Positions 1 to 46,784 are shown, counted from the first letter of the stretch. The stretch is 46,784 bases of DNA from Candidatus Hadarchaeota archaeon (GCA_040757795.1 JBFLWG010000001.1:1-46784), one strand, 5' to 3'. Notes: generated from the sequence alone by a model not told the origin. Numbers and translations: made by a program.

Positions 1-2130
1 CAGTTTGCGCCCAAGATATCCATTTTGACCTTGGTCGGAGTCTTGCAGCTTACCTGAATCTGCTGCCCGCTGAACCTCAGCCTAACTTCGTTGTCGCTTG
101 TGGTGAGATACAACCTGTTTTCGGCCCACCCGACGAAGTCCCCAGTGGCTGTGGTCAGAGAACCGTTGACGGTATAGGTCCCGTTCTCCTTCACCTTGAT
201 CTTCGCGACCACCACAAGGTATTCGTTTCCGGCTGCGCCGCCAGTGTCTTCCGCGTAATCGCCGTGGCCGCTGCTTTCTATGTAGGCGGCCGGCTCCTCA
301 AAGTTATCGTAATTGTAATTCCCGGTTGTCGTGTAGGTGTCCTCGCCATTGATAAATGTCGTGCCACCGCCGACGGACGGAATCTCCCCCCACAACTGGA
401 GCGTTACATTGTATGGTCCATTTTTCTGCTTGAGGCGTATTTGAGAACCGCTGAACTTCAGGGTTATTGTGTAGTTGTCCGCGCTGTTGTTTTCCAGCCA
501 GTTGTCCGCTCCAGCAAATGATATGAAATTCCAACCGGTGTTGTCTTTCAGGTTCGCGCCTATGTGGTACATGCCCGATTTTCTAACGTTCAACTTCGCG
601 TTGACCACCAGCCAGTCGTAAAGATTGTCGTTGTCGGAATCTATGTTTTCAGTCGTGTGCTGCCCTGAGACGAACGATGCGAATGGCGGGCTGAAGTTGT
701 CGTACTTGTAAGGGGTCGTAATGGTGTAATCATCCGTGCCGATTGTTTCCCAGGTCTGGGTTTTTAGCCAGATGTTTACCTTGTAAGGGGCGTTTTCCAG
801 AGAATTCCGGATTGCAGGGCCGCTGAAGAAGAGGTTTATTGTGTATGTGTCGCCGTTGTCCAAAGTTACGATATTTTCTGCCCATGTTATCCATTGCCAG
901 TTGTTGTTGTGAAGGCTCCCGTTGATGATGTAGGTGCCCGACGTCATGGCCTGCACTTTGGCGGTCACGCGCAGATAGTCAAACTTCCCATCGTTGTCTG
1001 TGTCTATTCCCACATCGGTATGGTCTCCACGAATCAGAACAGCTGGCGACGGCTCGAACATGTCGTATTTGTACCCCAATATTGTGAGTGCATTGAAATT
1101 TTCGTCCCACCATTGGGTGCTCGGGTCGTTCACGTTCAGCTGCAGTTCATACTGATCGTTTTCCCACGACTGGTAAATCTGATAACCTGTAAACTTCAGC
1201 TCAACTTGGTAGGTCCCGGTGGTAGAGTAGTAGTTATCGGCCCAGGCCTCCGCAATCTTGTATGACCTGCTGGCGTTGAACAGGTCACCGTGGACATTGT
1301 ACTGGCCAGGGCTGTACACCTCAATCTTGGCTTTCACAACCAGATAATCCAACTTTCCATCGTTGTCTGTGTCCCGATTTTCCGTGGTGTGCGGCTGTGA
1401 ACCCGTGGTGCTGATTTCCACCGGGGGGTTCTGGAAACTTGACCATTGATAGGGCTGTGTCCAGGAGTTGTCAGTGTTTATCAAAGTATTAAAATTATCT
1501 TCAATCCGCACATCAATGAAATATGGGCCGCTGCCCTTGTTGCTGTAAATCCTGCGGCCGTCAAAAGATATTGTTACAATGTTGTCGGCAGACGAGAGAT
1601 TTCTAGTGTTTTCTCTTATGTCTATGTTAAACCTGTTCGGATTGTTCCAGCTGTCTGACCAAAGTTCTGCGTGGACTTTGTAGCTGCCGGAGACTTTCAC
1701 TTTTGTTTCGACGGTCAATATCAAGTTCTCATTTTCAGGGTCAGAGTCCCCGTTATACGGTGAGGCAGACATTGAAAAGATTTTCACGGGGAGGACCTCG
1801 AAATTTTCGTAATAGTAGGGGTAGTTTATGAAATAATCAAAACGATCGACGAACATGTTGGAGTTGTTGTCCACAGATATTTCCGCAAAGTATGGGCCGT
1901 TTTCTCCAAAATCATTAATGTAACGCCCGTCGAAGTCCACAAAAGTAGTATTGGTACCAACGTTTATCCAGACCGTGCTATCGAACGATGTTATTTTTCT
2001 GCGGTTGTCCACGTTCTCGTTATCGTACAAATCCGCGCGCACTTTGTAGTTGTCAGACTTTTTGGCTTCAATCGGGACCGTTAGCCTCAGATAATCCTGC
2101 AAATTGTCCTGCAAATTGTCGGTATTCAGA
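1..2130 (-). repeat. In-frame tandem coding repeats, period about 360-370 bp, diverged
   Basis: The string CCATCGTTGTCTGTGTC recurs at about 988 and about 1357, a 369-bp spacing. Related Asp-rich motif positions lie near 250, 630, 1725 and 2100. The protein-level periodicity was seen in hand translation. Confidence 0.7.
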
Positions 2131-2630
2131 ACGCTGTCGGTGACTCCCTGCAAGATTTTCGCTGACACGACAGCTGTGTTCTCCGAACGCGTGAAAGTAG
2201 AAAAAACGTTGTCAATGGTTGTCACAACCCACGTGTAGTCCTGCCTAGAAGGTGCCGGAAGCGCCGGAGGTCTAGCATAGAACTTGAATGGCGGGCTCCA
2301 CTGACCAGTGCCGACCGAGGCGCTCGGACTGCTGTAACGAATGTTTTCTCCATCGTAGCCCTGCCATTGCCAGCCAGCTGGAGTGCTATTCTCGGAAAAA
2401 TTGGAAAATCCGGACGGCACTCTTATGATGATGTTTTCTACATTGTCCGGCCCGTTGTTCAAAAATTGGACAGTTATGATGTTATCTTTGTTTTCAAGAA
2501 GCGTGTCCGGTTGGATGATGTCCTGCCCGCCAGTACTGTGGACCGCCGCCGCCATAGGGGAAAACAGCAGGGTTAAGACTAGAAACAGCGCGAATGCTGC
2601 TGGCACTTTTTTTATGGAATCTTTGCCCAT
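1..2630 (-). CDS. Large secreted/cell-surface protein, truncated at its 3' end by the window edge (signal peptide plus at least 6 tandem ~123-aa repeats)
   Basis: Absent from the ORF track because it runs off the window. The reverse-strand ATG at 2630-2628 gives MGKDSIKKVPAAFALFLVLTLLFSPMAAAVHS (signal-like). My hand translation found no stop down to position 1. Repeats open with Asp-rich motifs (DTDNDGKFDYL, DTDNDGKLDYL, DSDNDNLYDWL, DSDPENENLIL), followed by a G.Y.V...L...F.G..I....GPY.V pattern. Confidence 0.8.
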   Translation of the reverse strand, partial: MGKDSIKKVPAAFALFLVLTLLFSPMAAAVHSTGGQDIIQPDTLLENKDNIITVQFLNNGPDNVENIIIRVPSGFSNFSENSTPAGWQWQGYDGENIRYSSPSASVGTGQWSPPFKFYARPPALPAPSRQDYTWVVTTIDNVFSTFTRSENTAVVSAKILQGVTDSVLNTDNLQDNLQDYLRLTVPIEAKKSDNYKVRADLYDNENVDNRRKITSFDSTVWINVGTNTTFVDFDGRYINDFGENGPYFAEISVDNNSNMFVDRFDYFINYPYYYENFEVLPVKIFSMSASPYNGDSDPENENLILTVETKVKVSGSYKVHAELWSDSWNNPNRFNIDIRENTRNLSSADNIVTISFDGRRIYSNKGSGPYFIDVRIEDNFNTLINTDNSWTQPYQWSSFQNPPVEISTTGSQPHTTENRDTDNDGKLDYLVVKAKIEVYSPGQYNVHGDLFNASRSYKIAEAWADNYYSTTGTYQVELKFTGYQIYQSWENDQYELQLNVNDPSTQWWDENFNALTILGYKYDMFEPSPAVLIRGDHTDVGIDTDNDGKFDYLRVTAKVQAMTSGTYIINGSLHNNNWQWITWAENIVTLDNGDTYTINLFFSGPAIRNSLENAPYKVNIWLKTQTWETIGTDDYTITTPYKYDNFSPPFASFVSGQHTTENIDSDNDNLYDWLVVNAKLNVRKSGMYHIGANLKDNTGWNFISFAGADNWLENNSADNYTITLKFSGSQIRLKQKNGPYNVTLQLWGEIPSVGGGTTFINGEDTYTTTGNYNYDNFEEPAAYIESSGHGDYAEDTGGAAGNEYLVVVAKIKVKENGTYTVNGSLTTATGDFVGWAENRLYLTTSDNEVRLRFSGQQIQVSCKTPTKVKMDILGAN

Positions 2631-2694
2631 GTCATGCCTCCAAATTGCAATTCCTATAGGCCGGGAGTCAGTAAAAGTGTAGCCTGGAACCGGC

Positions 2695-2715
2695 CGTTTC
2701 ATTGCCTGAAACGGT
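2695..2715. promoter_or_regulatory. Inverted repeat CCGTTTCA-N5-TGAAACGG in the divergent intergenic region between the surface-protein gene and the membrane-bound wHTH regulator gene
   Basis: Perfect 8-bp arms at 2695-2702 and 2708-2715. A TATA-like ATTTATTT lies about 25-30 nt upstream of the ATG at 2758. Confidence 0.3.
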
Positions 2716-2757
2716 AAAAAGCCATTTATTTGTTTGCGCAAGCTCTATTGGTGGCCC

Positions 2758-3744
2758 ATGCGGCTAAAAACAGCTTTGCCAGGGGTGCTTCTGGCCCTTC
2801 TGCTGGTCCCTGCGGCAGGGGCGCAGACGCAGTTCCAGATAAACTGGTCCGATTCCGGTGTCGAGATTACAGATAACTCTGGAAAAGAAAACATTGCGAT
2901 GGAATACACGATACTGCAGCAGAGCGAGAATTTGGGTGACACCATCGAGATATGGGGGCCAATTTCCGGTGTCAGCGCCCGAGACTCCACAGGGGCCCTG
3001 ACGCACTCAGACAACATCTCAGAAAACTGGTCCAAGGTGACATTCTACTTCCGGAGCGGGCTGACAGCAGGGGACCGCTCGGCCGTGACAATTGAGTTCA
3101 CAAAAGCTGTCACGTCGGCGGAAAATGGAAAATCGTACACTGTTGGGTACAGGTGGAGCAGGGCGCCGCTGACTTCCCGCACCATAGCCAAACTTCCCAG
3201 AAACAGCGCGCTGCTTGGCACGGAAGTCACTCCATCATCTGTATACACATATGACGGCGTCCTTAATGTCAGGTGGTTCAAGGTTTTGGAGAACTCTTTC
3301 AAAAGCTGGGTAACTTTCGAAAAAAGCGTCACCCCCCCGACCGAAAACACGCCGACGTCGCCAATCCCGACCGGAGGCGAGGTGCCCATCTCCGTGCTGA
3401 TGGCGATGGTAATAGTGTCACTCGTGCTCTCCGGGTTGATAATCTACAAGGCCAGGCCGCCACGGCAGCCAGTCACGGTGCCCGAAAAGCAGCCAGCATC
3501 CCCAGAGGAGGTGAGGAAAATACTGTCGCTTCTAACCGACAACGAGCGGGCTGTTGCCAACCAGCTTCTGAAGCAGGACGACATGGCGCAGAAGGTTTTG
3601 TGCGAGAAGACCGGCATCCCCAAGGCCACGATGTCGCGCACGATAAAAAGCCTAGAAGCTAAGAAAATCGTCAGGCAGACCGGGCACGGCGCCTGGAAGA
3701 GGGTACGCCTGACCAGATGGGCGAAGCAGTGGAAGTCGGATTGA
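2758..3744 (+). CDS. Membrane-anchored winged-helix (MarR/ArsR-like) transcriptional regulator with an N-terminal extracytoplasmic domain
   Basis: MRLKTALPGVLLALLLVPAAGAQ signal, then a ~190-aa domain, a TM helix (ISVLMAMVIVSLVLSGLIIY) and a C-terminal wHTH (NERAVANQLLKQDDMAQKVLCEKTGIPKATMSRTIKSLEAKKIV). The track ORF starts at TTG 2734, but I prefer ATG 2758. Confidence 0.7.
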   Translation: MRLKTALPGVLLALLLVPAAGAQTQFQINWSDSGVEITDNSGKENIAMEYTILQQSENLGDTIEIWGPISGVSARDSTGALTHSDNISENWSKVTFYFRSGLTAGDRSAVTIEFTKAVTSAENGKSYTVGYRWSRAPLTSRTIAKLPRNSALLGTEVTPSSVYTYDGVLNVRWFKVLENSFKSWVTFEKSVTPPTENTPTSPIPTGGEVPISVLMAMVIVSLVLSGLIIYKARPPRQPVTVPEKQPASPEEVRKILSLLTDNERAVANQLLKQDDMAQKVLCEKTGIPKATMSRTIKSLEAKKIVRQTGHGAWKRVRLTRWAKQWKSD

Positions 3745-3752
3745 CCCTTTGC

Positions 3753-4868
3753 TCACGGGATTATCTCGCAACCGTTGTACTTAGTGAACTTGAAATCTTC
3801 AGGCGAGACCGCTCCTTCGGCGAGGAGCCTCCTCATCCTCGGCAGCTGCTCGGCCACTGAATCGGCGAGATTGCGAACGGTGCCGCAGACAATCCTGTAT
3901 TCTTCATCGCTCCACCTCTTGAAGACGTTAGAGTAAAGGCACCGACCCCCGCAGAGTTCAAACATGCCGCAACTTGGACATGGTTCTTCAACAGGGACTC
4001 TGCTCAACTTCGTGGGGTTCGCGCTGGATATATGGCCTAAATAAAATTTCTTCATCCCCCACATTACCGGACAGGGGACTATGTTTCCGTCGGTCTGGAT
4101 TGCGTAATTTGCCCAGCCGGCGCCGCAGCGGAGAAGGCTTCCCTTGCCTTCCAAAAGTGACTGGGCTATCCCCAAGAAAGGGTAAATTTTCAGAACTTTG
4201 CCATCGTTCTCCATCCTGTCCACCCAGAAATTAGCGAGCTTGCGGACGCCCGGGTTGTAGCTCTCCTCCGCCCACCTCCTGAAATCTCTGTCGCTGAAGT
4301 CGTCCCAAAATCCCGCGTTGAGCTGCCAGTGCACCGAAGAAAAACTGAACTCGCTGTTGTCCAGCAACCACGCCACCTGCTTGTAGATGTCGGTCTGCTC
4401 CATCGCCGTCATCCTGGCGATAATTTCCCCCTTGAACCCTCCCTCCTTCACCTGTTTCAGGTTCTCAACGACCTTTCTGAGGGTTCCTTTTCCCCTGTAA
4501 AGGTCCGTAAGTTCCTCATCACCGTCGACCGAAACAGCGATCGTGTGCAACCTGTTGGTGTACTCTGGGCCTAGGTGGTCGAGAAGCATGCCGTTCGTTT
4601 GGACCAAAAAACGCTTGACTCTCACACTGTCCATTATTTTTTTCATATCTTCCGCGCAAAGCAATGGTTCTCCACCGTAGAAAATCAAGGAGCAATCCGG
4701 GTCCTGCCTGCAGAAGCTGTCCAAATTTTCAATATCGTAGTTCACTTTATCAGGTAACTGGTAATCAATTTGGCCATGCGTAACGAAGCTGAAATCCTTG
4801 GCCGCCTCCCCAAAACAGTATTTGCACTGGAGATTGCATTGGGTCGTCAGTATCAAGTGAAAAAACAT
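3753..4868 (-). CDS. Radical SAM enzyme with a C-terminal SPASM-type Cys-rich domain (resembles the AF0577-type putative peptide-modifying rSAM family, from memory)
   Basis: CNLQCKYC (CxxxCxxC) sits at residues 11-18 counted from MFFHLILTTQ. C-terminal Cys clusters: RCGAGW...PCPVM...CPSCGMFELCGGRC. The track ORF extends to 5225, but that extension overlaps the SemiSWEET gene, so ATG 4868 is chosen. Confidence 0.85.
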   Translation of the reverse strand: MFFHLILTTQCNLQCKYCFGEAAKDFSFVTHGQIDYQLPDKVNYDIENLDSFCRQDPDCSLIFYGGEPLLCAEDMKKIMDSVRVKRFLVQTNGMLLDHLGPEYTNRLHTIAVSVDGDEELTDLYRGKGTLRKVVENLKQVKEGGFKGEIIARMTAMEQTDIYKQVAWLLDNSEFSFSSVHWQLNAGFWDDFSDRDFRRWAEESYNPGVRKLANFWVDRMENDGKVLKIYPFLGIAQSLLEGKGSLLRCGAGWANYAIQTDGNIVPCPVMWGMKKFYLGHISSANPTKLSRVPVEEPCPSCGMFELCGGRCLYSNVFKRWSDEEYRIVCGTVRNLADSVAEQLPRMRRLLAEGAVSPEDFKFTKYNGCEIIP

Positions 4869-4885
4869 GCCATCACTGGACTGCG

Positions 4886-5167
4886 CTAACGGCCGGGCCT
4901 GCGATTTTTGACCATGCCGTATTTCAACTTTGCTGTGAGGAGAAGAGAGAGAAGAAGCATGTTTGCGCTGTTCCACAGGATCACCGAGGCCAAACCTAGC
5001 AAGATACCATAACTCAGCCAGCATGTTACGCCTGCCAAGACCAGAACTGTGAACGGGAGGCTTATCTCGCGCGCGCTCTTGAGCCTCCAGACGCGAACCA
5101 CTTGGGGGATGTACCCGAGAGCCACGATTGCGCCCGCCACCAGGCCTAGAAGTTCTACCTCTGACAT
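4886..5167 (-). CDS. SemiSWEET / PQ-loop family 3-TM transporter
   Basis: 93 aa with three hydrophobic helices. PQ motif GYIPQVVRVWRLKSAREIS and WLSYGILLG closely match the bacterial SemiSWEET pattern (LPQV.RV...K...IS...W..YGIL). Confidence 0.8.
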   Translation of the reverse strand: MSEVELLGLVAGAIVALGYIPQVVRVWRLKSAREISLPFTVLVLAGVTCWLSYGILLGLASVILWNSANMLLLSLLLTAKLKYGMVKNRRPGR

Positions 5168-5235
5168 TTGTTCTCACAACAACTTGTTTTGTTCCAGATA
5201 AAAGTTGGGCACTGTCATCGGCCATGCTGCAATTG

Positions 5236-5859
5236 TTAAAAATTCTTGTCCAAAAGTGACTTGACTTTGCTGACTACTTTTTCCACTTCTTCCTCCCTTT
5301 TTTCAAAGTCGGCGTTTTCGTTTTCCACAATCAGGACGGGAATCTTGACGTGCTTCTGCAGCTCCCTGTAATCGTCGCGCGCGTATGTTTTCTCCATTTC
5401 TTCCCTAGAAACAAGGTGGGAGTCCAGCCCTCGCTCGCGCTCCTCCTGCACCCGCCGGACGTTGCGCGCCCAGCATGTGTCGAATGAAGCGTTTATGTAA
5501 ATTATCAAAGAATTTTTCAGGACCTCGGGGCTGAATCCCTTGAACGCACGGACATAGCTGTCCCGCGAGAACTCGATGAAAAGAAGGCGGTCGGGGCGCT
5601 GGAACTCCTGGGCCTGCTTGTCGAGCCCTTTTATGAGATCGTCCCACACGGTGTCGTCGGTGACCTTAAGCCCGCCGCCCGGGGCCGGGCGCGAGCGCTT
5701 GTGCTTGGTGTCCGTGTCAAAAATGTTCTTGAGAATCGGAAAGTCGTCTATCCTCTTGAACTCTCCCTTGAACCCGCTGTCCCGGAGCTTTTTTTCAATT
5801 GTCCGAAAGACGGCCGACTTCCCGCATCCTGGCCTGCCGAGCAGAAAGATGTTGGGCAA
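5236..5859 (-). CDS. P-loop NTPase, kinase-like
   Basis: Walker A GRPGCGKS at residues 8-15. The TTG start lies 4 nt after the upstream stop. 207 aa, with no further domain recognised. Confidence 0.7.
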   Translation of the reverse strand: MPNIFLLGRPGCGKSAVFRTIEKKLRDSGFKGEFKRIDDFPILKNIFDTDTKHKRSRPAPGGGLKVTDDTVWDDLIKGLDKQAQEFQRPDRLLFIEFSRDSYVRAFKGFSPEVLKNSLIIYINASFDTCWARNVRRVQEERERGLDSHLVSREEMEKTYARDDYRELQKHVKIPVLIVENENADFEKREEEVEKVVSKVKSLLDKNF

Positions 5860-5863
5860 GACT

Positions 5864-6832
5864 TCACCCTAGTATCCGGCGCAAAAATTCATTCTCGCCG
5901 CGCATGATCTCGTTCCGGCGCAATATCTGCTCCTTCGTCTTGACCGCGGTCTCGACCACTATAAGCTCGGCGCCTTTTTCCTTCACAAGCTGCGCGTAGC
6001 GGATCAGGTTGTCCCTCTTGAGGAGCCCGACCTCCTCCTGCAGAGGCGGGTGGAAAAGCTTCTTGACCGGGACATAGTCGTTCAGGTGGAGCTCCTTGAA
6101 CATGCCGTCGGGGATTTTCTTGATCACATCCTCGGGAGGGTCTGGGACCGGCCTGCCTACATCGGCTCGGGTGAACCAGTGGCCTATGTCAAGGTTAAAG
6201 TAAATCTTCACGCCGTTCTGCCTGACCTCGTCTATCACGCTGCAGACGTCCTCCGGCTCGAAGAATGCCCCGTCGAACGCCGTGTTGTTCTCTAGATGGA
6301 AGGCGATTCCCTTTGAGGACGCGAGGCTCCCCAGCTCTATCATGCTCTTCACAAGGCTTGACCTAATCATGTCATAGTACTTGCCGGCGGCGTGATAGAA
6401 AGGCACGACCCCGGGATGGATTATGCAGTTCTTGCACCCTATCCCCGCGGCGAACTCGAGGTACTTCTTGTGGAGCTCGACAGACGCCTTGCGGTCCTCG
6501 TTGTATGGGGCGCAGACGCTTCCGCCGACGTAAGTGTATGGGTGGTGGAGGGAAAGTGTTATTCCGGACTTCTTTGCCGCCTCCTTGGCTTTTTTCTTTT
6601 GCTCTTCGGTGAAGCCCAAGTAGGGGTTGGGGACGGCGCCGTCCAGCTCCACGTGGTCCAAGCCCTGCCTTTTGGCCTCCTCAACCTGCCCGGCTATGTC
6701 TCCTTTCGCGGGGACCTGCACCGTGGCGTCCATGTCCGCCACCGTGATCTCTCCGGCCTCTAGCTTTCTCTGGTCATCCGGGCTCAGGTAGCCAAAGTAC
6801 AGCAAGTTTGTAAAGTCCCTCCCGAGCTTCAT
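5864..6832 (-). CDS. Xylose isomerase-like TIM-barrel protein (sugar phosphate isomerase/epimerase, AP endonuclease 2 superfamily)
   Basis: Motif series LHHP, IIHPG, FHLENN, NLDIGH and HLND is typical of the family. ATG at 6832. Confidence 0.8.
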   Translation of the reverse strand: MKLGRDFTNLLYFGYLSPDDQRKLEAGEITVADMDATVQVPAKGDIAGQVEEAKRQGLDHVELDGAVPNPYLGFTEEQKKKAKEAAKKSGITLSLHHPYTYVGGSVCAPYNEDRKASVELHKKYLEFAAGIGCKNCIIHPGVVPFYHAAGKYYDMIRSSLVKSMIELGSLASSKGIAFHLENNTAFDGAFFEPEDVCSVIDEVRQNGVKIYFNLDIGHWFTRADVGRPVPDPPEDVIKKIPDGMFKELHLNDYVPVKKLFHPPLQEEVGLLKRDNLIRYAQLVKEKGAELIVVETAVKTKEQILRRNEIMRGENEFLRRILG

Positions 6833-6919
6833 ATTCTCAAAGTGAGTCTGAACTGGGTTTTAATAGCCTTCCGAGTGGGCGGCATGGCGGCAAAACTTTT
6901 GATACCTCGCAGGAAGGAT

Positions 6920-8488
6920 ATGGCGGGAATGATGTCAAAAGCTGCCTGCTCTCTGGCCATCGCGGCGATTTTTATCCTGGCTGCCATGCCTATAGCCGGC
7001 GCTCAGGTGGCGCCTGTTGAAGATGAGATAACTTACGATTTCACGTCCCCGGAAAATTTGAAGCTCAGCATTCGTTCTTACTATTACGATGAGTTTCTGG
7101 TCCAAGATGTCTACTGGAGGGCCAGAATAGACCTGCTGAGATACATAGAAGAAATAGAGAACTCCAACAAGGACTCCTGGTGGAGAATCGATAACATAGA
7201 CATCAGGTTCGAAAACTTCATGTTTGACGCGTTCCCTCTGACACAGAACCTAGCGATAACAGGCCGCATCCGTCTTGACAACACCAGCGACAACATTCCC
7301 AAGCTATCGGTCAAAAAAATTGTTGAAGGAAGGAATGGGACAGTCACGCTAAAGTTCCCGGCCGGTTACCTCTCGCTTGGAGACCCCCAGCCGAATGAGA
7401 GGCGCAGAGAGAACAGCCGCGATGTCTTGACGTACGGCTTTGAAAACTACATTGAGCTTACCGCTTTTTTCAGTCGTGAAAATTCCGGTCTCGGCAAGGC
7501 ATATTTTGGACACAAGAGCGGCGGCGACATCTTGCTCCTGACCCCGTTTGTCGGGATTGCTGTCCTGACGGTTCTCAGGGTGGTTCTGGTGAAGAAGCGG
7601 GAGAAAAGTGGCGCCGCAAAATTCCTCAAGTCCAAATTCATCGGGCTGGTCGTGGCCCTGAACGGCCTTTTTCTGCTGGCCGTCGGGGCCGTCAGGCTTA
7701 GCGTCCTCAGCACCGTGCCATTTTTCTTCGGGGCGCTGGTCCTTCTGCTGGCCATCGACCCCGGAACGATTTTCAACTTGTTCCTGAAGGCAAGGGCGAA
7801 TCTGGACCCAAGCAAGCCTGCCCACCACTTCCTGGTTTTGACCTACCTGAACATTTTGTGGCCGCTGGTAGCCCTTCTCGCGATGGTTTTGGCCAACGTG
7901 GAGTTCCGGAGGGCTTTCAACCTTGTCATGTCGTGGCATGAGAATTGGTCCCTCATCCCCTTCCTGCTTGTGCTGCTCTCCCTTGCTTTTCTTGTGAAGG
8001 TTGGGTTCAGCTTTTCGCTCCACAGGAGAAAGCGCACGGCCAAGCTCAGGGAGAACGTCATTACCCTTGTGGGCAAACTGAGTCTGGCGAAGAAAAGAAA
8101 GCCGCGCAAGGACTTGCTCCTTGGATTTTCCGGAGCGCTGGTTCTTTTCGCCGCGTCTGCCGTCGCCGTCCTTGTCTTTGGCAGGGTTTCAGTCTACGGC
8201 GGAATCTTGAGTGGGCCCGGGGTGGTCGGCGCGGCGGTGATAGCAGTTTGCGGCGGCTTCGGGAGCGAATTTCTTTTCAGGTGTTTGCTACAGCCAAAGT
8301 TCGGCATTGCGCTGACATCCATCCTGTTCGGGGTCTTCTACAGCGTCTACGGTTTCTTTCCCAATGTCGTCTTGGCGGCGATGGCCGGCGTTCTGCTCGG
8401 CTGGATTTACAGCAAAAGACGGAACATCTGGGGGCCGGCGATTGCCCACTCCGCCTTCCTCTTCCTTTTCCTGATGTTACTAATTTGA
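6920..8488 (+). CDS. Polytopic membrane protein with a C-terminal CPBP (CAAX-type) intramembrane protease domain
   Basis: Signal/TM, then a ~200-aa extracytoplasmic domain and multiple TMs. C-terminal GSEFLFRCLLQP...FGVFYS...IAHSAFLF resembles the CPBP motifs. Start is uncertain among 6842 GTG, 6884 ATG and 6920 ATG. Confidence 0.65.
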   Translation: MAGMMSKAACSLAIAAIFILAAMPIAGAQVAPVEDEITYDFTSPENLKLSIRSYYYDEFLVQDVYWRARIDLLRYIEEIENSNKDSWWRIDNIDIRFENFMFDAFPLTQNLAITGRIRLDNTSDNIPKLSVKKIVEGRNGTVTLKFPAGYLSLGDPQPNERRRENSRDVLTYGFENYIELTAFFSRENSGLGKAYFGHKSGGDILLLTPFVGIAVLTVLRVVLVKKREKSGAAKFLKSKFIGLVVALNGLFLLAVGAVRLSVLSTVPFFFGALVLLLAIDPGTIFNLFLKARANLDPSKPAHHFLVLTYLNILWPLVALLAMVLANVEFRRAFNLVMSWHENWSLIPFLLVLLSLAFLVKVGFSFSLHRRKRTAKLRENVITLVGKLSLAKKRKPRKDLLLGFSGALVLFAASAVAVLVFGRVSVYGGILSGPGVVGAAVIAVCGGFGSEFLFRCLLQPKFGIALTSILFGVFYSVYGFFPNVVLAAMAGVLLGWIYSKRRNIWGPAIAHSAFLFLFLMLLI

Positions 8489-8541
8489 CCGCGAGTTGCC
8501 CCAAACTTATTAAGCCGCCTGCTTCATCAAAAAGTGGTGGT

Positions 8542-9726
8542 ATGAAAGTAGTTCTGGCATACTCCGGAGGTCTGGACACGTCTGTGGTGGTCCACCTTCT
8601 TCAGGACAAGTGGCATGCTGATGTCGTGACCGTCTCCGTGGACGTCGGGCAGAACCAGAAGGAGCTTAAGGAAATTGGCGAAAAAGCAGAAAAGCTCGGC
8701 GTGATAAAGCATGTCCATATCGACGCGAAAAAGGAATTTGTTGAGAACTACCTGTTCCCCAGCATAAAGGCCAACGGAGTATACGAGGGCTACCCGCTCT
8801 CCACTGCCTTGGCCCGGTACCCTATTGCGGCCGCGACCGTCAAGGTGGCAAAGAAGGTGAAGGCCGATGCCGTGGCCCACGGATGCACTGGGAAGGGCAA
8901 CGACCAGTTCAGGTTCGACACGACGATCTCAACGCTCGCCCCGAACATGAAGATAATCGCGCCCGTCAGGGAGCTGAACCTTGACAGAAAGTGGGAGATT
9001 GATTACGCCAAAAAGCACGGGATTCCAGTCCCTGTGGACCTGAGCAGGCCGTACAGCATCGACGAGAACATGTGGGGGCGCTCGATAGAGGGCGGTGTGC
9101 TGGAGAACCCAGAGCAGGCCCCGCCCGAAGACATTTATGAATGGACAAAGTCGCCCGAAAGCGCGCCGGCGAAGCCAAGGGTTGTGAAGATAGACTTCAA
9201 GAACGGCTTGCCTGTGGGTCTGGACGGGGCGAAGATGGAAGGAATGAAGCTCATCAGCAGGATGAATCACCTGGCCGGGGAGCACGGGGTCGGCAGGATA
9301 GACATCATGGAAGACAGGGTGCTCGGGCTGAAAGCCAGGGAGAACTACGAGGCGCCCGCCGCAACCGTCATCCTCCAGGCCCACAAGGCCATCGAGCAGC
9401 TTGTTCTGACGAAGCAGGAGCTGGCATTCAAGGCTGTCGTCGACCAGATGTGGGCCGACCTGGCATACAGCGGGCTGTGGTTCGACCCGTTGAGGGAGGA
9501 CTTGGACGCGTTCGTAAACTCCACCCAGAAGAGGGTGACGGGGAAGGTCGGCATCGAGCTCAACCGAGGCTTTTCCCGCGTGGTCATGAGGGGCTCCCCA
9601 TTCACCCTTTACGACGAGGAGCTGGTGTCGTTCGAGAAGTTCGGGTTCGACCAGAGGGACGCCGCCGGGATGATAAAGTTCCACGCCCTGCAGGGGAAGA
9701 TCCTGCGGAAGAGGAAGGGTGCCTGA
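8542..9726 (+). CDS. argG: Argininosuccinate synthase
   Basis: MKVVLAYSGGLDTSV (N-type ATP-PPase SGGLDTS), HGCTGKGNDQFRF. GGTGGT sits before the ATG. 394 aa. Confidence 0.95.
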   Translation: MKVVLAYSGGLDTSVVVHLLQDKWHADVVTVSVDVGQNQKELKEIGEKAEKLGVIKHVHIDAKKEFVENYLFPSIKANGVYEGYPLSTALARYPIAAATVKVAKKVKADAVAHGCTGKGNDQFRFDTTISTLAPNMKIIAPVRELNLDRKWEIDYAKKHGIPVPVDLSRPYSIDENMWGRSIEGGVLENPEQAPPEDIYEWTKSPESAPAKPRVVKIDFKNGLPVGLDGAKMEGMKLISRMNHLAGEHGVGRIDIMEDRVLGLKARENYEAPAATVILQAHKAIEQLVLTKQELAFKAVVDQMWADLAYSGLWFDPLREDLDAFVNSTQKRVTGKVGIELNRGFSRVVMRGSPFTLYDEELVSFEKFGFDQRDAAGMIKFHALQGKILRKRKGA

Positions 9727-11207
9727 TGCTCCGCCGAGGGAGGTTCGGGGGAGGGAAGGATCCCCTAGCTGAAGAATACACCTCCTCGATGAAGGCTGAC
9801 CCGCGTATTTTCCACCAGGTTGTACAGGTCAACATGGCCCACGTGATGATGCTGGCCGAGAGGGGGATAATCCCGGCCAAGGACGCTTCGGCGATCCTGA
9901 AGGCTCTTCTCGAGCTCCACGGAAAGAAGATGCATGAGCTGGAGCTGAAGCCTGAGCTTGAGGACATCCACATGGTGGTGGAGAAGTTCGTTAGCGACGC
10001 CGCCGGGGAGGAGGCCGGGGGCAGGATGCACACTGCCAAAAGCAGGAACGACCAGGTCTCGACCGCAATCAGGATGGCACTGAGGATGGAGCTGGTTGAA
10101 GTGGAGGAGCAAGCCCTGGGGCTGGTGAAGGTTCTGATGCAGCTGGCCGACAAGAACATCAACACCATCATGCCTGGCTACACGCACACCCAGATTGCCC
10201 AGCCGACCACTTTCGCCCACTGGCTGGCCGCACACGCGTTCGCTTTTCTCAGGGACGCTGGCAGGCTTGAAAGGGCGTACGAGTCGGCGAACTCATGCCC
10301 TCTGGGGGCCTGCGCCTTCGCCGGCACCAGCTTCCCGACAGACAGGGTGAGGGTCTCCAACATGCTCGGGTTCAGGCGGGCGATGGAAAACACTATGGAC
10401 TCTGTCGGGTCGCGCGACTTTACCCTCGAAGCCATGGGCGCTCTGGCAATCGCCGCAACAAACCTTAGCAGGCTGGCGGCCGAGCTGATCCTATGGAGCA
10501 CCCCCGAGTTCAACCTGATCTCGATGCCGGACGAGTTCTCGGCAACCAGCAGCATCATGCCACAGAAGAAGAACGCGGAGGTGGCGGAGATAGCCAGGGC
10601 GAAGGCAGGTGCGGCAATGGGGAACCTCGCGGCCGGGCTCGCTTTGATGAAGGCTCTGCCCCATGCCTACAACTTGGACTTCCAGGAGCTCACGCCCCTT
10701 CTCTGGAGCTCTGTGGACGGGGTGAAGGAGACCTTTGCCGTGATGGCAAAGCTTATGGAGAAGGTCGCGCCGAACAAGGAAATCATGAGGAGGAGGGCCG
10801 AGGAGGGATTTTCAACCGCGACAGAGCTTGCAGACCTTCTCGTGAAGGGGGCGGGGCTGCCGTTCAGGAGCGCCCACGCGGTTGTCGGGAAGCTTGTGGC
10901 GGACGCGATTGAAGCAGGAAAAGGCATCGGGGATATCGGGGTTGAGGAACTCAAAGCCGCGTCGAAAGAGGTTTTGGAGAAAGAAATCAAGCTGGAGCCC
11001 TCGGAGCTCAAGGCGGCGCTAGACCCGGCGGAGTGCGTCAGGGCGAGGACTCTGCCGGGCGGTCCGGCGCCGAAGGCCATGCAGGCGCAGGTGGGGGAGA
11101 TCAGGAGCCAGCTCAAGTATCTGGAGAAGACCATCAGCGCCAGGAGGAAGGCGCTGCAGAAAGTCGAGACGAAGCTTCTGAAGGAAGCCAGGGGGAAGGC
11201 AAAGTGA
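9726..11207 (+). CDS. argH: Argininosuccinate lyase
   Basis: Fumarate-lyase signature SSIMPQKKNAEVAE, HTAKSRNDQV, PGYTHTQIAQP. The ATG overlaps the argG stop (TGATG). Confidence 0.95.
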   Translation: MLRRGRFGGGKDPLAEEYTSSMKADPRIFHQVVQVNMAHVMMLAERGIIPAKDASAILKALLELHGKKMHELELKPELEDIHMVVEKFVSDAAGEEAGGRMHTAKSRNDQVSTAIRMALRMELVEVEEQALGLVKVLMQLADKNINTIMPGYTHTQIAQPTTFAHWLAAHAFAFLRDAGRLERAYESANSCPLGACAFAGTSFPTDRVRVSNMLGFRRAMENTMDSVGSRDFTLEAMGALAIAATNLSRLAAELILWSTPEFNLISMPDEFSATSSIMPQKKNAEVAEIARAKAGAAMGNLAAGLALMKALPHAYNLDFQELTPLLWSSVDGVKETFAVMAKLMEKVAPNKEIMRRRAEEGFSTATELADLLVKGAGLPFRSAHAVVGKLVADAIEAGKGIGDIGVEELKAASKEVLEKEIKLEPSELKAALDPAECVRARTLPGGPAPKAMQAQVGEIRSQLKYLEKTISARRKALQKVETKLLKEARGKAK

Positions 11208-12229
11208 TAAAAGTCTCTATCATCGGGGCCTCCGGCTACACAGGAGGCGAGCTCCTCCGGCTGCTGTCGACCCACCCTGAAGCAGAGGTGGAAGGAGTCT
11301 ACGGCTTCAGCAGCATAGGAAAATCATTGCTGGACGTTCACCCACACCTCCGAGGAATTTATGACTTAGCGATCGCCGAGCCAGACTTTGGCAAGATAGG
11401 GAAGCAGGCCGACCTTGTCTTCGTGGCCGCGCCGCACGGGGTGGCCATGAAGTTCGTGCCGAAGCTGCTCGAGGGCGGGGCCAGGGTGGTCGACCTCGGC
11501 GCCGACTACCGGCTTGAGGATGTCAAGGTGTTCGAGAAGTACTACACAAAGCATGAGAGCCCCGGCGTGAAGGGAGTCTATGGGCTGCCAGAGCTGCACC
11601 GCGATGAGATAAAGAAGGCCAAGCTGGTCGCGAACCCGGGCTGCTTCCCGGTGGCCGCCATCCTAAGCCTGGCGCCTCTCGTCAAGGGGGGGCTGGTGGA
11701 CCTGGACCACATCGTCATAGACTCAAAGACCGGGACATCTGGCGCGGGGGGGACGCCGAGCGAGAGGACACACCACCCGGTGGCCGGGTCGAACGTCCAG
11801 GCCTACGCCGCGACCACGCACAGGCACACACCTGAGATAAATCAGGAACTGGGGAAGCTGGCTGGCAGAAGTATCACGGCCCATTTCACGCCCCACCTCA
11901 TCCCGATTGTCAGGGGGATTCTCTCGACGGCGCACGTTTTCATGAGGAAGGAGATGGATTTGAAGTCGCTGCTGGGGATTTACAGGGAATTCTACTCGGG
12001 GGAGCCTTTCGTGAGGGTGGTGGATGGGCTGCCCCAGATAAACTTCGTGGTGGGCTCGAACTACTGCGACGTGGGGCTGGAGCTCGCGGCCCAGGGCGGC
12101 AGGCTGGTGGCGGTCGCGGCAATAGACAACCTTGTGAAGGGAGCGGCCGGGCAGGCGGTCCAGAATATGAATGTGATGTTCGGGTTTGATGAGCGGGCCG
12201 GGCTCGGGGGTCCGCCGCTCAGGCCCTGA
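11204..12229 (+). CDS. argC: N-acetyl-gamma-glutamyl-phosphate reductase
   Basis: VIKVSIIGASGYTGGELLRLL, ANPGCFP (active-site Cys), NLVKGAAGQAVQNMN. The GTG start overlaps the argH stop (GTGA). Confidence 0.9.
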   Translation: MIKVSIIGASGYTGGELLRLLSTHPEAEVEGVYGFSSIGKSLLDVHPHLRGIYDLAIAEPDFGKIGKQADLVFVAAPHGVAMKFVPKLLEGGARVVDLGADYRLEDVKVFEKYYTKHESPGVKGVYGLPELHRDEIKKAKLVANPGCFPVAAILSLAPLVKGGLVDLDHIVIDSKTGTSGAGGTPSERTHHPVAGSNVQAYAATTHRHTPEINQELGKLAGRSITAHFTPHLIPIVRGILSTAHVFMRKEMDLKSLLGIYREFYSGEPFVRVVDGLPQINFVVGSNYCDVGLELAAQGGRLVAVAAIDNLVKGAAGQAVQNMNVMFGFDERAGLGGPPLRP

Positions 12230-12235
12230 CCGTGC

Positions 12236-13087
12236 TTATTCAGCCTCGGCCTTCCTCCTGAACAACCTATCCAAAAACTCTTTCAGACGCTGCTTGATGG
12301 TCCTTTCGCTTTCGGCCTCCGCCATGAGCTCGATTTCTTCTTTCGCTGGCTTCAGGAAGGAGATGAAAACCATCCCGGCCAGGAACCCCGTGATGTGGAC
12401 CCAGTAGCCGACGCCCTTGAGGACGACCACGCCCTGGGCGACCTCCATCCCCTCGAACCCCTTCAGCAGCTGGTAGGAAAGGTAGGCGAGGGAAAACGGC
12501 CAGATGGGCACCGGGATGAGGAAGAGGATGAAAAACACCACGAGGTATGTCGAGACTATTGTGGAGAGGGCCGCCCAGCCCGGCAGGAAGAGCGCGATTA
12601 GTGGCCAAATCAGGATTATCAGGTAGCCGAGGGGGCCCGTCTGCCAGGGGTAAGCCAAGTAGGCCGCGCCGATTATCCCTGAGATTGCGGCGGAGGCCCC
12701 GACCATCGGGACGTCGTAACCCGGGCTTATGGCGGTGGTGAGCAGCAGTGCCGTCACGTGGGTCGCGAAGTAAAGCAGGAGAAACCTGCCGAATCCTATT
12801 TTTCTCTCCAGGATGAAGCCGAACACCAGCAGCGATATCATGTTCCCGAGTAGATGGACCAAGTTCACGTGGATGAAGGCGGACGCCAGCACGGACGGGA
12901 TGGCCTCGCCGCGGGCCAGCGCCGCCGGCCTGAAGCCGTAGTCCTGGGCGGCCTGCGAGAGGAGCCCTCCGCCCTGGAGCAGCAGGAAGACTATCACGTT
13001 CGCCGCAGTTAGGATCAGGGTCGCCATGGGGATGGATCTGACCACCCGCAGTATCGACGTCAGCTGATGCTTAAGCCTGGCCTTCAT
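12236..13087 (-). CDS. Rhomboid family intramembrane serine protease (catalytic residues intact) with a charged C-terminal tail
   Basis: HVNLVHLLGNM (H..HxxxN), GASAAISGIIGA (Ser), WVHITGFLAG (His). ATG 13087 is preferred over TTG 13111. Confidence 0.85.
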   Translation of the reverse strand: MKARLKHQLTSILRVVRSIPMATLILTAANVIVFLLLQGGGLLSQAAQDYGFRPAALARGEAIPSVLASAFIHVNLVHLLGNMISLLVFGFILERKIGFGRFLLLYFATHVTALLLTTAISPGYDVPMVGASAAISGIIGAAYLAYPWQTGPLGYLIILIWPLIALFLPGWAALSTIVSTYLVVFFILFLIPVPIWPFSLAYLSYQLLKGFEGMEVAQGVVVLKGVGYWVHITGFLAGMVFISFLKPAKEEIELMAEAESERTIKQRLKEFLDRLFRRKAEAE

Positions 13088-13146
13088 CAAAACTACTTTG
13101 GGCCTCTGCAATTAACGGTTGCTTACGAGACTTTCGCGCCGGCCGC

Positions 13147-13831
13147 TCAGGTGAACCTGAAGCTCTGGACCATATTTTCAAACTCCATCTCAAGATTGCG
13201 GAAATCTCCCATTTTGTACACCTGGGTGGGGGCATATTGCGGATTTACGGAAGGATCCAAGTAAGGTGCCGTGAAAACCAAAGCGTGAAAGTACCCTCCT
13301 TTCGATGCAACTTTCGCCTTGACATTTCCAACGATGTAATCTGGATAAGGTTTAAAGCAAATGTTTGCGGCGGACTCCAAGGCGTTTTCTCCTCCAAGCT
13401 GGCCCAACTGCGTGGAAATGTCTCCCAAAGTGAAATGTGTGGCAGAATACACTTCCAATGTGGCGTTCTCTACTTGTAAAGCAAAACTCTCAGGCGACGC
13501 GTTTTCTTCTGCTCTTTGTGTAATCACAAACAAGTAACCTCCGTAGACGCTGTTTGGGTAATCTTTCTCAAACACCGTGAACAACGTTGAGCCGGGATAG
13601 TCCCTTTCATAACTTCCAGCCCTCCGCCACATCGAACGTGAAACCCCAAGTTGGTTTGGAGTAAACACTTGAAGCTGCTGAAATCTGCCGTACCGCCGGG
13701 ATTGTTAGAACCAGAACCACCACGATTATTCCTATGATTAACGCGAGCACAAGATACGGCTTGATATTGCGCTGCTTTAGGTCATAATATTCTGTGGAGA
13801 GAAGGTACTGATTCACGGATACTCCAAACAA
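13147..13831 (-). pseudogene. Single-pass membrane-anchored protein interrupted by a +1 frame change (two track ORFs, 13607..13831 and 13147..13668)
   Basis: The upstream ORF encodes an N-terminal TM anchor and ends ...TWGFTFDVAEGWKL-stop. The downstream frame continues ...ERDYPGSTLFTVFEKDY... immediately after. Skipping one nt near 13607-13609 joins the two into a single anchored globular protein. Confidence 0.5.
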
Positions 13832-13863
13832 TGTTTTGAAAACCGTGTAATTAGCTTAACTGA

Positions 13864-14610
13864 TTAATGGGGTGTTGGACCACTCTCCGCCGCCTTTTCC
13901 GGCCCCTTCGGCCTCAGCAGCAGATAAGCGGGAATTCCAACCAGCCCCAAAAGGCTGGCCAAGACCCCGCCCGCCAGAGCCTGAACGCTCATCCAGTAAA
14001 GCCCTATGCCGAGCTGGAGTACTATCCATGTGACGAGAAACGGGAGCAGCGGCACTTCCGTGTCTGGAGACAAAACAAATGTGACGACGGGCGGAGCAAA
14101 TGACACGGTCAGGTAAGTGACGACTGTTCCAAACGTTGCCACTGACCCAAAAAATGCAAAATATGCCATCGAGGGGAAGACCAGCAGAAGCGCGGGGAGC
14201 AGCGAAATCCCATCACTTTTGCAGGCGAGAAGGCAAGCCCAGGCAACACCTGACACTGCAGCGAGCGCCCCGAACGCAAGATAAGGCGCGCCCGGGATTA
14301 ACACTAGCGCAATTGCAGAAGCGGTCAGGCCCGAGATGATGTAGACTGCGAAAGACTTCACCGGGCCGACCTTCCGCTCGAGAAGCGCCGCTAGGACGAA
14401 AAGGTAAAGTGTGCTGAGCCCTTGCACCACAACCTCAAGAGTGCCGGGAAGTGGAAACATGACGACGATTATTAAGTTGGCTATTGCAAGCCCCAGAGCG
14501 GCGATTGGGAACCCCTTTATTCTGTTCAAGTCGACCACAACTAAACTTTTGGTAAGTGTATTTAGCTTTCTCTGAAGAGAACTTGTAACCCCCGAGCAAT
14601 TAACTTCCAA
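13864..14610 (-). CDS. Degenerate rhomboid paralog lacking catalytic residues (pseudoprotease candidate)
   Basis: Collinear with the adjacent rhomboid, including LLERKVGPVK and the tail LLLRPKGPEK. However GASAAISG is replaced by GALAAVSG, the HLSGN region by GLSTL, and WAHLSG by LASLLG. The start is uncertain (TTG at 14610, or GTG/TTG further in). Confidence 0.65.
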   Translation of the reverse strand: MEVNCSGVTSSLQRKLNTLTKSLVVVDLNRIKGFPIAALGLAIANLIIVVMFPLPGTLEVVVQGLSTLYLFVLAALLERKVGPVKSFAVYIISGLTASAIALVLIPGAPYLAFGALAAVSGVAWACLLACKSDGISLLPALLLVFPSMAYFAFFGSVATFGTVVTYLTVSFAPPVVTFVLSPDTEVPLLPFLVTWIVLQLGIGLYWMSVQALAGGVLASLLGLVGIPAYLLLRPKGPEKAAESGPTPH

Positions 14611-15349
14611 TCACCGGGATTTTGGCTTCCGCCTCCGGCACCTTTTTCGGACCCTTTGGCCTCAGCAGCAAGTACAGCAAGACGCCTGCTAGGAGTCCTG
14701 AAAGGTGCGCCCAGATTCCGCCCGCAAGGTATCCCAAGTTTGTGTAAAAGAGCCCCGCCCCCAGCTGGAACACCATCCATGTTATGAGGAAGGGAAGGAG
14801 AATCACTGTGGTGAAGGGGGCCATCACAAAGGTAAGAAGCGGTATTGCTGTGGAAAAGAAGAGGTAAATACCAATAGTCGCTGCTGTCGCTGGAAATGCA
14901 GCCGAAACCATCCACGTCAGACCCGGTAAGACCATCATTAGGGCGAACCCTAACGGGATTCTGTCGAACAGGCTGGAAAAAAAGCACGCTCCAGCGACGC
15001 CTGATATGGCGGCCGACGCCCCGTACATTACAACATTGGATCCCCACGCTAGGGAAAGGACGAACGCCACGGCGGCGATGTGTGACACAAAGTAGATGAT
15101 AAGAAATTTTACCGGACCTATTTTTCGCTCGAGAAGGTAACCCATTACAAAAAGAGCCAACATGTTGCCCGAAAGATGCCAAAAGTCGGCGTGCATGAAA
15201 AAGGAGGTCAGCAAAGTGTGCAGGTTTTGGCCCCGGGCAACATCGTATGGAGTGAGCCCATAATCATTAATCGCCTGGTCAAGAGGCCCGGCTACACTAA
15301 ATGCTGTAAAAATCAAAACGTTAACGCCAATCAATGCCAGTGTCGCCAC
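14600..15349 (-). CDS. Rhomboid family intramembrane serine protease (catalytic residues intact)
   Basis: FMHADFWHLSGNM, YGASAAISGVAGA, GIWAHLSGLLAG. The GTG start lies 3 nt after the upstream stop. Confidence 0.85.
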   Translation of the reverse strand: MATLALIGVNVLIFTAFSVAGPLDQAINDYGLTPYDVARGQNLHTLLTSFFMHADFWHLSGNMLALFVMGYLLERKIGPVKFLIIYFVSHIAAVAFVLSLAWGSNVVMYGASAAISGVAGACFFSSLFDRIPLGFALMMVLPGLTWMVSAAFPATAATIGIYLFFSTAIPLLTFVMAPFTTVILLPFLITWMVFQLGAGLFYTNLGYLAGGIWAHLSGLLAGVLLYLLLRPKGPKKVPEAEAKIPVIGS

Positions 15350-15352
15350 CGG

Positions 15353-15604
15353 TCACGGCCCTGGGTATTCCCGCTTCAGTAGAACAGCTCCAACGGCAAA
15401 TGAAGCTAGAATGATGAACAGGTCGATATAGGTGGCAAGCTCTTCGATATTCGGCCCTTGCAATAAAAAGAAGCTCCACAAAATTCCGGCAATCATCAAT
15501 GATGCCACAATTGCTATGATTATTTCTGTTAAAGGCAACTTCTGCTTTTTTTGTTTCGTTGTTTGTTTGGTTAATCCACCGCAAAATGGAAAATTCTGAA
15601 GCAT
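15353..15604 (-). CDS. Small 2-TM membrane protein, first gene of the rhomboid cassette
   Basis: 83 aa with a Lys-rich N-terminus followed by two hydrophobic helices. ATG start, and its stop abuts the rhomboid start. Confidence 0.5.
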   Translation of the reverse strand: MLQNFPFCGGLTKQTTKQKKQKLPLTEIIIAIVASLMIAGILWSFFLLQGPNIEELATYIDLFIILASFAVGAVLLKREYPGP

Positions 15605-15695
15605 TTACTCACAATTATCCTGTCTCTTGGCGAGTATTATAATTCCCCTCAAAAACAACATTTAAGAAAGCTGCGCCCATTTGGAATTTGAGCAG

Positions 15696-16928
15696 ATGAT
15701 AACCGTCCTGGAAGGTGGAATAACTGAAGTCCCCGGGTTCAAGGCCGCCGGAGTCAGAGCTGGCATAAAGAAGCGCGGCCTAGACATCATGCTTCTGGTC
15801 TCCGAAGACGGCCCCGTCACGGCCGCGGGAGCATTCACCACCAACCGTGTTCAGGGCGCCCCTGTCACCGTCACCAAAGAGCACCTGAAGAAGGGAAAGC
15901 TCGGGGCGATAGTGGCCAACTCCGGGATATCCAACGCATACACAGGAAAGAGGGGCCTCAGGGATGCCTACAGGATGGCGCAGGTCGCCGCTCGGCTACT
16001 CAAGATTAGGGCCGCAAACGTCGGCGTCGCCTCGACCGGCCTGATCGGCGCCTACATGCCGATGAAAAGGGTGGAGGCGGGAATCAAGGCGGCGGCAAAC
16101 GAGCTTTCAAACTCGCGGGAGGCCAGCCTCAACGCCGTGAAGGCGATAATGACGACCGATACAATTCCAAAAGAAGTAGCGCTCCGGGTGGACCTTGATG
16201 ACGGAACCACCGCGACAATTGCTGGTATAGCGAAAGGCGCCGGCATGATTTCCCCAAAAATGAAGACTGCGACAATGCTAGCCTTTGTTGTAACAGACGT
16301 CTCGATAACCTCCGACGCCATGAAGGCTATGCTGCAGAGGGCGATCGACAAGAGCTTCAACATGGTCAACATCGACAACGACACGAGCACGAGCGATATG
16401 GTGTTGGTGATAGCCAACGGGCGGGCGAAGAACCGCCGCATAACACTAGACCGCATGGACAGGCAGTTCCAGGCCGGCTTCGAACACGCCCTCACCGAAC
16501 TTGCCTGGATGATAGCCGGCGACGGGGAGGGGGCAACGCGCCTGATTGAGGTGCAGGTCTCTGGGGCCCGCAACGTCGGGGAGGCTAGGATGGCAGCGAG
16601 GGCTGTGGCAGGCTCAAACCTCGTCAAGTCCGCGGTGTTCGGCAAGGACCCCAACTGGGGAAGGGTGGTGGCGGCCCTCGGCTACTCAGGGGCAGTCTTC
16701 GACTCCAAGGACCTCAGCCTGGAGCTTGAGGGCGAGCGGGGTAGCGTGGAGCTGGTGCACAGGGGGAAGCCGGCCCCGAAGAGGGCGCTGGCGAGGGGCA
16801 GAGACATCATGAAGAGCAAGGAGATAGAAATCATAGTCAATCTGGGCGCCGGGAAGGCCTCGGCCACCGCCTGGGGCTGCGACCTTACCTATGACTATGT
16901 CAGGATAAATTCCCGTTATACTACGTAG
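15696..16928 (+). CDS. argJ: Bifunctional ornithine acetyltransferase / glutamate N-acetyltransferase
   Basis: Autoproteolytic site KTATMLAFVVTD, DGEGATRLIEV, WGCDLTYDYVRINSRYTT at the C-terminus. ATG 15696 is preferred over TTG 15681. Confidence 0.92.
   Translation: MITVLEGGITEVPGFKAAGVRAGIKKRGLDIMLLVSEDGPVTAAGAFTTNRVQGAPVTVTKEHLKKGKLGAIVANSGISNAYTGKRGLRDAYRMAQVAARLLKIRAANVGVASTGLIGAYMPMKRVEAGIKAAANELSNSREASLNAVKAIMTTDTIPKEVALRVDLDDGTTATIAGIAKGAGMISPKMKTATMLAFVVTDVSITSDAMKAMLQRAIDKSFNMVNIDNDTSTSDMVLVIANGRAKNRRITLDRMDRQFQAGFEHALTELAWMIAGDGEGATRLIEVQVSGARNVGEARMAARAVAGSNLVKSAVFGKDPNWGRVVAALGYSGAVFDSKDLSLELEGERGSVELVHRGKPAPKRALARGRDIMKSKEIEIIVNLGAGKASATAWGCDLTYDYVRINSRYTT
16899..16913 (+). repeat. 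Left copy of the exact 15-bp direct repeat GTCAGGATAAATTCC (inside argJ codons V-R-I-N-S)
   Basis: Identical 15-mer at 18121-18135, read directly from the sequence. Confidence 0.9.
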
Positions 16929-17036
16929 TTGTCACCCCAAACCCTTGTGCTGGCGAAATCTAGCAAACTATCATATGGTTGAATTAACGGGCACCGCAAT
17001 ATGGCATGAAAAGGTTAACAATACAAAAACGACACA

Positions 17037-17046
17037 TTTAAATATA
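17037..17046 (+). promoter_or_regulatory. TATA box TTTAAATATA for fic, flanked by the inverted repeat AACAATAC (17017-17024) / GTATTGTT (17048-17055)
   Basis: The box lies about 20-30 nt upstream of candidate GTG starts at 17065 and 17074, which is leaderless-type geometry. Confidence 0.4.
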
Positions 17047-17073
17047 CGTATTGTTAATTGTATTGTGATACTT

Positions 17074-18045
17074 GTGGTCTCAATACACAGAAAAAAAATC
17101 AAAGGGCACTCGTACCCCTATTTGGTGAAATCAGTGCGCCTGCCGAATGGTAAAATAGTAACAATAAACAAAATGTTGGACAAAAAAGAAAAAGTGATGA
17201 GTCCAGAAGCGTTGGAAAGAATTTACAGGAATTATTTCGTAGAAAAAGAGAAAGAGTTGTACAAAAAATTCGCCGAGTCAAATCTCAAGAAATCATATAT
17301 TTTTGCATCCGGCGAAATAGCAAAATTAGAGGAAATCAGAGTATCGTATAAACATTTGATCAACAGGCTCTCAAAAAATCAACTCAAAGATATCTTCGAC
17401 AGGTTCACCGTTAATTTCACATACAACTCCAACGCGATAGAAGGCAACTCTCTCACTTTGAAAGACGTTGCGATAGTTATGTTTGAAAATGGCATTGTAA
17501 AAAGCCGGGATTTACGCGAGATATACGAAACTAGGAATTCCAGGAAGGTTGTTGACTCAATATTGCACAGAAAATACAAAATTACACACGAAGACACCAT
17601 CAAGATGCACAAAATGCTGATGAGGGACATTGACGAAAGAACTGGATATAAACAGCTCCCTAACGTACTGCTCAGTTTTGACCGCGAGATACAGACAACA
17701 AGGCCCGAAGACGTGAAAAAAGAAATGGGCAATTTAATAAAATGGTATGAAAAAAACAGTGCCAAAATGCATCCCCTCGAACTCGCCACAATCTTTCACG
17801 GCCGGTTTGAAAAAATACACCCGTTTGAAGACGGCAATGGAAGGGTTGGGCGGTTTTTGATAAACGTTATTCTTGTCAATAATGGCTACCCACCGTTAAT
17901 CGTGAGAAAAACGGTTAGAGAATCATATATCTCCGCTCTTCAGGCATTTGATGGGGGGTATCAAGATAAATTGAAACGATTCATGCTTGAAAAATTCAAA
18001 GATACGTACGCTAAATTTTTTGAAGTATACGTTAAATACATGTAA
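17074..18045 (+). CDS. fic: Fic domain protein (AMPylase family) with an internal inhibitory motif
   Basis: Fic motif HPFEDGNGRVGR and inhibitory-helix motif SNAIEGN ((S/T)xxxE(G/N)) upstream. The N-terminus VSIHRKKIKGHSYPYLVKS is typical of this Fic subgroup. Start is uncertain among 16945, 17065 and 17074. Confidence 0.88.
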   Translation: MVSIHRKKIKGHSYPYLVKSVRLPNGKIVTINKMLDKKEKVMSPEALERIYRNYFVEKEKELYKKFAESNLKKSYIFASGEIAKLEEIRVSYKHLINRLSKNQLKDIFDRFTVNFTYNSNAIEGNSLTLKDVAIVMFENGIVKSRDLREIYETRNSRKVVDSILHRKYKITHEDTIKMHKMLMRDIDERTGYKQLPNVLLSFDREIQTTRPEDVKKEMGNLIKWYEKNSAKMHPLELATIFHGRFEKIHPFEDGNGRVGRFLINVILVNNGYPPLIVRKTVRESYISALQAFDGGYQDKLKRFMLEKFKDTYAKFFEVYVKYM

Positions 18046-18114
18046 TCACACCAACCCTGCCAGCAGAGTTGCTTAGGTGACAAAAAGCTGGGAGACATAC
18101 TCACAGTACTGCGG

Positions 18115-18150
18115 GAGTTTGTCAGGATAAATTCCAAATACACGACCTGA
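18115..18150 (+). pseudogene. Relic of an argJ 3' end (encodes EFVRINSKYTT-stop), carrying the right copy of the 15-bp repeat at 18121-18135
   Basis: The intact argJ end is DYVRINSRYTT-stop. The same peptide is encoded here with different codons after the core (aaa tac acg acc tga versus cgt tat act acg tag). The relic lies 46 nt upstream of the argB ATG. Confidence 0.6.
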
Positions 18151-18196
18151 GTGTCAAATTTAATAACATGCAACGCGTGGAGTCTTTTGTGGTGGA

Positions 18197-19081
18197 ATGC
18201 AGGAACGCGCAAAGGTGATGCTGGAGGCGCTCCCCTTCATCAGGGAGTTCCACGGTAAGGTCATAGTCATCAAGATAGGTGGGAGCATAATGGGAGAAGA
18301 GAAGCTTCTTGACTCCCTCCTCCAGGACGTTGTCCTCCTCAACCTGTTCGGGATGAAGACGGTGCTGGTCCACGGCGGCGGGCCCGAGATAAGCGAGGAG
18401 ATGAAGAAGATGGGAGTGAAGCCGAAGTTCATCGAGGGGCTGCGCGTCACCGACGAGCAGACGATGGAGATCCTGCACGAGCAGCTGGCCGGGAAGATAA
18501 ACAAGCAGGTGGTGCTTGGGATAAATCACCACGGCGGGAAGGCATTCGGGATTTCTGGCATGGATGGGAGCCTCATCCGCGCGCGCAAGCTCCTTTACAA
18601 GACCACCACCAGCAAGGGGAAGGAGGTCGAGATAGACCTCGGGCTTGTCGGTGAGGTGGAGAGGATAGACCCGAGCATCATCGGCAACCTGGTCAAGGCC
18701 GGCTGCATCCCTGTGATCGCTCCCATAGGGATAGACTCTGAAGGGCACAGCCTCAACATAAACGCCGACACTGTCGCCGCGGAGATTGCCGTGGCCATGC
18801 ACGCGAAGAAGCTTGTGCTGATCACCGACGTGCTGGGGGTCATGCGCGACCCCAACGATGAAAAAACCCTGATCTCGGCCATGACGACGGGGGAGGCGCA
18901 AAAGCTCATCCAAGAAGGAGTGATCAAGAAGGGGATGATCCCAAAGATAGAGGCCTGCCTCAGGGCGGTGCATAGTGGCGTTGACCGCGCCCACATCCTG
19001 AAGGGCACGGCCCCGCACGTACTGCTGCTGGAGCTCCTGACAGAGAGCGGCGTCGGCACAATGATTGAGCGGGGAAAGTAG
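18197..19081 (+). CDS. argB: Acetylglutamate kinase
   Basis: VIVIKIGGSIM, LVHGGGPEI, INADTVAAEIA, GMIPKIEA. Confidence 0.93.
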   Translation: MQERAKVMLEALPFIREFHGKVIVIKIGGSIMGEEKLLDSLLQDVVLLNLFGMKTVLVHGGGPEISEEMKKMGVKPKFIEGLRVTDEQTMEILHEQLAGKINKQVVLGINHHGGKAFGISGMDGSLIRARKLLYKTTTSKGKEVEIDLGLVGEVERIDPSIIGNLVKAGCIPVIAPIGIDSEGHSLNINADTVAAEIAVAMHAKKLVLITDVLGVMRDPNDEKTLISAMTTGEAQKLIQEGVIKKGMIPKIEACLRAVHSGVDRAHILKGTAPHVLLLELLTESGVGTMIERGK

Positions 19082-20266
19082 ATGGAAGCCGAGAAGCTTA
19101 CCGAACGCTACATCGCGCGGACATACAAGCGCCAGCCGCTGACGCTGGTGAAGGGGCGGGGGATGTATGTCTGGGACACGCGAGGGAAGAAGTACTTGGA
19201 CTTTGTCGGAGGGATAGCCGTCTGCGCTCTTGGCCACTCGCACCCTGCGCTGGTGAAAGCAATTTCAAACCAGGCGGGAAAGCTAATTCACACTTCCAAC
19301 CTTTACTACATACAGAAGCAGGCGGAACTGGCGGAGCTTCTGGCCACCGTGACGCCGGCCGAGATAGGAAAGTTCTTCTTCTGCAATTCGGGCGCCGAGG
19401 CGAACGAGGGCGCTCTGAAGCTCGCAGTCAAGCATACCAAGAGATCACGCATAGTCGCGATGATGGGCTCCTTCCACGGCCGGACGGCTCTGACGGTGGG
19501 GGCCACCTGGAAGGCCCAGTACCATGAGCCGTACAGGGCGATCATCCCCGAGGCGATATCATTCATAAGATACAACAACCTCGGCGCCGCTGAAAGCGCC
19601 ATTGACGATGACACCGCCGCGGTGATAGTCGAGCCTGTGCAGGGCGAGAGCGGCGTCAACATCCCGTCTGACGATTACCTGCCTGGGCTGCGGAAAATAT
19701 GCGACGAGCGGGGCGCACTCCTGATCTGCGACGAGGTCCAGACTGGGGTGGGCCGCACGGGCAAATGGTTCGCATGCCAGAACTGGAAGGTCGGGCCGGA
19801 CATAATGACGATGGCCAAGGCCCTAGGGGGCGGCTTCCCGATAGGGTGCATGGGGGCGAAGGAAAGAATCATGGATGCTTTCACTCCCGGCGACCACGCT
19901 TCCACATTCGGCGGGAACCCTCTCGCGTGCTCGGCGGCGATCGCCACCATCAAGACAATGAAGAAGCTGAAGCTGCCGGAAAAGGCCGCATGGACGGGGG
20001 AATACTTCATGAAGAGGCTGGTGGAGCTGGAGCAAAGGCACAACTGCGTGGAGGATGTCAGGGGGCTGGGGCTGATAATCGGGATGGAGCTCGATGACAA
20101 GGGCAAGGCCGAGAAGGCCGTGGAGCTGGCGCGGGCGCGGGGGTTCCTGATAAACTGCACTGCTGACAAGGTCCTGAGGTTCGTCCCGCCGCTGATCGTG
20201 GAGCGGCCTCAAATAGACAGGCTTATAGCGGCCCTTGACGGCATCCTGACGGAGGTGGAAAAGTGA
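19082..20266 (+). CDS. argD: Acetylornithine aminotransferase (class III PLP)
   Basis: FCNSGAEANEGALKLA, LLICDEVQTGVGRTGKWF, TFGGNPLA. The ATG immediately follows the argB stop. Confidence 0.9.
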   Translation: MEAEKLTERYIARTYKRQPLTLVKGRGMYVWDTRGKKYLDFVGGIAVCALGHSHPALVKAISNQAGKLIHTSNLYYIQKQAELAELLATVTPAEIGKFFFCNSGAEANEGALKLAVKHTKRSRIVAMMGSFHGRTALTVGATWKAQYHEPYRAIIPEAISFIRYNNLGAAESAIDDDTAAVIVEPVQGESGVNIPSDDYLPGLRKICDERGALLICDEVQTGVGRTGKWFACQNWKVGPDIMTMAKALGGGFPIGCMGAKERIMDAFTPGDHASTFGGNPLACSAAIATIKTMKKLKLPEKAAWTGEYFMKRLVELEQRHNCVEDVRGLGLIIGMELDDKGKAEKAVELARARGFLINCTADKVLRFVPPLIVERPQIDRLIAALDGILTEVEK

Positions 20267-21192
20267 AGGTCGGGCATGTGCTCAGCATCCAAGACTTGAG
20301 CGGCGCCGAGATTGAAAAGGTCCTTGACCTTTCGGACAAACTCAAGAAGGAAGTAAAGGCGGGAAAACCGCGCGAGCTGCTCCACGGCAAAACCCTTGGG
20401 ATGATTTTCGCCAAGCCATCGACGCGCACAAGGGTGAGCTTCGAGACTGGAATGACTCAGCTGGGAGGCCACGCGCTTTACCTCGGCATGAACGACCTCC
20501 AGCTGGGCCGGGGCGAGACAATAGCCGACACTTCCAGGACTTTATCTAGATACGTGGACGCTGTGATGGCCAGGCTCTTCGCGCACAGGGACATCGAGGA
20601 GCTTGCGAAATATTCTTCTGTCCCAGTCATTAACGGCCTCACCAACCTCCACCACCCCTGCCAGACGCTCGCCGACCTCATGACCATCCGCGAGAAACTT
20701 GGGAAATTGAAAATCGTGGACGTGTCCTGGGTGGGCGACGGGAACAACGTGTGCAACTCGCTGATGCTGGGCTGCTCTCTGGTCGGGGCAAACTTCCGCG
20801 CGGCCTGCCCGAAAGGCTACGGGCCTCCGGAGGATGTCGTGGCGCAAGCCGTGAAAAATTCCAAAAAATCCGGAGCCAAGATTGAAATCTTGAACGACCC
20901 TGAAAAGGCCGTGAACGGGGCAGACGTCATTTACACAGATGTGTGGGTGTCGATGGGGCAGGAAAAAGAATCTGAACAGAAGATGAAAGTCTTCAGACCT
21001 TACCAGGTGAACGCCGGACTCGTGAAGCTGGCCAAACCAAATGTAATAGTCATGCACTGCCTGCCTGCTCACCGCGGGCTCGAGATAACGGACGAGGTGA
21101 TCGACGGGCCCCACTCAGTCGTCTGGGACCAGGCCGAGAACAGGATGCACTCGCAAAAGGGGCTTATTGTGCACCTCCTGGCCAAAAAGTAA
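20263..21192 (+). CDS. argF: Ornithine carbamoyltransferase
   Basis: STRTRVSFE, HPCQTLADL, HCLPAHRG. The GTG start overlaps the argD stop (GTGA). Confidence 0.93.
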   Translation: MKVGHVLSIQDLSGAEIEKVLDLSDKLKKEVKAGKPRELLHGKTLGMIFAKPSTRTRVSFETGMTQLGGHALYLGMNDLQLGRGETIADTSRTLSRYVDAVMARLFAHRDIEELAKYSSVPVINGLTNLHHPCQTLADLMTIREKLGKLKIVDVSWVGDGNNVCNSLMLGCSLVGANFRAACPKGYGPPEDVVAQAVKNSKKSGAKIEILNDPEKAVNGADVIYTDVWVSMGQEKESEQKMKVFRPYQVNAGLVKLAKPNVIVMHCLPAHRGLEITDEVIDGPHSVVWDQAENRMHSQKGLIVHLLAKK

Positions 21193-21229
21193 TGTTTTTT
21201 ATACCGGAGGAAAATCTGGAGATGAGAGG

Positions 21230-22195
21230 ATGAGGCTGCTTGTGGCTCTTGGCGGGAACGCGATAAAGCAGGCGAAGGAGACGGGCACCACCCTTGAGCA
21301 ATTCATCAACTGCAAGAAGACGGCCGTGCTCCTGGCGAAGGTGGTCAAACGCATGGGGCCAAACGACAGGCTGATCATCACCCACGGCAACGGCCCGCAG
21401 GTGGGCAACCTGGCCGTGCAGCAGGACTTGGCAAAAGCGGCGATTCCTCCTCAGGACCTTGACATCCTCGGGGCGATGACGCAGGGCCAAATAGGTTACA
21501 TGCTCGTGCAGATGCTTGACAACCAGATGAAGGACCTCGGAGTCAACAGGCCTGCGATTTCGGTGGTCAACAGAGTGCAGGTGAGCAAGAACGACCCAGA
21601 GTTCACGGGGGAGAATGCATCAAAGCCGGTTGGGAACTTCCTCGCGGAGGAAGAGGCCAAAGAAGTGAAGGCCAAACACCCGGAGTACATCTTCAAGAAG
21701 GTCAAGCCTGGAGAGGGCAAGGTTTGGAGGCGGGTGGTCCCGTCGCCAGACCCTATTATCAACGTCGAGGCCGAAGCCATAAGGAAGCTGGTGGACGCGG
21801 GCGTCATAGTCGTCGCCTCCGGCGGCGGCGGCATCCCCGTTGTGCTTGATCCTGACGGCCACAACCGCGGCGTCGAGGCTGTCATAGACAAGGACCTGGC
21901 GGGGGAGAAGCTGGCCGAGGTCGTGAACGCCGACACTTTCCTGATCCTTTCGGACGTGGAGAAAGTAAAGCTGAACTTCGGGAAACCTAACGAGAAGGGC
22001 ATCGACCGCATGACCGTCTCAGAGGCCGAGAAGTACCTGAAGGAGGGCCACTTCCTCGCGGGAAGCATGGGGCCGAAGGTCAAGGCCTGCATCAGGTTCG
22101 TCAAGTGGGGCGGGAAGAGGGCAATCATCTCAGCGCTTGACAAGGTCACGGAGGCCCTCGACGGGAAGACGGGGACCGAGATAATTCCGGGGTAG
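21230..22195 (+). CDS. arcC: Carbamate kinase
   Basis: MRLLVALGGNAI, ITHGNGPQVG, VASGGGGIPVV, VIDKDLA. ATG 21230 is in frame with the track ORF that starts at 21167. Confidence 0.9.
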   Translation: MRLLVALGGNAIKQAKETGTTLEQFINCKKTAVLLAKVVKRMGPNDRLIITHGNGPQVGNLAVQQDLAKAAIPPQDLDILGAMTQGQIGYMLVQMLDNQMKDLGVNRPAISVVNRVQVSKNDPEFTGENASKPVGNFLAEEEAKEVKAKHPEYIFKKVKPGEGKVWRRVVPSPDPIINVEAEAIRKLVDAGVIVVASGGGGIPVVLDPDGHNRGVEAVIDKDLAGEKLAEVVNADTFLILSDVEKVKLNFGKPNEKGIDRMTVSEAEKYLKEGHFLAGSMGPKVKACIRFVKWGGKRAIISALDKVTEALDGKTGTEIIPG

Positions 22196-22198
22196 CCT

Positions 22199-22381
22199 AT
22201 GCTGTCCGAAGAAGAGGGGCTGACGGCGTTTCTGATTATGGTTCCTTTGTCTGCAATCCTGTTTATCTTGGCGCTCGCAAGCTATTTGCTGGTCAGAGGT
22301 TTGACTGGGATGTTATTTGCCGCCCTTTTTATAACTACATGGTTTCTCATCGTGGGGGCGCTCGCGAAGCGCCGCGTGTGA
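22199..22381 (+). CDS. Small 2-TM membrane protein
   Basis: 60 aa with two hydrophobic helices. The ATG lies 3 nt after the carbamate kinase stop. Confidence 0.45.
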   Translation: MLSEEEGLTAFLIMVPLSAILFILALASYLLVRGLTGMLFAALFITTWFLIVGALAKRRV

Positions 22382-22421
22382 CCCGTTTTATATCCTAGCT
22401 GCCGGTTAGAATTGTGATAAC

Positions 22422-22991
22422 ATGCGAGGTAAAGGCCCGATGCCCCGTTTCATGGAAATCCACATCTGGAAGGCCCTTGAGCTGATAGGAAAGCACAACC
22501 GGGTCGGGCGCAAGCGGCTGGTCGAGAAGCTCGGCGTCGGCGAGGGCAGCACCAGAACCATCTTGAACAAGCTCAAAGCCAAACGCCTGGTCACCTCTTC
22601 CAAGGGCGGGCATTCAATCACTGAAAAAGGGCGGAAGCTTCTGAAAACCGCCCCGCATTTTTTGAGGGTGGACGCCGGAGACCTGACGGTCGGGAAGTTC
22701 GACGTGGCCACGACCATCAAGGGGGCCGCCAAAAGGGTAAAGTTGGGTCTGGAGCAGAGAGACGAAGCCATCAAGGCCGGGGCGGACGGGGCCACAGTGC
22801 TGGTTTTTTCCGGTGGAAAGCTCAGGTTTCCGGACAGCTCCACGGAAGTGAAAGGTCAGGTGGCGGCGGGTCTTGTAAATACCCTTCGCCCGAAGGATGG
22901 AGACGCCGTGGTGATCGGCTCGGGAGGCACGGCTGGCCTTGCCGAGGACGGTGCCAGGGCCGCCGCGGCGAGCCTCACCAGGAAGCCTTGA
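22422..22991 (+). CDS. Archaeal winged-helix protein with a C-terminal uncharacterised domain (DUF4443-like, from memory)
   Basis: N-terminal HTH-like IWKALELIGKHNRVGRKRLVEKLGVGEGSTRTILNKLKAKRLV. 189 aa. Confidence 0.55.
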   Translation: MRGKGPMPRFMEIHIWKALELIGKHNRVGRKRLVEKLGVGEGSTRTILNKLKAKRLVTSSKGGHSITEKGRKLLKTAPHFLRVDAGDLTVGKFDVATTIKGAAKRVKLGLEQRDEAIKAGADGATVLVFSGGKLRFPDSSTEVKGQVAAGLVNTLRPKDGDAVVIGSGGTAGLAEDGARAAAASLTRKP

Positions 22992-23370
22992 GGATCTCGA
23001 GGTTGTCGCCGTCCCTGATCTGGTAGTCCTGCATCCCCACGGGCGGCTCCGCGCCATTGACCTTGTAAACCCAGCTCTGCTGCACTCCGCCGACTTTTGT
23101 AATGATCGAGGAGCCGAAGCTGGGGTAATATGTCGTCTCAAGGCTGGCCGCCCTCAGCAGGACATCAAAAGGAGTCATCCCTTTGTAGACTGTGACCTGC
23201 GTGTTTATGCCGAGATTGTCGATTCTCAGGTTCACTCTTATGTTCTCTCCGTACACAAACTGCTCCACCTGCCTCGTGATTCCGCCGGTCACGGCATAAC
23301 CTCCCGCGAATGAGAGGAATCCAGCCACCGCGACCAATGCCACGGCTTGTGTCAACGCAAGTTCCTTCAA
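22975..23370 (-). CDS. Membrane-anchored DUF4430-like (beta-grasp, transcobalamin-like) domain protein
   Basis: N-terminal TM, then the pattern GMTPFDVLL...ITKVGGVQQSWVYKVNGAEPPVGMQDYQIRDGDNLEI, which is typical of DUF4430. TTG start. Confidence 0.6.
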   Translation of the reverse strand: MKELALTQAVALVAVAGFLSFAGGYAVTGGITRQVEQFVYGENIRVNLRIDNLGINTQVTVYKGMTPFDVLLRAASLETTYYPSFGSSIITKVGGVQQSWVYKVNGAEPPVGMQDYQIRDGDNLEILKASW

Positions 23371-23374
23371 CTTT

Positions 23375-23995
23375 TCACCTCCATTGGCTGCTTTTCACAG
23401 ATGTCTTGACTGCGACCGAGACGGGTACCCTCACCCTTACAAGCGCCTTCCCCAACCCCACCATAGGCGGGATGAAAATCAGCGACGAAAGGTGGTAGAG
23501 AGTGAACGGGATTTGGCCAAGGAAGGCCGCCCACAATGACATCCCGGTCGTCAGGGAGTGGCCAAAAAGGCCCGTCCAGACGTCAAACGCGATTATCGCG
23601 ACAGCGCCAGTGAGCATTGTGCGCCCGAGCAACTTGCTTGTCCTGTCAAACGGGGAGAGCCTGTTCCTCAGCCCTATGAACCAGCAGAGGGCGAGGCCCG
23701 ACCAGGTGAAGATGTAAATCGGGAGCGGGCCCCAGAAGGCGAGGTCAATGACAATGACCGTGACGAGGGCGACGAGGCCGAAGTACCTGGTGAGCCACCT
23801 GCCAAAGCGGCCGGAGCCCAAGGGTAGGGAAAATGAGCCTATCACGACAAGGGCAGGGATCACCAGCTCAAAGTTCGGGTATGTTACGCCGCCGAGGTAT
23901 AAGAGCTTGCTCAGCGCCATGAGCAGGGCTCCCAGTACCACGAATATCTTTATCCTTCTCGCCAGCACCCGGCTTGACTCGGATCTCAGCTTCAT
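23375..23995 (-). CDS. Polytopic membrane protein (about 6 TM), possible substrate-capture component
   Basis: Hydrophobic throughout. The ATG at 23995 is preceded by the minus-strand TATA-like TTTATAT about 26 nt upstream. The functional guess rests only on the DUF4430 neighbour. Confidence 0.5.
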   Translation of the reverse strand: MKLRSESSRVLARRIKIFVVLGALLMALSKLLYLGGVTYPNFELVIPALVVIGSFSLPLGSGRFGRWLTRYFGLVALVTVIVIDLAFWGPLPIYIFTWSGLALCWFIGLRNRLSPFDRTSKLLGRTMLTGAVAIIAFDVWTGLFGHSLTTGMSLWAAFLGQIPFTLYHLSSLIFIPPMVGLGKALVRVRVPVSVAVKTSVKSSQWR

Positions 23996-24187
23996 CAAAG
24001 TTGGATGGTATGTCCAACATATAAAAGTTCCGAAAAACCAAGCCCAACATCAAATATTCAGTGTTCATTGCCTGGTCAAAACTAACTGGTTGAGCTCCGT
24101 GTATATTCTCTGTGTACGCAATCGTTTCGGTGACTTCATCTCCCAACCACAATCGCTGCGTCTGTAATGTAACAATTTGCCACGCGA

Positions 24188-25558
24188 TTAAACCAGCTTT
24201 TCGTAAAGCTTCACGTATTCCTTCGCGATCTTTTCCCACGAGAAGTTTCTGACGACGTAGTTCCTAGCGTTCTTGCCCCAAGTCTCTTTGTTGTCCGCGG
24301 CCTTCTCAAGCCCGGCCGCCAGCACATCAACCGACTTGGCGTCCACCCTCAGACCAGCCTTGCCGTTTATCTCGTCCTTTATCACTTCTTTGAGCCCGCC
24401 CACGTCGCCTACCACCACGGGCTTCGCGCAGGCCATTGCCTCCAGGGCCACGATGCCGAAAGCCTCCTCCAAGGAAGGGGAACAGCTGATGTCGCACGCT
24501 TTGTAGAGCATTGCAACGTCCTGCCTCATGTCAGCATTTTGGATTACCACCTTGTGCCTCATCTTGTCGGGCATTTCCTCCCTGATTTTTACGAGTTCAT
24601 CATATGTGTAACCGTCGAACCCCATGATTGCTAGGGAGTAATCCGGGTGGGACTTGTGAAAAATCTTGAACGCCTCCAACAGGTTCTTGTGGTTTTTCTC
24701 CCAAACGAACCGCCCCGTGGAAAGGATGAACGGCTTGGTTATCCCGTACTTGTGAATGACTTTCTCCATCTCCTTGTGATCCTTTTGGGTGGGCGGGGAA
24801 TAGGTTGCGGTGTCGACGCCGTTGTGTATCACTTTGACCTTGCTCTTGGGGAGGTCGTAGGCCTTGATAACCGACTCGGCGGTGGCGTTCGAAACGCAGT
24901 GGACAACGTCGGCTTCCTTGCAGCCCTGGGCCTCGAAGAAAAGCCTCCTGTCGATGGCGTGGACCCTTGAGCGGAGGTCGGCTGAAAATCCGTACTCTTC
25001 GGCGACTTTAAGGATGTCGAGGTAGTTGGCGGGCGGCCTCGGGACACTCATGTGAACGGAAAAAACTGCTGGGACATCCGAGTGCTGCTTTATTATCGGG
25101 ATGGCCTTGGCCGTGAGCCAGTCGTGACAGTGGAGGATGAGTGTTTCGGGCTCCATCAGGTGCAGAGTTGGAAGGAGCCGCTCGTGGGCCACCGCTGAGA
25201 CGAAATCCAGGGCGTCAACCAGGTCCTGCGAGCCCTCCGCCACCCTGAACATCCTATCGTCGGGGCTCCTCTGGCGCTCCAATGGGATGGCGTTGACGTG
25301 GACGTTCCTCTTGTAGTCAAAGCTGATCGTCTTCGTTCCAGCCGTCGCCCGGACAAAAATAGTACTGTCGTAAGGAACGTGGGGGTAAAGGCTCGTCACA
25401 ACCACGTCGAGGCCCCCGGTGTAAAGGACATGGGGGACGGCCGCTTGAAATCCCAGACCCACCACAAGCAGCTTCGGCTTGTGATTTTCTTTGTTCCCCC
25501 TCGGCTTGGCTTTTCCTTCCGATTTTGCTTGGGCCGCGACCTTGCTGACTCTTTTCAT
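24188..25558 (-). CDS. GT-B fold glycosyltransferase (family 4 / glycogen synthase-like)
   Basis: HCHDWLTA in the N-domain. C-terminal E-x7-E region PSLEEAFGIVALEAMACAKPVV. Confidence 0.8.
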   Translation of the reverse strand: MKRVSKVAAQAKSEGKAKPRGNKENHKPKLLVVGLGFQAAVPHVLYTGGLDVVVTSLYPHVPYDSTIFVRATAGTKTISFDYKRNVHVNAIPLERQRSPDDRMFRVAEGSQDLVDALDFVSAVAHERLLPTLHLMEPETLILHCHDWLTAKAIPIIKQHSDVPAVFSVHMSVPRPPANYLDILKVAEEYGFSADLRSRVHAIDRRLFFEAQGCKEADVVHCVSNATAESVIKAYDLPKSKVKVIHNGVDTATYSPPTQKDHKEMEKVIHKYGITKPFILSTGRFVWEKNHKNLLEAFKIFHKSHPDYSLAIMGFDGYTYDELVKIREEMPDKMRHKVVIQNADMRQDVAMLYKACDISCSPSLEEAFGIVALEAMACAKPVVVGDVGGLKEVIKDEINGKAGLRVDAKSVDVLAAGLEKAADNKETWGKNARNYVVRNFSWEKIAKEYVKLYEKLV

Positions 25559-25689
25559 CGTTTCAATCCACTTTCCAATCTCGTTAAATAACTTTTGCTC
25601 AGGCTCTTAAACATCACGCTGCGCCAGATTTTTGAACTAATGCGCCGTACCTATGGTTTTAACAGTAAAAGACGAAAACTAAGCTCGGT

Positions 25690-25791
25690 AGCCCCGTGGT
25701 GTAGATCCGTTCTGAACAGACGGAGCACAATGGTCAAGCATCCGGGCCTTTGGAGCCCGTGACGTCGGTTCGAATCCGACCGGGGCTACCA
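25690..25791 (+). tRNA. tRNA-Gln (anticodon UUG) with a 26-nt non-canonical intron in the D-loop; CCA is genomically encoded
   Basis: Acceptor AGCCCCG/CGGGGCU, anticodon arm CGGGC-CUUUGGA-GCCCG (UUG at 25750-25752), T arm GUCGG-UUCGAAU-CCGAC, discriminator A, CCA at 25789-25791. The gene is 99 nt without CCA, and all of the excess lies between GUGUAG and UGGUCAAGCAU. Confidence 0.85.
25705..25730 (+). other. Predicted tRNA intron (between tRNA positions about 15/16) in a bulge-helix-bulge fold
   Basis: Central helix GUGU (25699-702) / GCAC (25725-728). 3-nt bulges AGA (25703-705) and AAU (25729-731). Inner helix UCCGU (25706-710) / ACGGA (25720-724). Cutting after the 2nd nt of each bulge yields a canonical D-loop AGUGGUCAA. 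Confidence 0.6.
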
Positions 25792-25823
25792 CTCGATTGC
25801 CTCACAATTCCTGAAACACACAT

Positions 25824-26507
25824 CTAAAACAGTACAAGGCCGCTCAGCTCGGCCAGGTTGCCGGCCCGTTCTATCGGGAGGTCAGAGAAGTACTGGTAGC
25901 TCCTCGGGTCACTTTTGGCGATTACAAAAAGGGAATAATTTCCTGCCTCCCTCACGGAGCTGTATTTTTCTGGAACTTCCCCCACGATCTTGAGGACGCC
26001 CGTGGAGTCGATGCTGGCCGTTACGACCGCGCCCTGATTTACAATGTTGGGGGTCCTGTTCTCCGCAGCGTTGATCGAGGCCACCATCAGCACGGCCGCG
26101 GCAGCGCTGGCAGACGGCCCGGCAATTGTCGTCAGGGGGCCGATGTTGTCTATTGAAACCACTATGTCAACGGTGTTCAGGTTCCTGCCTGTGTAAAGGC
26201 TGGCCGCTGCCCTGGCATCCCTGGCAGCCTGCTGCGTGTCCTCGTTCTCATAAGGCGGGACCTCTATCAGGAGGCGGCCGCTCCCTGACCTGACCTCCAC
26301 GCTCAGGTTGGCAAGCTGCCCCCGTCCCGTGCTCTTGTCCACGCCGACTATCGTGATTGAACGGGTGTATGAAGAGTCGCCGGAAAGCTGGAGGGCCGGG
26401 TAACCCTGTATCCAGATTGCGGCGACCGTCAACCCCAACAGCATCCCCAAGGTGAAAGAGATCGCGAGCAGGGGCGTGACGATGTCTTTCTTCTTCTTGC
26501 GCGCCAT
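25824..26507 (-). CDS. Membrane-anchored Lon-type (S16) protease domain protein without an ATPase module
   Basis: MARKKKKD plus a TM helix, then a Lon proteolytic-domain-like IAGPSASAAAAVLMVAS (Ser) and VGEVPEKYSSVREAG (Lys). Confidence 0.6.
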   Translation of the reverse strand: MARKKKKDIVTPLLAISFTLGMLLGLTVAAIWIQGYPALQLSGDSSYTRSITIVGVDKSTGRGQLANLSVEVRSGSGRLLIEVPPYENEDTQQAARDARAAASLYTGRNLNTVDIVVSIDNIGPLTTIAGPSASAAAAVLMVASINAAENRTPNIVNQGAVVTASIDSTGVLKIVGEVPEKYSSVREAGNYSLFVIAKSDPRSYQYFSDLPIERAGNLAELSGLVLF

Positions 26508-26563
26508 TTTCCACACCAGATATAGAAAACCTCTCAACTTTATAGGCTTGGCCCAAAGGTAAT

Positions 26564-27559
26564 GTGGTGAAGCTTACGACATCCGCGCAAGAAAAAATCT
26601 CTCAAAGACTCGGCCAGAAGGTGTTCATAACTGGGGTGGCCGGGTTCATAGGTGGCCACCTTAGCGAAAGACTGCTGAAGATGGGCTTGGAAGTCTCGGG
26701 AATAGACAACCTCTCGAACGGGCTGGAAGACAACATCTCCGCGGCGATGGGCAGCTCAAAATTCAAGCTCCTTCGCGGAGACATCATGAACCCGCGGGAC
26801 CTCTCCAACTGTTGCAGGGGGGTCAGCACAATCGTCCACCTCGCGGCGCAGCCGAGCGTGGCGAAGTCCGTCGAGAACCCACTCTGGGACTTTGAACAGA
26901 ACGTTGCCGCAACGCTCAGGGCTCTCGAGGAGGCCAGGAGGAACGACGCAGCTTTCATCTTCGCCAGCTCCTCGACTGTCTACGGGGAGGCCTCGCTGCC
27001 GACCCCAGAGGACCACCCGCTCAAGCCGATATCCAACTACGGGGCGGCAAAAGTCGCGGGGGAGATCTACTGCGGCGCCTACTCCCACCTCTACGGGATT
27101 GATACAGTGTCTCTGAGGTTTTACAACATCTACGGGCCGCGCGGCAGGAAGGGCGTGATGTTCGACCTCCTGAGGAAGCTCCAGAACAACAACCTCAAGC
27201 TGGAAGTGCTTGGGACGGGGGCCCAAGAGAAGGACTATATCCACATAGACGACGCCCTCGACGCCCTGCTCATCGCCGTTGGCAAGGGGAAGATGAAGGG
27301 CGAGAGCTACAACGTCGGGTCTGGCGAGAGCTACAACGTGAAGCAGCTCGTCAAGATAATCCTGGACAAGCTCGGGCTTGAGGGCAGGACCAAGGTTTTC
27401 TACAAGGGCGGGCTCTCATGGCCTGGCGACGTGCAGAAGACCCGCGCCGACATCTCACGGATCATGAAGCTGGGGTTCTCGCCGAACGTCAGCATCGAGG
27501 AAGGACTGCACAAGTTCATGAAGTGGTATGAAGGGGAGTACGGGGAAATTTTGAGCTGA
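26564..27559 (+). CDS. NAD-dependent nucleotide-sugar epimerase/dehydratase (extended SDR)
   Basis: VFITGVAGFIGGHL (GxxGxxG), SSSTVYG, YGAAK (YxxxK). Confidence 0.88.
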   Translation: MVKLTTSAQEKISQRLGQKVFITGVAGFIGGHLSERLLKMGLEVSGIDNLSNGLEDNISAAMGSSKFKLLRGDIMNPRDLSNCCRGVSTIVHLAAQPSVAKSVENPLWDFEQNVAATLRALEEARRNDAAFIFASSSTVYGEASLPTPEDHPLKPISNYGAAKVAGEIYCGAYSHLYGIDTVSLRFYNIYGPRGRKGVMFDLLRKLQNNNLKLEVLGTGAQEKDYIHIDDALDALLIAVGKGKMKGESYNVGSGESYNVKQLVKIILDKLGLEGRTKVFYKGGLSWPGDVQKTRADISRIMKLGFSPNVSIEEGLHKFMKWYEGEYGEILS

Positions 27560-27562
27560 GAT

Positions 27563-29155
27563 TCATCTTCCTGCTTTGATTTCCTCTATCTGGCTCGTGA
27601 ACTTCCTGTAAGCCTCAGTGGCCTTCAGCTTCTCGACGTCCCTCTTGTAAAGGTCGTCTTTCATCTTCCTTCCAACTTGGGCCTCCCACTCTTCGAAGGA
27701 TATGCCCTGGTCTTTCTGGCCCTTGTCCCGGTACCACTCAGGGATGACGTTGAAAGCGCAGAATGGAATCACCCTGCTGTCGGTCATGGTGTAGTGGATG
27801 CAGCACCGTTTCACCCTCTCGATATCGTAGTTGTACAGGTCCATGAAATGCATCATGCCGATGAAAAGCGACTTCATGTGGAACTGCCCGACCGCGCCGT
27901 AGTCGTGCTTTACAAAAGCGTTGAAGATTATTTTGTCCACGTCCAGGTTTTTCGGCTTTTTCTTCTTGTCAATGAACTTCCCGATGTTGTAAAGCAGCTT
28001 CGTCCCGACGAGGAGCTTGCTCTTCCCGCCCTTGAGCTCCTGAGTCTTTTCGCCCAGGTACTCCAAGAGACCCTCAACATCTATGAACCTTGTCAAGGGC
28101 ACCAGCCTGCCGTCGTCCTCAAACACATATGTGGCCGCCCCGCAAGCGAAGTGGCTGCTGAGGTCGTACATCGGCTTGCCAGTCAAGGCTTCCACGAACT
28201 CGCTGATTGTCATCGCCGCCGGGACGGAGAAAAAGTCGTTCATCGTTATCTCTCCGTTCGTTTGCTCCTCGATGCGCTTGATGACGTCGGGAATCGTTAT
28301 TCTGTAGCGCTCGCGCTCTTCCTTTGGCATTCTACCCACCAATGAGACTGGCTGGAAGTTAACGCCCCGGATCACATCCATGTTCTTGAACCCGTACTTC
28401 AGGATGTCGCCGACCTCGTGGTCATTCACCGAATTTATGACTGTCGGGACAAGCACCACCCCGAGCCCGGCATTCCTGGCATTCTCTATCGCCTGCGGGA
28501 TTTCCCAGTGGTTCTTAGGGTTGGTCTTCTCGGTGACTCCGTCAAAGCTCAGGTAGAGGGTGTTGACCCCGGCGTCCCTCACCCGCCTGACCAGCTCTGC
28601 ATCGCCTGACAGCTTTACTCCGTCTGTGTTCAGCTGGATGTGGTCGAAGCCGTAAGACCTCGCCAGCTTTATGATATCTATCAGGTCTTTACGAAGCGTT
28701 GGCTCCCCGCCCGTCAGTTGCAGAGCGTTGCATGGGATGGGGCGCTCGCTTTTCAGAATCTTCATCATTTTGTCTATGTCTTCCATAGATGGCTCGTAGA
28801 CGTAGCCGACCCTGCCAGCGTAGAAAAAGCAGTACCAGCATGTCAGGTCGCAGCGGTTCGTCAGCACCACATTTGCCAGTGCCGTGTGGCTCAGGTGCAA
28901 AGTGCATAGCCCGCAGTCCTTCGGACACACAATTGCATCCTTCTCGATCTGGGGGTTCTCCACCCCTTTGCCGTCGCGCGCGTAACCCTCGGCGCGCTTG
29001 TACCACTCGTATGAGCCGGAGTAAAGGTCCTCGAACTCCCCATGCTCATTGCATGTCTTTTTTATCCAGACCTTCCCGTCCCGCTCGAAAATCGTCGCTG
29101 GGAGTATTTTCAAGCACTCGGGACAAATCGAGCCAGTCTTAGCCAACTCCTTCAT
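27563..29155 (-). CDS. Radical SAM enzyme with an N-terminal Zn-ribbon; candidate tetraether lipid synthase (Tes / MJ0619-like)
   Basis: CPEC...CNEHG ribbon, rSAM motif CDLTCWYC, 530 aa, divergently adjacent to CDP-archaeol synthase. The rSAM call is solid. The Tes assignment is inferred from architecture and context. Confidence 0.8.
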   Translation of the reverse strand: MKELAKTGSICPECLKILPATIFERDGKVWIKKTCNEHGEFEDLYSGSYEWYKRAEGYARDGKGVENPQIEKDAIVCPKDCGLCTLHLSHTALANVVLTNRCDLTCWYCFFYAGRVGYVYEPSMEDIDKMMKILKSERPIPCNALQLTGGEPTLRKDLIDIIKLARSYGFDHIQLNTDGVKLSGDAELVRRVRDAGVNTLYLSFDGVTEKTNPKNHWEIPQAIENARNAGLGVVLVPTVINSVNDHEVGDILKYGFKNMDVIRGVNFQPVSLVGRMPKEERERYRITIPDVIKRIEEQTNGEITMNDFFSVPAAMTISEFVEALTGKPMYDLSSHFACGAATYVFEDDGRLVPLTRFIDVEGLLEYLGEKTQELKGGKSKLLVGTKLLYNIGKFIDKKKKPKNLDVDKIIFNAFVKHDYGAVGQFHMKSLFIGMMHFMDLYNYDIERVKRCCIHYTMTDSRVIPFCAFNVIPEWYRDKGQKDQGISFEEWEAQVGRKMKDDLYKRDVEKLKATEAYRKFTSQIEEIKAGR

Positions 29156-29264
29156 GTTGCGCCACTTACAACTGAAAAGGGGCGCTTCTTAAAGTTTGTC
29201 AAACATTTTGAACCTCGCTACTGTGGTTAAATGTCGCTCTGTGGAATAGTGAGTGAGGTGAAAA

Positions 29265-29765
29265 ATGGAGCTGCTTGGGCTGCTCGGCGCTGCCATCTGG
29301 TTCATCCTGCCGGCATACGTTGCTAACGGCGCCCCAGTGGTGCTGGGAGGGGGCCGGCCGATTGACGGCGGAAGGAAGTTCAGGGACGGCCGCCCAATCT
29401 TCGGCCCCGGGAAGACCGTAAGGGGTTTCATCGCGGGGCTTGTGGCCGGCTCAGTCTTTGGCGCTCTGCAGGCCGCGGCATCCGGAAACATTTTTTTAGC
29501 AGCTGTTGGATTCCTTCTCTCTTTGGGGGCCTTGGTGGGGGACCTCTTTGGAAGCTTCTTAAAACGCAGGCTGAATGTGCCGCGGGGAGGGGCAGCTCCT
29601 TTGCTCGACCAGATGGGATTTGTAGTCTTTGCCATGATTTTCGCCAGCCCGTTATCTTTTCCCGGATGGGGCGTAGTTGCTGTCTTGCTTATCATGACCC
29701 CGCTCATCCACTTGGGCACCAACTACTGCGCCTACAAGCTGGGGCTGAAGGACAGGCCTTACTGA
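29265..29765 (+). CDS. carS: CDP-archaeol synthase
   Basis: LPAYVANGAPV, DGGRKFRDGRPIFGPGKTVRGF, VGDLFGSFLKRR. 166 aa polytopic. GAGGTG sits before the ATG. Confidence 0.85.
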   Translation: MELLGLLGAAIWFILPAYVANGAPVVLGGGRPIDGGRKFRDGRPIFGPGKTVRGFIAGLVAGSVFGALQAAASGNIFLAAVGFLLSLGALVGDLFGSFLKRRLNVPRGGAAPLLDQMGFVVFAMIFASPLSFPGWGVVAVLLIMTPLIHLGTNYCAYKLGLKDRPY

Positions 29766-29774
29766 GATGACATT

Positions 29775-30725
29775 ATGAAGAAGTATGATGTCTTTGGGAT
29801 CGGGACTGCGCTTGTGGACTACTTCGCCAAGTGCACGGAGGACTTCCTTTCAAAAAACAACCTGATCAAGGGCGCAACCAACATGGTTCCGCGGGAAAGG
29901 CTTGACGAGCTGCACTCCAGGCTGGCCGACTCCGTCTTCCTGCAGCTTCCCGGGGACAACGCGCGCAACACCTGCGAGGGGGTGACATACCTTGGAGGAA
30001 AAACCGCGTACGCCAGCTCGGTCGGCGAAGACCCTGAGGGGGAATTCTTCGAGAAGAGCATTGCCGCGAGGGGCATAACCCCCTACGTCGTGAGGAAGCC
30101 AGGGAGGACGGGAAAGATCATCGCGCTCATAACAAGAGACGGACAGAGGACCTTCGCCGTTGACCTGGGGAACGGCAGCGACCTGAACTCCGTTCCTGCC
30201 GAAGAGATAAAAAACTCAAACTACCTCTACCTAACTTCGATAACCCTGCTGGCCTCCGGAAGCATCTCCGGGGTGGCTAGGGACGCTATCGAAACTGCCA
30301 GGCAGCACGGCGTGAAGATCGCGCTTTCTCTCGAGAGCCCGCCAATGATTGCCGAAAACAGGGCTAGGCTGCTGAGGACCGTGGAGCTTGCCGATGCCCT
30401 CTTCGCAAACTCGGAGGAGCTGGAGGCCCTGGCCGGCGAGCCTGTCGGGAAAAATGCTAAAATCGTGACAGACCGCGTCGGGCTGATGTTCCTGAAAAGG
30501 GACAGGAACGGCTCGACAGTCTTCTCGCAGGGCGGGAAGTTCCTCATCCCAGCATACTCCCAAAATCCATTGGACACCACGGGGGCCGGAGACTTTTACT
30601 CTGCGGGAGTCCTGTTCGCTCTCGGCCGGGGGAAGTCCCCTGAGGAGGCTGGCCATGTTGGGGCAAAGCTTGCTGCAAAAGTTGTGGAAAGGTTCGGCGC
30701 TACCGCCTACGACCCGGCTCCATGA
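29775..30725 (+). CDS. PfkB family carbohydrate/nucleoside kinase
   Basis: N-terminal VFGIGTALVD and C-terminal DTTGAGDFY motif. Confidence 0.85.
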   Translation: MKKYDVFGIGTALVDYFAKCTEDFLSKNNLIKGATNMVPRERLDELHSRLADSVFLQLPGDNARNTCEGVTYLGGKTAYASSVGEDPEGEFFEKSIAARGITPYVVRKPGRTGKIIALITRDGQRTFAVDLGNGSDLNSVPAEEIKNSNYLYLTSITLLASGSISGVARDAIETARQHGVKIALSLESPPMIAENRARLLRTVELADALFANSEELEALAGEPVGKNAKIVTDRVGLMFLKRDRNGSTVFSQGGKFLIPAYSQNPLDTTGAGDFYSAGVLFALGRGKSPEEAGHVGAKLAAKVVERFGATAYDPAP

Positions 30726-31146
30726 CCTCCCACGGGAATATCAACCACTTGTTGGTGACTAAAATGGAGTAGTCTGGCTTGAACCTCGAGCATGGCTTGC
30801 AGGCAATCGTGGCGACCTTGACTTTCGCTCCCTTTTTCTTCAGGTGGTTGACGATGAATTCAAGGCTCACTCCAGTGTCCGCGACGTCGTCGACTACGAG
30901 AACTTTTCCCTTGAGCGGGCCGCAATCCGACACCAGCGTGGGCGCTTTCATGCGCTGGCGGCCGTTGTAGTACCTTATGTGGATCACCCGGAACTCGCTG
31001 TCCAGGATGTGGGAAATCTTCACCGCTGGGACAAGCCCGCCCCTCGCTACCCCGACGACAAAGTCCGGCGTGAAGTCCTTTTTCACCATCTTCGCCAGCT
31101 TCTCGATGGCCTTCTCCACCTTCTGCCAGCTCATCAAAAGCTCCAT
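30700..31146 (-). CDS. Purine phosphoribosyltransferase (Gpt-like)
   Basis: VGVARGGLVP and the PRPP loop VLVVDDVADTGVSL. C-terminal FPWE. Confidence 0.85.
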   Translation of the reverse strand: MELLMSWQKVEKAIEKLAKMVKKDFTPDFVVGVARGGLVPAVKISHILDSEFRVIHIRYYNGRQRMKAPTLVSDCGPLKGKVLVVDDVADTGVSLEFIVNHLKKKGAKVKVATIACKPCSRFKPDYSILVTNKWLIFPWEVMEPGRRR

Positions 31147-31188
31147 GACGTCACGTGATTAACTCGAAGGCGGCGCTAAAAACTGTTG

Positions 31189-32103
31189 CTAGTGGCCCTT
31201 ATTCTTGACGAGGCTGCAGATGAACGGATCCTTGCACGTCTTGCACTCCAGCTGGATGGTGGTGTGGAAGATGTCGAACTTCCTGAGCTTGGATGTTATC
31301 TCGTCCAGGATTGCCCCCGCCTTGCTTACCATCTGGTTCTCTATCATCACGTGGGTGCTCATGGCGTTTATCCCGGTGCTTATGGACCAGAAGTGGAAGT
31401 CGTGGACCTCGATGACCCCGTCCACCTTTTTTATCTCCTTAATCACCTCGCCTGCGTCTATCCCCTTTGGAGTCGACTCAAGGAGAACGCTGCTGGACTC
31501 CCAGATCAACCCAATCGCTCCCCGCAGGATTATCGCGCCTATAAAAATTCCCATCAAAGAGTCTACTAAGAAGTATCCCGTCAAAAGAATCACCAGCGCC
31601 GAAACGATGACCCCCATTGAAGATATTGTATCGCCGATGACATGCAGGAACGCCCCCTTCACGTTCAAACTTTCTTCCTTGATATGCCTCATGAAATAAA
31701 TGGCGATTAAATTTGCAACCAACCCGATGAAAGCCACTGCCAGCATCAGCCCTCCCCTGACCTCCGGCGGCCCTATGAGGCGGTGGTAAGCCTCGAGAAA
31801 CACGAAAGAAGACACCAGCACCAGAAGGATGCCGTTCGCGAGCGCTGCCATGATCTCCAGCCTGTAAAAACCATAGGTCCTGCGCGTAGTCGGTTCCCTG
31901 GTGGCGAACCTTAGCGCCGCGATGCTCATTCCGAGGGCAAGGGCATCCATGAACATGTGCGCGGAATCCCCTATGAGGGCGAGACTGTTGCTCAGAAGCC
32001 CGCCAACAATCTCCGCTACCATCACTACAACTACCACTGAAAAAGCCAGCATCAGGGCGCGCCGGGTCCCCGCATATCCTCGGCCTGTGAAGCGATGCAA
32101 CAT
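31189..32103 (-). CDS. Cation diffusion facilitator (Zn/Co/Cd efflux) transporter
   Basis: SNSLALIGDSAHMFMDALAL, HVIGDTISS, and a C-terminal cytoplasmic domain with HDFHFW. Confidence 0.9.
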   Translation of the reverse strand: MLHRFTGRGYAGTRRALMLAFSVVVVVMVAEIVGGLLSNSLALIGDSAHMFMDALALGMSIAALRFATREPTTRRTYGFYRLEIMAALANGILLVLVSSFVFLEAYHRLIGPPEVRGGLMLAVAFIGLVANLIAIYFMRHIKEESLNVKGAFLHVIGDTISSMGVIVSALVILLTGYFLVDSLMGIFIGAIILRGAIGLIWESSSVLLESTPKGIDAGEVIKEIKKVDGVIEVHDFHFWSISTGINAMSTHVMIENQMVSKAGAILDEITSKLRKFDIFHTTIQLECKTCKDPFICSLVKNKGH

Positions 32104-32157
32104 GTAACCTCCAAAAATGTTTAATCCTCAGCCGATAAAACAATGTACGGGGTCAGG

Positions 32158-32331
32158 ATGGGGAGATACAGCGGGACATGCCCGATATGCGGCAGGGAAA
32201 ATGAGGACCTTCACCACTGCAAGGTTTGCGGCGCCGACGTTTGCCACGGGTGCTTTGTCTCGGATGTCCACACCTGCACTGGCTGCATGAGGAAGGGGCT
32301 GTGGGTGGGGCCGCTCAAGCACGAAGAGTGA
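32158..32331 (+). CDS. Small Cys-rich double zinc-ribbon protein
   Basis: Four CxxC pairs (CPIC, CKVC, CHGC, CTGC) in about 57 aa. The alternative ATG at 32143 adds 5 aa. The stop overlaps the next gene's GTG. Confidence 0.5.
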   Translation: MGRYSGTCPICGRENEDLHHCKVCGADVCHGCFVSDVHTCTGCMRKGLWVGPLKHEE

Positions 32332-32741
32332 GACCCGGTGGAAAATTGCCGCTGACGGAAAAAGCAGTGAATGAAATCGAAGAAATTCTGCTTCAGATTA
32401 AAGAGTTGGCATCCGAAGGCGCAACGATTCTTGTTGAGGGGGACACAGACGTGAGGGGGCTCAGGAGCCTCGGCATCTCTGGCGATATTAGAAAAATAAC
32501 CGGGGGGAAGAGCCTTCTGAACTTTCTGGAAGGACTCTCGGGAGTACCTGCGGTCGTGATCCTGACTGATTTTGACCGGACTGGTGAGCGACTCAGCAAG
32601 TTCTGCTCGAAACATCTGGCGAGTCTCGGCGTTAAAACCATAAACGAACCGAGGAGAATGCTGAAAAGCATTGCCGGAAGGGAGATAAAAGAAATCGCGG
32701 ACCTGTCGAAGGCCCTACTGAAGCTTCGCGATGCAGGCTAA
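32328..32741 (+). CDS. Small Toprim domain protein (archaeal UPF0292-like, from memory)
   Basis: ILVEGDTDV (Toprim Glu) and VILTDFDRTGE (DxD). GTG 32328 is in frame with the track ORF at 32226 and overlaps the upstream stop (GTGA). Confidence 0.7.
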   Translation: MRPGGKLPLTEKAVNEIEEILLQIKELASEGATILVEGDTDVRGLRSLGISGDIRKITGGKSLLNFLEGLSGVPAVVILTDFDRTGERLSKFCSKHLASLGVKTINEPRRMLKSIAGREIKEIADLSKALLKLRDAG

Positions 32742-33337
32742 CTTTTTGAAATCCATGACAGAAACTTTTCCACGATTGCTGGCTTTATCCCTATCGCCAG
32801 GAACTCCTCTTTTATTTCCTTGCGGCTCCTGCCCTGCTTCCCGAGCTTGATGTAGACCTTCTTCATTGTTTCGTAGACCTCGTGGGGGAACCATATCCAG
32901 GCGTCGGTCTTTCTGGCGCAGAACTCCGGCGTTATCACAGACCAGGGCTTGCAGTAGAGTGCGCAGATTTTGACCTCTTTAGCACCCTGCTTCACGAGGT
33001 GATCCCTCACCATCTTCAGGCTCTTCCCGGAGTCGGCGATGTCATCTACCAGAAGAATCTTTTTTCCTTTGACATCTATCGGGAGCGGTTGGGTTATCTC
33101 CGGCTTCTTGAGCGTCTTGTAAATATCGATGTAGTGCTCTACCCTGATTGTTGCGATGTTCTCGTTCTCAAGAAGGTCCGAGAGAATTCTGCCGGGAATC
33201 CAGCCGCCCCTCGCCAGCGCCACTAGGAGGTCCGGCTTGTACCTGCTCCGCCTTATCTGGTCGACGACTTGGATACAGAGCTCGTAGATGAAGTCCCAGC
33301 TCGGCACCTCGTACTTGATCGGTTTTTTGGACGCCAT
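32738..33337 (-). CDS. Purine phosphoribosyltransferase paralog with a ~50-aa C-terminal extension
   Basis: LARGGWIPG, PRPP loop ILLVDDIADSGKSL, FPHE. Confidence 0.85.
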   Translation of the reverse strand: MASKKPIKYEVPSWDFIYELCIQVVDQIRRSRYKPDLLVALARGGWIPGRILSDLLENENIATIRVEHYIDIYKTLKKPEITQPLPIDVKGKKILLVDDIADSGKSLKMVRDHLVKQGAKEVKICALYCKPWSVITPEFCARKTDAWIWFPHEVYETMKKVYIKLGKQGRSRKEIKEEFLAIGIKPAIVEKFLSWISKS

Positions 33338-33415
33338 GATGACGTTAAATATCTTCTTTTTGAGGTAGTTTAACCATTTTGGAGAAGGATTAAAACTCTC
33401 ATTATGCGCGGTTGC

Positions 33416-34051
33416 CTAAAGGTAGTCCAACAGCTGGGGGAAGTGTTCGAAATCCGTTATGACAACGTCGGCGACTTTTGCGAGCTCCTGGTTATTTCCA
33501 ATCGCCACTCCAAGCCCAGCTGCTTCCAAGAATTTCACATCATACTTGCTGTCGCCGACCGCCACGCACTCGTTTTGGCCGATCCCCAGGTCAGCCGCCA
33601 GCTTTCCCAGCACCTTGTCCTTTTTGCTCGGCTCCACTCTGAAAATCCCCTCGCCAGTCAGGCGCCCGTCCCTCCCGGCTTCTAGGCCGTTCGCAAAAAC
33701 CAGAGGAATCCCGAGCTCGCGCGCGACATCGTCCGCGAGAAGGTCGAGCCCGCCTGTTACTATCGCAGTCTTGTAGCCGCGGCGCTGTATCTCCCCGACC
33801 ACCTCCCTGACGTTTGGGGCTATCCTGTATGAGGCCAGAGCTTCCCTGACCTCTTCCACGAGTGGGAGGGGCCGCCAGAGTGATATGTCCAGGCGCATGA
33901 ACTCCGGGTAGTCTATCTCCCCCCGCTCATAAGCCGCCACGTTCGGACATGCCGCGTCGTGGGTGCCGAAGCGCCTGTGCAGCACCGCCCAGCAGCTGTC
34001 CTCCACGACGAGGGTGCCGTCCATGTCAAAGGCTATCAGCCTGTACTTCAT
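33416..34051 (-). CDS. HAD-IB hydrolase (phosphoserine phosphatase-like)
   Basis: IAFDMDGTLV (DxDGT), IVTGG, and VGDSKYD near the C-terminus. Confidence 0.8.
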   Translation of the reverse strand: MKYRLIAFDMDGTLVVEDSCWAVLHRRFGTHDAACPNVAAYERGEIDYPEFMRLDISLWRPLPLVEEVREALASYRIAPNVREVVGEIQRRGYKTAIVTGGLDLLADDVARELGIPLVFANGLEAGRDGRLTGEGIFRVEPSKKDKVLGKLAADLGIGQNECVAVGDSKYDVKFLEAAGLGVAIGNNQELAKVADVVITDFEHFPQLLDYL

Positions 34052-34099
34052 CTGACCAACAACTGATTTATCCCTGGGTTAATATCGATTGGTGAGACC

Positions 34100-34552
34100 G
34101 TGCAGTGGATTGCATTCCTGGTGACGCTGGTCCCTTTCATCGAACTTAGGGGAGGAATACTGCTGGCAGTTGCGGCGGGGTATGACCCTGCCCTCGCGTT
34201 CGTGGTCTGCGTCCTCCTCAACATCCTCATCATACCTCTGGCTTTCGCGATACTCGATGTCATAGTGCCGCCGCTCAGGCGCAGGTCCAAGACCGCGAGA
34301 CGGTTGTACGGCTGGGCAGTCAGTAGGGTGAAAAAACACGAGGGGTTGAGTATGGCGGGACTCGCAATCTTCGTCGGGGTGCCGCTGCCAGGGACGGGGG
34401 CCTACGCCGGAGCCCTGCTGGCAGACCTCATCGGCATGGAAAGGAAGAAGGCGGCGCTGGCCATTGCCATCGGAGTGGTGATAGCTGGGGCGTTGCTGTG
34501 GTTGTTAGCAGTTGTCGGTCTGTTCTTCGTCAAAGGCCTAACTCCTCCGTGA
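34100..34552 (+). CDS. Small membrane protein of the putative small multidrug export family (COG2426-like)
   Basis: LVPFIELRGGILLAVAAG at the N-terminus and GVPLPGTGAYAGA. 4 TM. GTG start. Confidence 0.6.
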   Translation: MQWIAFLVTLVPFIELRGGILLAVAAGYDPALAFVVCVLLNILIIPLAFAILDVIVPPLRRRSKTARRLYGWAVSRVKKHEGLSMAGLAIFVGVPLPGTGAYAGALLADLIGMERKKAALAIAIGVVIAGALLWLLAVVGLFFVKGLTPP

Positions 34553-34572
34553 GTTGTTATAATTATAACAAC
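34553..34572. promoter_or_regulatory. Perfect 20-bp palindrome GTTGTTATAATTATAACAAC followed by a T-tract, between the export-protein stop and dnaG
   Basis: Self-complementary, as read directly. It contains TATA-like TTATAA on both strands. GGCAGCTTTTT follows. Confidence 0.4.
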
Positions 34573-34688
34573 GGCAGCTTTTTAGGCCCAAAACATCAGA
34601 GAAAATTGTTCACAAATCAAGCCAGATCACACTCAACTTGTTCTGGCAGAGGGGCGTTTTGCCCTTGGAAGAGAAAGACATTCAAGCA

Positions 34689-35873
34689 ATGGTCGCCGAA
34701 AGGCTAGGCAAGAAGGAGGAGGTGCCGCTTGGGAAGGAAGACACTGGCACCACCAAGTACCTGGTTCACGCCAAGCTGGAGGCAAACGGGGTCGTTGAGC
34801 GGCCTGACGTCGTCGGCGCTGTTTTCGGGCAGACAGAGGGGTTGCTCGGGGAGGACCTTGACCTGAGGGAGCTGCTGAAGAGCGGGCGGATAGGCCGAAT
34901 CAAGGTGGACATAAATTCCGTCCAAGGAAAGACCACTGGGACTGTTACAATCCCATCAAGCCTAGACAGGTTTGAAACCTCCATAATCGCCGCGGCTCTC
35001 GAAACGGTGGAGAGGATAGGCCCCTGCGAGGCCACGATAAAGGTAGAGAAAATAGAGGATGTCAGGGACACGAAGAGGAAGTTCATCATCGGCAGGGCCA
35101 AGGAAATCCTGCAGAAGTTCGGGGAGACCGCCACCGAGACCCAGGAGATTACAGACAGAGTCAAGGAGACCACAAGGGTTGAGGAAATATCGGAGTACAA
35201 GGGGTTGCCGGCTGGCCCCGCGCTCATGGAATCCGACGCGGTGATAATCGTCGAGGGCAGGGCGGATGTCCTCAACCTACTGCGAGCCGGGATAAAGAAC
35301 ACCGTCGCGATAGAGGGGACCAGCGTGCCCCAGGCGGTGGTGGAACTCAGCAAGGAAAAGACGGTGACCGCCTTCGTGGACAATGATCGGGGCGGAGACC
35401 TGATAATGAAGGAGCTGCTCCAGGTGGCGGAGCTTGACTTCGTGGCGCGGCCGCCGCCAGGCAGGAGCGTGGAGGACCTCACAAGGAAGGAGATCATCAA
35501 GGCGCTGAGAAGCAAGGTTCCCATCGAGCTGGCGCTGGCCGAGCACAGGGGCGCCGAACACGCAGAAAACAAAGAAACCGAGGAGCTGGGGCGCGCCCTC
35601 AACAAGCTCAGGGGGAGCCTCAAAGCCATGCTTCTGGACGGCGGGCTCAGGCCAATCGCAGAGATTCAGGTGAGGGAGCTTAAGGAGAAGCTGATCGAGG
35701 CCCACGGCGCGAAGGCTGTGGTATTCGACGGCATCATCACTCAAGATCTTGCAGAGATGGCAGCGGCCAGGGGGATAAAGTACCTAGTAGGCATGCGCTC
35801 AAGGATTGAAGCCGTTCCGAAAAACATCGAAGTGCTTACTCTGGACGACCTTCAAAGGTCAAGACACAGGTGA
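34689..35873 (+). CDS. dnaG: Archaeal DnaG (Toprim primase-like, exosome-associated)
   Basis: [33 protein letters not shown], then Toprim IIVEGRADV and [12 protein letters not shown] 34689 is preferred over TTG 34638. Confidence 0.9.
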
Positions 35874-36329
35874 CCCGCCGAGCGGCATCTCCATTGTCAA
35901 AGCCGTTTCCCCGTCCTCGTAGTAATAAGGAACCTCCATCCTGTCCTTGAACCCCAGCCGCCTGTAAAACTGGTGGGCGCCGAAGTTGCTCTTCCTGGCC
36001 TCGAGCCTGACCAGCCTCGCGCCCTTCCTTGCGAACCTCTCAATCATCTTCTGGACCATCGCTGAGCCTATGCCGTGTCTCCTGAACGCCGGGTCAACAC
36101 CTATCGCCAAGATGTGGCCGATAGGGCCCCACCTTACAGCCCCTATGAGATAACCGATCACTTTGCTGCCGACCTCGGCCACCAAGAAGCCATCTGGATG
36201 GGTAGCGTGAAGGCGGTTTAGCAGGCTGAGAGGGTAGGGGTCGGGAAAACACTTGTACTCTATGGCCAGAATCTCCGACATGTCCTCCGGCCTCGCGTCC
36301 CTTATCAGGAATACTTGTTGGGCGACCAT
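35859..36329 (-). CDS. rimI: GNAT N-acetyltransferase (RimI / archaeal N-alpha-acetyltransferase type)
   Basis: [16 protein letters not shown], and the acetyl-CoA motif [10 protein letters not shown] (Q/RxxGxG/A). Confidence 0.8.
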
Positions 36330-36376
36330 TTGCACCAAATTAGGTTATATGGGGGCGATAAAATCATTTGGAAACC

Positions 36377-36766
36377 ATGACCACGAGCAAGAAACGCGGG
36401 ACAATGTTCGAATATCGCGTATCCTACCTCCTCGAGGGCCTTGGCTTCAGCTGGGACCGCTCGGGCAGCTCTCTCGGCATTGACCTGAAAATCTCGAAAA
36501 AAGGAAAGCTCCGCTACCTTATCTCCTGCAAAAAAACAACTCGGGCTGGGCCGATTTACTTGCCAAAGGGAGAGGTCGAGCGCCTTAAAGCTTCGGCGAA
36601 AGAAACCGGCGCCGAGGGGCTGGTATGCTTCGGCTTCATGAGGACACCTGTTCTGGCCCTCAACCTGAAGGAAATCTCAAAGCTTCCTAGTACCCGCCTC
36701 TACTACAAAATACAGATGGGTGACGGGCGGCCCCTGAAGGAGCTGCTTCAGACGGCGAACTTTTAA
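36377..36766 (+). CDS. Hjc-like PD-(D/E)xK nuclease family protein with a non-canonical active-site triad
   Basis: Collinear by eye with archaeal Hjc: KRGTMFEYRV...GFSWDRSGSS.GIDL...YLISCKK. The expected E-x-K reads S-C-K. Confidence 0.55.
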   Translation: MTTSKKRGTMFEYRVSYLLEGLGFSWDRSGSSLGIDLKISKKGKLRYLISCKKTTRAGPIYLPKGEVERLKASAKETGAEGLVCFGFMRTPVLALNLKEISKLPSTRLYYKIQMGDGRPLKELLQTANF

Positions 36767-36796
36767 GTTATGAACGCCAGCCTGAAGTGGTGAAAA

Positions 36797-37078
36797 ATGG
36801 CTTTCGAGTGGTTAATACCGTTGGTCGTACCGTTCGTCATCGGCCTGCTGGTGGGTGCCGTGATCAAGCATTCTCTGAAGTTGATTATGCTTCTCATCGC
36901 GCTCGTGGTCGTCCTGGTCTTGACCGGTGTTCTGAGCATAGGCATCAGCGACCTCTGGGGCCAGGCGGTGGCGGCTCTGCCGCAGCTCTTCGGGACGGGG
37001 TCTGGCCTGATCAACTTGCTGCCGTACACCTCGGTGTCATTTCTGGTAGGACTGGCGATCGGCTTCCTGGCACTGTAA
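36797..37078 (+). CDS. Small 3-TM membrane protein
   Basis: 93 aa, strongly hydrophobic, with an ATG start. The overlapping minus-strand ORF 36763..37029 has no features. Confidence 0.5.
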   Translation: MAFEWLIPLVVPFVIGLLVGAVIKHSLKLIMLLIALVVVLVLTGVLSIGISDLWGQAVAALPQLFGTGSGLINLLPYTSVSFLVGLAIGFLAL

Positions 37079-37099
37079 ACTTAATAAGAAATGAATCTC

Positions 37100-37933
37100 C
37101 TAAATCATTTCTCTGCGGTTAGCCATCCACAGACTGACAAAAAACAATACCGCCGCGTAGGTCATGAGTACAAAAAAGCCGAGCGTCGGGTTTTGGCTGG
37201 CCCTCAAAAGGCCTGCTATACCCTGGCCTCCGCCGGCAAACCCCCCGAAAGCGTTTTCAAGCGGGATTGAATATGTCGCACCCATGGAATCCCCGGCCCG
37301 GTCAGGCATGAACCAAGGATCGTAACCCGCGTAAGACAGGCTGGTCGAGACTATCCCGAAAACGACCATGTATGTTAAAAGGGCGGCTATAGTCGCCCCC
37401 ATCCCTCCCTTAAGAACTGAGCTAAACGCGAAAGATAGGCTGATGACGAAGCTGGCCAGCGCCAGCGCAACTCCAAGCGACCCCAGCATCCCTCCGGGAA
37501 TGGAGCCGTATGAAATGAGGACAGAGACAGCCGAAATGAGGAAGGCTATGGCGAGTATTGCCGCGGTTGCCATGAAGCAGGCGACGTACTTTCCGACTAT
37601 CAGGGTCCTGCGTTTCACTGGGTTCGGTAGGAGAACATAGCCTGTCCCGCGCTCGAACTCGCCGGCGATGGCGTCGCCCGAGAAAAACACGGCGGCCAAG
37701 ATTGCAAGCGCACCGACAGAAGTGGACATCATTGCGAACAGCTCCGCCCCGTACTGATTGACGAAAGCCTGCGTGAGGCCGATCCTTTGCGGGAGGTTCA
37801 GCCCATGGTAAAGCCCGATGGTCAAAAGCACCGCCAGAACTGTGACTATCAGACCGCCATAGAACCTCTTTCTCCGCAGCTGCTTCAGCAGCTCGTATCG
37901 TGCGACAACTTTCAATTTCTCGAACTCGCTCAA
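37100..37933 (-). CDS. ABC-2 type transporter permease
   Basis: About 6 TM. The TTG start overlaps the ATPase stop (TTGA). Confidence 0.75.
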   Translation of the reverse strand: MSEFEKLKVVARYELLKQLRRKRFYGGLIVTVLAVLLTIGLYHGLNLPQRIGLTQAFVNQYGAELFAMMSTSVGALAILAAVFFSGDAIAGEFERGTGYVLLPNPVKRRTLIVGKYVACFMATAAILAIAFLISAVSVLISYGSIPGGMLGSLGVALALASFVISLSFAFSSVLKGGMGATIAALLTYMVVFGIVSTSLSYAGYDPWFMPDRAGDSMGATYSIPLENAFGGFAGGGQGIAGLLRASQNPTLGFFVLMTYAAVLFFVSLWMANRREMI

Positions 37934-38661
37934 ACTGACGCCTCCGTCAGCCTCAGGTAGGCGCGCTCGAACGACTTGTGCTTCTTCTTCAAGCGGGAAA
38001 TGCCGTCATAGGCGCGGAGTCTTCCGTGGTCGATTATCGCGACCTTTTTACAGACCTGCGCGACCTCCGCGAGCAAGTGTGAGGCGAAAAATATCGTCTT
38101 CTCCTTCCTTGCCTCCCGCAAAATCTCCCTGAACTCCACCATGCCGCGGGGGTCCAGGCCAAGCGACGGCTCGTCTAGGATGAGGATGTGGGGGTCGTGG
38201 AGAAGCGCCTGCGCGAGGGCGAGGCGCTGCTTCATCCCCCGCGAGAACTTCCCAACTTTCACATTCGTCCATTTCTCGAGCCGCACGATTTCCATGACCT
38301 CCTTTATCCTTTTTTCGAGATTTTTCCTCTCCATGTCCCTCAGGAGGCCCAGGTACCTCAGGGTCTCGTCCGGTGTGAAGAAAGGATAGAATTCCGGCGT
38401 TTCCAAAATCGCTCCGACGTGTGAAATGGCCTGCTCACGCTCCCGCACCACATCGAACCCAGCAAGCTGCGCAGTGCCGGACGTCGGCTTGATCAATCCG
38501 CACAAAATCTTGAGAGTTGTTGTTTTTCCAGCGCCGTTCGGGCCCAGAAGGGCGACATCCTCTTTTGCCCCCACCTTGAGAGAAAGGTTGTCCAGAGCCA
38601 AGAAGCCGTTGTAGCTCCTGCTCAACCCTTTGATCACGATCGAGTCATGCATGGTTATCAT
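37930..38661 (-). CDS. ABC transporter ATP-binding protein
   Basis: Walker A GPNGAGKTT, signature FSRGMKQR, Walker B ILILDEP, H-loop ASH. Confidence 0.92.
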   Translation of the reverse strand: MITMHDSIVIKGLSRSYNGFLALDNLSLKVGAKEDVALLGPNGAGKTTTLKILCGLIKPTSGTAQLAGFDVVREREQAISHVGAILETPEFYPFFTPDETLRYLGLLRDMERKNLEKRIKEVMEIVRLEKWTNVKVGKFSRGMKQRLALAQALLHDPHILILDEPSLGLDPRGMVEFREILREARKEKTIFFASHLLAEVAQVCKKVAIIDHGRLRAYDGISRLKKKHKSFERAYLRLTEASV

Positions 38662-38723
38662 TTTTGGCTATGTAGCTTCGCTAAATAAGTGTTGTTGGCG
38701 GATGGCAGCCGTGTTGTTGATAA

Positions 38724-40118
38724 CTATGTAGGCTTCAAAAGCGCAACGCTTGTGCTCCCGACGCTCGGGTTCCAGTTCACGTAAAGCCAAATCTGCCCGC
38801 TCTTCTCCAAGGCAAACCTGTCCGCTGGGGACTCGGTGCTAGACACCTCCTTCACCTCTGTGCCGGAGCTGTTCTGCTGGACGGTCTCGGTGGTATTGCT
38901 GGAAGACGGCCAAGTCCTTCCATCGGATGAGAATGCCACGCGCTGCCTTTCGGTCAGGTAGCCATAAAACAACCAGTACCCGCTCCCGTTCTCCAGCTTC
39001 ACAACGCTCGGGTCGTGGCCGCTAGTGTAAAGCACGCTCCAGTTGCCAAAGTTCAGCCCATCTGTAGACGTCCCCTTGACAAGGTCTGACGGCTGATTGG
39101 CCGCCTTCTGGTAGTTTGCGGACAGCAAGATTACATAGTCCGTGTCGGAGAAGCGGATTACAGTGGTCTGCGCCGCAATCGAGAATGCTGTCGGGTTTTG
39201 GCTCCCGCTCTCGATGTCTATTCTGGTGCCTTCGCGGGTCCAAGTTAGGCCATCGCTGGATGTGGCGCTCTTGACCCGGAAGTCTGGCGGCATGGTCCCG
39301 TCTGTCTGGGCCTGGTAATACATCCTGTACGTCCCGTTTGACAGCTGTACCACGTCTGGAGCGGATATCAACTCCTCATTTTTCGGGATGCCGTCAGCCC
39401 CAGAGTCACCATCACCATCGCCGAGTAGCCTGTAACCAGACTCAACCGTCCAGCTCAACCCATCTGATGAAGTCGCGCTTTTTATGGCAGTCTTCGCGCC
39501 TGAAACTGGAGTCTTGAAAGCGACGCCATAGTACATCCTGTATGTCCCGTTGGAAAGTTTGATTATGTGTGGCATCGCTGCGGACATCATGTCATCAAAA
39601 CCCCCACCGGTGGCGCTGGCGCCCACGGCATATCTGTCGAACTTCCAAGTGTAGGCGCCAAGAGACGGCGTGCCGCCTTGCTGCTGGTTCTCCTGCGACT
39701 GCTGCTGGTTATCGGTTGTCTGGTTTTCAGTCGACGTCCCGGAAGACCTTGGACCACTTATTACGGCCACGGTCACTTGCCCTGACTGCGTAGAAGTAGC
39801 TTGGACCACCAAGACATCGCTCCCCTTCTCGTAAATGTTGCCAGTGTATCCGCCAAGCGACCCGCTGGCCTCCTCGTATGCCCAACCCTGTGCCTCGAGG
39901 GCTGTTCTGAATGTTGAGTAGGCTGTTGTGGTCGTGCCTGAGCCGGAGTATGTTGTTATGGTATTGCCCGAGGAAGTTGTCTGACCGGTGACGGAAAACC
40001 CGCTTGGCGGCCATGTTGTGGAAGTAGCGCCTCTGCCAAAAATGAAGTAGCCGCCAGCGGCCGCGACGACCACACAGACAACGACGACTGTCAGGATTGA
40101 ATTTTTCATTTGCTCCAT
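38724..40118 (-). CDS. Secreted/anchored Asp-box (BNR) repeat beta-propeller protein with Ser/Thr- and Gln-rich linkers
   Basis: N-terminal TM/signal. Four SxDGxxW-type boxes (SSDGLSWT, SSDGLTWT, STDGLNFG, SSDGRTWP). SNGTYRMYY is duplicated. Confidence 0.7.
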   Translation of the reverse strand: MEQMKNSILTVVVVCVVVAAAGGYFIFGRGATSTTWPPSGFSVTGQTTSSGNTITTYSGSGTTTTAYSTFRTALEAQGWAYEEASGSLGGYTGNIYEKGSDVLVVQATSTQSGQVTVAVISGPRSSGTSTENQTTDNQQQSQENQQQGGTPSLGAYTWKFDRYAVGASATGGGFDDMMSAAMPHIIKLSNGTYRMYYGVAFKTPVSGAKTAIKSATSSDGLSWTVESGYRLLGDGDGDSGADGIPKNEELISAPDVVQLSNGTYRMYYQAQTDGTMPPDFRVKSATSSDGLTWTREGTRIDIESGSQNPTAFSIAAQTTVIRFSDTDYVILLSANYQKAANQPSDLVKGTSTDGLNFGNWSVLYTSGHDPSVVKLENGSGYWLFYGYLTERQRVAFSSDGRTWPSSSNTTETVQQNSSGTEVKEVSSTESPADRFALEKSGQIWLYVNWNPSVGSTSVALLKPT

Positions 40119-40168
40119 TACCGCTGACCAAACGGAGATATAAACATTTGGCGTAATAAGATGGAAAC

Positions 40169-40969
40169 ATGACCGCTGTTCCAGTCTATGGCCACCCTGC
40201 CCTGATGGTTAAAACGGGGGGCACGCGTACGCTTGTCGTGTCAGACCTGCACTTGGGGATCGAGGGCGAGTTTGCGGCTAGAGGCGTCTCTCTGCCGAGC
40301 CAGGCCCCCCGAGTCAAGGCGAGGCTTGTCGAACTCATCGGAAAGAAGAAGCCGGACCGCCTGATCATGCTGGGGGACGTTAAGCACAACATCCCGGTGG
40401 CCAGCTGGCAGGAGTGGCGGGAGCTCCCTAGGCTCTTTGAAGACTTGCTCAAGCTTCTTCCGGTTGATATTGTCGCTGGGAACCATGACGGCGACATTAG
40501 AGGGATGCTGCCAGAGGGAGTGACGGTACACGAGCCCAGTGGGATTGTGATTGGGAAAAAGAAGATGGTCGGGTTGATGCATGGCCATGCTTGGCCATCT
40601 CCGGAACTCATGAAGGCCGAGCTGATAGTCATGGGGCACAACCACCCTGCCGTGGAGTTCAGGGACGAGCTTGGCGGAAGAATCGTGGAGCCCGTCTGGG
40701 TGAGGATGAAGTTGAAGAAGGAACGGCTGCCAAAGAAGCTCAAGATTGCGGTCGGGAAGAGGCCGCCTGAGCTTCTTCTAGTCCCGGCTTTCGGCGAGCT
40801 GGTCGGAGGCGCCCCCGTCAACAGGAAGATGCCGACCGAACTCATAGGGCCGATATTCAAGGCTGGAGCGGCCGTGCTTGATGCCGGAGAAATCTATCTC
40901 TTGGACGGCACTTTTCTCGGGACTGTGAAAGCTTCCCGAAAATTTCTGAGCACTACTTCGAGAGCATGA
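40169..40969 (+). CDS. Calcineurin-like metallophosphoesterase
   Basis: VVSDLHLG, MLGDVKHN, AGNHD, MHGH, MGHNHP. Confidence 0.85.
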   Translation: MTAVPVYGHPALMVKTGGTRTLVVSDLHLGIEGEFAARGVSLPSQAPRVKARLVELIGKKKPDRLIMLGDVKHNIPVASWQEWRELPRLFEDLLKLLPVDIVAGNHDGDIRGMLPEGVTVHEPSGIVIGKKKMVGLMHGHAWPSPELMKAELIVMGHNHPAVEFRDELGGRIVEPVWVRMKLKKERLPKKLKIAVGKRPPELLLVPAFGELVGGAPVNRKMPTELIGPIFKAGAAVLDAGEIYLLDGTFLGTVKASRKFLSTTSRA

Positions 40970-41846
40970 GCCTCGATGGCACCCCGATGAGCTTGGCCAT
41001 GGTCTTGACCAAGTCGAGGTCCGGCTTCTGGCCCTTCCTGAGCTTGTCAACGAGCACCAGAGTGTCCAAGCCAATCTGAATCATGTCTTTTTCCAGCTTC
41101 GGCTTGTCCACCTGGCTGACATCTATCGCCCCTTCCTTTTCAGGGGCCGCCAGTATCGCTAAGATTTCTCCCACCAGTATCCTGTCGTCGCGCCTTCCCT
41201 CGTAGAAGTCTCGCATTGTGCAGTAGACTGAGAACTCCATCGAGCTCGCGAGGACCCCCATGCGCTTGTAGGACTCCAGCTTCGGCGTGACTAGTTCCGT
41301 GAGCGGAGAAAACTGCGGCGTCTCAGCGAAGTAAAGGTCGTCCTTGACGTGGGTGATCCCGACCCACAGGTTCTTCAGGAGGTTGTAGCCGTGCTTCTCT
41401 GAAGCCGCCACCATCATGGGGATTAGTTCAGGGTTGGCTATGGCCGGATATTCTGGGCCAACAGCTGCCCTGGTGGTACCCTCGTCCCTGACCGATGCCG
41501 TGCTTATGACCAGGTCCCCGATGTTTATGAACGGCTGAAGCGCCCCGGCGGTCCCAAGCCTCAACATTGTGACTGGGCCTTTCGCCAGCTCCATTGCCTC
41601 CGGCAGGATTATCGCGGTGCTCGCGGGGCCCATGCCAGTCGCAAACGCCGAGACCTTTATCTCCTCGTACTCGCCGTGAACCACGGTGTAGCCGCGGTCC
41701 CCTTCCTGGATTTCAGAATCCTTCAAGTACTTGGCTATTTTTTTTATTCTCCCAGAGGACCCACCGCTGAGAATGTTCGGGTGAAGCTTGTCAACACCAA
41801 GGTGATATGCTTCTCCACTTGCCGTCGTGAAAGTTATCGGTTTCAT
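40953..41846 (-). CDS. Nucleoside phosphorylase (PNP/UDP family) with a C-terminal extension
   Basis: FATGMGPASTAI, LRLGTAGAL, GDLVISTASVRDEGT. GGAGG lies 6 nt before ATG 41846. Confidence 0.8.
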   Translation of the reverse strand: MKPITFTTASGEAYHLGVDKLHPNILSGGSSGRIKKIAKYLKDSEIQEGDRGYTVVHGEYEEIKVSAFATGMGPASTAIILPEAMELAKGPVTMLRLGTAGALQPFINIGDLVISTASVRDEGTTRAAVGPEYPAIANPELIPMMVAASEKHGYNLLKNLWVGITHVKDDLYFAETPQFSPLTELVTPKLESYKRMGVLASSMEFSVYCTMRDFYEGRRDDRILVGEILAILAAPEKEGAIDVSQVDKPKLEKDMIQIGLDTLVLVDKLRKGQKPDLDLVKTMAKLIGVPSRLMLSK

Positions 41847-42020
41847 TTTCACTCCTCCAACTCGGTTCTGGCTGGGCACCTTTATAAGTTGCGGGGATAC
41901 AAACCCTAGACTCGCTTGGATTCTCTACCTTCCGGAGACAGTATTTTGGAACTGAAAATAGATACATTTTTGTGCCCATTTTTTGTTCTGCTTTGGATAT
42001 AAACCACACATCTGACAGAG

Positions 42021-42707
42021 ATGAAAGCGGAAGTGAAAAAAATGAAGTGGATAACCAAAAGGGAGGTGAAAAAAATGGACGACTACCGGGAGTGGAAACG
42101 CACGTTGAAAAACATGAACAGAAGACAAATACTTCGGTTCGGGGTTCTTGCACCGCTAGCAATAGCGATTGCTGTGGGCGGCATTGGCATTTACTACTTC
42201 ACTAGCAGCTCGCAAAGCGCTAATGGTCTCCAGATAATCTTCAAGGACGCGCCAGTTCCAACGCTGCTCAAAATCCAGCCGACTATCAAGGAGGTCTGGC
42301 TACAGAATCAGAGCGGGATCTGGAAGCAAATCTGGAGCGGTGAAATGAAACTTACCTTGACTCCAGACGGCGCTCAAGTGCTTCTTGACACCGTAACTGT
42401 TGACGCAGGTACATACACTGCCGCAAGGGCGTACGTCGGCAGCGTTACCGCGCACCTGGATCTGAATGGGGACAATGATTCTGAAGACAACGTGAATGTA
42501 AGCGATTACGAAAATTATCCATTTTATATAAGCGAACAGCAAACTAACACCTTGAATGCTTACGATACTAAAACATTGACTCAGTCAGTCACATACGGTG
42601 GGAAAGGTGGGAAGCTGATATTTGACATGACACTAACGATGCCGGAGAACCTCATGGAATGGCCAGAGGAGAGCCCCGTCACTGTTTCGGTAACATACGT
42701 TCCCTGA
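42021..42707 (+). CDS. Exported protein with a twin-arginine-like signal (DUF4382-like beta-sandwich, tentative)
   Basis: NRRQILRFGVLAPLAIAIAV signal. The internal ATG 42114 (MNRRQIL) is an alternative start. The mature part reads ...VWLQNQSG.W..I......L.L......LLDTVTVDAGTYT. Confidence 0.55.
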   Translation: MKAEVKKMKWITKREVKKMDDYREWKRTLKNMNRRQILRFGVLAPLAIAIAVGGIGIYYFTSSSQSANGLQIIFKDAPVPTLLKIQPTIKEVWLQNQSGIWKQIWSGEMKLTLTPDGAQVLLDTVTVDAGTYTAARAYVGSVTAHLDLNGDNDSEDNVNVSDYENYPFYISEQQTNTLNAYDTKTLTQSVTYGGKGGKLIFDMTLTMPENLMEWPEESPVTVSVTYVP

Positions 42708-42779
42708 TTCCTGAAATGAAACGAGGGCCGATTCCACAGAAAAACCGGGACGGTCCTCTTTGCTTATTTTTTAAACTAC

Positions 42780-42992
42780 TTATTTTATGTAACGCGACTC
42801 TTCAAGCTGCTTCATGATTATGTGCAAGACACATTTGTTAGTTGCGACGTTGCTGTCCTTTGCCATCTGTTCCAGAAGTTTTTTAACAGTGGGCGGGAGG
42901 TAGACGACTAGCTTCTGGTTCTTAGGCTCCAGAAATAAGTCTGCTAGTGAGACTGAGTCTGGAGTTAAGGTTCGTTTGTTTATCTTCAACAC
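42780..42992 (-). CDS. Small ribbon-helix-helix-like protein (orphan, AT-rich context)
   Basis: 70 aa. KLVVYLPPTVKKLLEQMAKDSNVATNKCVLHIIMKQL fits a strand-helix-helix pattern. No partner ORF is present. Confidence 0.45.
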   Translation of the reverse strand: MLKINKRTLTPDSVSLADLFLEPKNQKLVVYLPPTVKKLLEQMAKDSNVATNKCVLHIIMKQLEESRYIK

Positions 42993-43145
42993 ATCGCCAA
43001 ACTACGTTACGATTCCATGGTTAATAAAATCTCTATTGGTGTGTGTAAAAAATATCTCAGCCAAAATCCCAGGCTGCTTTTAAAGACTTCTGAGCTGGCC
43101 GCCGAAAGCCTAAAAACTCGCTGATTACCGGTTGAATTGAGCGGC

Positions 43146-43712
43146 ATGAAAAAATCCAAATGGACCAATCTGGTGGCTGACCTTGCGATTGTGCTGGTCT
43201 CGCTGGCCTCCCTGTTCGCGACGGTCAGCTGGATTGCCTCCAGTAAGGCGAGCGGGCCGGCGAGTGACAGCAAGACCGCTGCCCTTGGAATAATGATCCT
43301 GAGGCTGGAGTCGGAAACCGACGCTTCCAACTACCTCACGCAGGCCCAGATGAGCGCAACCCTGGCGAGCATCTCCTTTGCCAGGGCTGAGGCGACAGAC
43401 AACCTTGAGCTCAAGAGTTATTTGGACAACCTTGGGTACACCCAGATTTCTCTCGCGAACTTTTACACTGCCGCGGCGGAAAATGCAAAAAACAAGGCCA
43501 ATTCATACTATGACAACTACTCGCAGAGGATGGCGGACGCTGCCAAGCTGGGCGGCGTGGCTGACATGAGGTCGACCGCGGCGCTGATATTCACGGCGAC
43601 GGCGATAGTGGGCTCAAGCGGCACCCTGCTCAAGCGGAGGGAAGTTGTCTACCTTGCTGTCCCGATTTTCATAATCGCCGCGGGATTCTTCGTCTGGTCA
43701 TTTCTGATTTGA
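43146..43712 (+). CDS. Membrane protein of unknown function (N- and C-terminal TM helices around a helical region)
   Basis: ATG 43146 (the track ORF starts at TTG 43137). Hydrophobic segments lie at both ends. Confidence 0.5.
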   Translation: MKKSKWTNLVADLAIVLVSLASLFATVSWIASSKASGPASDSKTAALGIMILRLESETDASNYLTQAQMSATLASISFARAEATDNLELKSYLDNLGYTQISLANFYTAAAENAKNKANSYYDNYSQRMADAAKLGGVADMRSTAALIFTATAIVGSSGTLLKRREVVYLAVPIFIIAAGFFVWSFLI

Positions 43713-43718
43713 CGCGCG

Positions 43719-45065
43719 CTAGAACTCGTAGGCCTTCCCGACCTCTATCTTCTCGTGGACTCCTTTGACTAGGCCGTGGAACAGCTCCGGCTGCTCGGAG
43801 TGGATTGGGAAGAGGTGTTTAGGGTTGACCTCCCTGACTATCCCCTCTATCTCCCTCCTCGAGCAGTGCCCGGATGAGTGGACCTGGTGGAAGCGCAGCT
43901 TGAAGTGCCTCAGCCAGTTGAGCATGACCTGGGCCTCGAACTCTTCCTCCGGGTAGGGTTCGGACATGGAGTAAACAAAATGGCTTCCCCGGTCGGGATT
44001 TATGTCGACAAATTCGGCAAAATGGTAAAAGTCCAGGTTCAGCAGAAAATCCTTCTGGCGCTTGTGGATGTCATCGGCTTTGAGCGCTCCATCGATGAAC
44101 GGCCTCTCCCACTTGTCGTAGTCCTTTTCCAGGTAGCCGCCGCTCTCCTTCCTGCGGGCGTAGACGAGGTAATCCCTGCCGATCTTAGGGACGTCTAGCC
44201 CCTCTTTTGCCAGGCTTGAGAGCAGGAACGCGGTTCTTGTGGGGAGTACTAATTTTCTGCCGATGTCCTTCGCCACCTTCACGAAAGTAGCCATCCTGTC
44301 GATGTCCCTCGGGTAGAACGTGGCAACGGCGAGTCTTTTCGCGTCCGAGAGGAACTCGCGGCTCTTGGCCCCGACGTCGCTCTCTCCCCCGACGTACCTC
44401 TGCCTTTCCTCGGTGGACATCCTGGTCCCCTCGCATATCATGGCGACCGGCGCCTCCTTGGCCGCGGCGGAGATGAACCGCTCCGTCAGCTCGGCGCTCG
44501 GGCCGTGCTTTCGGAAGTCGCCGGTGTAGACCACGGCGCCGCTTGACGTGTGGATGATGAAGCCGCACGCCCCAGGGGCCGAGTGGTCAACGCCCATGGG
44601 GATGACCTCAATTGAGCCGACCTTTATCTTCTTCCCCGGCTCGAAGGCGCGGTAGTCGTGCTCGCCGAACTTTATCTGGCTGGTAGTCTCGATTGCGTCG
44701 ACGGCCGCCTTGGCCACCCTGCTGATGTGGACCGGAATAGAACTATCAACCAAATCCAGACGGGCGATGTGGTCGTAGTGGGGGTGGGAAATGAAGATGG
44801 CGTCAAAATCTGGCTTGTGGTACTTCAGGTCCGTAAACCTCAGCGCCTCTCTCGAGTAAAGGCCGCGGATCTTTGGCACAAGCCCGAACTCGAAATAGTC
44901 CTTCGCCCCGGCGACGCCGCGCGGCTGGATCCATCCCGTGAAATAGTCCTCGCCGCTGCCGAAGCTCTGCCCGAACTCCAGCCAGACCCTCGTTCCGCCG
45001 TCCTCAAGCAGGATCTTGCTGCCTCCGATTTCGCCGATGCCGCCGTAGAATGTGACTTTGGTCAT
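43719..45065 (-). CDS. Metallo-beta-lactamase / beta-CASP ribonuclease, archaeal RNase J-like
   Basis: FYGGIGEIGGSKILLE, SHPHYDH (HxHxDH), 448 aa, and a C-terminal SGH motif. Confidence 0.72.
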   Translation of the reverse strand: MTKVTFYGGIGEIGGSKILLEDGGTRVWLEFGQSFGSGEDYFTGWIQPRGVAGAKDYFEFGLVPKIRGLYSREALRFTDLKYHKPDFDAIFISHPHYDHIARLDLVDSSIPVHISRVAKAAVDAIETTSQIKFGEHDYRAFEPGKKIKVGSIEVIPMGVDHSAPGACGFIIHTSSGAVVYTGDFRKHGPSAELTERFISAAAKEAPVAMICEGTRMSTEERQRYVGGESDVGAKSREFLSDAKRLAVATFYPRDIDRMATFVKVAKDIGRKLVLPTRTAFLLSSLAKEGLDVPKIGRDYLVYARRKESGGYLEKDYDKWERPFIDGALKADDIHKRQKDFLLNLDFYHFAEFVDINPDRGSHFVYSMSEPYPEEEFEAQVMLNWLRHFKLRFHQVHSSGHCSRREIEGIVREVNPKHLFPIHSEQPELFHGLVKGVHEKIEVGKAYEF

Positions 45066-45070
45066 CAGAT

Positions 45071-45087
45071 TATCCTGCTGCAGGATA
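45071..45087. promoter_or_regulatory. Inverted repeat TATCCTGC-T-GCAGGATA in the divergent intergenic region
   Basis: 8-bp perfect arms read directly, 6 nt upstream of the RNase J-like start codon. Confidence 0.25.
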
Positions 45088-45157
45088 GGTAAAAAACTCC
45101 GCGCTCGCCCCTAACACAATAATTTATTTTATCGTATCTTGTAAATTATGCGATTGA

Positions 45158-46784
45158 ATGGCCCTTGAAGGATTGGATGGAAAGTACGTGGACATCGGAG
45201 CGTCTGGCGCCCTGCTGATAGTGCTGCTGGCGCTCGCCGTCTGTCTCCCGGCTTATTACATCCTCAGGAAAAAAGTGGAAAAGAAACTTGTCCTTGCAGT
45301 GCTCGGCCTGTTCCTCGCAGGCTATGCTTTCAGGATGTTCTTCATGCTGAGGAACCCCCTGGTCTACGGGATAGACGGCCCCTACTACGTCGAGCAGGTT
45401 AACAGCATCGTTGCCACCGGGGCGCCTTCGGAGCCAGCCGTCGAGCCACTCATTCTTTACTTGGCGAGCGGTGCATCCGTCTTCACGAACGACGCGACCC
45501 TAGGCATAAAGATCACGCAGGCATTCCTTTCGGCGCTGCCAATCCTTACCATTTGGCTGCTAGTGTATTACCTGACTAGGAGCAAGCTGGCGAGCTTTGC
45601 GGCCGCGCTTCTGATGACTTTCTCTGCGGTGAGCATGGGGATATCTGACGCCCTGAGAAACGCCGGCGCGCTTGCATTTCTGCCGTCGTTCTACCTGTTT
45701 TTCTTCAAGTTCGTCAACGGCGAGGGGCCCGAGTGGAAGTTGAAGGCCCTGAAAATTTGGAAAATGAAAGTGGGGCTGGCGCTCAACCTGAACCTGTTGC
45801 TTTCCTTCATCATCTACCTCTTGATAATCGCCAGCCACTTCCTAACTGCCGGGTTTGTCGTCATGACGGTGGTGGCGTACATCGCGTTCTTCACTGGTTA
45901 TCGCAGGAAAATCCCGTGGAAAGAGCTAAAGTTCATGATGACCTTGGCGATTGCAGTATTGCTGGGCATGGCAGCCTCCAGCACCGTCCGCGGCAAGATA
46001 TTCGCGGTGTCGAACGACCTCGCCAAAAGCGACCCCGTCCCCTCTGGCCTTTTCCCTTTCTCGGAATCACCGCTGCCAGTCCCCCCTGGAGGCGAGGGCG
46101 GCGCCCCACCAAGCTTTTTCATGATAATGGTGCCGTTGATCCTGCTGGCGCTTCCAGCGATGTTGTTCAGCCTACACCACAAAGATAAACGATACCTACT
46201 GTTCACGGCCACAATCCCATTGGTCATCCTCTGCATGCAAACATGGATAGTCAACTACATGTACGGGTTCAGATTCTTCATAATGGTTTATGTTGCGCTT
46301 TATGTGCTGGGGGGGGTTTCCGTCTGGTGTCTCCGGGACAGGGCAAAAAAAGTCTCCGCTGCCGTGCTTGCCGCCGGCATTGTCTTTTCCCTTGTATCAA
46401 TCGCGGGCATGGCTGCTGGGACCTCAAGCTGGATTTCTCAGGAAACTTGGAATCAGTTGAGTTGGATAGGCCGGCGGCTACCTGAAAACTCGATAATCAC
46501 AACTTCGGAGGGCGGGCTGTTTTACTGGGGACAGCTGGTATTCGGAAAGACGCTGGGTTCTTCCTTCCTGCCTGGGTGGGCTTCATCGCTGAGCAGCCTG
46601 GCAATGCAGATGAGGCAATTCCAAAACCCGGACAATATTGTTCTGGCAGTTGTTAACAAGAATATTGCTGCGGGCGAGAACCTCCAAAAGCTGGGCCTTC
46701 AACTGTATGATAACCTGCAGACTGAAAATTACATCGTGCTAAAGCTGGATGAAAACTCCGATAACACGATTAGTGGATACAGTG
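45158..46784 (+). CDS. Large polytopic membrane protein, 3'-truncated by the window edge (GT-C-type glycosyltransferase-like, tentative)
   Basis: Absent from the ORF track because it runs off the window. My hand translation from ATG 45158 is open to 46784 (more than 540 aa). It has more than 10 hydrophobic helices, a first loop reading YGIDGPYYVEQ, and a soluble C-terminal part. Confidence 0.6.
   Translation, partial: MALEGLDGKYVDIGASGALLIVLLALAVCLPAYYILRKKVEKKLVLAVLGLFLAGYAFRMFFMLRNPLVYGIDGPYYVEQVNSIVATGAPSEPAVEPLILYLASGASVFTNDATLGIKITQAFLSALPILTIWLLVYYLTRSKLASFAAALLMTFSAVSMGISDALRNAGALAFLPSFYLFFFKFVNGEGPEWKLKALKIWKMKVGLALNLNLLLSFIIYLLIIASHFLTAGFVVMTVVAYIAFFTGYRRKIPWKELKFMMTLAIAVLLGMAASSTVRGKIFAVSNDLAKSDPVPSGLFPFSESPLPVPPGGEGGAPPSFFMIMVPLILLALPAMLFSLHHKDKRYLLFTATIPLVILCMQTWIVNYMYGFRFFIMVYVALYVLGGVSVWCLRDRAKKVSAAVLAAGIVFSLVSIAGMAAGTSSWISQETWNQLSWIGRRLPENSIITTSEGGLFYWGQLVFGKTLGSSFLPGWASSLSSLAMQMRQFQNPDNIVLAVVNKNIAAGENLQKLGLQLYDNLQTENYIVLKLDENSDNTISGYS

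Follow-up and report, generated by a model that had tools for sequence, protein, structure and literature searches.

A gene for a Fic-domain protein stands between argJ and argB in a Hadarchaeal arginine gene cluster, which raises the question of how it came to be there and how argJ fared on its arrival. The locus lies within a 46,784-nucleotide stretch from a Candidatus Hadarchaeota archaeon (GCA_040757795.1, JBFLWG010000001.1:1-46784), which was analysed as a whole and is called the window here. A first-pass annotation, made from the sequence alone, had proposed a site-specific integration in which argJ received a replacement 3′ end from the incoming DNA. By comparing the locus with related genomes, we find that 1.2 kb of foreign DNA with one fic gene sits precisely in the last codons of argJ.

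An insertion bounded by a 15-bp direct repeat

The argJ gene, encoding ornithine acetyltransferase, is intact (15696–16928, forward strand, as for every feature given below). NCBI places its start at 15696, within a longest ORF from 15681, and the protein read from 15696 matches MEW6592081.1 exactly. It is full-length against both family profiles (Pfam ArgJ, 9e-137, 377/377 positions; TIGR00120, 405/405) and ends in RYTT-stop, a terminus typical of the lineage. Directly ahead of this terminus, the codons V-R-I-N-S make up a 15-bp core, GTCAGGATAAATTCC (16899–16913), which is repeated exactly at 18121–18135 and occurs nowhere else in the window. Similarity around the two copies stretches to 42 nt at 74% identity (16893–16934 against 18115–18156). 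Translated in frame, each copy gives ...VRINS[R/K]YTT-stop. The exact repeat and the two in-frame termini had been noticed in the first-pass annotation, and both observations hold, the latter by translation. That annotation had also named a 15-mer common throughout the genome as grounds against its reading; only these two copies occur in the window, but by our own estimate about one pair of identical 15-mers is expected by chance window-wide and rarity alone is uninformative. What makes the repeat significant is where it lies, the frame in which it reads and how it compares with empty sites.

Uninterrupted junctions, with argJ followed directly by argB, are found in three related Hadarchaeota genomes: L001 (Hadarchaeota MAG157), the closest, whose ArgJ is 94% identical to that of the window, and L083 and L084 (84% and 82%). 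L001 is syntenic with the window at about 86% nucleotide identity; along this alignment, a block at 12900–13900 reaches 93–99% identity against a background of 75–90%.

In L001, argJ ends in ...GACTAC-GTCAGGATAAATTCC-AAATACACGACCTGA, followed by 46 nt and then argB, and the core is present as a single copy (7219–7233) at the position equivalent to the two copies of the window, which we designate attL (upstream, the presumed crossover region) and attR (downstream). The flanks are collinear on both sides, and collinearity is interrupted precisely at the core. The alignment restarts at the attR copy, from which window positions 18121–18210 match L001 7219–7308 at 100% identity through the start of argB. 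Because of this base-for-base match from the downstream core into argB, the insert can be delimited as 1,222 bp between the 15-bp direct repeats, one on each side. The comparison demonstrates both the insertion and its exact limits. In L083 and L084, argJ also adjoins argB and has a KYTT-TGA end; the core sequence is conserved in neither.

The contig belongs to a metagenome-assembled genome and the insert was seen only once, so an assembly or binning artefact joining unrelated DNA might be suspected. We regard this as extremely improbable. The two junctions share one 15-bp word, a length below that of usual assembly k-mers; the sequence is collinear with L001 to either side; and the argJ frame is restored with a lineage-typical end, which a chimera would not achieve.

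The old and the new end of argJ

The end that argJ now uses, CGTTATACTACGTAG (CGT TAT ACT ACG TAG, R-Y-T-T-stop; 16914–16928), was brought by the insert, and the empty sites have AAATACACGACCTGA in its place. The displaced native end, AAA TAC ACG ACC TGA (K-Y-T-T-stop; 18136–18150), is identical to the functional end of L001, is of the KYTT-TGA type also found in L083 and L084, and is now non-coding. It is followed by the native argJ–argB spacer (46 nt; 18151–18196), 100% identical to that of L001, and by argB (18197–19081; TIGR00761, 5.3e-76), whose start is identical to that of L001 through 18210. It is the empty sites in L001, L083 and L084 that identify the downstream relic as the native argJ end and the upstream end as the incoming one, and they demonstrate the end replacement. 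The first-pass annotation had suggested looking for relatives with an empty argJ–argB junction and had taken the 46 nt between relic and argB for the original spacing; the three genomes found, and the spacing of exactly 46 nt in L001, confirm this together with its proposal of an integration that supplied a replacement 3′ end.

Core and new argJ end together are identical at 27/29 positions to the native argJ ends of L008, L090 and L130, and at 25/27 to those of Ca. Hadarchaeum yellowstonense loci. The VRINS[KR]YTT terminus is restricted to Hadarchaeales among the 156 ArgJ loci examined. The two termini had been described at the outset as diverged homologues rather than a local duplication, and so they prove to be: a tandem duplication in situ followed by divergence was rejected, with the downstream copy identical to the functional end of L001 and the upstream copy differing at 9/21 nt and matching other lineages. 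A further claim, that fic splits the arginine operon, was not established. The native 46-nt spacer ahead of argB keeps a TATA-like AAATTTAATAA and GGTGG, and fic has the same orientation as the arg genes.

Composition and the direction of the event

Over 17000–18100, GC content is 0.33–0.43, against 0.55–0.65 in the flanks. The insert as a whole (GC 0.386) is the minimum of the window for 1.2-kb stretches, 4.3 sd under the mean, and the early impression that the intervening DNA is AT-richer than argJ and argB (0.56–0.60) stands. The composition and codon-usage check proposed along with it was run and agrees: fic has 38% GC and a GC3 of 0.46, compared with 56–60% GC in the arg genes and a GC3 of 0.74–0.82 in argJ, argB, argD and argF. 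Foreign composition is demonstrated by these values.

An opposite history would have fic ancestral at this position and the relatives emptied by precise deletion between the core copies. Recombination between the 15-bp direct repeats would restore the exact L001 sequence, so an empty site alone gives no direction. This history is nonetheless very unlikely. All three relatives (ArgJ identity 94%, 84% and 82%) are empty, two of them (L083 and L084) without a conserved core, and a single insertion accounts for this more parsimoniously than three precise losses would. An ancestral gene would also have to have kept its 38% GC and GC3 of 0.46 beside arg genes at 0.74–0.82, and neither the displaced end nor the spacer has decayed by comparison with L001.

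The fic gene and its promoter

The insert encodes fic only (17074–18045; Pfam Fic, 1.3e-20), a gene for a protein of 323 aa, with a GTG start and probably leaderless; the N-terminus of its product, read from the GTG at 17074, aligns with 38 homologues. As initially described, this single gene contains both the Fic catalytic motif, HPFEDGNGRVGR (17818–17853, residues 249–260), and the inhibitory motif SNAIEGN (17428–17448, residues 119–125). Across 39 homologues the motif-defined positions H, F, D, G, N, G, R and R are invariant, as are E123 and G124 of the inhibitory motif. Sequence matches in the PDB are CdFic (4x2e) and FICD (4u04), and an AlphaFold model (pLDDT 90.8) has FICD, BT_2513 and CdFic as its top fold matches. 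Judged by these motifs, the cargo is a class II (FICD/HYPE-like) Fic AMP-transferase. It has in common with FICD/HYPE, Clostridioides difficile Fic and BT_2513 the catalytic motif and a SNAIEGN placed N-terminally on the same chain; unlike them, it is predicted to have an extra N-terminal three-stranded sheet (residues 1–34). A class I FicT/FicA module was looked for, and the insert holds no second ORF that could represent an antitoxin, the inhibitory motif being on the Fic chain itself. PADLOC matches were obtained to PDC-S04 (6.8e-43) and SoFic (1.6e-28), single-gene Fic anti-phage candidates that the insert resembles in being a lone gene in a small foreign islet. PDC-S04 is, however, itself only a candidate system, the match is limited to the Fic core, and a defence role here is putative.

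Upstream of the gene, a palindrome at 17014–17058 comprises 11-nt arms (GTTAACAATAC, 17014–17024; GTATTGTTAAT, 17048–17058) and a 23-nt spacer that holds the TATA box, TTTAAATAT (17037–17045). The first-pass annotation was right about the TATA box and its bracketing by an inverted repeat but gave the arms as 8 bp. The same 11+23+11 layout occurs upstream of seven other Fic homologues (eight in total). Across these homologues 97.7% of cells are paired and 5/11 pairs have compensatory changes, a level of covariation reached in 0/500 shuffles.

Relatives of fic and of the cassette

The closest relative of fic, promoter included, is found in another Hadarchaeon, L081 (81% amino acid and about 80% nucleotide identity), where it occupies another locus, with an AAA+ ATPase gene (Pfam hits of the Rad17/RFC type) on one side and tRNA-His on the other. 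Homology to L081 spans only the region from about 17012 to the fic stop codon, with both arms of the insert outside. Around the L081 gene we found no flanking repeats and no empty site; the region is a variable island. The fic module moves, since its closest relative is at a different locus and the closest relatives of the window are without fic. Members of this Fic family are widespread among DPANN archaea, and at least two Hadarchaeota genomes have one. The Fic protein of the insert is a singleton, found on one contig only, and exact-protein look-ups and the ArgJ 90% cluster have the window and L001 as their only members. No relatives of the cassette were detected among viral contigs, plasmids or phages, and phage matches to the Fic protein all lie below 35% identity.

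At the same argJ–argB junction, L008 and L130 carry a low-GC insert of 845 nt with a different gene. The left end of the L008 insert matches the window at 16/17 positions but lies inside coding sequence, and its right-end similarity, reached in 48/500 shuffles, is not significant alone. Neither a flanking repeat nor a close empty-site relative was found for it. With weak ends and no repeat, it was not accepted into one element family with the window insert and serves as a lead only. In Hadarchaeales where argB is not adjacent to argJ, the downstream genes are housekeeping genes, with no mobile element.

The insert arms and the rebuilt joined site

The left arm (16929–17011; GC about 0.44 over 16914–17011) is non-coding, lies outside the fic module and has no match elsewhere among the 164 loci compared. 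The right arm (18046–18120; GC 0.51), also non-coding, terminates in CGGGAGTTT (18112–18120) and has no significant argJ similarity upstream of the core. The residues E-F ahead of the downstream core, first read as part of an argJ relic, are derived from this arm of the insert, and that reading was mistaken. A longer decayed argJ relic in the right arm was likewise rejected: comparison with 16 Hadarchaeales argJ ends gave no consistent signal in DNA or protein, and a nominally high DNA score against L084 argJ (2/300 shuffles) had no support at the protein level. Within the arms, TTGTCACC (16929–16936) is the inverted partner of GGTGACAA (18076–18083). This 8-bp repeat is subterminal, with 15 nt separating it from one end of the insert and 37 nt from the opposite end, and carries little weight because its chance expectation is about 0.09 by our own estimate.

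These ends bear on the possibility of a transposon or casposon-like element, with the 15-bp repeat as a target-site duplication from staggered cleavage. The length would fit, as casposon duplications measure 14–15 bp, and protein-coding genes, ef-2 for example, can be targeted by casposons at their 3′ ends. The insert, however, has no terminal inverted repeats and no long inverted repeat, only the subterminal 8-bp pair; genes for a casposase, polymerase or transposase are absent from the insert and from the 39 larger ORFs scanned in the window; and a duplication does not account for the Hadarchaeales-like start of the insert, whose first 15 nt supply an in-frame R-Y-T-T-stop. We rejected this origin, which retains a very slim chance.

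When the joined, attP-like site is rebuilt, it contains a 9-8-9 inverted repeat, CGGGAGTTT-GTCAGGAT-AAATTCCCG, with 8/9 positions matching and the 8-bp spacer entirely inside the core. In attB, attL and attR, inverted repeats reach at most 4, 6 and 7 of 9, respectively, with other arms and spacers, and none is comparable. As the match was attained in 54/5,000 flank shuffles, the repeat is only moderately significant (about 1%); it fits a recombinase core site. The joined site is asymmetric: one side is argJ-like and the other has no argJ similarity, as expected if selection acts on the translated side only. Across about 25 Hadarchaeales loci, argJ was not associated with a joined attP form or a full-length parent element; viral contigs yielded neither, and they had no match to the core with the insert-derived argJ end.

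Archaeal integrons and integrase-less attC clusters occur in Hadarchaeota MAGs (PMC9668308), and a single cassette-sized gene without an adjoining recombinase recalls an integron gene cassette at a secondary site. This origin, also rejected, is hardly credible. The insert has no attC, no RYYYAAC/GTTRRRY boxes on reading 18046–18135 and no Rfam match, and the joined site folds weakly (z = -1.72), with a 9-bp stem and not an attC-size hairpin. The gene has its own TATA promoter, which attC cassettes are usually without, and it is flanked by a 15-bp repeat, not a GTT crossover point.

How the insert may have arrived

No recombinase or integrase Pfam match was found in the 39 larger ORFs scanned across the 46.8-kb window, as the first-pass annotation had supposed, and no integrase-bearing element was present at argJ in about 25 Hadarchaeales loci. 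Both attL and attR are kept, the core standing twice in the window and once at the equivalent position in L001, while integration and transfer genes are absent. We lean towards viewing the insert as an integrase-less, att-flanked islet, the archaeal counterpart of a bacterial cis-mobilizable element (CIME), which either entered by site-specific recombination in trans or is what remains of a larger element.

For such an islet, the circular intermediate and the recombinase are inferred, as would be any present-day mobility. Circular or circularised foreign DNA of 1,222 bp would have undergone a single recombination with the chromosome within the shared 15-bp sequence (Campbell-type), duplicating the core and giving argJ four codons and a stop that the incoming DNA carried. 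ArgJ thereby keeps its conserved ...VRINS[K/R]YTT terminus, and the native end now lies 1.2 kb further downstream, still 46 nt before argB. The insert itself consists of the two short non-coding arms and a self-contained module, a TATA promoter in a palindrome that is the putative operator and then fic. The catalyst was probably a tyrosine-type site-specific recombinase encoded elsewhere, by a helper element or by the host, and the present element would be either non-autonomous or a remnant of a larger one.

The 15-bp identity could in principle support homologous recombination by the host. With no dedicated recombinase, a fragment of another Hadarchaeon that had fic immediately downstream of argJ might have been taken up, circularised by end joining and integrated through host homologous or microhomology-mediated recombination, or an attL–fic–attR segment might have come from another lineage by double crossover. 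The incoming end is near-identical to other Hadarchaeales argJ ends (27/29 and 25/27), as a chromosomal piece would be; no recombinase is present; and the 90 nt of perfect L001 identity to the right of the insert, with the 93–99% block at 12900–13900, suggest recent exchange between lineages. A double crossover, however, is unable to make the duplicated core unless the donor had it, and therefore a single-crossover circle is needed at some stage, for which 15 bp is very short by the standards of RadA-type recombination. An inverted repeat across both sides of the joined site is unexpected from random circularisation, and in none of the roughly 25 Hadarchaeales loci is argJ natively followed by fic. 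To the left of the core, argJ shows ordinary divergence from L001 (26–29/30 per comparison window), and we therefore see no imported tract there. On balance, we judge a purely host-driven event unlikely.

Transfer by a recombinase acting in trans could also mean that the insert is a working minimal element, made up of a recombination site of about 170 nt and a self-regulated fic, moved through a 9-8-9 site that imitates the end of argJ, with related mini-elements carrying other cargo at the argJ–argB junction in other Hadarchaeales, perhaps including the 845-nt insert of L008 and L130. This is a long shot. If true, it would define a class of archaeal single-gene integrative cassettes that lack an integrase and are separate from integrons.

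Comparison with known systems

In E. coli, phage 21 and e14 integrate within the 3′ end of icd, an essential metabolic gene. Like the argJ insert, they carry a diverged end of the target gene, so that a functional protein persists; unlike it, they are full or defective prophages with their own integrase and much longer homology.

In archaea, elements with short att sites have been found integrated at the 3′ ends of protein-coding genes, and one of them replaces the stop codon (PMC6563490); the first-pass annotation overstated how unusual a protein-coding target is. The argJ insert resembles these elements in its short att direct repeats (15 bp here, median 17 bp there), in a protein-coding 3′ end whose last codons and stop are replaced by element sequence, and in the verification of the site against an empty site in a related genome. 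The elements described are multigene (2.6–98 kb for the cryptic class) and have an integrase by definition, whereas the argJ insert has 1.2 kb, one gene and no integrase. In NitEve-E2 (PMC6563490) the replacing sequence is non-homologous, whereas here the original peptide is reproduced by sequence resembling the argJ ends of related lineages.

CIMEs are elements that retain attL and attR after loss of their integration genes (PMC5704250). Bacterial examples, such as those derived from streptococcal ICEs and IMEs, likewise have attL and attR at the 3′ end of a target gene and no integration or transfer genes, and their movement is expected only if a related element provides the recombinase. They are defined in bacteria and tied to conjugative elements, whereas the host here is archaeal and any mobility is hypothetical.

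The principle is known for integrating mobile elements; the argJ insert is unusually small and without a recombinase. It provides a clean, base-resolved case of a single foreign gene entering an archaeal biosynthetic cluster without damage, and it extends integration into protein-coding 3′ ends to Hadarchaeota, a phylum known from MAGs only. The insert points to trans-acting recombination or to fast decay of integrated elements in Hadarchaeota genomes. Its covarying promoter palindrome offers a testable handle on the regulation of an auto-inhibited archaeal AMP-transferase and on the possible role of that enzyme in defence.

A precise insertion at the 3′ end of argJ

The window belongs to a Candidatus Hadarchaeota metagenome-assembled genome. 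Its arginine genes begin with argG-argH-argC; three rhomboid genes on the other strand come next, then argJ-[fic]-argB-argD-argF, and last a gene resembling that for carbamate kinase, with fic oriented as the arg genes are. The 15-mer GTCAGGATAAATTCC, hereafter the core, is present in the window in just two copies, at 16899–16913 and 18121–18135, and similarity beyond it extends over 42 nt at 74% identity. The first copy is located among the final codons of argJ, which is full-length (profile matches of 377/377 for Pfam and 405/405 for TIGR00120); the second can be read in frame as VRINSKYTT-stop and precedes argB by 46 nt. The segment between them, which holds fic as its single gene, has the lowest GC content found anywhere in the window (0.386 against a mean of 0.55, 4.3 sd lower), and GC3 is 0.46 for fic versus 0.74–0.82 for argJ, argB, argD and argF. 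The exact terminal repeat and the AT-richness described in the first-pass annotation are both borne out.

Relatives were found by an ArgJ scan of species-representative genomes. In Hadarchaeota MAG157 (locus L001; ArgJ 94% identical) the locus is collinear with the window at ~86% nucleotide identity. The alignment runs from window position 15650 to 16913 and restarts at 18121, with a single core copy (L001 7219–7233) common to both blocks. Here argJ ends GACTAC-GTCAGGATAAATTCC-AAATACACGACCTGA, with argB 46 nt further on, and window 18121–18210 is identical at 90/90 positions. Two metagenomic relatives, L083 and L084 (ArgJ 84% and 82%), also carry argB directly after argJ, with KYTT-TGA ends. 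These empty sites had been predicted, as had the 46-nt spacing and a replacement 3′ end for argJ. From them it follows that the window holds a precise 1,222-bp insertion with the core duplicated on both flanks, that the supposed argJ relic at 18136–18150, which matches L001, is the displaced native end, and that the end in present use (16914–16928; CGT TAT ACT ACG TAG) came in with the insert. Were the segment ancestral, three precise losses would be needed; a single insertion is more parsimonious, and it is favoured too by the unameliorated composition of fic. After insertion, ArgJ retained its lineage-typical C-terminal end and the native argJ-argB spacer was kept, with a TATA-like AAATTTAATAA and GGTGG just 5′ of the argB start. 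Transcripts of argB may begin at its own promoter, or may come from argJ or, since the insertion, from the fic promoter.

Several features of the comparison with L001 lie outside the insert. The 90-base perfect run begins exactly at the downstream core copy, runs through the displaced argJ end and the spacer into the start of argB, and is the second-longest within the 11 kb shared; L083 and L084 do not conserve this spacer. Between argG-argH-argC and argJ-argB-argD-argF, the minus strand at 12236–15349 encodes three tandem rhomboid-family membrane proteases with a small ORF among them, and the third, at 75% nucleotide identity to L001, has diverged far more than neighbouring genes. Positions 12900–13900 are 93–99% identical, against 75–90% elsewhere in the shared region, which points to a recent exchange between these lineages or to constraint that is unusually strong. 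This block holds a 173-aa minus-strand ORF (13147–13668; local GC ~0.49) with no Pfam or PHROG family match.

Arms, joined site and route of integration

The closest relative of the Fic protein (P0002, 81% aa identity) is encoded on L081, a 112-kb contig assigned to another Hadarchaeon because of its Mre11. Nucleotide homology with L081 (~80%) runs from the left arm of a promoter palindrome (~17012) to the fic stop codon. Since it is confined to ~17012–18045, the insert consists of a fic module and two arms outside it: a left arm (16914–17011), opening with the replacement argJ end, and a right arm (18046–18120), which in the joined circle would flank the core on its opposite side. Core plus left arm match the native argJ ends of L008, L130 and that lineage's short contig L090 at 27/29 positions, and those of Ca. 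Hadarchaeum yellowstonense loci at 25/27. Among 156 ArgJ loci, the terminus VRINS[KR]YTT occurs in Hadarchaeales only, which, with these matches, marks the incoming end as a genuine Hadarchaeal-type terminus. The right arm has no significant similarity to argJ; this asymmetry fits a recombination site of which only the side translated after integration is constrained to gene sequence.

Rebuilt, the joined site reads ...CGGGAGTTT-GTCAGGAT-AAATTCCCG... and forms a 9-nt inverted repeat, 8/9 matching, around an 8-bp spacer wholly inside the core. This repeat was equalled in 54/5,000 flank shuffles, and the empty site (attB) and the upstream and downstream junctions (attL, attR) hold none comparable. 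We infer from the sequence that arms and spacer are arranged as in the core site of a tyrosine recombinase. A second inverted pair, of 8 bp (TTGTCACC at 16929–16936 and GGTGACAA at 18076–18083), is too likely by chance to carry weight.

Core duplication together with exchange of the gene end is the hallmark of Campbell-type integration, in which a circular molecule would enter by a conservative single crossover at the core; neither double crossover nor staggered-cut transposition yields this combination. The route we consider most likely, and moderately probable, is that an enzyme provided in trans carried out site-specific recombination. The main rival, to which we give perhaps one-third of that weight, is recombination by the host, homologous or microhomology-mediated, with a fragment that came from another Hadarchaeon and had been circularised. 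The Hadarchaeal-type incoming end fits this too, and the 90-nt perfect run and the 12900–13900 block would then mean recent inter-lineage exchange. Recombinase, transposase and casposase families were not found in the insert or in any of the 39 larger window ORFs screened, as the first-pass annotation had stated for recombinases. No tRNA gene, Rfam family, terminal inverted repeat or attC-like site was found. The protein collection contains the cassette only once; viral contigs, plasmids and phages contain no relative of it, and ~25 Hadarchaeales loci showed no integrase-bearing element at the argJ end. A casposon, an integron cassette, ancestral presence and an assembly artefact are disfavoured, each opposed by its own specific test. 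Under site-specific recombination in trans, the element today would be non-autonomous or the remnant of a larger one.

The Fic cargo and its promoter

The fic gene runs from a GTG at 17074, where its N-terminus aligns with 38 homologues, to 18045. The protein carries the catalytic motif HPFEDGNGRVGR and, N-terminal to it in the same chain, the inhibitory motif SNAIEGN; the residues that the catalytic motif specifies do not vary within the family, nor do E123 and G124 of the inhibitory one. By sequence and predicted fold (model pLDDT 90.8) it matches FICD/HYPE, BT_2513 and C. difficile Fic, and, on what is established for the family, it is predicted to be an auto-inhibited class II AMP-transferase/de-AMPylase. 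Further matches, to the single-gene PADLOC candidates PDC-S04 (6.8e-43) and SoFic (1.6e-28), make a role in virus defence possible. Residues 1–34 form a high-confidence predicted three-stranded sheet, which is lacking from the solved Fic structures that were retrieved.

The TATA box (17037–17045) lies inside the 23-nt spacer of a palindrome with arms at 17014–17024 and 17048–17058; the bracketing noted earlier thus stands, with arms of 11 nt and not 8 bp. The same 11+23+11 layout occurs 5′ of seven other Fic homologues (60–81% aa), at 7941–7985 in L081 and upstream of fic in L163, L164, L082, L167, L168 and L169, the eight being from Hadarchaeota and DPANN-like genomes. Across homologues, 97.7% of positions are paired and 5/11 pairs show compensatory changes, a level reached by 0/500 shuffles and nowhere near matched by slid controls. 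The palindrome is probably an operator overlapping the promoter, for a dimeric regulator that could possibly be Fic itself, acting through its N-terminal sheet; a cruciform is the alternative.

In L081 (8001–9300), fic lies away from argJ, flanked on one side by an AAA+ ATPase gene with Pfam hits of Rad17/RFC type and on the other by tRNA-His. It stands 156 nt upstream of the tRNA gene (9129–9201), whose 5′ part is repeated at 9262–9288 (74% identity), and its GC is 0.47–0.49 in a region of ~0.60 with several low-GC patches. More distant homologues (55–70% identity) are mostly from DPANN archaea, among ordinary genes.

Known systems and other inserts at the junction

Integration into the 3′-distal part of protein-coding genes accounts for 14/68 integrated elements of Thaumarchaeota, where the median att site is 17 bp long and the target of NitEve-E2 has its stop codon replaced by the element (PMC6563490). 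The fic islet likewise occupies a protein-gene 3′ end and replaces the stop; unlike those elements, all of which carry an integrase and the smallest cryptic one of which is 2.6 kb (PMC6563490), it is 1.2 kb and has none. Like bacterial cis-mobilizable elements (CIMEs), defined by attL and attR kept and integration genes lost (PMC5704250), it keeps both sites without integration genes; unlike them, it resides in an archaeon.

In a third Hadarchaeon, ~1.1 kb separates argJ and argB (L005 6593–7736). Three short ORFs follow one another there and may be pieces of a single broken gene, one of them with a weak BNR-repeat match (E 0.0018); the L005 argJ has an identical 15-bp core and no second copy. 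In the two Hadarchaeum genomes represented by L002 and L004, where argB does not follow argJ, a common motif TGATGAYTTCATTATGCGAGG lies ~70–80 nt 3′ of the argJ stop (~7300–7330 in each) within an otherwise unalignable spacer.

L008 (5388–6232), from another Hadarchaeon, and identically L130, has an 845-nt insert between argJ and argB, with GC of 0.44 versus 0.50–0.57. Its gene, a 166-aa ORF on the opposite strand without a family match, differs from fic. No flanking repeat was found at the L008 insert, and the insert ends resemble those in the window weakly; the L008 argJ end, CGCTATACTACGTAGTT, shares 16/17 positions with the end that the insert brought into the window. The fic islet joins two known features, 3′-gene-end integration and a CIME-like organisation, in Hadarchaeota, in 1.2 kb and with one gene, and the 845-nt insert at the same junction is a lead that could raise its interest.
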